From Auanema rhodensis (taxonomy: Eukaryota; Animalia; Nematoda): a stretch of DNA of 64,000 nucleotides. Below, one piece after another: positions 1 through 64,000 of the stretch. The notes under the pieces are model-generated. The model saw nothing but the letters and a program-made list of their open reading frames with translations. It did not search any database and had not been told where the DNA came from. The stretch covers positions 13,764,001-13,828,000 of the forward strand of contig OZ059895.1 in NCBI GenBank assembly GCA_964057225.1, given 5' to 3'. The first letter of the stretch is position 1, and each line of letters begins with the position of its first letter. The translations under genes and the position numbers were made by a program.

Positions 1-2555
1 AAAGTTGCGATTTTTGATCCAGTTGAACGCCATCTTGTTTCCCTAAGCGTAAAGCAATGCAGTGTTTACAATCCACCGAGTTAAAAGGTGCTTTAGCGTT
101 CGGATGTGATGCGCAAACGCAGGACGCAAGAGCAGAAAGAATAGCTGACAGTTCAACAGGAGAATTAGGAGAATAATCCAAATCTAAAGTTGCAGAAACA
201 AGTATTCCGAAAGATGACTGTTCAGAGACAGCTACAAAGGTTGCAATATTTGATAATGCTGCCTTAATGTTTTAGCAATAACGTACAAATAAGAAAACCA
301 AACTTACTTGAACTAGACAACTACGATGACTTTGCAAAGCAGAGAGGAAAAGGGTTCGACGCCATTCCGAAAACCCTTTTAATAAAGCTAAGGGTGCTAA
401 TGAACATTCTCTCAGATGATCATCTGATTAAAACAAAATTTAAGAATACCATAATAATAAAAATACTCAGAATATTTTGGCATTTTTTAGCCGTTTTAAT
501 AAATTCTCGGAGAAGAGGAATAGAATTGAAATGTCTTTTAGCAGCTAGGATTAATTCAGGATCCTGAAATTAATTCTGAGATATAAGACTAGTACCAAAT
601 ATACCGTTAACCATGGAAGTGAGAAAAAAGCAACTGCTAAAGAAGGAGCAAAGACATTTTCTTTTACAACGTCTCCAATCATTTCCAATAATGCACGAAA
701 AAGATCTGGAGAGCTGTGAGTGCATGATTTTTCAAGCATCTGAAAAAATTATCTCTGTAAAAAAAACTTTTTTTTATTAACTTGAAGAAGGAAATTTTCG
801 TCAGGCAGAACTTTAGCAAGCAATTCATCAGCTAAGGTATTGTGACACCTGGTCAATGCAGCCATGATGACCCTGCGAACTAATATAGATTCGACTAGTT
901 TTTCTTCTCTAATAAGAGTACAAGTTTTTTTAAGAGTAATCCCACAGAGCCAATTGCAATACATTCTAAAAAAAATGTATAAAACCTATCATCCACTATG
1001 TATTACTTGGTTCCCGTCAACTTATCAATTGCTAGCATAAAGCACAAGTAAGGGACTAGTTGTTCAATCATTTCACTACCATCCGTATAAGACAAAACCG
1101 TGGAGATTAATTTCTGAGAAAAAAAAGGTGAAAGCATTATTTTCAAAAATAAACTTGTAATTCCTTCAAAATATCCTTAGTAAGTTCATGTTTACAAATA
1201 TCTTTAGTTTTTAAACGGCTTAGAATGAGGCAAATAACAGAGATCATCTTGACCAGACGTGCAGCTGAAATACGAAGTAATCACTTATTAATCATGTCAA
1301 GCTTACGTGGATTCACATGACCATTAGCAATTTCAATAAATTTTTTCCCCCATAATAAAACAGATTCCAAGTCAATATTTGCAAACGTTTTCTTTTTCTC
1401 AAAATTAGGAAGTTTATCAGCGAAAACCTAAAAAATGTTTTTTTTTTGAAAAAAGATGTGTAAACTCTAACACTGAAAAATGAATGATGAGCTTCTTGAA
1501 GACTTGTGGAATATGTCGATATTGTACTATTTTCAGCTAAATACGTTTCCACCTAAATGGTATACAAACATAAAAATATTTTCAGAAATACTGTACTTGT
1601 ATCATTCTGTCAATTAATAGCCGGCAAACCACCCAATTCCCAAGATCAAGACTGATTAGCTTTTGGAATATTAAAACACATAACTAAAATAGTAGATAAA
1701 CCATGTTTTGCATAAAAAAGAACTAACGGTACGAAGTTGAATACTATGAATATTGTAAATTTTCAACAACACTTGCCAAAATTTGAGTAAATGATATTTA
1801 GAAAGAGCTTCAAAATTAAAATCGCCATGAATAAACAAATATCTGCAAATAACAACATAGTTAGGTTTCAAAGTTGCCTGTAACATTATAGACTGATAAA
1901 TAGTAACGTCATTTCCTTTCAAACTGGATATTGGAATGTGAATGATGGGTTGATTACTACTGTTATCATCATTTAGAGAAAAAAATACTTTTTGAGCTCC
2001 GCGTGAAACAGCTAAAAATATCACATATAGAAGCTGAATGAACATTTTTTACCATGAAGTTGATCAATGGAATTCATAAGAAAACGTTTCTGATCTTCCT
2101 CCCCAAAGAGTTTAGAAATTTTCAGAATGCTTGCTTGTAAAAGATCGCCAGCTCTATCATTCACAACACTTCCCATTTGAGAAACCAGTAATTTTGATAT
2201 ATACCATATCACAAATTCTTAAAGAAAATACTTCACATGTAACTTTAAAAATGCACTTACCTGGACCAAGCGGGTGTATTTTGTGAAGAATATGCAGAAA
2301 CATTTCCACAAATTCACAATGATTTTTGTATTCATGTACACCAAAAGTAGGGTTCAGAACATCTAGACGCAACAAAATTTCAAATCTCAGATCAATAAGT
2401 GTTTGTAAAACAAGAAGAGCTTCATTTCTAAGTTTCCTTGAATTAGCAATATCAGTGGTATCCCGTAGAGTTTTCCCTAATATGATCAATTTCTGAACAC
2501 ATTCATATTCTGTAGCAGGAATTTGTTGCAAATCTCGCTGAGACAATCTCGACAT
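1..2555 (-). CDS. atl-1: ATR/ATL-1-like PIKK checkpoint kinase, N-terminal HEAT-repeat part; multi-exon and runs off the left edge of the window
   Basis: ATG at 2555 (MSRLSQRDL...) follows a TCTTCAG acceptor with an in-frame stop upstream. Spliced segments FFSLPWLT and GFSEWRRTLFLSALQSHRSCLVQ resemble, from memory, human ATR SLPWI...LEWRTAVYNWALQSSHEVIRASCV. The kinase domain is outside the window. Confidence 0.62.
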
Positions 2556-3619
2556 ATCATCGGTTCAGCCTGAAGAGACTGTAACTATTATATCATTCCA
2601 GCTTGAAACGTAAAAAATTTATTTTAAGAAAAAATCTCCCACGAAAGCTTAAAGGAAAAACTCATTCTGGATTATCATATATTTCAAAATAATAAACTTC
2701 CCGCGTTTGCGTATTTATTTCAAATTTAACGGTTGCATACGCAAGGAAAACTGCTTGTACAACTTGAAAGTTGTCACAGCGTAGGCGATTGAAGTTCTAC
2801 AATCGCATATAGATTTGTAATCATTGAATAATCGATGCTTAAAAGATCTTATTTGAAAAATATAATGAAAAACAGTTTGAAGATTTAATATACTTAATAC
2901 CATAAAGCTAATTGAAACGTCTAGTTTTTCCTTTTAAATTATAAAATGGATTACGCTTTTAATAAATGCGTTTTTTTTCTGATTACAAGCGTGCTTTGTA
3001 ATTGAAGAAAATTCCTTTGATTTTATGTATATGTTAATTTAAATACCTTCGCTTTAGCCTTTTTGAATAAAAACTCAAATATTTGACTCTGCTGTGAATA
3101 TCTAAAAATATTATTAACACCTCACCACCTTAAAAAAGTTAGTTTTAAAAAAAAAACGAAGACTTAGAAATATTCTTTGCCTCGAACTATAACTTGACAG
3201 CTCAAAATGCACATCAAGCATTTTTACAATATTATATATAATCCTAATTAAATAATGTTTTTGTACACATTCTATTGATTTTCTATCATGTTTATTCTTA
3301 CCATTAATTGATTTGGTAAAACTTTATATTGGGAAATTATTTTTTTGACATATATGCCCTATGCCTTGTCGATAATTTTTGATTTTTTAATAGTTTTAAT
3401 ATGCCTGTTATCAAATAAAAATGAAAATTGGTCCTACAGCGCGGACGAAAAATATTCGAGAGAATTTCAAATCGCGACCTATAACAGAAGTGAAGTAGTT
3501 TTCTAGACTATTCCTTTATATGAGTTAGGATGCCTTTTTATACGATTTTTTATAAGGAGTTTTTATAATATTTGTTTGGAATATCTTGATTTAAGCTTGT
3601 TAATCATTTTCGGTCGGTA

Positions 3620-4353
3620 ATGGCGCGTCAACCACCAGTTTCTTGGGCTCAAAGAGAGCAATTTATCTTCTTGAAGTTTGAAGTTGATGAAGTCAAACTC
3701 GAAGATTTATCAATTACTGATGGAAACAAACTTCATTTCGCGTAATTATCCTTTTTCTTATCAATATAATAAATATATTTTAGAGGATCAAGTCACAATG
3801 AAAAATTCGAGACTACCATGGAACTTTTTGATGAAGTTGTTTCAGTTTAATGGTATATGCGTTTACGTTCTGATTTCAGGTTAAATTTGATGAAATCAAA
3901 AAAGCCAATAATCGCGTTTTTGAAATCTCTATCCCTAAGAAAGAAGCTCAATGGTGGCCTAGACTTCTTAAAGCTAAAGGAAAAGTATGTTGTCTCAGTT
4001 GATGACAATGAATGATTATTGTAGGCTCATTGGCTCAGAGTAGATTTCGATAAGTGGGTAGATGAAGATGAAGAAGGAGCTAGTGAAGAAGCTCCATCTG
4101 GAATGGGTGATTTCGATCTTCAGTCTTACATGCAACAGATGGGAGCTGGAGGTATTATTCTTAAATTTTAAACGAAACATGTTCTTAAAAATAGGAATGG
4201 GAATGGGAATGGGCGGCGGCGGCCCTGCCGACTTCGAAGGTTTGGAGGATGAAGAAGAGGATGGTATTACATTAATTTAAAAATTGTATTTCACTATTTT
4301 TTTTTGTAGAAATGCCAATGTTGGAGGAAGATGGAGAAACCAAGGCAAATTAG
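3620..4353 (+). CDS. p23/PTGES3 Hsp90 co-chaperone (CS domain), multi-exon
   Basis: Spliced protein MARQPPVSWAQREQ...WWPRLLKAKGK|AHWLRVDFDKWVDEDEE carries the p23 signatures WAQR, WPRL and VDFDKWVDED, plus a Gly/Met-rich acidic tail. TAG at 4351-4353. Confidence 0.93.
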
Positions 4354-4476
4354 ATCAATTTTTGAATTGTTATACTCTCATAAGAATGTTCTCATGCTCG
4401 TTTGTTTTGGTTGTTTGTGTTCTTACGCGTTTTTTGCTACCAACTTTAATTAATGTTTATAATTAATAAATTTCTT

Positions 4477-7400
4477 TCAAAATGGTGTGTTGTTCAATTT
4501 AGTTTCGTCAAGTTCCAAGAGCTCAATGCAATTTTTCCAAAGAATAGCATCCTTATTTAGAGTTGTTAGGTCATTATAGTCCTCGACAACCTGTCCCACA
4601 GAAAGTTCACCGAGGGGGAAAGGATAGTCGGTGCCGAGAACGATTTTTTCCTGAAATACGCAAAAATGAAATGGTATAAGAAGTGTTGACAAACTATTCC
4701 AACGGTGTGAATTAGCAAGCGTAGAGCTTCTGGATCATGTACTAGAGAATCAGTCCAAATTTTATTGTTAAGTTCCATAGGAGAAACATTACAGTCTGTA
4801 GCGCATAGATCTGGCCTCACCTAAAAATATAATAAAAGTTAGTTTCCAACTAATTTGTTTCTTTACCTTGTAGCCATGAGCCACTCTTCCGGCTATTTGA
4901 GGATAAGACCCACCTCCATGAGCAAAACAGAAGCGCAAACGGGGGAATAGTAGAAGCACATTGCCCATTAAGATAGAGCATATAGCTTGAGCTGTTTCGG
5001 AAGGCATCCCTAAATTTCAAAATAATTTTTTTTTCTCAACTCTTCCTTGCCTACAAGCCATGGCATCCAATACTTTTTGAGCCTACCATCCCAACCATGC
5101 ATATCCCAGGGATGAACAAAAATTACGACATTGAGATCTTGGCATTCCTAATATGAATTAATGTTATTTTGCTACGAACTATATCGCATTCCGAATAAAC
5201 AAATAAATATACCTTATATAAAGGCCAGAATTCTTTGTCATCCAAGCTTTTTTCTCCAATATGGGATCCTACTTCGATTCCACGGAAACCCATAGAAACA
5301 CATCTCCGCAGTTCCTAAATAGTGAATGTAAAAATATATATAATTTTTAATAGATTAATATTAATATTAATATTTTTTGGTACAAGAAAAATAAGAGCAG
5401 ATTATATATATATATTGAAAAGTATAAGCAAATTAGATAACACTCTTAAACTGAGTGAACAAGAGACGGAAGATGGAAGAATAAAAACTGAAAGGAGGTT
5501 GTCAACAAAATCTACTAATATCAATTCATTTTTTTCAAATAAAACGTAATGAGCGGTTGAATTTCATTATTACCAGGGAGAAGCTCAATTTCAAGTTCAT
5601 TTTATTATTCTACGTCTTATAAATAGAGAAAAGCTCGTGGTGTCACTATATATATTTCGTTTTACCTAAATCTTTTATAAATATTCGCTGTTTTACTAAT
5701 TGATCGAATTAGTTCATATTTCATTTAGAATTAAGATTTGAGTAGAATCAGTTAATTCATAGCCTATTCTTCTTCCAAAGCAAAACTTATTTATGGAACT
5801 ATAAGTTGTTTATTTATTTCATGTTCATTTGTTATGAACTGTGAGAGGATGTACAAAGTACTTTGGAAATACAGAATATTTTATTTCTGCTATACTAGGC
5901 GGTCCATTACCATGAATATATTATATTATATTTTTTTTAAATGAAAATGTTGGGTATATTTTCTATTTTCCTTCCTATGGCTAATTAAGATAAATTACTA
6001 CAAAGTGGATATTTTCTATGTAGGTTTGTTCGATCCGAATTAATCTATTCAGCTAGCATCAGAAAGCTGCTCAGTTTTTGTAGGAAAACTACAATCATGT
6101 AAATACTCCTTAATTTCCTTTCCTTTCCGTATTTAAGCCAAACGAGTGTCATAAAGCTCATTACAATCAATCAACTTTGAATTTTCTGAAAAAAAGGAGA
6201 TTCCGACGTTTTTTGAAGAAAATGGAAATTAAAAATAAGTACGATGATGCTAAAGCATTATTTAACAGTATTTAGAGAGAATGTATAGTCATTTGATTCT
6301 ACGAATTTAAGTTCTTATCCAAAGTCTACCCTGTATTCTGCATCTTTTAGTCTTTTTACAAAAAAAAATAGAAAAAGCACCATAAAAGTAGTTAGAGAAG
6401 GAGAGAACTAGTTGGTGGGTGGGACTAACTAAAGCAGAAGAAGAAGAAGAAGAAGAAGCCTAAACCCCGCCTCTCTTTTGACAATCAATTGGCTAGGGGC
6501 TGTGCCTCTCTTCCTTCCCACCCCTTTAGCCGTACGTGTGGTACTATGTGTGGCCAGACTGCACTGATGAGCTTTCTTATAGTTTTCGTAAAGTTTTTAC
6601 ATATTTTTCATATCCATTTTTTAATATTCAATCTCCTTACTATATATTAATTGTAATGACTGATTAAGAGCAAGCATTACGTTTGTATTAACACTTTATA
6701 TTGAGATATTCTTCTTTTTAAAATAAGTATAGTCTATGAATATGTAATGACTCTATTATATTGGATACTAATAGAGAATATTACTTTATATTATTTTATC
6801 ATAATTATAACTTTTTTTATTAAATTAATCATTCATTTTCTATGATTTCTTTGTTCTTTTCATTAATAAGTATTACGATCTGTTTTTCAAGATACCATAT
6901 AAGCTTCATTTTTTATTTCAAAACTTACATAACTTGAATATTGAACGATCATTGATTTGTATTTTACAGGTTGCAGGTTTAGCCAACATTGGGTGTTATC
7001 TACTATATTAGAAATATTTAATCCTAATCTTTATAATCATCTGAAAGCTAATAATGCATCAGTTACATCTTTTACTTTTTCTTCTGTTTATGCTCATGAT
7101 TTCTGGATCAGGACGGTGAGTATACATTTACATTAAAAAAAAAAGAAGAGAAGCCTTTTTTGTTAAACAAATTAATTTTGTCACGTCTGAGGAGTTGAAG
7201 AGAACACAAGAATTAGAGAAGGGGGGATAACAAATGCATTGACTTTCCAAAGCTGTAGTAATGACATGCCTTGCTTATGGTATAAAGTCAGTTTGGTTTC
7301 TTATACTACCTTCAGAATCTATATGATTTGATTTGGACCTCACTAAATTTGCCATCACAGATCGAAGAGTTCTCGTAAAGGAGCCAAGAGAGAAAGAAAA

Positions 7401-10400
7401 CGAAAAAAGAGAGATAGGGAAAAAAAAGGAAAAAAAGATGGAGAGATAGAGAGAGAGTGAGGACGAGAAAAAGGAAATACCGATAGAAGAGAGCTGGTGC
7501 AGGAAAAGAATGGAGAACGAAAAGAAAGAAGTCAAAACTAGTCCCACACGCACACAGCATTGCCGCAGCTGCCATGGTTCTCAAAGCGTCTGTGTGAAAA
7601 TGGAGCTTTTTGTTTTGAAGCCAAGAAGCAAATTATTAGTTGAAAAGGGAAAATGATGCTGACTATCCATGTAGCGGTTGATGGAATTATGCTTCATAAC
7701 AGAAAAAAAGAAGCGAATGATGAAAGGATTAGAAGTAAAGAGAGTGAAAGAGTAACTAATTAGATTTCATAAATATAGTCAGTGATTTGACTATATCTAG
7801 CTTTTCAATATTCTACGGATTTTCTTTTTTTTCACTTTTTAATCATTTCATAAAACATAGGAGAAGCTATTGTTCCCTCTAGGACCATATTTATTACGTT
7901 TCGTTGGGCTATTTTTACTCGAATATATTCTATTTCACCGAATATTTAAAGTACACTGATAACGATAAAATATGTGAAACTTTTAAAGTTCAGGAGGATG
8001 AAATTTTTTACTAAGAGTTGAAGAAGAGCTCAAACTTTGCCAAACCTCCCCAATCTCGTCAATCATGACGTTCATGAGTCTCAAAGGCTCAGCATAGCAT
8101 TGTGCTCACAGATCATTAGTAAGCGTGGGATGATTCGCTTAGCATCTTTGTGAAAATTTTGTATTAAAGCATAATCACAAAACCTTTAGATTGACCCTCT
8201 ATATAACTATCTCAATTATTAGAAATTGTTATTTTTATATGCGACATCATGAAATGTGAATTGAAAAAAAAATCCAAATTGATAACAATGGATATTTCAA
8301 ATTTTTACGTTTTCTACTTAAATATATATTATTTAAATTAACTTTTTAACATAAAAATATTATATTTTTGTTGTAAGTTAGGAGATATAGACGTATTATC
8401 AAAGTATTTTTATATAATTTTCTATTATTATCTTCATAAATACTTGTTGATGAATTTGGAACTTATGTACAGAACGTCTGATGGAGCACGTAAGGAACAA
8501 GAAAGTTAAGATGTTCATTGGAAATGATTATATTACATTCCAGTCTGAACTAATTTAATCCAATGAATTCTTACTACCAACATTATATTGGATAGTTCTT
8601 TTTTTCTCAAATAGGCGTTGTCAATCTGAGTTGTCCTCCCGCACCACAACGAACAGAGGGAGATAGAGAGAAAGAGGCTTAGAGAGAGAGGAGGAGGAGG
8701 AGGAGGAGAGAGAGAGAATAATATAGAAGCAGCTAGCGAAAGACTAAACGAATGAGTGAGAAAAAGTATTGACTAGACACCAGGTCCAAGGGGAATTGAA
8801 ACGGATGACGGAATAGCCATCTAACAGAGAGCGGAGTATGAAACGAAGGAAAGAAGGCAAGGAGTAGTAGGCCTTAAGTTATCGGGAGCTGCGGACCTTA
8901 GGTTGTCCTTATTCTGACCGAAAGCACTTGTCGAAAGATTACAAAAGCAGCTGTGATCATTCGACATGTTGCTCTACACAAGATGTCAACAGCGCTATCT
9001 TCAAGTAAATAAGAGTTCGTTAAAAAGAACGATGACCAATTAACTCAGAACCAAAATGTGAAAGCTAATAACCATGAAATGGGAAAGAATGTTTTTGGAA
9101 GATAATTATAACTTAGGAAGTACTGCACATGTCTGTTTTATGTATGAGAAAACTTTGACGATTCACAAGGATCCATGGGTGGGCTGATTAAACAGCTTCA
9201 CGAAAATTAGATTACACTCAAATCTTTATTTTTCTCGTTTCCCCCCGTCCTTTTACTGCATCAACAATTTTTCTCATGTGCGGTCGGCTGTTCACAGATG
9301 ATTAACTTAGTTTTTTTTAAAATTTCGCAGCATATTGTAGTGCATGGGATGAATGAAAGTTCTCAATATAAAGTAAAGTGTTTCCATAGATGTAAATGGA
9401 AAAATTATATAAATTAAGATATAGTTACAAGAGGAGATTATAACTGTCTATGAGCTAAATAATATACCATTTAGTATAATAAGTTTAATTTTCAGAAAAG
9501 CAGTTTATAGAAGGAATTCTCGTCAGCTGCGGCGTTTGAGTCGAAACTATGATTGGGAAGTGGATGAGCACGGAGGGCTTAGACCGTTTAATCCTGGAAA
9601 GGTAAGATCGCATTGCCTTTTTCTCAACATATTCTTTCGGCGATTCTATGCTTTAGAGGTTATGCACGTGCTCAAAGTGGCATTGCATTTCTATTTCAAG
9701 ATATGTCCGATGTATTCTCAAGACCTTTGTTCTATTCTATGAATTTGAATAAATAAGCTATTAGAAAGAGAGAAAGTGAGAGAGAAAGAGGTTGCGATTG
9801 AAAGCGAGCAACAAAGAGAATGCTTTTGGAATAAGATGATCATAGCTGAATATATCACGTGGCCTTGTTGATTTATAATTTTGAATTGAGGAAGCAGACA
9901 CATCCGAATTCCAAAAAGCATTGGTTTCATTAAGAACAGTATGATTGCTATAAAAGCTTGTCATCGATTTGTCTCAAATATGAAATTTGAGTTCCTGCAT
10001 CAAGTTGCTAAGGCACGTCATAAACTCTCATCCAACATGTAATTTCTATTCTTTCAGTCAAGCATTATTAAGTTGCAAAACTTGGAGAGACATGATTTTG
10101 AGAGAGAAGAAAATATTTAGAATAAAGCACGAAAATTTATTAATCATACGCATAAAAGAAGCTTATATTCATAATTAATCAGAAAATAATATGAAAATTA
10201 TCAATTTTTAGATGATTCGAGCGACTGAAAGCCAAATGTGTGCAAATGATTCATACATTCTTCAAAAGATCATGGCTGGATACAACCGACATAAAATTCC
10301 AGGAGGACGAGTAAGTTTTTAATTTAGTTATATAAAAGTTTTTCTCTTTACTCCTCCATACATGTATTGTATGATTTGTGCAGTAATGCTCCGGAATTAG

Positions 10401-13400
10401 CCAAATCTCACATAGTTAGTCGGCTGTTGTCGTAGCGGATCTCAAAGATTGATGCGAAATCCTGCAAACAATTTGGCTTTTGTGTCCATTATTCCTATTT
10501 CACCAAATATACGAGTCCGTTGCCATTAAAGTTTCCAAGCCAAACAAATATTTTTTTGATTTAATTTTCGACAAAACATACGAAAAGCAACATGTATACG
10601 GCCAAGATTTAGGAAATTTACTTTTAAACATGATAGAGATGAAGTTCTCCAAAAGCGACTAAGAAAAACTGATAATAGCATTGAAGTAGTTTTACTTAGA
10701 TTTCTGATGCATATCCTTCAATCCAAATATGGTGATGGGCTGCGGCAAGATAATAACCTATTTCCATACGTTATAAGCCTGAGACATCCCATATGGACAC
10801 TAGACGAATTTATTCTGTTCCGTATTCCTGCTTATATTATCTGAAAACCAAGTGAAAGAACATTGTTGGGCAACAACTATTTCAAGGCTTGGGAATGCTC
10901 AATCGAAACTTGAATGAAGTTTCTAAAAAGTAAACAAATTCTTTTAGCCTGTTTTGCCTTTTTTAATGACAGACAAAAATTAAGGAAATAGATAGTTAGC
11001 CTCATCAAAAATTGTGATGACCTTTCTCTCCAGGGAAATGAGCCACAAGACAGAAAGCTGGTTGCTAGTGTTAGTGACGAAATTAGATTTTCGCATTTTG
11101 GCTTCAACCCGGCCATTCACACGATTTCACACAGTTCGCTTCTCTTCGTTATGAGAAATTCTATTCAGACTCAAAAAGTGAGAGCAAAAACTTTAAAAAG
11201 AGGAGAAAAACTTGAAGGGAGGATGCCATTATTTTCGTCGAGGACGACGTTATAAGCTCTGAAAACAGGAATCAAAGATGTATGACAAATCACAACGATC
11301 TTTTATATATATAATCGCAAAAAAAATCTTTTGCTTGAGACTCAGTAGTATCCTAACCACAATAATAAAATTGTAATTCAACTAGAGTTTGTATTTCATT
11401 AAAATCAAAAACATTATAATCTTTATTTCAGGTTGATGTACAGGTTGAAGTATGGGTACAAGAGATCACAACGATCTCAGATATTACTAGTGATTTTCAA
11501 GTAAAATTTGTTATTTTATTAAAAAAATTAATAAAATAATATTATTTTCAGTTAGATATCTACATATCCGAGATGTGGCTAGATCCAGCTCTCGTATATA
11601 GTGACTTAAATCCATGCAAACAGAATCTATCATTGAATAGTGTTCTTTTGGAAAAGCTTTGGACACCAAATTCATGTTTCATCAATTCAAAAACGGCTGA
11701 TATACACAAAAGTCCATTCCCAAATATATTTCTGTTGATATACTCCAATGGATCAGGTATTTTCCAAGTTTTTTTCGATTGAAAGAAATATTTTTAATAT
11801 ATATATAGTGAGAAAAACATGAAAATTAGAAGATAATTTATTGATTCTAAATGAATCAGTAAAATTTAATTTATATATATTACTGCTTTCCAATCTGTTG
11901 ATTAATCGTATTCATTATGTGCTAAATGGAAAGCATGAGAGAGATAATTTCTTTTCAAAAAAAAAAGAAAAAGAAATATTTCTCTCGACTCGAAGAATAT
12001 TTGATTGCTATGACTGGGATTATCACGGATATTTGAAAAAGAAAGTTGGTATCCTTTCTAGTTAGTTAAGTTGTTCCTTACCATAAGATACTCATAAGAT
12101 TAGATTGTTATGATTTTTCTTATTTCAACTCAAATTAGAAATTTCTTGAAAGTTTTTTCCATGAATGGATTAAGTTTTTGCTATCAACTTATGTAATGAA
12201 GATGATTGTAGTTTAGAAACAAAAACAAAAGAAATCGTAAAAGCCTTAAAGAATCAGCCATTTCCTTTGATTTCATTTGAATATCAGATAACTCTTCCGA
12301 CTACATAATGTGAAAAGTTTAATTCATTAGATCTTTGAATTAAAAATTCAAGCAAGCAGTCAAGTTTTTAGTTTTTGTGTGAATATATTAGCCTTTCCTA
12401 TTTGCTATATCTTTTTGTTTGTGTAAGAACTCAAAGCGTTTTCATTGATTTGAACAAAATTTAAGATCTTGAACTCTAAGTACTAGCTTAGCTTCATTTT
12501 CGTCAAAATAATGCTTTGGATTGGTTTGTAGAGACATCTATTGGAGATGAAATCGATATGAATGCTTATATGTCGTTATATTGGTAATATTCATGCTTAT
12601 AAAAAATGAGGGAGTTGTGAAATGCTGAGAAAGGAGAAAGAACTAACGTTAAAGCTTTACTACGCAAACCACCGAAGAATAGAAAGACGGATGAATTGGA
12701 GAGATAAAGAACTTTGCATCGATCTCCTTCCAGACAACGCATTGGCTGCCCTCGCTAATAGTAACTGGAGTTTTAGAAATAGACTCAGCGAGAAAAGATA
12801 TCGGAATAGGGAATGAATGATGTTGATGAGGAATTGACACTCCAATGATGCTTGAGTTTCAGAGTAAAATGAAATAAACTGAGAAACATGAAGAATATGC
12901 TTAATACATTCCAAGTTTTACCATATCAATTCATTTCTTATACTTCTTTCAAATAGCTCAGACAAATTTCTTTGAAATAACGGAAAAAGAACCGGTAGTT
13001 TTAACTTCCTGTCACTGTCGTTATAATAAAGATTCACAAATCATATTTGATGAATAAGTATGTTTAAGTTTGTGAATATAAATTCATAAATCATGTTTAT
13101 GTCATGAGCTACTATAGCATGATAAAGCATGAGCATCTAGCAGCATGATTATGAGAATAATCAAGGATTATATATAAGGGGTTAGAAAAACTGAATTAAG
13201 GCTTTATCTTATTTGACAAAAAAAAAAGAAAAATAATCAAAATTATTCTTAATTCTGTGTGTTTAAGTGTGGACGAACTACCGTTTGAAGCTACAAGGAC
13301 CATGTTTGATGGATTTGACACGATTTCCATTTGATAATGTTACATGTTCATTAACATTTGAATCTTTTAAGTGAGTTTATATAGTATATAACTAGATTTA

Positions 13401-16400
13401 TAATTATTTATTTTAGTTATAACACAGATGAAGTTCAAATGTCTTGGACTGAAGCTGGAGTTAGCAAAATGAGAGAAAAAATGGAATTGGCTGATTATGA
13501 ATTAGAAAAGATAACAAATATTCGAAATGCAGAGGTAAAATTTGATTTGATTTTATCTTTTATCAGTCCTTTATATTTCTTTTTAAAACTAAATTTGATG
13601 GCTTAATTCACATATACATTTCAGCCGTATCCAGCAGGATTATGGCATGAATTAACCATGATGTTTCATTTCAAACGTCGAGCTGGATGGTATATTCTAC
13701 AAGCATATCTACCAACTTATCTCACTATTTGCATTTGTAGGTTTATTTTTCTTTGAAAAATTTAAAATTCTCAGAAATCAATATGAATGTAATTTACGTT
13801 TTTAAACTTGGAGCTTATTGATACATAGCATTGATTTTTTTGGTTCGTGTTAGTCTTTCTGAAGTTGATCGTCAATCCCTACTAAACCCTTATGATTGGT
13901 CACAAATGGCAGTCTCGTGCTCGGAAAATAAAAAAAAACACAAACCATGTTCAAATCAGGTTCAAAAAAAGAATTCAAGTATTTTCTAGAACTTAAACTA
14001 AAGAAAATAACCTTAAGTTACTGAAATAAAAAAAGTTCTAAGCTCAAAACAAAAAACTTTTCAACCTGAAATCATAACGCAATCAGGTATTCGGACCAAG
14101 TATGCTTTATCAAGAAGACTAATGTCACGCAATGAAAGATTTCTCTTGGGAATAGACAACGGAGTAAGCATAACGAATAAAGATGAAAGATTGATAAGTC
14201 TTGCTTTCTTACTCTCATTCCCAACCTTTACATAAATAATGAAGAAGAAACCCTTTTGTTAAATTTAGCTTATGGGACTACTTTGAGGGATTGTAGGAGA
14301 AGTTAACCCTACATAGAAAAAAAAAGAATACGAATAAATCATGTTCTATAGAGAATTCTTAGAGTTCTTGGAGCAGAATAGTGAAATTCTCTGATTTCAG
14401 CTTGGATTTCTTTTGCACTTGGATCAAAGGCTATTCCAGCCAGGACAATGCTAGGTGTCAACAGCTTATTAGCTATGACATTCCAGTTTGGTAACATTAT
14501 TCGGAATCTACCACGCGTCTCTTATGTGAAGGTGAACGAATTTAAATATTACAACAAGGAGTGAAAGTTTTATTTTCACTACAAAAACATTCAAATATTG
14601 GAATAAATATAATTTGGATCATTTAAGGCAATTGATGTTTGGATGCTATCTTGTATGACTTTTGTTTTTTGCTCATTATTAGAACTTGCTTGGGTTGGAT
14701 ACTTGTCTCGTGAAGATGAGGTATGACAAATATAAATATTTTTAAAGTTTAAACTATTTTTACAGGAACCTTTAACACAAACACCAAATACACCGAGTTC
14801 TGCTCCGCCACTTCCTGCTAAAACGCCGCCACCAAATAGTGGATATCATAGCACTATGAGCACAATGCATAGGTTAGAAACATATTAAACTGATTAGAAA
14901 TCTTATATTGAAGACGAAATAAAACACATTGTGAAGAAGAATCAGCTGCTTTGCTCTCTTTGAGAGATAATGATTACGGCTATATTCCACCTGGTTTTGG
15001 TTTAAATGGTAATCTTGCATCAGCTATGCGTTCACTTGGAGGAAGGTATATAGAACAACCAAATCGTACAACATTCATAAACTTTTCTAGATGTTCATGT
15101 GAACCACATAATCAATCATATTCTGCGGCATTAGATGATCTTCCAGAATCAGGAGGAAGACCTACCGAGAATTGTTCAAGGTAATTCCAAAGTTGTTAAG
15201 CTTATACTAACTACTCCACTAATTCAGACGCCAACGACGTGAACGATTGGCAAAACGTATTGACACTCTCTCTGCCATAATGTTTCCATCGTTGTTTTCT
15301 TTATTCAATATTGCCTATTGGAGTCATTATCTCCGAGACGGTTGAATATAGTATACACATCAACCTTTGTATGTATCATTCATGTATAAGATTGTAGAAC
15401 AAATTTCAATCTTTTCATACGCTCATTAGGCTATTCTCATTTACTATACGGGTTCTTAGTATTAACTACTCAAAGTTATTTTATTGTTTTTTTATAATCA
15501 AATTATACTTTCCATGCTGCCTTTCTAAACTGCCGATCTATCAATATCTGAGAGTATTATAGTTAACTTCATAACGATTGTGCAAATGCTCAGTCTTTTT
15601 GTATTATACATAGATACTAATGGCTCAATCTATCAACGACTTTTCACTTTTTTCTGAGAACAGTCCTACCATAGATATATCCACACATTCAATCTTATTT
15701 ATGATTTTAGGGATACAGTTCGTAGAATAAGGTATTATTCAAAATTCATTCATACTTACCTAATTATTTGTGATTAAACTTTTAAAAAATAAAATAATTT
15801 GTATAAATATTTGTAAACATTAAATGTTTAACTTTATTTATTTATTTATAAAATGGAAATGGAACTAACTTGAATTGCTCGAGGAATATCATTCATTGGC
15901 AATGTTCCTAAAGGAACAAGACGATCAGGGGCAATTTGACATTGAGCATAGATATCATCGTTCACAAATCTTGAAACGATTTCAGTGTCAGCGGGTTTTG
16001 CCTCAAATTTGAAATTTAAAACACAAAAATGAGATTCAAATTACCCAATAACTGAACATTACAGGAACTGTGCTGATACATTGTACATTGCAATGAGCAC
16101 GATCCATATCATATAGACGAACAGTTGTATCAAAACAATTTGGTTCAACAACACTAATTAATAAGAAAATAAAATGAAATTATAAAATGAAATTACCGAA
16201 AAAGCTTTCCATCTTTAATCATTTGTGTTGTTCCATCTTCTTTATGATCTAATCGTACAAATCCACCATATCCAAATTGCTTAAATATAATAAATATTAT
16301 TATAATTCAATAAATTACTTACTTTCTCAAAATCTGGTATATTTTTTGGAAGTATATGAGCATGTATATCAATCTTTCGCATATTGTTAGCTAAATTAAG

Positions 16401-16528
16401 ATACTGTAATGTGTAAACAACATCCAATTTTATTATAAATTATAATAAAATGCTTGTTCTTATAACTTTAAATATTTCATTTTTCTATTAATAAACAAAC
16501 CTGCAGAAAATTCACAAATTGCTGACAT
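4477..16528 (-). CDS. acsd-1: 2-amino-3-carboxymuconate-6-semialdehyde decarboxylase (ACMSD). 5' exons lie at 15870-16528 and 3' exons at 4477-5314, separated by a 10,555-nt intron.
   Basis: Reads MSAICEFSA|..[10 protein letters not shown] (HxH metal motif)..[10 protein letters not shown]|[19 protein letters not shown]|[41 protein letters not shown]. The phase-0 junction CAA|gttagt...tttag|GAA joins the two halves in frame. Confidence 0.93.
6405..6570 (+). promoter_or_regulatory. GC-rich putative core promoter of the nested channel gene
   Basis: A local GC-rich island in AT-rich DNA with GC/GT-box-like motifs (GGTGGGTGGG, CCCCGCCTC, CCCACCCC), an ATTGG (CCAAT) box and a (GAA)n run. It lies about 400 nt upstream of the first acceptor at about 6970. 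Confidence 0.4.
7054..15345 (+). CDS. lgc-55: Cys-loop ligand-gated chloride channel, LGC-55-like (tyramine-gated) amine-gated family; nested in the ACMSD intron
   Basis: Signal peptide [20 protein letters not shown] (7054-7115), then exons at about 9496, 10212, 11432, 11552, 13268, 13417, 13626, 14401, 14628, 14767, 14913, 15091 and 15228. Cys-loop [16 protein letters not shown]2 [19 protein letters not shown] has the anion-selective PAR motif. The N-terminal [15 protein letters not shown] matches my recollection of LGC-55. TGA at 15343-15345. Confidence 0.85.
7385..7535. repeat. Purine-rich (GA/GAA) low-complexity tract in channel intron 1
   Basis: Almost pure A/G on the + strand (gagagatagagagagagtgag...). 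It generates spurious Phe/Ser/Leu ORFs on the - strand. Confidence 0.7.
8655..8720. repeat. (GA)n/(GGA)n microsatellite
   Basis: Sequence agagagagaggaggaggaggaggaggagagagagaga. Confidence 0.8.
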
Positions 16529-16819
16529 CGTTCAAACCTGAAAATAATATAAAAATGAAAAACAAAACATCAAATATTGGCAATAAGATATGTGTCTTCA
16601 TTGATCGACATCAGTCTTTTGATGACCTTTTGTGATCAGGTCTGTCAAAAAAACGATGATCGATAAAAAGAAAAATATTGTTAATATATGAATCGTTTAT
16701 ATATAAATCGATTATATAATATGATTTATAAGTTTATAATGTATTTTTTATTTTAATTTAAATACAAATATTTATTAAAATATTTATTAAAAAGAACAAT
16801 TAAGCAAATAAATGAAATA

Positions 16820-19103
16820 TCAGTCATCATCGTCATCTTTTGAACGAAATTTATCAGCAATCCACCTAAAAATTATTAAAATTTTTATATATTCTTTAGT
16901 AAAATACCTCGTCTTATTTTGAACTTGTTCTTGAGCTAAATTGAAGCACATAGCTAGTAAAGCCATACCGAATAAGAGATAAACACTGGTGATTACTAAC
17001 TTTTCTTGAGAATCTTTATCATTTCCAACAGAAGCACCTGGGAAACGATCACCAAACCCTGAACAATCATGTAAAATCTTCGTAGAAAACACAATTCAAT
17101 ATTTCTTTCACAAACGAAATGTTATGTCCCATGACATTGTTTCTAACTAGGGAATATAAGTGAGAAACCAATAGTTTTTCTAACAACATCGCCGATTCCC
17201 TAGAGATGTTCTCGTCAGGACGCAAAAACTTCCGAAAAGAGTGGAATTCTAACGTTATGCATTCATGTGATATTAAGAAAATGAAAACAAAATTACTAAT
17301 ATTATTGTATTTTATATAATTATATATAAATATATTAAAATATATTGAATAATTAATAAAATTCATACCTATTGTTGTTAGAGAAATGTAACAAAAGTAA
17401 AAACTTTCTAAGAATGTCCATCCTTCCCATATTTTGAAAAGAATTGTACCTGAAATTCAATAAATAGTTTAAGAAGTGTTGTTTAAGATAAATACAAACC
17501 TGCTATTAGATAAGCAAACATAGTAAAGACAACTAAAGAAAGTGGAACAGTTATCTTATCCAATTGAGCTTGTGCTGTTTCTCGGACTTCTAATTGTTCC
17601 ATTTCAACTCTAGCTGTTAATAGATCTTCCACATCTGGACCACCTGGAAATTCAAAATCTCATTCTTAAAAATAAATAAATTAAGTACCAATGCCTAAAG
17701 AATCTATTGAGCTATCAGCTTTTACACGATGTCCACGTGTCAAACGAGATACTAAAGAGTTTGCTCTTCGAATTTTTGCAGCCTAAGAATGATAATTTAA
17801 GCTTTTCTTTGAACTTCAAAACCAACTTTTCTTTTTTTATGCCATAATATCAAACGATACTTCAAACGAATTGATTGAGCAAACATAAATCTAAATTCAA
17901 ATTCATTAGTTTCTTTGCTAAATTGAACGAATATTTAGTTGCCTGAAAATTTTAGCCATAACATCTCCGATGTTTGTTAAGAAGAGAAGCATAAGAGGGA
18001 TTCCAATTATAGCATAAAGCATAGTTAATGTTTTCCCAATATATGTTTTAGCAGCAGTATTTCCATATCCTTAAAGTACTGTATATATTTCTAAAATGTC
18101 AATGTTATTACCAATAGTTGTAATAACTGTTAAGGAATACAGAAAAGCTCCTGTAAAAGTCCATTGAGCTGCTTGTTTAAACTCTTTTCCATCATATCCA
18201 CGTCTAATAGCAGACATACATACTTTTTGAAACTTTTTAACCTTTAAACATCAAAATAAATAATTAATTTAATTATTATTTTAAATTTACTTCAACATAT
18301 ACAGCATTCTTCCATTGTTGTTCATCCAAACGGTTCACACGGAAAGTAGTATTCCAGACAACAGCAACAGCTCGTTCTCGAGCTGAAGTTACTTCAGATT
18401 GAATCTGAATCAGAAACACTATGTAAACGTCACATATTTAAATAAAAATAATAAAATATATTTAGTAACAACATAACAAGATATTGCTAACCTGTTCTTC
18501 ATGAGGTCCTTCAACAGCTTGAAATATCACTGCCCCTAATAATGCATAGCCAACCACCTAAAAACAACAATCTTTTAAAAGTTTTAGGAAAAAACATTTG
18601 TTTCTGATTTTGAATTTTTATCAAAAATCCCAGTAGATTCATGACATAAACTGAAATGGGGTGTAGAGAAGGATATCATGCGAATCGATGTCATGCTAAA
18701 GTCTATTTCTCTATAGGGAAAAGGCTTTGCTGTGTAACTATGACGTTTCGGGAGATGAAGCATTTGCCATTTTGGGACTTCCGATGACAAGTACTCACAG
18801 ATTCTCTTTTATCTTTTCTTTCGGCCAACAAGCCAAAGTGACTTACGAAAAACATTGAGATCTCAAATACATCACCCGATTTCGAAAAGATTTCCTTCTT
18901 CTGATTTGAAAAGTTACTGGTTATACGTATGGATATCTGTATCAAACAAACTCCTAGCACTCTCAACCTTGTTCTTTTACTAATTATATTGAAATATAAC
19001 TAACCAAAGCACACAATCCGATATGAGAGAAAAAAAAGGCGATTATTTTCTTTACAAGGTTTACAACTCTTGTGACCTTCGAGCGACGGTGGCGTCTACC
19101 CAT
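16820..19103 (-). CDS. TWK-family two-pore-domain (K2P) potassium channel, multi-exon
   Basis: Reads MGRRHRRSK..FFSHIGLCALVVGYALLGAVIF..WTFTGAFLYSLTVITTIGYGN (pore 1)..YAIIGIPLMLLFL..WTFLESFYFCYISLTTIGFGD (pore 2)..YLLFGMALLAMCFNL..KDDDDD*. Confidence 0.93.
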
Positions 19104-20623
19104 GATTACGTAGTGGTAGAAGCCAAATGTTTGGTAAACTCACATAACCAACAATCTATAAAGCAGATTATGAAAAATGAAAAATTTTGAGAATAATCTA
19201 AGAGATTTATTCAGAAAAATCTTAAAAAGATGTTCTATGAAATATAGACTACTCGAAAGTTTGTTTCACTAATCGAAATGAGAAAAACCTAAGAAACAAC
19301 AAAAGTTTTCAATAATGGACGTGCTATCGTTCGAAGTGTGTTTTTCGGAAGAAAAGCTTTCTTTACATGCTCAAAATGGGCGGATCCTTCTCCATGAGTC
19401 TGTATTGGTTCTGACATCAATCCACATGAGGAAAAAGAAGAAAACGCAGAATGGATGAAGTTGGGAGGAATCGGCTAGTACATCAGCAAGCCATTTGAAT
19501 CTCATCTCTTTCCTTCTTCTGTTCCGCTGTTTCGAGCTTTCCTCCGCTGCCTCATCACAGCCTTATGCTCTCTCCGACTAACAATAAGTTCAATGGCCGA
19601 ATTTAGGAGAAGATAGAACATATAAAAAGAATGAAATTAACGACAGTAGAAATGTGCGTTCTTAGTTTATGCATATTATACTTACAAACTTTCATAGAAA
19701 TATTTAGATTTTGATTCTTTAGGAACATTTTAGGGAACTTTGAAATCTTAGGCAAATGCAATAACTCACTGAAGAGATAACTCAAGGTTAATTATAGCAT
19801 ATTATTAGATTATTTCCTTCCAGTTTATATGCAAAAACTGATATATGTACTTATAATGTTTTATGTAGAAACTTCATGAGCTGACTAATAGATTATTTCC
19901 TTTTTTTCAAATTAAAGTATAGTTTTCAGATGCTTTAGAAAACATATTCTTACAAGATAACATTGTTCGAGAGAGATCTATTGAGTAAATTAGTTAATAT
20001 CCAAACTGCAATCACTCAGAGGTATATACAAGAGTGGTCACTTGATGTTCAGCAGTGTACACTTACATTTGCTTAATGCAACTGCATTTCAGCTTATGAA
20101 TGGACGAACGAAAGCAAATAAGTTTAATTTATCTTTGACTGACCTGTCATTAAAATACTAACCTAGTCACAAGTTTCCTAATAATTTTAACTTAAAACTA
20201 ACTGATTGTCATTGTAATTGGTTATTCAAACATTTGTTTTTGAATATTGATATATCAATTAGTCATATTTCCTTATAATATACCTATTATTTTAGATATA
20301 AAAATTAAAAAATCGCAAATAGTTTAAAATGAATAATTAATTTGAATTTAATTACATTTAATTTAATTTACTTTTCGATATTGCTTTTGTTATAACTATT
20401 ATAACAATATATCATCGATAAGATATCTATGTATATTCCTGCCTTAGTGAACTTGACAATCCTGTTGTACGCAATCAATAAATTAATTCTCCAAGGTGTA
20501 CGTAACAATAAAATATTTGTACAGTGATTGTATCTTTTGTTGACTTTATTTATTTATTTATTTATTTTAATTTATGTAATTATTTTGTTTTTTTTTAGTT
20601 ATGGTTCTATTTCGATAAGTATT

Positions 20624-23369
20624 ATGAGTATGGGGTTACTCTGGGGCTCAAGTAATAAGTTGATCCATGCGAAGGTTACAACAATGGACGCTGATCTGGA
20701 CAAAATAGCCATTGAAGTTAGTTTTCGTCGATTATAGTTACAGTTCTGCTTCATATTTACATATAAAATTTTCTCCAGAGTAATTGGACTGGGAGACATC
20801 TTTTTGATGCAGTTTGTCGTATAATTGGTTTGCGTGAAATTTGGTTTTTTGGATTACAATTCACAAATAAGAAAAATATACCATGCTGGTTGCAAATGGA
20901 TAAACTGGTATTCTATTTTAAGAGTTCTTAAATAATTATATTACTTTACAGATATTGAAGCAAGATGTGCCTCGATCTGATGGCGGCACTTATCAGTTTC
21001 TCTTTTTAGTCAAGTTTTTCCCAGAGGAAGTTGAAGAGGAACTTATTCAAGTTGATTCTTTAATCATTTATTTTGCTAAGTTTTAGTATTTAAGGATTTA
21101 ACTAGGCATTTGTTTTTTGTTCAAATCAAGCAATCAATTTTATCAATGCAGTTATATTGTTCACCTGAAGCTTCAGTTCTTCTAGCTAGCTATGCTGTTC
21201 AGGCTATAGTAATCATAATCTAAAAATCTAACTCTTTATTTTATCACTTTAGCATGGAGACTGTTCTGACGAAGTTTGCAATTTGGATTTAGAAAGATTG
21301 CTTCCAAAAAGAGTAATTGACCAATATGATATGAGTCCGGATATGTGGAAAGAGCGAATTAAAAGATGGTGGATGAATAATCACGGTCAATCCAAGTAAG
21401 CATTTTATGTTAATTCTTTTATGATTTCCTATCTACTTTCAAATTTAATGAGTATTATTATATTATACGAAATGTTTGTAATTTTGTTTTGAATTACCCT
21501 GTTACTTCTATTCCGTATTTTGTAGAGAAGAAGCCGAAATGGAATATTTACGTGTTGCTCAAGATTTAGAAATGTATGGAGTTTTATTCTATCCTATATG
21601 CGTATGTTCACTGACTCTTATCTAAAAACTTGATATGTGATTTAGAATAAGAAAGAAACTGATTTACATCTTGGAATTTCTGCACAAGGTCTTGGTATAT
21701 ATAAAGGTAGCAATAGAATAACCCCACGTCCATTTTTCTCTTGGAGTGAGATCAAAAACATATCATTCAGAAGAGGAAGAGTTAGTGTCTGTTTCTTCAA
21801 TTTGTTTTATCATCTTCTTCAGTTTGTAATGAAAACTATGGATAACTCTACAATAAAATTTCGAGCTCAAGATAAGTCGATTAATCCTAGTATTTTGGAC
21901 TTATGTATGGGAACTCACAACTTGTATCTTCGTAGAAGAAAGCCAGACACTTTAGAAGTACTGTTTCTGCTCTCTTGTCTTTTAACGATATTTGCTTTGT
22001 AGGTACAACAAATGAAAGCTCAGGCTAAAGAAGAACGGGCTCGGCGGCAACAAGATGCTGCTAGGCTTGCTAGAGAACGAGAAGATCGTGTTCAAGCTGA
22101 AACAGAGAGAAATGAACTACGTGCGGAAGTTGAACGTATTAATGCAGAATTAATGGAAGTCAGGGTACGGTTAATCATGAAAAAGTGGTGCCTATAGCTA
22201 TATTGAAGGAGTCTGTGCGACGATCAGACGAAACTGCGAAGTTATTAGCAGAGAAAGCTCGAACAACTGAACAAGAAAACTTGTCACTAGCTAAGAAGGC
22301 AAGTGAAGCTGAAGCAGAGTGTCATCGTGCTAATATGGCTCACATAAAGGTAAAATATATTGATTGATGGACTGTTTCTGAAGAATTATTTAGTCGGAAG
22401 AAGCGTTAATGCGAATGGAGAGAAAGGCACGAGAAGCTGAACTTTATGCTCAGAGGATTTCAATGTCATTAGCTGATGTAAATGGTGACAGGAAACAAGC
22501 ATATGGACACAGTTTCAATGAACAAAACGTATAATGCTATTGAATTCCTTATGTTATCTAAATAATTTTCCAGATGTGGCCAATGGCCGGGATTCAATCA
22601 GCTGTTTCTCATCATCAATTAATGACGTCTTCTATTACTGATACCGAACCTCGACCAATGTCTGCGCTTCCTTTCCGCAATTCTTCAATGTTTTTTGTTG
22701 GGAATGCTGCAAATCAAGTATGCATATTATATGTAACTATTTTATTTATTTCATTTCTAACAGTATATACCAAAATCTCCTGACCCGTCTGTTAATCAAC
22801 TCGTAGATATCCAGAATATGAAGCATGAAGTAGAAAAATCAAGGTTTGCTGCGCTTTATATAAAAATATAACAACACACTCATGTTCTAGAAAAGAGTTT
22901 TCTGAGCGTTCGCGACTTTTTAAAGAAAAATTAGCAGGATTTCGAACAGAAATTGATGCATTGAAAAGAGAAGATCGTCAAACTGAAAATGATCTAGCAC
23001 ATGCACGAAATGTGCAAAATGGTTTCGATAAGTTGACTACACTTCGCATGGTAAGTATTCTCAATTTTTCTTATTTTATAATTTTACTTATAAATTTTTT
23101 TTGTTAAAAGTTTGTAAGTTTAAAAGTTCGAGTTTTTAGTCTAAGAGTACGAGCTCACTAGAGCTATTCTTTCATGATATTAAGGGTAAGTTTTCTAAGT
23201 GTTGCGTGACTCTCTTGATAATAAGATTTGTTTTTTTTTTCTCACTTGTGCTGTTTTTTTGTATGTATTAGACTTATTATAATGGTTTTTTACTGATGTT
23301 TCATATTATTTTTTTCAGAGTGCCCGAGGAACACCTCGTCAACGTGGAGAAATTTTTGATGGTTTATAA
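20624..23369 (+). CDS. nfm-1: Merlin/NF2 (FERM domain, coiled coil, C-ERMAD)
   Basis: FERM domain ([65 protein letters not shown]). Merlin 'blue box'-like [13 protein letters not shown]-terminus [16 protein letters not shown]. The start is Met 20624 or 20630. Confidence 0.9.
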
Positions 23370-23761
23370 TTTATTTATGTCTGATATGTACTATCATCTA
23401 TATTTACTATGTAAAAAAAACTCATATTGTAGATATTTGTATTTCTTACTGTGATTACATTTTGCCTTATTTGTATTTTGTGCCTTCGAAATTTTATTTT
23501 TTATTCACATCACAAGCTGCATATCTTCTGCCTTTCGCCTTAGTGTTGCCTTAAAGGTGCTCAGTTACTAGGAAATCTCCTAATCTATTGTATAATAATA
23601 AGCATTTATTTTAAAAATTTATTACATTAAATATTTTTTTATTTTTCGATATTTTTCATTTATATGTTGGCTATAATTCCGAATCATATGCTTCTTAGCC
23701 GTTTAAAGCTATTTTATAAAGAACATTAAAAAAAAAGAATTCTAATATTTTAGCTGATCTC

Positions 23762-24716
23762 ATGGATGCTGACTTACCACAAATACCAGTATCGGAATAT
23801 CCACTAAGTGATCCTCAAGTATGAATTAAGATGTTGAGTATGATATGAGCAAATTCTTGTTAAGGATTTTTATAAGATTGAAGATGAATTTGCTAAACAA
23901 TCAACACACGCTCAATTCGAAAGTGATTTTTTGAAAGAATCAGAAATTGTGAGGAAAGCTTTAGATGATATTGTGAATGGAAGTACAGAGGTTTGCTACA
24001 ATTATTTTTCCTGAAGATCACTGAATATTTAGCCGTTGAGTGAAGATCTTTATATCAGAATTTCCAAAATGAGGAGGATTGGACGTTTAGCACAATATGC
24101 TACAGCTCTTAACAAAAGTGAAGTATCTAATAGATTGCAACAAGTATGATGTTGTATTTTATCAATTGTTATTTTAATTGTTTTAGGCTGAAGCTCAATA
24201 CCTTCAATTACAGAACGTCAACAGTGAGATACAACATTTGCAGAAAGAAATATCAAGATGTCTCCAATTTAGGTTGTTTCGATTGTGTTTCCATAATTTT
24301 ACTATTTTGTTGTAGAGCGGGTGATGACAACATTGACTTGGTCAATGAAGATGAGTTTTATTCAAATGCTCCTGAATCTATTTCGAATGCAGAAGTAACT
24401 AAAACTGATGAACACGCGAAGCATCTAGCTCGTTTAAGTTACGAATTGCAACAACGAAAACAGTAATTATAGTTTCGATGATTCCTAATTCAATGTCACG
24501 GTTGTAGGCTTATGGGTACCTTAGAAGAACAGGAAGGTCGTAGAAGTGTCCTTATCAGTGATATTAACGGCAAGGAACAACGTCTGAAAAGCCTTCGCCC
24601 GAAGATCGAGAACTTGATTGCGGTTGGCATTTCGACAAATCAATATTCATTACTATTTCTTTCAGGCTGCCAAGCCCGTACAAGATGTATTAGACCTTGG
24701 TGCTGAGCCTGGATAA
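23762..24716 (+). CDS. thoc-5: THO complex subunit 5 (FMIP/Thoc5 N-terminal domain only, about 230 aa)
   Basis: LQLQNVNSEIQHLQKEISRCLQF, IDLVNEDEFYSNAP and HAKHLARLSYELQQRKQL match the THOC5 LQLQNLxYE..HLxKEI..C..F / EEFY..AP / LARLxxELxQRKxL motifs. Seven exons, TAA at 24714-24716. Confidence 0.85.
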
Positions 24717-25117
24717 GTATTACATTGAATATCGCTGTTATAATTACATAAAAACTACTGTTATCTGTTATATTTTGGGTCTTGTTTTTTATAAGAATTA
24801 TTCTTATAACTTTGATCCAGTTATTTTCTCATAAATTATTAATACATTAGATTGTATACATAATTCGTATCCAACGAATTAACCTCCAACTCAAATTGGT
24901 TATGATATCCATTTTTTTAAATTTCAGAAACAAACCGATTTGTATAGTATCTTTTTCCTATTTTGAGAAGATAAAATAAATTTTGAACTGATTTCACATA
25001 TTTTTCCTGAATGTTCAACGAGAAGACGTATATTCATAATAGCATTGAAATAAGTTCAAAACTTGCAATACTTTTAGTTTTTTCAAGTTCAACGTTTATT
25101 TATTTTTTTTAGTGATT

Positions 25118-25564
25118 ATGGGATCTGTGAAATCTAAAGTTGATGTGGATGCTATTACCAAAGAAGTGAAATGTTACTTGATTAGTTTTATATTTAATTT
25201 AATATCTTTAGGTGAATTCTTCCCCTGTTTTCATGTATTCAAAGGATAATTGTTCGTTTTGTGTTAAAGCCAAAGAAGTTTTCGCGAACGAAAAAATTGA
25301 ATACAATGAGTGCAATCTTGACGAACTTAAAATTCAAAAACCTCGTGAATACAAGTCATTTGTTAATGGATTAGTTTATAAAACTCGTCAAACTAGTGTA
25401 CCCCAGGTTTGTTTTAGAGATCAAATTATCTTCTTATGTTCGTTTAGATATTCATTTGTGGAAAATTTGTGGGTGGATTCACTGAATTAGAAAAACTTAG
25501 TAATTCTAAAAAACTACTCGAAGCAATAGCCGAGTGCACTGGAGAGAATTCCATAAAAGAATGA
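25118..25564 (+). CDS. glrx-21: Dithiol glutaredoxin (CSFC) with an N-terminal MGxxxS myristoylation-like motif
   Basis: Reads MGSVKSKVDV..|VNSSPVFMYSKDNCSFCVKAK..VNGLVYKTRQTSVPQ|IFICGKFVGGFTEL..AIAECTGEN. Three exons. Confidence 0.9.
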
Positions 25565-26130
25565 TTAATGTGATTTGCAGAAAATACAAATTTATTTTTA
25601 TAAAAAGAATCCAACGATTTTAAATAAATCATAATATCAAATTTTGAGGTTTAAAATCTATTTGATTGATTAATTAATAATTAAATGTTTGGAGGTGTTT
25701 ATTCATATACAGATATAGTTATGTATATTTATTTTCTGATTTCTTTAAGGAAATTCAATTAACTCATAATATACAACTCTAGAAATTCGAATCAGCTAGT
25801 AACTGCATTCTATACCAAATTCTGAAAATAATAATATTGTAAAAAGAAAAGTTTTAAAAGGATGTGGCTTGACTTATTACTTGATAATAAAAGAAAATGA
25901 GAAAGAAACTTCTATTTAAGAACATTTCTTTCTGAATACAACATTCAAATACTAAAATAATATAATAGTAATCATATAACTTGGACAATGAGATGAGTGC
26001 TGGACAGTAGCAACTATGAAACTATGTCACAGTGTTAAGTAATCCCGTATTCGAAATAAATTTAATAAGTGTTTGTATCTTCATTCAAGGTGTTTCATGA
26101 ATTTTATCAGCCCAGCCATTAAAATCATTA

Positions 26131-29100
26131 TTATAAGCGAACACATCGTCCCGCAACGACTGTAAATCCTGGACAGCAAGCATTTTGGCATGGGGCCATT
26201 ACTGTCCGATCCCTTAAATTAATTCATCATAATAGTTTTATAATAAGTTAAATTGTAATACTTTTTGCAGCGTATTCCCGAAAATAGACCCAAGAAACCG
26301 GAACATTCAGCTTCCTCTGTCTTCCTCGTGGCACAAAGCCCAGTACAGGCGTGTACATTACAGGTCTGCGTTTCCACGGGGCTACCTCTGAAGTGAATTT
26401 ATTTTGAAGCGATTGATAAATTGTTTAGTTGGTAACAGGATAAATTTATGCTAGAATAATAAAACATACGAGCATGCAGCACCAGTTGGGCAAGTTCGCA
26501 CTCTCATACGACTTCCACAAGCACCGCAGCTAGCTGTGCATGGTGTCCAAGAAGACCATGCTCGCCAGCTTCCTGAAAAGGGGTAATATGCCTTAAACAT
26601 GCTGGGAAAATAGGGAAGTAGAGGGATTGAAAATATGTAGAAAACAACGTGCAAAAAGAACATCAAGCGTACCTTGTAATGGAACTGCTCGTGCTCTGGC
26701 CTCAAAACCTTTACCACCTCTATAGAAAGAGCGGAAGAGTACTACCATATCTTGTGTAGCAGATCTGATTTTTGTTTGTGGTGTACCATAACAACAGTAT
26801 CTGAAAATAGAAAAAATTGTTAGAAATCTGATGATGGGTGGCAATAACCTCATTCCTGTATTTGCAAAATCAGTTGAGTTGCGTACTTCAACGTAATCCA
26901 TACACAAAGAATGGCGAACTTTACAATACATTTCAAATTCTCCTACAAATTGGAATTCAACAATCTGGTCTTGTGGAGCAGTCAAAAGCCAAGAGCATTC
27001 CTGTCCTTCCTTAAAATCTTTTGGATATCCTGGACTATTAATTTTTGTCCAATCAGATCCAACCTGAACTCAATTTTTATTCAAGATGCCACTAAATACT
27101 ATGCATACAGATATTTTTCCTCCACATGTTGAGCCATATCCGGGCATTACTTGTTCACAGAACTGTCCAGTAAAGCCATCTGGACAACGACAACGGTCGC
27201 ATCTGAAATCATCAAAAATACAAATAAATAAAATTTAAAATTAAAACCTGCGAGGATCAGTATAACCACCTCGTTGACAGGGAAGTTTTCGAGAACAAAC
27301 GTTGCTACAATATATCTTATTCATCAATCTAATATCATTAAATGATAATTGATCTCGTTGTCCTGTAAAATAAAGTAAATTAAAAAGCTTTCATATAGAA
27401 GCTAACCGATTGTTTTCTGATAATCTGAGACAAAAGTTGTGATTGTAAACAAGTCATCAAATCGTGAGAACGCTTTACTTCTGAAAACAAAATTGAAAAT
27501 TGTTATGATTTTCTTCCTCTATACCTATAATGCATAATACTTCCATAATCATATGGTACACCAGCATTATCAACATCTTCTGGATATTCACGAAGAAATT
27601 GTCCTTTTGAATCCTAGAAAAAACAAAATTAAATGAATATTACTTGGATTTAAAAACCTTATCTATATTTTCCCATCTGACATTAACAAATTGGTCACGA
27701 TCTGGTCTCGACTGTTCATGCCAGAAACCTAATGCATGAGCAACTTCATGTGCAATAACACCTAACTAAAGCGAATATGAGATGAGATGCACATATACTC
27801 TTTGGAAACATACTCTGATACATTCTGGCGCTAAAGAAACAAGTTGATCTCCACCGTTAGGACTTTTTCCAACATTGCTAGCACATCCATCAACGTCAGT
27901 GAAAACAATTCTAAATCAAAAATAATTTTAACTAAGGCTATCTTATCAGTGAAAGTCCAACCTACTAGGTACATCTTCTTCAGCCCTTACGAAATTCAAA
28001 CAAGTAATATTATGCCAATGTTCTAGGGCAAGTTCAATAATACGTTGTTCACGAGATGCTAAAAGATATGCACAAAGTTAATAAAAATAATAAATTAGTT
28101 AATTTACTATGAGATCCATCAAATCCATATGGTATAGGTCGAGTAGGGTCCCAACGTCGGGTGGGATCTCCGATAAACTTTCGTTTTACTCTGTTACTTC
28201 CTTCTTGAAGAGCGCTTTCATAGATAGCTTTGGCTTGATTAGGAAACAATACTATGTCACCTGTAATGATTGAATGTAATGATAGGATGAAGGACTGATT
28301 ACCTTGGAAAAATTTATTATTTTCTTCTGGGTTCAAAACCTCTGTTTCAACATCGTCCTTCATACGGCGAGCAGCCCATCTCTGCTGACTAGCTGAATTC
28401 TGAAGTATCCATTACGTCTTTCATTCGAGAAAAATCAATTTTATCACTATGCCACATGACAATTTCAAAAAAAGTCTGATTGTTTATGGGAAAAATGAGT
28501 TAGAACCTTATCAAAATTTAAAATTTAATAAGATTTCATCCATGTTCATGAACAAGAAAGTAAATTAAAAGTTGCAACTACAAGAGATGTATATACATAA
28601 AGATATGATAGATATATATATACATTTACAGTATATTATTGTTCGTTACAGTATATTCATCGAACTATTGGTTAAGATGAAAGAAGGAAATAAGGTTATA
28701 TGAGGTGTGAATGATGAAACAAGAAATAGAATATTTAGCTTTTTGTCTTTTACAATGTTTGAACTCTTTTCTCCTTAAAAAAATACTTTTATATACAAGA
28801 TTTTTTAAAAGAGAGGATGATAGGATAAAGAGGAACGACCTTGCTGAAGAAAATTGTTAGTTTAAAAGAAATATTCTTCTAAATACGAAAAGTGAAGGTC
28901 GAAGCTTAATATACGGGTTTTAACAACATTTTTTTTTAATTTTAAACATTGAAAAGTTTAATATTAGAGAGAAAGAGAAAGAGAGGTACGGTCAAGATGT
29001 ATAATTACTATTTGAAGTTAAGAAGAAGTTGGAGAACAGCTTTCAAGTTCAAATGTATGTAAACCAACCTTATTTTCCGATCTTTTTACTTGAGGATGCC

Positions 29101-32100
29101 TTTCATTAGACAATGCAGCTAACTTTTCCATATAATAATTTATTTCTTTTTCTTCTTCTGCTGTCATACCCATACGTTGCAAATCTGAGCCACTTGTTCG
29201 CCGAGGAGTTGGATGATTAAAGTCAACATCCTATAATCAAATATTTATTTCATAAATTATTATTTTAAATAAATTTTCAAAAAATAACAAATCAGTATAA
29301 CGTCATGTACGTATTTTGACTTTTACTATCATAGTTGTTTGATGCTAGTCTCAGTTAATCGTTATGTTGTTTTTTTTTATCAAATTGCATTTTACAATCG
29401 AGTTTTATATATTTTGTGATGTTGTTGAAGACGGCCAGAAGCCAGTGTCCAGAATTTCACTTTTGGAGGTCACCCCCGTCTTTTGTCCGTTACGCAGCAT
29501 ACTTTTCATTACCAAGAATCCCGTTATCTAACCTTTTCGAAAATCATTCATCATTCATATGTATGGTAAGATTTAAATTTTGAACTAAAAATTCACAATA
29601 ACTATAACTATAACTTGAAAAGGAGTACTTGAAGAAAAGTGTTTCAAGCACCTAAACGACCATCATCATATGAAATGCTACTTTAGGTTGTATTCAACTC
29701 GATTATATCGAAAACAAATGAAAGGATAGTCTATATTGAACAACTACTTGACCTTGTCGAACTTTGATTATAAACTCTATCTATCGAAAGATAAGGCTTA
29801 TATTAGTTTATAAAAGAGCAAATGTAATATTAAAAGAAAGACTTCCGAAAATATTTGTCGATAATCATAATCTGAACTGTTTGATGAGTAATCCAAAAAA
29901 TGAAAAATATCTTTAAGAGAGATGAAATATGACATTTCATCATAATCAGTAGCAAGCTACAGACAAGTTAATGAATTAGTGCTTCTTGTCTATATTCCGG
30001 TTTTACCCTTTAAACTTATCTCTTGTAATGGGGGAAGAGTGAATGTAGAGGAACATTATAAGTAGTAGTAAAAGGAAAAAAATAGTAGTCTACTTTAAAT
30101 AAAACTAATAATTGAAGATTATAAGAATAAAGAAAAGAAAAAAAAAGGAATAAACATAAGCATTATTTAGAAGAAAACCTGTCTACTAATCGAGGGAGAA
30201 GTGTGAAGTGGGGTATAGTAGAGTTGCTTTCATCCATCGGCCATAGAACATACTGATGTATATAGATCAGTATCTTATTTACTATTCAAGAAACTTTCAA
30301 ATTATTGACTTGATGGGATTCAAAAATGAATTAAATCATGATTCATTATAAGTTAGACATCTACATGTATAAACATGATAGAGAGAGAGAGAGTATTCTC
30401 AGTTATTTTTACAGAAATCTTTGTAAATAAAAAGTAATTTTCAATACAATTTCTAAAATAAAATTGAATTTGATTAAAATAAACTTATTTTAATCAATAA
30501 TTATGTTTCTTTTTTATTGAAATAATAATTAATTATGGTTATAAACATATATAAACCTGGACTTTGATAGTTCGTTCATTAGCAGATCGTTTATGTATTT
30601 CATTTGTCTATTGCATATTAGAATGTCATTCCAAAATGACAAATGTTGTTAAGAAAAGTTGAAAAGAAGTGGGGCAAGTGGATTCGTTGAAGATCGGTCT
30701 GTCCTGGCTAGTGTTAACAAGAATCCAGGTCAGGGATGGGCCTTGGTTCAAAGTAATCAAGCACTATAACTTTGCTGATACTTTTCGTATTTTCGAACAT
30801 CATGATCAAACCATATTAATTTAAATGAAAATTTAAAAAATATTATGATATTCTATGCTTATATGTATTATAAATTATAAAAAAAAGATAAATTATAGTT
30901 GTATGACCATGATGAAGATATCTTTTCTTAACATTTCCGGGATAATTCATTTACGGTGATGACTCCATCAGATTAATTGTGATCACTCGTAGATAATTTG
31001 TCTGATTCTCTTCAAACTATTCGATTGTCTCGTTCTCTAATTCTCGAATACTCTTTACCTCAATCTGTTTCATTCCCATTACCTTATCAACATGCGGAAC
31101 CATTTTGAGAGAGAACAAATGAATATCAAACTATATAAATTAAAAGAAATCGTTAAAATTTTTGTAGATTTCAAAACAAGTTGCATGGTTCAAATTCAAC
31201 AATTTCTAAAACTTATTTAATCAAATATTATAAAGAAGAAGTAAACAATCATACTAATAAGAGCTAACATACTTTGATGATCATTATAGCCAATTACGAT
31301 AGTTATTCACAAAAATCATCGGCGAACTTGTATACGTAGGTTGATATTATTGATCTTTTTGTGTTTATTATATATTTAAGAATGAACTATCATAAGAAAG
31401 AATACATTTTTCGACCAAAATGTAATATTTTTATATTTCTTTAAGGAGGAAGTTTTCTTTTATATGATCTCTGTTTTATCTAATTAAAGAAACTATGATA
31501 TTAAATGAATAAAGTTCAATGAAACTGCTGTATCTCTAAATCACGATTTAGACTTATATATGAGAAAAGGACGATAGTTCATTGAAATTACGGTGAATTG
31601 GCCTTCCGGAAAATTCTCAGAATCGTTTTGGCGTAGACTAGTGGGGGTTACATAAGAAAAGGTGAAAGTTGTGTCATATTGAAAAAAGAAAAGGAACGTT
31701 CAGTAAAGTTTTGAAGAATAGAGAGAAATGCATCAACTGAAATATAAAGAAAAGAAATTAAATTATTAAAGAAATAAAGATTAATTTTGTGATTAAAAGC
31801 AAATCCTAATTATGAGATTATCTGATTATACTGCGTAACGGAAAGGACGAGATGTTAACACTTACTCAACCGATACTTTGGAAATTATGGATTTGAGCTT
31901 TCATGTTTTGGAAATAAACTGTAGGACAGAAGTAATTTACGAATACTTTCAGCAAAGTTTACATTTAGAATATTATTATACTGATATAGACTAATCTAGA
32001 TGGAATAAGAAATGTTCAAGAAATAATATGAAAAGCTGATAGTGAAGTTTACTGTTTACAAATTGAAGTGAATCAGTGAGTCAGTAGACGAACCTGAGCT

Positions 32101-32219
32101 AATGCTTCTAGATGTGCAGTAGCAGCAGTCGTTGTCGTGACGAGGCCGACGACAACGATAACGCTGGTTACGACGATGAAGTGATTAAAGAGAAGAAGAA
32201 GATAGCGTAATAAGGACAT
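26131..32219 (-). CDS. dpy-31: Astacin metalloprotease DPY-31/NAS-35 (procollagen C-proteinase): signal, prodomain, astacin, EGF, CUB, TSP1
   Basis: Signal exon 32094-32219 ([10 protein letters not shown]...) and pro exon at about 29069-29230. Furin site RVKR|KFIG, zinc motif [19 protein letters not shown], Met-turn [55 protein letters not shown] and TSP1 [12 protein letters not shown]. Confidence 0.93.
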
Positions 32220-32560
32220 GGAAGTGTGCTGGGTGATGATGCTTCGGCCACAGGGTGTCGGTGGGAGGAGTGGCGCTGATTGTGGGTAGGGTCTCTATGT
32301 CTCTTTCTCTTCTCTCTCTTCTTTTCTTTCTTTTCTTTTCTTTAACTCTCTGTCGTTCTTCTGTATAATGGTTAGGGTAGCTGGGTAGCCAAAATGCTGG
32401 TAAGAATTTGACGACGTTGTCGACGATCAGGAAGACGGCCACAGAGATAGATATAGATAGAAAAGGGAGAGTCGGGCACTGCGAGAAGAAAGAAACGAAG
32501 ATGATGAAGAGGGGCGAAGTAGACGATGGCTGGCGGTTGATTGGCTAGTAGTAAAACTAA
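32220..32560 (-). promoter_or_regulatory. GC-rich 5' leader/promoter of dpy-31
   Basis: A GC-rich island directly upstream of the ATG, with CT/GA repeats and a CCAAT box (TGATTGGCT on the + strand, about 32538-32546). Confidence 0.4.
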
Positions 32561-35500
32561 TAATAGTAGCCAGACCCATTAAAATAATACAAATATAATA
32601 TACATCATACTTTTTATACAGGATGACAGGAAACTTATTTGAGCTTTCACAAGTATTAACTTGTATTTTCTCATTAACTTCAGGTACTGTGTCTATCTAA
32701 TAGGTAAGAAGCCGAAGATCTGTATAATATCTTCTCAGAAATTACTTCACAACACTAGATTAAAGAAAAAACTTTTGTTTTCTTTATAGTATTAATGAAA
32801 AAACTTGAATATTCGTGCCAATAAAAACATTTCACATTGAAAAAAAAACAAAAAAATAAAGAGTACAAGTAGAAATTAAGAATTGTATACAATACAAGTT
32901 TTTCAGGGTAAAGTTAGTTTTAGAACGATTTCATCAATTTGCTTAATCTGATCATTTCACTTTGATCAGTTGATCATCTGTATTTACGTTATACAGAGAT
33001 CATATATACTGAACCTTTTGTTCAAAACCTATTAAACATAAGAAGACTCTCTTTAATTAATAAAATAAAAAGATTTTTTAAAATAACAAAGGATTGATTA
33101 TTTGATAAACGATTGATGTTTTAAATAGAAAATCCTTTAGATTGTTCAAATATTATTTTTGTGTTTTCAAACCATAATGAAACAGATTTGTATCAAATTA
33201 TATCATCCAATGTATCCCTCTGTCATGATGATCAACAACTTGTTCATCTGAAAAGGTGATATTTCTCCATTAGACCCACTATTTTATTCTATGATCTACA
33301 ACTTTCCTGATGTTTACGCCACTATCGATGGTAATCCATCAAGCCATAACCATTAGCTTCTCGTCCCTTGTCTTTTTCAGTCTTTCTTCTCATGATGTTG
33401 TTGTTTGATTGTCTCCATTCTACACTTTCGTAAAAACCACATCTTTATGTCCTTCTGACCTGTGGTTAACGGAACAAACTCAACATATTACAGATCGAAA
33501 GGCTTATCTCCTTATGTATATGTCCTGTTTTTTTGCTTGAAATTAATTCTTTTTTGCTAACTGTTAGGTTTAACTGTAATCTCAGAACTCCACTAGGAAT
33601 ACTGAGCAAAATCATGAATACTCGATTAGATATTAGTGATTTAATTGGGCGGATATGTTGTCTATCTTCTATTAACAAGTCATAATCAGTTTTCATCCAA
33701 TTCAAATAACTTGAGAGAGAAGATAGAGGTGAGCTAACATACGACTAGCTGTTTATTTTGACATGACCGAGTTCCAAGGACGACTTCAGAAGGTTTACCA
33801 TCAGAAATCAGTGTGATCATCTTGTTGGATTGAAACCATTTCAGATTAGAAATTTAGAAAAATATTTCTAGTTATGCCAATATTACCTATTAACACATGA
33901 TGAAAAAGAGGTTCTTGGTCGTCTTTCTAACAAAGCTCGAAAAATGAAGCCAAAAATAAATGAAACTGGTTCCGGGAGTCTTGATTGAACGAAATGATAT
34001 CATAAACGTGTTCTATCTGATGATTTTTAAAGATATAGAAATCGTAATCAAACATTTGTCTTGCCATAGTGCATACGTAAAAGAAAATTTTCTCGTTTTC
34101 TCGGTTACTCCGTTGCAAAACGCCATTTGTATTACAAAAATAAAAGATAAGGTCAGCTGACGACCTTTCTTATATACAAAAATAAAATGGGAAAAGCCAT
34201 GTGCCTGTATTAGACGAGTTCCCTCTTCCCCCCTCATCTTCTGTAGAGGATGTGTATCAAGCCCAGCATCTTGTCGTATGGCATTGAAACAAAAAAAAAA
34301 GAAATAAACAGATCAAAAATTACCAATCATTTCACTTTTAAAGAAAAATATTTCTGAATTCTTTTTATCGATACAACTAGTTCATCACAAAGTTGATGTC
34401 TTATATTAGTAAATAAGAATGATTCCACACATTGAACCATAGTAAATATGAGCTAAATTGAATTGTACATCGAATATATGTATATTATTACTATCTGAAC
34501 AACATTCATGATAAATAAGTAGCAGAAAAAATTGTATACAATTATGGGAGGGGGGGAATTGAGTACAATAACAAAGTAAACAACTCTCTTCTCACATATT
34601 CATAAATTCTTTTGTCCTTGTTATGATGAGCTAAAGGTTATATTAAACAAGGTATGTATAACTAACTGTATTCTAGTTATATCAACTTCAACTATATTTT
34701 GGAATTTGATTCGATTAGCACGTATACGCAATGATGACAATTTGACGTAAGCGATAGAGTTCAACTGCACCCAGTGCCATCAGTGCTAACAACGGTCGAA
34801 ATGAAGATGTTGAACCGGTTGATGAGAATCGAACATTCCCATCTCTCATACCATATATAATGAAAGAAAAAACACGATTTCGTTCTATTTGATTCAATAA
34901 TAACACTCATAACTTGCCACAACAAACACTTAAAAGCTAAACATCGAAACAGAACATGAAGAAAATGTCACTAATTTTACTTTAAAAACAATAAAAATTT
35001 CATTGAAATATCTAAATTTACAATAAAAATTAAATGAACGAACTATCAATATAACCAAACTATAAATAATTCTTTGTTATCAATATCTTTTTTTTATTTG
35101 CTGTCTTCATACTTGATGTTTCACAAGGGATCATGTTGTAGAATTATATATGATAAGTGTTCCATACAAAATACAAAATCTTTCATTTTATCAAGTTTCT
35201 AAAGTTCAAGCTGTATTACCTAAAATAGTCCCAACGTTATGATGGCCACTTTCACTAATCAGCGTTATCAATTATACATTTTTAGTAAGACTTGTGTTGA
35301 TAAAGCCTGCCTTAGCTAACTAACCTTATACAGGTCCAACTCCACAGAGTTCATAAGACAGGAGAGCTAATACATTTGGTATCCGGGATGCTATTGGGTA
35401 TAACAGTTACGATATCTTCTGAATACCGTAAGACAAAATGAATGTGTGCACCAAATGAGTATCGTAATCAACCTAAAATACTCTTTTTTGTTTTGTTTAC

Positions 35501-36305
35501 CACAGCTTTGAACTGAGAAGATTTAACTATGTTACACGAGCAGCATGGGATCAAATGATTTCATAAGCCTTCCTCTTGAATAATTTTTTTAATTAGCAAT
35601 AAAAAAAACTAATTACTTTTGCTTGTTCCCATTTATTCAAAGGTTGGAAGGTACTTTGCACTTCCCTACGACATCACTTCGCTACATTGATCTCATTCTG
35701 GAGAAATTGTTTGTATATCTTAAGATAAAAAACTTGAAAAAACTATAAATATTTTACAATACATTATATCTCGAAGTGTCTTCTAAGATTCTTGTTGCTG
35801 TACTCTTGATGCTTTTAACAGATCTTACTGTTCGCTAAATCAAAACTCTAAAAGAAGCCTCACCGAATTATACATCTTTGAAGCATGAACATAATAATAG
35901 TTCCACAAATAATATTATTTAAGCTTTTCCCGCAAGAATATATACTAATTATTTTCTAAAAAGCTTGGTATATCCAATAAATAATTTTTAAAAAGCCGCG
36001 TTGGACCGGTTACTGAGCGAACTCTAATTTAAAAAAACTGCTTTTTCTTCGTGTTTTATCGTTTATGTTTAATTGACAAATAGCTTTGTTTTCTTAAAAG
36101 GTCTTGAGAAGAAAGAGTTCAAAATACAACTCTTCTGCTACAAACTACAACTCTTATCATATGTTCCCCGAACAGTGCATGGATTTCTGTTTTTTTGTTT
36201 AATTTTTCAAAATTGTTTATGGAAAACTGTTGTCTCAAAATTAAAATCTTGTTTTATATATGTGATACACTTATTTGCATTTGGTAAGATGCCTGTTTTT
36301 TCAGG

Positions 36306-37957
36306 ATGAGGGTAACCATCTTGGGAGCGAATTCCCTTTTGGGGCAACATCTAATCAAGCAACTTCAATCTGAATCGGAAAATGATATTGAAATTACTAC
36401 ATGGTGCTTCCATAAAGAGCTAAAGAAGAAAATAGGTTTGATCCTACGAGAATATCTATACAAATTTGTTCTAATCAGAAGAGATTGATACTAATCTTAT
36501 GCATTATGTTGGTATGAAAAATCTTGGGAACGCTGTAAAGCATGCTAATATCGTTAGAACATCTTTTCCTTCTTTTTTTTTTAAATATTTATGTACTCCA
36601 GGTTATTAATCTTCATGAATACCAAGATCTAACAATTATACCTGATTCTCATTTGCTAACTGTTCACAACGTTGAATGTAAGTTTTCAATAGCTTTTTTG
36701 GCTCACTTTCATTTGAAGTTGTACGATCTCTTGTGTTTTTGCTGAATGCTAGTGGGAGAAGAAGTCAGGGTTTGATTCATCTATCCTCTTGCTTTGTGCA
36801 ATGTGGTACTAGTCTACCTAATGTCTATGAAGCTGAAATGCCAGCTGAAAAGTTTGTCAATAGTAGACCATTTGAGGTAATTTTCATTAGTCGATTCAGC
36901 TTTCTTTACCATCCACCAATTTTAGGAGTATTGTCACTCAAAAGTGATAGCTGAGGATATCATTAAGGAAAGTAACATTGATAATTTCATCATGTATGTT
37001 CATTTTATAAATTTGGCGACATAGCTGTCGTTCCAGCCGACCAACACCCATGTACGGACCTGGCGATGAAAGCTCTATCATCACTGATTTCATTGCATTA
37101 TCCAAATGGTTTGAATGTATTCCAGATGTTGGAGATCATCAAAGTGCTACTCAAGTAATTTTGAATACTTTTTAAAATATTTTTTATTCTCTTCTTAGTT
37201 TGCTTTTGTTGGAAATGTTGCTGTAGCTGTTACGTTAGCTATTCGAGAACTCTATTCTTCTATTCCAAATAAGTTGTCCAATATTTCCATGGGTAATTTT
37301 CCGTATGCCATTTTTTAATTTATTTTACTTATGTTATAGACAGTAATGATTCTGAATTTTCGGATGAAAGTATGGATGAATACAACAGTTCAAATATTTC
37401 TTTGCAAAATGATGATGAATCAAAATCAATCCATGAAATATTTTTAATTGGGGATGACAATGTACCCAGAAATATCTATGATTCTCATTCTCAATTGATT
37501 TGTGTAAGTATTCTTCATTAAATTCACTAAATCTGGAATGATTTCAGAGTGGAAAGCGTCCTTTATCACAAACACATATACCTTTTCTACCTTTGTACTA
37601 CTTATACATAATATTTACGACCATAATTTGCTTGCTTATTAAATTTATTGATATGCCAAAAGTTTTAAAAGAGGTTTAATCTTATTTTTTATGTCAGTTT
37701 GCTTTTTTTTTTCAGCTACCAGAACCTTACTTCTTCTACAATTATCTACATCAATGGACTTATTTCAACACCTTTAAGTCGAAACATTATTTAAAATACT
37801 CCAATAAATACTCATTAAAGGTAATTTGTATTATCATCATATATTTTATATTATGATATTCATTTTTAAGGAAGCAATGGAACAATCTTGCCGATATTAC
37901 AGACGATTATCATGTGAGTCCGTCCAACATTTTTCGTGGAAGCCTAAACTGTCTTAA
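36306..37957 (+). CDS. 3-beta-hydroxysteroid dehydrogenase/epimerase-like extended SDR
   Basis: Rossmann start MRVTILGANSLLGQHLI, LIHLSS, catalytic YCHSK (YxxxK), RPTPMYGPGD and FAFVGNVA, plus a hydrophobic C-terminal segment. Multi-exon, TAA at 37955-37957. Confidence 0.78.
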
Positions 37958-40406
37958 CTATTGACATTATTAATTCTAGTAACTTTTGTTTGAGTGGTCC
38001 GTATCCTTTTAAGTACGTTGAAATATAGTTAATATTTTGAGTAAACACTTGTAATATCAATATGACAATCATAACATAAGTCTTTATTCACCATTCACAT
38101 TTTTTTTAATTTTGAATGTTTTATATAATTTATATACAGTTTTAATGAAGTTTTAGTTTATAAAAAGCTTAATTGAATTAAGAAAAAAAAATATTTTTTC
38201 GATCGTATTGTGGTCAATGAAATCATCTTCGTGCAAAGTTCGTTTTACTTTTTCCTTTTTTTTTCAGCTGATTGTCTTTTCCTTGCTTAAAGCTATCTCA
38301 CTCTGCTTATTGAGACGAAAAATGAGGGTCCGGATGTGTCTTATTGAATCAACGACCAACCATGCAGACTCCTTTTAAATCGGTTTCTTTTATCGTTGCC
38401 GAAAGAATTTAGTTGGGTATCCAAATATAATAGCTTAAACAGGCGAAGTAAAAGCATTGTCTTAACTGGTTTGAAGAATAGCCCTTATTACAATGTTTTT
38501 TTATTTATGGTTCCTTGAGGGATTGTTCACTTTGATACATTATTCTTCCTTAGTTTCTTGTCTTCTTTAGTCTTTATGTGAAAAATCGTTCTTTAATGAA
38601 GAATCATTTTATGTTCAATAACGTTGTATATTAATTCTAAAAGAGATGTATGTTTCACAACTTCTTCTAATGGTGTCTGAAAATCAACGTCTTCTTTCTT
38701 TTCTTCTTATAAAACAAAAAATGTTTGAGACATTCTATTCTCATAGAATTGTATATTACATTCTGAATGTCTATTCCTTTGCAGCTGCTTCTCCAATTAT
38801 GCATTTTTTCCTCAAAGCATGGCTTTCTTTCAAATTTTTTTGTTTGATGAGCTTGACCAGTCCGATCAAAGGGTCGGTTCCAAGAATGCACTTTCGTCAT
38901 TCAATTTTTTTATTGAAGTGCACCAAATTCTTACTGCTCCACTGAAATTTTGCTAAAAATTATTTGTTTAAGATTGCTTTTCTTATTTTCTCAGGGAAAT
39001 GATTCAAGTCCACGTATCTGGACTATGAGTATTATGTTTCCTTATGCTGGTGAGGTCAGCCGAAGAAATATAGAATAAAGCTATGATTTTTTTTTCACAA
39101 TTTTAATAAAAATAGTAAACCTTTTTAATTTAATAAGAAAAACTTGCAGAGTTTTTAATGTTTGTTTATCTTGTCAACAGCTTTTCGATTAAATTGGCGA
39201 TTGAGCATCACAGCTTGAATCCATCCAATTTGACCCTTGGTCTCAACGCATTGGCAATCAGCGAGTGACAAATTTGTTTTATGTACATTTTAAGATTTTT
39301 TGAAGTAAATGCGAAGACTAAATACTTATAGTTGTACTATATTCATTCAAACTTTAACAAGTCTTTGTAATCTTCTATTTCAATTATTATTTTAAAACTT
39401 TAAGTTTACTTCTCTTTCTCCCTCTTTTCATTCAAATTTACATTAATTAAACTCAAACTTGATTGAAAATACTAATTTCAGAATATAATTTTATCATTAA
39501 GATTTGAATTTTTAAAATAGAATATTCTTATATTCTTAATTAAAATTAATCTATTTGACCAAAAATATAATAAACTTCCTCATTAATGTATATATCTTCT
39601 TAGTACTTTTAAGGATGCACTTCTTTCTATCTCTTCATTCAGTATCTTTTTTTCCTTTACATATACTTCTTAAAATCAGTGGTTTTCTTATATGACTTTT
39701 GGTATTCGTTAAAATCCCCAGAGAATAAAGTGAGACATCTATTTCTTTGCTCACCATTTTTCCACCCTTGCCACTTTTCTGAAAAGTACGTTATCTTGGA
39801 ATATATTTTCTGTTTTTCCATATTATTATTTGTTTTTTCAGGCTTAATATAGAATAGTATAGTAAACTATAATCAAAGATTTGTATAACTCAATTCAAAG
39901 TCTTTAAGTTTAAAGTTTAAAACTTTGTAAGTTTAAGATCAAAAAGGTCAAATAATGATTTCAGATAATACTATACTATATAATTCTTTTTCTTTATTTA
40001 CATTTAATTGTATATATCTACAAGTTCAAAGAGAATATTAGATTTAGTCACTGATCTAGCATTCAAAGAAACTTTAATCGAAAGAGCATTCTGACGTCAA
40101 GCCCTTATTCCGGATTTTTGTGTCATCCGTTCTCTTCAAACGAAGAGGCTATTTTTTTCTTTTTCTCTTTAAATTATAAAAAAACTTTGTAAAACTTTGA
40201 GAAAACGCGATCATGCTAGAACCACATTAAGTTCTTCTCGCATTTTATGATCCTATAACATTTTTTCTTTGTTTCTCTTTAATTACTTTCTCAGTATTCT
40301 TTGGTTGGCATGTTTCCTTACTTAATTACTCTTGAAGTTCATTTAGTTTGACGCTAAATTCAAGGAATATGTCATTAATTCTTTACTGACCATTCAGTTT
40401 TCAAAT

Positions 40407-45402
<4,996 letters not shown>

Positions 45403-45734
45403 AAGAATATTGGAAAAAAATCATTCAAACGATGATATCGAACATTTTCCCTCTCTATGCTTTAAAGAGTTGTTCTCTTTATTTTTGTACAGGTCTCTAT
45501 TAATTTGGTCCGAGAGCGTTTTTGTTTTCCGAAAAATATTCTGCAAGATTTTCCTGACCATTTGTAACTACTGTTTTTGTTTTGTTTATTATGGTGTTGA
45601 CTTTCTTTCATCAAAACTGATGACTAGTGCTTTTTGAGATTCCTTTCAATGATAACTCTTTCACAATTAATATGTAATCATTTATAAATCTTTTAACAAA
45701 AATAACAATCAAACAAAGTATAACAAACAAATTA

Positions 45735-47391
45735 TTATTCTTGTACCACAACGACTTTAGCTCTTTTCTTTTCGCGAACAGGGCGATGTTTCACATTATT
45801 GTTCGTCCAAGGACCTGTCGACTCATTAGAGTAGTAATCCATTGGATAGTAATCTTCCGGAATAGAAATCTAAAAATCAGACAAAATATTTTATATTCTT
45901 CAGTATATCAATGCCTCATCCAATGCTACAGCTAATTCATATGGTGAGAGTAGAGGTTTTCCAAATTGTGATCCCCAATCAATTGATAAACGAGGACAGG
46001 CGACTTGCACCCAACTGAATAATTTGCTGAAGCTCATAAGTGATATTGATAACTACCAATCTATTTCCTCAAAAAGGGCGAGCTTGTCAGGGAATATTTC
46101 AGATAATAACACACGGACGAATTCCTTGTTTTTAGCAGCTAATTTTAACTCTAATTCCTATAACAACAAATGTTTTATAGGAAATAAAGTTAGGCATGAA
46201 CCTCTACAATCTTAATATTTCCTTGGCGACCCAATGTTCCCTGGATTAGACCAAATGTTTTGCAACTCTTTGCAACTTTAACGGCGCCTATAGAAGTAAC
46301 TAACATGAATGTAGATATATATAAACACTACCCATCCTTGTTTGACGCATTTTAAGGAAATCATAATGTTCCTCTGTTAATTTTCGGGAATATGGGTCAT
46401 ACTGATAAGCTGGGATTGATGGATTATGAATCATCGCTGACTCTAAATGAAAACGTCCATCGCCAACATAACTGAAACCTATTTTATTAAATTGATCGCA
46501 AGTTTCAATATCATAATCTAAATCGATAAGCTTTATAAATATATTTCTACTCGTTTCTTTGTTCAATATATGTATTATATTTTAAGAAAAACTAACATTA
46601 ATGCTTGAACATCTGCAGCAAGACGAGCTGATGTGCATCCTAGAACTTCTCCTGGACTTAAAGGTTTGCACTGAGGTAACTCCATTAGAAAGCCTGATTC
46701 AATTAATGACTTTCTTATAGTCTACGAAATGTTTCATTAAAATCAAAATAATAAAATAATATTGTCTACCTGTAATGAAGGAATAAACTGAATAGTACTG
46801 ACCAGTGCTATTTTAGTTCCTTTTTTAAAGTTTGATATAAGACATTGTTGTAAATGGGATAGATTAATATCAATATTAACAAAAACATAAAGCATATTAA
46901 TTCCTTCGGTATTTTGTATAGGGACTAAGCAACTATGACCATAGTGAACTAGTAAATCACATCCTATAAACAATTTGATAATATCATTATACTTATGAAT
47001 TTCAACCCATTGACTTCGCAGTATAATCGTCAACACAGCAAGCGCCATATGTGACATCACCCATAATCACAGTATCACATCCTGTATGCTTTTCCAGAAT
47101 GTCAGAAATCAGACATGAATACATTATAAGACCTTCGGGAAATTGCAAAGCTACTGGAATTCAAGTGATTAAATAGCATGACTTAGTCTAGTACGTATAA
47201 CACACCATACTTAGCGCCTGTTGATCGAATCTTCCAAATAGTCTTTGGTAATTCAAACGTATAGTTTTTTGGTAACTGTAAAAAATACATATTAGTATAT
47301 ATTTGGTTTTCAAAACTACGATTTTTGAATCTTTCAATAGGATGGGGTCAGCAGCAATTGCTTCAAGTTGTGCAGCAATCTGTGAAGACAT
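45735..47391 (-). CDS. dph-1: Diphthamide biosynthesis protein 1 (DPH1)
   Basis: [113 protein letters not shown]. Confidence 0.95.
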
Positions 47392-47949
47392 TCCTAATTT
47401 ACTAATCAATACAAATAATCCTGAAAGAGGTAAATTTGTTTACTTATCAACTTTGGGAATAGATTCAGATAAATATATGAAAACAAAAATTAACAATAGT
47501 ATTTGTACTAAACGTTGTTATGATCATTTAAACCTTAGATTTTAAATCAGACAAATAACATAAATTCAAAATCAAATATATTTTTATTGAGCTTATCTTT
47601 TGAATTTGTTGAACACAACTAATCCTTATGTTGGAGATAACCACTTTTTTAAGCTTCAATTATTAAAAGTTTTATTAAAATTTTTATAAAAAAAAAACAT
47701 TTGTTCTTACTGTAATATATTTCACCGATGACTACGTACGCATTCAAATCATAGTTACGATCATGTGTTGATTACTTTATTTATGCGAATAAGTAGAAGT
47801 TTTGTAGGGAACGTTATATCTGAATTATTTCAATTAAAAACATATATAACGTAATAGTATGAATATATAAATTCGTCTCACACATAGGAATTATCGAATA
47901 ATTTGTTTTAAATAAGACTTGTTTAGCTTCTGGATTGGTTAAAACCATT

Positions 47950-49674
47950 ATGCTGCACTCTTCTGGGCCATTGCTCAATTTATTGAACAATCGGCAGGTT
48001 GTTTAATTAATAATCTTGACCTTATTCTTGAATTTCATTATTTCAGTTAGGGATTACAAATAATTTGAAAAACTCTGTATATAATCGTTTGCATTTATCA
48101 CAAGTAGACTTTTATGATACTTCTTCGCAAATGTATTGTGTTTTTGGCGTTTTTTTCATTAAGCTAATATATATTTCTTTAAGATCTGATTTACCGTCTA
48201 TTAGAATACTAGGAGTTTCGCCACAAGAAGGCTGGATTGTAGCATATGGTATTGGTGAAGAGGAATACATTTTCATATCTAAAATTTTAAATGATACTAT
48301 TGAAGGAGTACTATAACTGTTTGTCTTTGCTAATGTTTCACACCAAATATTATAGAAATTCTTGTTCACATATAAAAGGGATACAACAAATAATGTTACC
48401 CGCACTTATTTTTCTCCCAATGAATCTCTCTTAATAGCTAATATAGCCATTGTAAAGTAAGTTATATCTACTAGGTGCATGTACACAATTATGTATTTAG
48501 AAAAGCTTTTTCAATGTCGGCTCCTGATCTTTCATATTCTGGCGAAGTTATTGTAGATGCTGGAATACCTTATGTAAATCTTCATTTTCGCTTAGAAGCT
48601 GCTATCATCATAGCATTTCGAGCTCAAAAAAACCGACGCTTAGAAAAGTAAATTCCCATTTTCAATTAATATTTTTTTCTATTTATTCCCATTTGTTTAG
48701 GTCGTATCTGACTGTGTATAGAAATGGATTCATCCTCAATACGGGTATTAATCTTATAAATATTTCTTTTATTCATCCAAGTGAAAAATCTGAAATTCCT
48801 GTATGTTTCTACCGAACTTAACAGCCACAATATTCGTGTAGACTGTACCAGTAGTGGAAAACGGTGACAGTTCAAAGACAGGATTAGGAGTTGACATTGG
48901 AGCGTTGAAAATCATGCCGAATTCTGGATGTTATGCATTTACAAATAAGACTAACAGTAAGAAAGCTTAATAATTTTTTATATTAGTTTTTCAATTAGGA
49001 AAGTCTGTATTAAATGTTCGGTATACTGTTGTAAATATTGAAAAAGCTGTTTTCCGTTACGTTTCTGATTTTTTCAAGAAAATTAGGTCGCCTGTTTTCA
49101 AAGGAGTCATAGATTATGAGGTGCGAGTGCTTCTTAATTAACTTACTCATATTTTTGCATTCAATACTCCAGAGTGATGTGCTAAAAGTAGACGGAGATG
49201 AAGCTCATCTATCTATAATAGCCTGCTGTGACTTCGTTGGTAAAAACGAATCTGAAGAAGGTCTACAAGGAACTATTTTAGAGTTTTTATTATTTGACAT
49301 CCGGTTATTATGGTATGTTAATATATATGTGTATGTATATATATTATTCAATACAGGAATTTTGCACGACATAAGATCACTCGACATGTAGTAACCTTCC
49401 TACGGAAAGTTCCCGCTCAGAATGCTTATCGTAATACATGGTATCCTCTGAAAGAATTTCCCTGTGATAAAACAATGAATAATTTTTATATAAAAAATGA
49501 TGGTGACATGCTACACTTTAATTTTGTTACATATTTGAATTTTTAGACCCAACGGAAGACTTTCAATCGATCTCATCACTTACTGGAGGTTTTCGGATTA
49601 ATTATGATCAGCACCATTTACCTATTGAACGCGAAGCCCGAAAATGGAAACGACAGCAAGAATCAAATATTTAA
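47950..49674 (+). CDS. Multi-exon protein, tentatively a divergent DCAF15-like CRL4 substrate receptor
   Basis: About 10 exons splice in phase (MLHSSGPLLNLLNNRQ...ESNI*). Several short motifs resemble DCAF15 in the same order (see findings). The coding status is well supported; the family call is weak. Confidence 0.5.
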
Positions 49675-49828
49675 TATTTTTTTTGTGTTGTTATACTTTT
49701 TAAGTGAAAAACTTTTATTTGTGTGTCATCTTCACTATTACATGTTTTATGCATTTTTATACTTCAACCACAAGGGAACCATGTAGTACATTTTCTTTTA
49801 GGAATCGTATGCATTACTTTTAAAAGCG

Positions 49829-52098
49829 ATGGATGATCATGATGACGCTGTTCAAAGCGGAGACGGTTTATCGGTAGCGAATAGCTGTAAGTTTCTCTTT
49901 TTCGTGAAGGTGTTAAGTATGTATTTTAAGTTTATGAAAGATGCCGAAATTCAAAAAGATTCATCACTTTTGCTATCTTATTTTGTGTTAATCTTCTGAA
50001 TTATATGGATAGATTTACCATAGCTGGTGTACTGGCACATTTAAAAATTTATTTTAACATGAATGATCAACAAGCCGGTGTTTTACAAGTAAGATTTGTA
50101 GCAAAAATTGACCTATTATCATTATTCAGACTGTATTTATTACATTTTATATGATTTGTGCTCCTCTGTGTGGATATTTGGGAGATCGTTCAAACAGACT
50201 AAGAATTTTATTTACTGGATATATAATTTGGATTTGTGCTGTTTTACTTTCTACTTTTGTTGGGCCTGATGTAAGTTTTAATTTCATTTTGAAATGTATG
50301 CTTTCTTTTATATCAGAATCTTTTGCTCTTCATGTTCCTTCGAGGCGTGGTTGGTGTTGGAGAATCATCATACTCCACCGTCGCTCCTTCTATAATTGCT
50401 GATATGTTCACTGGACGAGCTCGTAGTGTTTCATTAATGATATTCTATTTCGCTGTGCCCGTCGGAAGGTTAGCATTTTATTTATTTTTTTCCTACTACT
50501 GAAATCTTGATATATTCATAAACATTTGTTTTCAGTGGTTTGGGCTACATTGGTGGTTCTACAGTGTCGTTTTTGTTTGGATCTTGGCAGTTTGGTGTGA
50601 GGTAAATATTCATATGTTGATACCAGAAAAACGGTAATCCTTCTCAGATTCACTGCTTGTATTGCTATTCTTCTGGTAATTCCTTTAATGTATTTCGTGG
50701 AAATACCTGAACGTGGAGCTGCTGAACATGCTGATCAATTAGATGTTCACGATGGAGGCTTGATTTCAGATTTAAAGTATCTAATGACAATGTACAATTT
50801 ATTAATTTCATTTTCAATATTAATTTCTCTTCTTATTTTAAGAAAAACTTACATCTTTTCTACTGTTGGATTTACCTGTGTCATATTTGCTGTTGGAGCA
50901 TTGAGTTGGTGGACACCCACATTGATGGGATATGCATACGGTCGTACAGGAGCCATGAGTCCTGGGGATTTCGCACAGTTAGTATTATATTAGATTGCAA
51001 ATAATACTGTTTTTTCTTCTAGAATTTCTTTGATATTTGGTGGTATAACTTGTGCAGCAGGAATTTTTGGAGTATTAATAGGCTCGTCTTGGGCTCAAGT
51101 TTCTGATATAGCATTAATACTAAACAAAAATTTACGAATTTTAGGCATGGAGCGAAGGAAAATGGGGATTAAAGAAAAGAGAAAATGCGGATGCTTATGT
51201 GTGTGCTATCGGTTCTTTCGCAGCAGTGCCGCTGCTTTTCTTTTGTCTTGTATTTGCAAAATACAGTATATTAACTTCTTGGGTATGATATCCTTTTTTA
51301 ATGTGTGCCATAGATTACCTTTAGGTGTTAATGTTCTTTTCTGTTACTTGCATGTGTTTGAATTGGTCTGTAAATATGGATATGTTAATGGTATAACTCA
51401 ATTTTATCAATTTATAGTATATTTTATATTTTAGTATGTAACTGTAGCTAATCGTAGAGCAACTGCTACTGCCATTCAAACATTATTTTCTCATCTATTT
51501 GGAGATGCATCTTCACCATACATTGTAGGATTATTATCGGATTCGATTAAAGGTACTGGAATTTACGATATCCATTCATTTTGTGATATTTTTAAGGAGA
51601 ACGAACTGATTTGGACATGCAATTTTTTGCGCTACAATCAGCTCTATTTGTTCCTATTTTTTTATTAGTTGGTAGTGCTGGATTCTATTTGTTTGCTGCT
51701 CTCCATGTTTCGAATGACCACCGTGAAGCTAAATACATTATGACTGGTAATGGTGAATTCATCGATGTTAAAATACTTTTGATATACAGGAGTCTGGGGC
51801 GAACAAGAAGATGATATGGAAACTTTAGTGAGTAGAAGCGATCACGAAGCCGATGACGACACCTGACGGTACGCAGAGGAGGATCAAAATCAAGAAGTGT
51901 GTCTCTGTTATCCATTTTTCATATATTTTCATATTTCAGATAAATGACTCATATCCTAGCTCTGGACTTTCTATGTTGCCGCCCGTTATTCACTTTGATT
52001 CGTCCCAATTCCCTCTTAGTCCATCAGCAACTCATGATTTACTTAATATAGATAGTTCAGACTTGCCTGATGCAGATTCAGATACTTCATCCAATTAG
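49829..52098 (+). CDS. Spinster-family MFS transporter, with two possible C-termini (stop at 51866 or at 52098)
   Basis: VNLLNYMDRFTIAGVL, GYLGDRSNR, RGVVGVGESSYSTVAPSIIADMF, FYFAVPVGSGLGYIGG, SHLFGDASSPYIVGLLSD are all spinster signatures. Confidence 0.93.
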
Positions 52099-52600
52099 CA
52101 TTCTATCACGTACATGTTTATATTTTCATCTCGGGTATGAGAGTTTTTTTGTGCCTAAGGCTTAAAAACGGGGGGCTATTGACATAGCTGGGGATAGTAA
52201 CACCATGTTTATTATGAGGAATATCTTCGATCCTTCTCTTTTTCAGATCAACGTTTTGTACGTTTTATACTTAACTCTTAGGTTATACTCGTCTCTACCA
52301 AAATTTTGTATCATTTTGGTTGATCCGTGTGATATATTTTTCTTATTGTTATATAAAAATGTAAATATGTGTTAGTCCAATTATCTTTACATTATTTACT
52401 GGTTGAACCAGTGTGTGCATACGTTATTGGGCTCACCTTTTTGCTTTGCAAGCAGGTGCTTACCAATTATGGATTTGACTATTGTCAGCTCCTTACAGTT
52501 CTTTGTTTCCATTCTTTTCATTCACTAATTGTTATTGCAGTCAGAGCTTAGCTACAGCTTGAAGTTTCTCTATTTTCCACCAGTATTCCGCTTATCATCA

Positions 52601-54782
52601 ATGTTTCGAAGAAAGCCTGGTTGTCTACCTATTTTTGAATTTATTTTTTACCTTTTTTTTAGAATATCCAAGTGATGAAATCACATTAGCTAATACTAAA
52701 TCATATCTTCATCGTTTAACTGTTCGAATTGATGAACTTATTTTTACCGATTATTCTCACTCAATTATAAATTTACTAAAAAGCGGAAATGTATTTGGGT
52801 GAATCTCGGAGTTATATTCGGTTTTGTGTATACTTCATCTCTTCAGATTTGTTTTGAGATACCGAATTCCAACACCAGCTAATTGCACTAATCATGTTCT
52901 ATCTAATGAAATTATTGTCAGAAGTATAAGTTATTCTCAAACAGAAATTAAGTTTAAACACAAAAAAGTGTGGAAAATTATTAGTTGTTTCCTGAAGAAT
53001 TGGTTTTTTACAGGTTTTCTCAATTGATTTTAACAACGATTTTATAAATTTATGGGAGCAAACCCCAGTACAAATTACGCTTACTGCTGAGGTTTCGCGT
53101 AGTACAGACAAGCAAGATGTATATTTTTGTCATGTTTTTCATACCATTGTTTTTAATCTTAGGCGAAAATTCAGTTGATTAGCCGAACAACAACCTCTTT
53201 GAAGGATTTATTGGTCCCACCCTTTAAAATCGTTCGAGATCAAGGCTTAGTTTCTACGGATTTTGAAGCATTGCTCTCGGTTTTTTTTCATAAGCTTATT
53301 TTTCTAATTAAGGAATATTCTAGATTTGTTTCGAATTAGGATCACGAAATCCTGCATTAAATGAGAGATTAGAATCATTAAAAAAACTATCATTGGATTC
53401 CACTTTCAACCTCAAAGAAAAGTAATACAAATTACTAGGAACTAATTATTCTTTCATTTTTCAGGCCTGCAAGGCACACGCGATCCCGTAGTTCCTCTAG
53501 ATGTAAGTCGTGTAGTCCAAGACGAGATTCAAACAGTAATGTGCAAACCATATCTACTAAGCATATTCCACGAGAACGATTTGAGTTATCTCGTATGTTG
53601 CTGAATATATTTTTTTCTCATTCAAATTACATTTAGCAGTAATGAAATCCCTTGATATGCCCCCTCAACCCATAGGCTTCCTGAAAGAAAGGCAGACTGC
53701 ATCATCTACCTCAAGTGTGGGTTCAGATTCTGTTTTTGCATTAGACTCTGGACTAGAGTTTGAAGAATCAGGATCGTCAAGCACTCTTTTACTTCAACTT
53801 TCTTTGCATGAAGCCAATGATTTGCCTCTTGTTCGAGATGAAAGGTATATTAATTCAAAATTCCCATGAAAAGGATTAATTGTAGCGGCAATCTGACTCC
53901 ACCGAGAGCATTTATCAAAATTCTTTCAAGAAATGAACAAATACAATCACCTGTTGCTTTACCTAGTAGAAATCCAAAGTAAGCTGTGAGTAGTTATATA
54001 CAACATATATTGCATTTAAGATGGAATTGGTCCGGAAAATTTATATTCAGTGCAGAGAGAGGAAATTTACTGATAAAGCTTTTACATAGTAGAACGGATG
54101 GGCAGGTACAGTGGTAATTGCTGGAGTTAGTCTTATAATTCGCATATTAGGTTGATTCCATTGGAATGGTTAGTTTGAACCGTCCGTTTCATAACTTCCA
54201 ACGATCTACATTCGAAATAACTGTTCTCACGCCTAACTCCCACGGGACTGCTACTGTGACCGTCAGTTCTAATTCAAATGTTGCGAAAATTGGTTAAATA
54301 TTTGTAGCTGTCAATGAGTGTTCGTCCTTATCGGGAGCAAACGTTACAATACCCAAGAAATGTCAGATCGATAAGCAGATTTAGTTCCAGAAACTCTAAT
54401 GAAGCTGGCCAAAGCGAGCCCGATAATCAGTTTGAGGTTCTATTCTTTTTCTTTAAAATAATGATTGTTTATGTTGAAGGGGGAGATTATTCGTTGGACG
54501 GGCTCAAGTCGTAATCCTAGACTCATCCTAACAACTCGTCGTTCACGTAGTGATTCAGGAAGTCCTGATCCCCGTGAAGATACAAGCCATTTGTTAAAGT
54601 GAGAAATGAAATTCCTAAGGCGCTATTGATCTATTGATTTTTAGAGAAAACTTAAACCAACTAGATTATTTGATGCAACCAATACGTTACCGAAGGTGAA
54701 ACTAAAGAATTAAAGGACTGTACCTTCTTATCAACTAAATTTATAACGCAGAGCGCGTCCACGTATTCGCTCATCTATTTAA
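52601..54782 (+). CDS. sas-1: C2CD3/SAS-1-like centriolar C2-domain protein
   Basis: The first C2-like domain FVLRYRIP..EIIVRSISYSQTEIKFKHKKVFSIDFNNDFINLWEQTPVQITL resembles, from memory, C2CD3 [38 protein letters not shown]. A second C2 domain reads LLQLSLHEANDLPLV..SPVALPSRNPKWNW. TAA at 54780-54782. Confidence 0.65.
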
Positions 54783-56060
54783 TATGTATGTATGTATGTA
54801 TTTATTTTTAAAAAATATTGTTTCAACATAATAGAACGTGTATTATTTGATGCTCACTTTATATATACTAATTCAAAATTAAACCAATCTTGCACGAATA
54901 AAGATCTCTTCTTTCAAGCGCCTTGTTATTGATATGCCTATGTATGATCATAAAATCAATAACTAATAGTTCATTGAGCATTAAATCAAATTACTTATCT
55001 TTTTGCTCAAGAGAAGCCCTTTTTTCTATCAAGCATTACCCAATTTCACTTTATTCTTCTCGCAAATTATTAAGGAAACCTTTTCATAAGTTGAATCTTA
55101 ACGTTAACAAGTTGCCACAATCAGAAAAGCAGATATCAGCACTTGACCTTTCGTCAAGGGTTCACGTTGGCGGGCTATTCGCGCGAAGACTATCTGTCTC
55201 GTGTTCTCTTCTTTTACATGCTCTAGCGTAATAGTCTGGTCGTCTGACTCTCACCACATTCTGGTCCAAGGCAAAGCAAAGATAGACCACATCAGCCATC
55301 GTTCTGGCTTTCTTTTTCACTTTCTTGCATTTATTTTCATTTTATATGTTAAAAAAGTAAAATATAAATAAATAACTTCTTATTGTGTAATATCTAGATT
55401 TTATTGCGTAATAGGTATCTTGCTACAATGCAGCCGCATTTCAAAATCTTGAGCGGGTATTTCAAAATTTTCAATCAATTTTTTAGATCTATGTTTTCTA
55501 TTTATGCCTTTTTTTTATTTTGTGAGTGTATTTTTCGTTAAATATCGATTAGCTCTTAATTTATGATTATTTTATAAATAATAAATATATAAAACTGTAT
55601 AGTTTTGAGCAATTGGTTTTTATTTGATTTTTTCTGGAAGCGGAAGTTTAAAGAGAGCACATTGATAACTTTTCTTGCCCATCCTCTTATGTTCAATCAG
55701 ATTTATGAGAATGTATTCTTTTACATGTGTCTTATTAAAAATCTTTTTTATCATTTGTTCTCCCTGTTTTGTTTTTCACATTTTAGCATATCCTTTTTTT
55801 TGTTTTTTGGTTCTATATTTTTGTTTACATTAATATTTATAGGATAAGAAAATCGCATAGTTTCGTCAAGTTGCAATCGATTATTATTTTTCTATATTCT
55901 TGCTAAGTTTGGTTTTATTTGTTTGTTTGATACTCAAGTCGCCTGCACTCATTGGGACCTATAGCAAGGCGTAGGTGTATCTTTTTCGATAACATTTATT
56001 AAAAAAAACCAAAAAAAGTGGGTGTCCTTGTTCTCTATTTCTATTACCGATGTTTTCAGA

Positions 56061-59000
56061 ATGTCGTCAGTGGCTTCCCAACGCGTTCTTCTAACAGCTT
56101 TGGGTGGAGTTTCTATTGCTGCTTTATTTTTGTGGTATATTCAATCTCAGCGTTCGGCAAAAAAGGTTTTTACTTCTTTACATTTTAAATAAAATCTTTC
56201 CGATCTAGGTTGAACAAAAGAAAAAGGTGAAGGAGCTTCTAAATCCTGACACTTCCTTAACTGCTAATAGAAGTGATAATGAGGTTATTAAGAAGGAAAC
56301 TCTTAAAAGTTCAACAACCGAAAACCTTTCTGAAGAAGCATCCACTGTAGATTCTTCAAATCTTGAAAAGGTGAGAATGTTTCCAGGGTTTGATTAGCCT
56401 GTAATTTGTTTTTCGAGGCTTTTCTATTTTACCAATGTGTGCATCCTAGCAAAACAATGTTTACATCTTAGTGATGTCATTCAAACGTTTTCAATAGGCT
56501 GCATAATTAAAGCTATTTGCTTGCTATGGTTGATAGACGTGCATGACTTCATCTCAATATCGGTTTTCCGCTAGCTTAAATGTTTTTCTGCTTTCGCAGG
56601 AAACCTCATTCGACTGTTATTCGTTGTTTTCATCAAATATCTTCAGCTGAAACTTTGCATATTCAATAATCCCATTTGTTGAGAAACTCTCTGCTCCCAC
56701 ATTTTATAATTTTGATGCATCACAAGAATATAAATAATCTTAGTTTTTGCTAAAATTATTTTTTTTATCTCATTAGCAAGTTTTGAGCAATATTTCATAC
56801 CTCTCGAGTATTTAAATTGAGGTATTAATTAATAATATTCAGAATTATTAGGTTTCTTCCTCTTAAATAATGCATATTTTGAAATATAGATAGAAACTGT
56901 TCTTGTTTGAAACATGCGTGGTTTGTATGCTTTTTGGACTTCAGTAAATGGCACAAACTTATCCAATTTGAAGCCGATAGACCGTCATTTCTTGTTACAC
57001 ATCCTAAGTCCCGCACTAGTGTCATGCACATTTATAATTAACGCATCTTTCTTCTGTTGCATCGATTTGCTCAATTTTTTTAGTTCCCATGCTAAAAAAG
57101 CCAATCTTTATTTAACTGAAATAATATCACATTGAATTTTATCAGACCAGATGTTAATGTTTTCGTATTGGTTTCTTAATTTAATATTTCTGAGTCGTAA
57201 TCATTTGTTTTCTTATTTATAATACCATTCCTATATTCTCAAACAAAAATATTCAGGTTACTGAGCAAATGGCGCCGTCTACGGAGCATTCAGTTTTGCC
57301 CCGAACGCAAGAACCAAATTCAGGAACAATTCATGTTGAGACAAATTTCAATGCATCATCTGAGGTATATTTTCCTTTTATGATTTGCAATAAATTCTAT
57401 TTTCTAGGAAACTACAAATGTTTATATGAATAATTATGCTGGCGATGGATCTTCCGTTTCCGAGGATGAATATGACATTAAGGAAGAGGTCAATATTTTT
57501 TGTATTTTGATTTTCGTGAAATTTAAGGGCGGGATGAACGAATATCAATGTTTTTAAATTTAGGCAAAGTGCCAAAAGACAACCGAACTCATGTTAGATT
57601 GTTCGCATTTGCCATTGGAACCAGAGTCATTCTTATGGGCTGAGGAGATGGAACGGTTGATTTCCGCTGTTATTTTTTAATTGTTAATTTTATTTTAGCA
57701 GTTATATTGAGCAAACTGAGAATGAGCACAATCAGAACTTATATGGAGACAGTGGATCTCCAGCTGGCAGTCAAGACTCTATGGTCAGTTTTTTAAACTT
57801 TCGCGCTCTTGGGTAGCAGTCCCTGATTAGTTTGCGAGGTATCATAAAAATGGCAACTGTTCCACTGTAATTGAGTAGGCAAATGTACTTATTAATATAA
57901 TAAGATAAGGACATAAAAGGCCCAATCAGCGATACATTTTCTGGTTTGATAAAGTTGTCTGGAAAAAAAACGTGAAGGTGCATATTTAGAAAACATTGAT
58001 ATATAGCCTAATATTGATTGCGTAAGGTGTAATTTAGATTCGTAGGTCAAAAGCTGGTAGACATGCTTGCACTTAAGTGATTTATTCCCCCGTTGTTCTA
58101 TGGTGACAGCCTGTGTTGCTAATCGCATCATTCCCTAGCCATATGCTATTGATTGATTTTTTTTACGCTGCTATGCTTTTTCATAAGATAGGAATATTTG
58201 GCATTCTTATTTATGTGTATATAAGTGGTTAAAAAATATACTTCGGTCTTTTTTCAAACAAAAACTGTATTGAAGAATCATGTTTAGATGAATATATTAG
58301 ATAAAGGCATAGCTGATGTTTGCCAATAGTAGCAGAAAGAGATAATAATTATGAATTTTTTTGATAGGAGTAATAGGCGTTATTATCTATTATTATATTA
58401 ATGCTTACTAACTTTGTCGAATAGCTTGAGAAGCTAATTTCGGTAGTTTATTGATTGATCTATACTGTTAGTAAGAAATGAGTATTAAAAAATTGTATTC
58501 CTCCCTGAAAAAGTACTTTTGATAGAGGTTATGTTTACCGCCGTTCAGCTGTTATGATAACCAGGAACACGCGACCAATTTATTGATTTCTCTAACGTAT
58601 TGATCAAAAGGTCTCCATGTTGCGAATCATTACGAATACTTCCGATTGGCAATTATAAATTTGAATCCTGCAGCGATCTCTGCGTCTTTAATATGTCTAA
58701 TTAGTACGAAGTATAAGATAACTAACAGTTTTATCTTGTTCTACCTGAACTTTTGTCCTTTCACATGCCCAGCCTTTTTTCTCTGACTCTCTTACGATCA
58801 TATGGCAAGTGCTCGCTTTCACTTACTTCACTGTCTGCCTCTCTTATTTTCTAATACTCTCTCATCTTTTGGTAAATCTCTGCGCTCTCCTTCTCTCTCC
58901 ATTCTGCTACCCTGAGCTCCGCCTCTTCATAGGTCGCCAACCCTTTCTTGCCTATCTGTTGCCCGTATCGCCTTTTAGCCACATTTTCGTGATTTTGATC

Positions 59001-60994
59001 ATGTTTATGCGGCCTGCGGTGCTACATCCTTCTCTTTTACCAACACATCTACCTCCACCTCAAGTTTTCCCTATCAGTGCTATACCTTCTGGATTTTCGG
59101 TTCCTCCGCCTCCTTTTCCAATTCCTTGTCTTGTTGCGCCGCACGTACAACAAACGCAGCCACCCCGACCACAATCTCCACGGAGGTTGCCAGTCACTAT
59201 TACTCCTCTGCCACCCTCTCCTTCTCAAATGCGACGACACAGTTGCGGCTCTTCAGCTCGCTCTAGTAGCTGTGCAGCTAGCACTTCGTCAAACCATCAC
59301 AGTGAAACAGTAAGTTTTTGTGCGACTAGCTATTTTCTAATTTTAATATGTTAAATGTGTGAATCTCGATGTGTTAGTGTTTGGGTTAGCAGACGCTAGA
59401 TATCATCTAGGGTAAAACCTGATCACCAAGGACTCGAGAGAAAGAGAAATTTTGTAAGAAACAGTCTGTATATAATAATTATATCCTAATGCTAATTCAC
59501 GTATTCTAAGTAAGGTTAAGAATATCATTCAAACTACCTGTTTATGAGTATGCACACTTTTTGAATAAGACAAGTTCCTCTTTTTAGGGGTCTTCCCAAG
59601 ATTCTGGCAGAGCCACCGGTGGCCTAGCTTCCTCCTTGTCCCCCATGGATGACTGCAATGATGGATTTCCTATGTACGAATTTGAAATACCAAACTCTCT
59701 TGTTGGTTTGATTATTGGTGTGAAAGGAAAGACTATTAAGGTAAATTTAATTATCAAGATATGTCATCTGTTGATGCATATCGTATGTACGATCGATTTT
59801 TTATTTTTTATTATAGGAATTAAGCACAAGAACCGAGGTTAAAATGCTGATCAGACCACACCATGCACCAGAAAAGTCGGATACACATCAAATTTGCCAA
59901 GTACAATTCATGAAGAATTCCTTCATTTTTTAAAAACTATTTTGTAGGTGCGAGGTAAACGTGATCAGATTAACAAATGTTTACAAATGCTGAGAAGACG
60001 GTTTCCTCCTGAGCGTTTCCCTGAATTGAACTTGCAACCTGTACTTCCCCCCATTTTGCCAACTTCTTTGTTTGATGCACTGACAGGACAGCCCAGCTGG
60101 GTTCGTAAATTTTGAATTTCTTTTCAAATTTTCGTTTTTCAGTTATCTCTGCCGGAAAACGTATCATGTGAAGTGGTATGCTCTTCTATTACTGACCCTG
60201 GCCATTTCTTTGTTCAACAACCAACTCACCCATCTTTTCCATCATTAGCTGTTTTGGATAGATATATGCTTATTCTTTATACTAGTGGAGCTTCTATCCC
60301 AGAGTTGCCTAAACCTTGCCAAAGTAGGTTGAAAACAAGATATAGTTACTTTAAATTCATGTGTAGATGGTCTTTTGTGTGCCGCACCAGTGCTGGGAGC
60401 CTGGTTCAGAGCAGTAACTGTAGCATACTATGAAGAATCTGACGAGGTTCTTGTACGATTTGTAGATTATGGGGGATATAAGACTATCCCACGAGGAGAT
60501 CTCCGACAAATCAGGTAGATTCAGTTTGTTGCGACATGAATCTAATTATTATTTTAAAGAACTGATTTAATGTCTCTCCCATTCCAAGCCACAGAATGCC
60601 ATTTAGCTCACGTTCAACCAATCGATGGTTCGTTTTTTTTCATTTTCCTTTCAATCAATGTTTTTTTCTAGGTACAACCCAATGGCCTGAGGAGTCTCTT
60701 GATTTCTTCCAGAAAATATGTATGGGTAAAGTAGTTGTTGCTACCGTTGTTGGTACACATGTCGAAGATAAAATGCCAATGGTCGAAATTTGTATTACTT
60801 CTGAAGAGGATGGAACGGTATGCCGTCTCAAAACATCTGTATTATAAACTTTTTTGATTTAGATAATCAGACTAGATGAAGCCTTAATGACTGCAGGCTT
60901 TGCTAAAGCATCCGATCCTTCCAAAATGTCACGATTTTCTTCTGTAAAGCACCCCTTATTTGTTTCACAACAATCCACAGTATTGGTTTCCTAA
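56061..60994 (+). CDS. akap-1: AKAP1-like KH-Tudor protein with an N-terminal mitochondrial outer-membrane anchor
   Basis: N-terminal hydrophobic anchor RVLLTALGGVSIAALFLWYIQSQRSAKK. KH domain YEFEIPNSLVGLIIGVKGKTIK. Extended Tudor HFFVQQPTHPSFPSL..CAAPVLGAWFRA..VRFVDYGGY..LRQIRTDLMSLPFQATEC. TAA at 60992-60994. Confidence 0.9.
59001..59309 (+). CDS. Candidate alternative first coding exon of akap-1 (Pro/Ser-rich)
   Basis: 103 open codons (MFMRPAVLHPSLLPTHLPPPQ...NHHSET) end at a consensus ACA|gtaagt phase-0 donor that is compatible with the exon starting at 59588. Confidence 0.6.
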
Positions 60995-63900
60995 AAATTC
61001 TGTTGTATAATTTTTGTCTAGTGATTAGTAATTTACAAAAACATAGTTTTCTTCTAGAATTGTTGTGTTTGTGGTTGGTTGTTCTTTCGGTTTTGGTTAT
61101 TTCCTGTTATCGTTTTCTGGTCTCGTCGACCCTCCTCGTTACTTCTTTGACATATATTTAGGTACACTGAATGATGTACATTTCTCCCGGTAGCGCCAAC
61201 AGAAGTTGCCTTTCTCCCTTTATTAGATTCCAGATAGTTACTATTCACATCAAAATTACCATAAAAATTGTTATTTGTTGACAGATGCCCTGTTACGCTT
61301 CATGTTCTCGATCTATCAACATTCTATCCACTTTGTTTTTTTCATGTTACAGCTTGTGGAGATTTTTCTGTATTCTATTATTGCTATTTCTTCAGATCGT
61401 TAATTTTCAGCGTTTGTTCTCAGTCGCTGTAAGTTGACTGCACGGTCCCATAACGGGGTTTGCTGGACATCTGCCCAGTATCACAATAACATCTTATCAA
61501 TTTGTAATATTGTATCACTATGTAGATTGTTTCCTTTTTTCTTTAAAAGTTCGATGGCTTTCATATCAAGTCAATAAATTAGATTTCAGTATATTGTTTT
61601 TGTTGTTTTTTTCCCATTTATGGATAAGCTACGATGATGTCGCGGTATTTCATTTTGTATTCTTTGTTGGCGAGGGTTTGTTTAGTGTTAAGAAATAATC
61701 CAATTTGTTGCCAAAGAAGGGTATGATAACAGGACGGTCTCGTAAAAGGTATTACAAGTTTAGATAAGAATAAAGGGTGTGCGACTACCCTGATATCTTG
61801 GCTTCCCTATCAAATCTGGATAAAAAATGAGGTTGATTCTTATCAATCTACTTGTTAGATTGGGAGTAAAGAAGTATGAGTAGAGAAAGATAATTGTCAT
61901 TCCCACCAAATACTGAATGAAAAGTCAAAGAAAATAGAGAGAGCGTAATTTTAAAAACCGGTTCCTAGTCTGGTCGACGGTCAGAGATTTATAATGGTTG
62001 GCATCCATCCAAATGATCATGAAGTCGCTGGTTTCGAAAAGTTCACGTTTATGGTTGTCATCATTAAAGCTATATAATGACAGAAATTGGCTATATACAC
62101 GTCGTGCTTATTATCATAGTGAAAGTTGACATAGGCTGACAGATGAAACATAAGAAACATGATCCTAACTAAAGTTAGAGAAAAGAAATGAACTGGGTGG
62201 CGGGAGCATGACCGATGGAGGTATACTTGTTAAAATTTACGGCAATATCAAAGTTGTCCTTTGGAAAGGGAGAGCGGTGACAGCATGAGACTCGAGACGA
62301 TGATGATAGGAGTCTGTAGATGTATTATCGACGGTCCAACTAACGGCAGTTGTACGTATAAGGCTGTAAACAGGTGAAGACAAGAAAAACTTGATAAAAA
62401 GGTCAGAAGTCTGGTGACAAGTTTCTTCCAACGTTTTTTTTTTCATTGCGATTAGAGCAGGAGGGACTGTTTGCTGACACCCTGAACAAAAAATGAGACG
62501 AGAGTTTGCTGGATGGTTGCCTGAACTTAGAACAAGCAACAGCTGACGCGTTTGATCGACAAACGGAGATCGATGGGTAATTTTCCCTAATGCGCAACAG
62601 TTGGCGATAAAGAGCAAATACACTATCGTAGACAAAGCTATGAAAACGTTATATCAGCGAGTATGAAAAGATGCGACCTTTCCGATTTCATAGGCGTGTT
62701 TTCAGAATCAGCTGACGTATTACGTAATTTTATCTTAACGATTAAAATAACGTGTCTCTAAACATCGCAGGTGTATCGAAGGGAGAGCAACCTAAATGGC
62801 GCACACGTGGTTTGGGAATTGGATTCCGTCAATTCTTCATGCTGGTATGTTTGCTGCCATGCTTGGTACGTATTTCGTTTTCACAAACTGCAATGGTCAA
62901 ATACGAAAGTACGTCTGAACTCACTGACTTCTTGATTAAGGCTCATGTGACAATGATATTACAGCCTCAGAAATAGTGGCTGACAGGCATTGTGGATGAT
63001 TCGAATCCAACAGAAAAACCATGGACGAATACAGGACAAAGAGACTGAGAGTAAGGCACAGAAGTACAGACATCAATATTTTCGATGGAAAACGTATTGT
63101 TAGACCTTTCACTACTTTCACCATAAAGGGATAAATGAGAGTTTTTCACAGTTTTGCTATTTTCACGTTAGAAATACAAGAAGAAAAGATATACAGTGAG
63201 CCAACAGTAAAGATAAATCATCAGAACGTCGTAATTCAAGTAGAGGGCAAAGCATAAAACCATATATAGGTTATGTAAATTATAATCTGTATATCATGCT
63301 TTATATGCAAATTATAATCATTATAGGTTGGAATAAACAAATAGATATGTATTTTAAAAGAATAGTTGAACATATACATAAAGATTTAGGTAAAGTAGTT
63401 CTTTTCTTTTCTTTCAATCTATCTCTCAATAACAAAATACGAATTACAGTCAAATAAAACGAAGAAGAAAAAGTTATTTGAAATTTGGTGGACATCAATG
63501 TCTACGAAACAAGTCACAATCAGACAGGGTGGTCTCTCACACACACTCTTCATACTCTCATTTCCCTTTGTATTTTTTTTGCATTTCGTTAACCTTCTTT
63601 TCAAACATATTCTTCTTACAGTACTAAGAATAGTATGATATCCTTTTTCAACTTAATTCTTAAATTATTTCCTTTTGATCCAAATACAATGTTCAAATCC
63701 AATCTTCTTAAATTTAGAGTTTGCCTTATTTTATTTAAAAATAAGAAAAAAGAATACTTTGTCGAATAAAAAACAAGATCTGTGTTTTTAAAGAAAAACA
63801 CTTAAATTCTGTCAATACTATGTTGGATTTGTTGAAACAGCACGTGATATTTTCCAGAAAAGTATCAAAACAGACTTTGTTTCTTGAATTTTGTTGTTTT

Positions 63901-64000
63901 TACGGTATGAAAATTTGATCTAGAAAAGCTCTTTGTTTAAATACGATTAATTATCTAATAGATCAATTAAAACTTTCTTGAAATAATACTTTTAAAAACA

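Follow-up and report, generated by a model that had tools for sequence, protein, structure and literature searches.

The window, which is the whole 64,000-nt stretch of Auanema rhodensis DNA analysed here, carries a complete nine-exon gene for the NAD-pathway enzyme ACMSD (2-amino-3-carboxymuconate-6-semialdehyde decarboxylase; acsd-1) on the minus strand, and the fourth intron of this gene, 10,555 nt long (5315–15869), encloses all 14 exons of a neuronal chloride channel gene on the plus strand. The remaining ACMSD introns measured 43, 43, 43, 65, 41, 46 and 44 nt, that is 41–65 nt, instead of the approximately 40–110 nt given in an earlier sequence-only reading of this DNA. The ACMSD gene was modelled as follows:

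16323–16382, minus strand: ACMSD exon 1, ATG at 16382, HxH metal motif; human ACMSD residues 2–19; donor gtaagt
16197–16279, minus strand: ACMSD exon 2; splice sites and frame; 89% identity with the C. elegans exon; its antisense appears as the RNA loose end behind 16154
16045–16153, minus strand: ACMSD exon 3; RNA joint 16000/16044 (43-nt intron, 4 runs); tblastn match to C. elegans
15870–16001, minus strand: ACMSD exon 4, directly preceding the host intron; human ACMSD residues 84–127; RNA contig pieces 15869–16000 in 4 runs
5315–15869, minus strand: ACMSD intron 4, the host intron; 10,555 nt, GT..AG, phase 0; RNA loose end; position (after residue 128) common to six other nematodes
5213–5314, minus strand: ACMSD exon 5; human ACMSD residues 128–161; Pfam Amidohydro_2 positions 97–131
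5051–5147, minus strand: ACMSD exon 6, His174 equivalent in FVHPWD; human ACMSD residues 167–193
4867–5009, minus strand: ACMSD exon 7, His224 and Arg235 equivalents; human ACMSD residues 195–240, E 2e-14
4695–4820, minus strand: ACMSD exon 8, with a weaker donor, gtttgt; frame and splice sites; colinear with C. elegans
4477–4650, minus strand: ACMSD exon 9 with the stop codon, Asp291 equivalent in GTDYPFP; human ACMSD residues 284–331

Protein searches were run with single exons, full-length relatives were taken from a representative-protein library, and local BLAST and FastTree were then applied. Exons 1, 4, 5, 6, 7 and 9 all had human ACMSD structures (2wm1, 4igm, 4ign, 4ofc) as their best match, in colinear order, and the aligned columns retain H-x-H, FVH, AHGGG, GR and GTD. 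In human ACMSD, His6, His8, His174, His224 and Asp291 are metal ligands or catalytic residues and Arg235 binds the substrate; equivalents of every one of them are present in the model. Judged by these alignments, the minus-strand gene is the ACMSD ortholog (acsd-1), a member of the Amidohydro_2 superfamily and a predicted decarboxylase. At the host intron, read on the minus strand, exon 4 closes with GCAATTCAA at 15870 and is followed by gttagt, while the acceptor reads tatttag up to 5315 and exon 5 opens with GAACTGCGG from 5314. The join is in phase 0 with GT..AG borders, and in alignment exon 4 (about human residues 84–127) and exon 5 (about 128–161) are contiguous. The RNA data comprised assembled contigs from four runs of a single study, with neither strand nor level given, and were compared with positions 10180–16179 of the window. 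In all four runs of this study, the contigs left exon 4 at 15869 into loose letters, and exon 5 begins with the reverse complement of these letters. With a length of about 1060 nt, the ACMSD contigs break off 626 nt past exon 4, approximately 16 nt before the modelled stop codon is complete, again in four of four runs. RNA across 15870 to 5314, which the sequence-only reading had proposed to look for, was therefore found as joined contigs in all runs.

The channel model comprises 514 aa and 14 exons, with every intron GT..AG, the ATG at 7054 and the stop codon at 15343–15345:

7054–7115, plus strand: lgc-46 exon 1, start codon and signal peptide (predicted); no other ATG-to-GT segment combines a hydrophobic run with the correct splice phase; matches the N-terminus of Auanema P0170
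9496–9601, plus strand: lgc-46 exon 2; the RNA loose end before 10212 is the end of this exon; conserved in C. elegans
10212–10310, plus strand: lgc-46 exon 3; RNA joint 10310 to 11432
11432–11500, plus strand: lgc-46 exon 4; RNA joints
11552–11756, plus strand: lgc-46 exon 5, ligand-binding domain; Pfam Neur_chan_LBD 50–113, E 3.7e-10; RNA joints
13268–13370, plus strand: lgc-46 exon 6, Cys-loop; Pfam Neur_chan_LBD 115–147; RNA joints
13417–13534, plus strand: lgc-46 exon 7; RNA joints
13625–13736, plus strand: lgc-46 exon 8, M1; RNA joints
14401–14531, plus strand: lgc-46 exon 9, M2 with the PAR motif; Pfam Neur_chan_memb; RNA joints; 98% identity with the C. elegans exon
14628–14720, plus strand: lgc-46 exon 10, M3; Pfam Neur_chan_memb; RNA joints
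14766–14872, plus strand: lgc-46 exon 11, cytoplasmic loop; RNA joints
14914–15045, plus strand: lgc-46 exon 12, cytoplasmic loop; RNA joints
15091–15180, plus strand: lgc-46 exon 13; RNA joints
15228–15800, plus strand: lgc-46 exon 14, M4, stop codon 15343–15345, 3' UTR of at least 455 nt; RNA pieces to 15760–15800; AATAAA near 15799

RNA contigs covered 12 of the 13 channel introns, 11 as direct GT..AG joints and the twelfth (9602–10211) by a loose end. The placement of exon 1 and intron 1 is the probable one, as judged by splice phase and by homology with the Auanema protein. Unless another intron lies farther 5', the mRNA extends upstream of the ATG by at least some 91–94 nt; its 3' end is at 15800 or beyond, about 70 nt away from the donor of ACMSD exon 4. 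The protein has a signal peptide, a ligand-binding domain with a C-x13-C loop, the segments M1–M4 and, before M2, the PAR motif of anion selectivity; Pfam Neur_chan_LBD and Neur_chan_memb lie colinearly on it. The inner gene (about 6960–15800) is thus contained in 5315–15869, and RNA shows the host joined over it by splicing, as expected for an antisense nested pair. Junction letters, gene models and RNA contigs together bear out the earlier claim that a whole antisense Cys-loop chloride channel gene lies inside a single ACMSD intron of about 10.5 kb.

The same reading had taken the channel for an lgc-55-like tyramine receptor, an assignment that did not hold. Along its full length the protein is 74% identical to C. 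elegans LGC-46 (Q95Y52) over 492 aa and 92% identical to a protein of Auanema sp. JU1783, and FastTree placed it inside a 53-row LGC-46 clade with a support of 100, with the ACC-1 and ACC-3 groups outside. Orthology to LGC-55 was rejected, as identity, tree and synteny all give LGC-46, in a comparison whose tree and alignments did not include the LGC-55 sequence itself. On these three lines of comparison the channel is the one-to-one ortholog of LGC-46, of the ACC family. LGC-46 is an ACC-family member for which gating by acetylcholine is known in C. elegans and H. contortus (PMC8841521), and from this orthology the Auanema rhodensis channel is probably gated by acetylcholine as well.

A comparison of synteny and intron position, as the sequence-only reading had suggested, revealed the nest in the same acsd-1 intron in C. 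elegans and five further nematodes. On C. elegans chromosome III, an Amidohydro_2 gene (3118–29443, minus strand) encloses lgc-46 (10001–20403, plus strand), and the acsd-1 exons flanking lgc-46 break at residues 128|129; the same nest with the same break was found in Auanema sp. JU1783, Pristionchus entomophagus, Bursaphelenchus xylophilus, Strongyloides ratti and Ditylenchus destructor. The C. elegans pair (Y71D11A.5; GCA_000002985.3) thus has the same orthologs on opposite strands, with the host intron after ACMSD residue 128. It differs in that its host intron is about 17.2 kb long, compared with 10.6 kb in Auanema rhodensis, and in that acsd-1 has an extra 5.2-kb intron before exon 4. The distance from the lgc-46 stop codon to the upstream host exon was 55–590 nt in six of the seven genomes and 2787 nt in C. 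elegans. No ACMSD exon was found within 10 kb of lgc-46 in Brugia, Steinernema carpocapsae, Toxocara, Trichinella or Heterodera, and therefore the nest is not universal. Judged from its distribution among these genomes, the nest is at least as old as the common ancestor of nematode clades IV and V, and since C. elegans and five other nematodes have the layout in common, it is an old and ordinary arrangement. The C. elegans nest is already present in the reference annotation. Among the best-ranked literature matches, none named both lgc-46 and acsd-1 (the latter presumably clone Y71D11A.3) or both clone names. The eLife 2016 paper on LGC-46 makes no mention of an intron or of nesting.

The explanation that we consider very probable is that orthologs of acsd-1 and lgc-46 lie in an ancestral nest as separate transcription units, kept together passively. 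The ACMSD pre-mRNA is transcribed through the entire lgc-46, after which the 10.5-kb intron is spliced out; lgc-46 is driven by its own promoter, which probably lies in the stretch from ACMSD exon 5 to about 6960, and its transcription ends about 70 nt short of ACMSD exon 4. The nest would most likely have persisted since before the split of clades IV and V with no coupling between its genes, because any rearrangement that separates the pair would break the host gene. Quite another history was proposed by the sequence-only reading, in which an lgc-55-like tyramine receptor moved in this lineage from a chromosome V-like location into the ACMSD intron (or out of it). Only general features of Cys-loop anion channels and the chromosome positions given in that earlier reading speak for such a relocation, while the full-length identity to LGC-46, the position within the LGC-46 clade and the membership of LGC-46 in the ACC family (PMC8841521) oppose it. 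Chromosome III of C. elegans, moreover, already has lgc-46 in this acsd-1 intron, and with five other nematodes sharing the nest, nothing moved; a relocation of lgc-55 is thus extremely improbable. Hardly any weight can be given either to an artefact, in which the ACMSD pieces would be misassembled half-genes or pseudogene fragments, or the halves would be separate genes. Four of six public annotations (Auanema sp. JU1783, S. ratti, B. xylophilus and D. destructor) do list two Amidohydro_2 fragments, just as the sequence-only reading had guessed that gene finders would break ACMSD in two; these split calls, in at least four genomes, arise because lgc-46 occupies the ACMSD intron. Against an artefact, the RNA contigs of four runs join the halves, which are exactly complementary (human residues 1–127 and 128–336) and of which each alone lacks some catalytic residues, and the layout is repeated in seven independent assemblies. 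Given the RNA join and the seven concordant assemblies, misassembly or two half-genes was rejected for Auanema rhodensis.

Coupling between the two genes offers a different reason for the nest to be kept: through transcriptional interference, transcription or chromatin of one gene would damp the other, so that neurons expressing lgc-46 make less ACMSD, or tissues expressing ACMSD silence lgc-46. Consistent with this, the nest recurs in the same intron in seven genomes from two clades that otherwise show scrambled gene order, and the 3' end of lgc-46 always lies near the upstream exon of the host, with the mRNA about 70 nt from the donor in Auanema rhodensis. However, nested pairs are expected to last without coupling, as breakpoints inside them destroy the host, and RNA contigs of ACMSD and of the channel both occur in the same samples. 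In addition, lgc-46 in the five nematodes with no ACMSD exon within 10 kb evidently works outside the nest, and the absence of both genes together from the best-ranked papers also tells against coupling, which we regard as unlikely. Equally doubtful is its more specific form, a regulatory unit in which lgc-46 transcription in cholinergic and GABAergic neurons would collide with acsd-1, lowering ACMSD and raising local de novo NAD+ synthesis; in a variant, host transcription might silence lgc-46 outside neurons. If such a unit existed, lgc-46 deletion alleles, which take out acsd-1 intron sequence, and manipulations of acsd-1 could each confound the phenotypes ascribed to the other gene.

The nest has known counterparts. 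Intron 27b of human NF1 holds OMG, EVI2A and EVI2B on the opposite strand, which resembles the ACMSD intron in that complete, independently transcribed antisense genes lie in one intron of an unrelated host and are kept across a large clade, although the genes and the phylum are different and NF1 holds three nested genes rather than one. In the C. elegans cholinergic locus cha-1/unc-17, one gene, a neuronal one, likewise sits within an intron of the other, again with conservation among nematodes. Those two genes share a strand, a leader exon and a promoter, whereas acsd-1 and lgc-46 are antisense with no common exon, and so no splicing switch exists between them. The acsd-1/lgc-46 pair represents a stable local gene order common to clades IV and V, and its value is practical, in annotation and in the interpretation of mutants, rather than in opening new biology. 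Counts of kynurenine/NAD pathway genes will be off in species with split ACMSD calls, and C. elegans lgc-46 alleles sit within acsd-1, itself the subject of work on lifespan and NAD+, a point relevant to the reading of such mutants.

Elsewhere in the host intron, one non-coding segment stood out:

7564–7660: conserved non-coding block in lgc-46 intron 1; 92% identity over 97 nt with the same intron of Auanema sp. JU1783

Exons of the two species are 65–80% identical, compared with the 92% of this block, and no match to it was found beyond Auanema in the other compared loci. A structured RNA was rejected for the block, with fold z-scores of +1.1 and +1.3 and no stable fold. Rfam (at the gathering threshold) and ARAGORN gave no hit in 4000–17000, and no RNA contigs lay between the lgc-46 exons in 10180–16179. 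As for the putative promoter island of the sequence-only reading, the GC content is only 34% in 7001–10000 versus about 29–30% alongside.

On the minus strand of the window, the ACMSD coding sequence (...GCAATTCAA) ended at 15870, directly followed by gttagt, and after ...tatttag it restarted at 5314 with GAACTGCGG. The join was in phase 0, and the junction described in the sequence-only reading was recovered with the same letters and positions. An ACMSD model built from three-frame translations and splice sites comprised 9 exons and 341 residues.

Exons of the ACMSD model, with the matched human ACMSD residues or the basis of the call
16382-16323, minus strand: exon 1, translation and splice sites; human 2-19
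16279-16197, minus strand: exon 2, translation and splice sites
16153-16045, minus strand: exon 3, translation and splice sites
16001-15870, minus strand: exon 4, human 84-127
5314-5213, minus strand: exon 5, human 128-161
5147-5051, minus strand: exon 6, human 167-193
5009-4867, minus strand: exon 7, human 195-240
4820-4695, minus strand: exon 8, translation and splice sites
4650-4477, minus strand: exon 9, human 284-331

The introns measured, in order, 43, 43, 43, 10,555, 65, 41, 46 and 44 nt. Human ACMSD was the best match for all six exons searched against solved structures, at colinear positions. The last human residue matched by exon 4 is 127 and the first matched by exon 5 is 128, so no residues are lost at the long intron. 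The H-x-H, FVH, AHGGG, GR and GTD elements, which correspond to metal and substrate residues of human ACMSD, were all kept in the aligned columns.

The RNA came as assembled contigs from four runs of one study, the only runs containing the window's DNA, and was aligned to 10180-16179. The contigs held exons only, with GT..AG joints, and therefore represent spliced RNA. In each of the four runs, the contig for ACMSD passed from exon 4 into the reverse complement of the opening 30 bases of exon 5 (from 5314), with a one-base shift at 15869 because the intron and exon 5 both start with G. Thus the 15870>5314 junction, which the earlier reading had proposed to look for in spliced reads, is present in RNA. 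The contigs were about 1060 nt long, with about 300 nt ahead of exon 4, fitting exons 1-3 plus a 5' UTR. Past exon 4 they carried 626 nt, whereas the model requires 642 nt through the stop codon; all four therefore end near 4493, 16 nt short (region ~4477-4500). A convergent plus-strand gene, conserved in Auanema sp. JU1783 (7472-8014 of that locus), lies downstream at ~3614-4280; our guess is that overlap with its 3' end created an assembly-graph branch at which the contigs stop.

In the same contigs, eleven GT..AG joints on the plus strand spanned 10310 to 15226, and the 3' end of the channel mRNA fell at 15760-15800, after a stop codon at 15343-15345 and with AATAAA near 15799. A loose contig end before 10212 matched an exon ending at 9601, and the mRNA extended at least ~259 nt 5' of 10212. 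The first exon was predicted as follows:
7054-7115, plus strand: channel exon 1, with start codon and signal peptide

This was the sole ATG-to-GT segment combining a hydrophobic run with the right splice phase, and its translation matched the N-terminus of the Auanema protein. The resulting model had 14 exons, 514 residues and GT..AG in 13 of 13 introns, with Pfam ligand-binding and membrane domains in order, a C-x13-C loop, a PAR motif before M2 and four membrane helices. The mRNA spans ~6960 or earlier to ~15800, stopping ~70 nt short of the donor site of ACMSD exon 4. All 14 exons lie within 5315-15869, fully confirming that a whole channel gene is nested antisense inside one ACMSD intron.

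The identity of the channel proved different from the lgc-55-like tyramine channel first named. Full-length nematode relatives were obtained by searching a representative-protein library with exon 5 (68 residues). A word search starting from the best of them listed a single ortholog for each nematode species and, after these, a second tier made up of ACC-1 and ACC-3 proteins; the Caenorhabditis cluster contained 'Probable ligand-gated ion channel 46' (Q95Y52). Over the whole length, local BLASTP identity was 92% with the Auanema sp. JU1783 protein and 74% with C. elegans LGC-46. At these values the window belongs to a rhabditid nematode that is near to, yet distinct from, Auanema sp. JU1783. 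A FastTree of 117 proteins placed the channel as sister to the Auanema protein (support 100) within a 53-row clade (support 100) containing LGC-46 and ranging from Trichinella to Caenorhabditis, with the ACC-1 and ACC-3 groups outside it on the opposite side. The channel is an LGC-46 ortholog, not LGC-55; the latter was ruled out indirectly, by the synteny, the place in the tree and the identity to LGC-46. The acetylcholine-gated chloride channel (ACC) family has eight subunits; LGC-46, one of them, is gated by acetylcholine and functions presynaptically, at the terminals of cholinergic motor neurons (PMC8841521, PMC5102579).

In C. elegans, the pair maps to chromosome III (BX284603.4), where an Amidohydro_2 gene (3118-29443, minus strand) encloses lgc-46 (10001-20403, plus strand). 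By tblastn, the acsd-1 exons flanking lgc-46 break at residues 128|129, which is the window's intron; acsd-1 is presumably clone Y71D11A.3. The enclosed gene is clone Y71D11A.5 (PMC5364397). Five other nematodes showed the same arrangement.

Loci with the identical break and inner gene (host intron; public ACMSD annotation in locus coordinates)
Auanema sp. JU1783: ~5.2 kb; fragments of 224 + 145 aa (8293-9153, 14278-14909)
Pristionchus entomophagus: ~8.5 kb; single gene call
Bursaphelenchus xylophilus: ~15.5 kb; fragments of 214 + 139 aa (1076-4786, 19218-19956)
Strongyloides ratti: ~3.8 kb; fragments of 207 + 147 aa (7037-8542, 12303-12800)
Ditylenchus destructor: ~9.5 kb; fragments of 218 + 142 aa (3275-5405, 14920-17358)

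The cross-species comparison suggested earlier thus found the same intron position in six other nematodes, and the nest is older than the clade IV/V split; the supposed move of the channel into or out of the intron does not hold. As predicted, gene finders split ACMSD in four of these annotations, with two fragment genes flanking lgc-46, and each pair should be merged into a single ACMSD gene; C. elegans, like P. entomophagus, has one call across the nest. In S. ratti, the stop codon of lgc-46 lies only ~55 nt away from ACMSD exon 4, which is on the opposite strand (12278-12333), so the lgc-46 3' UTR either overlaps the host exon antisense or is extremely short. In Brugia pahangi, Steinernema carpocapsae, Toxocara canis, Trichinella and Heterodera schachtii, the 10-kb flanks of lgc-46 contained no ACMSD exon; there ACMSD has been lost, has moved (undoing the nest) or lies beyond those flanks. 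These lineages are mostly parasitic.

The two transcription units are on opposite strands and both expressed in the same samples, and ACMSD is spliced across lgc-46 with no shared exons. Transcriptional interference or mutually exclusive expression of the pair is very improbable. lgc-46 would be driven by a promoter of its own in the ~1.65 kb that separates its 5' end from ACMSD exon 5, and the nest has probably persisted because any internal breakpoint would destroy ACMSD. Being present in the public C. elegans annotation, the nest is already known as a genome fact; among the matches listed, no publication named both lgc-46 and acsd-1 or both clones, and the eLife 2016 study of LGC-46 does not mention the nesting. 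The original observation is correct, its gene name and evolutionary inference are wrong, and the feature is ordinary.

Within lgc-46 intron 1, a 97-nt non-coding block (7564-7660) was 92% identical to Auanema sp. JU1783 (10314-10410), well above the flanking exons (65-80%); an E-box (CAGCTG) and AT-rich, homeodomain-like sites occur within it. Neither strand folded stably, and neither Rfam nor the more distant loci compared gave a match. The block is a candidate enhancer of lgc-46, located in its intron. A two-pore-domain potassium channel gene (Ion_trans_2/TWK-like; 16820-18500, minus strand) lies directly upstream of ACMSD and also adjoins the nest in Auanema sp. JU1783 (15084-16972) and D. 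destructor (18368-22407); in Heterodera, an Ion_trans_2 gene lies near lgc-46 (from 24701), without an ACMSD exon there. In P. entomophagus, a tyrosine-phosphatase gene (18591-21014) sits inside the ACMSD call, in the intron preceding the host intron of lgc-46; the corresponding intron of C. elegans measures 5.2 kb.
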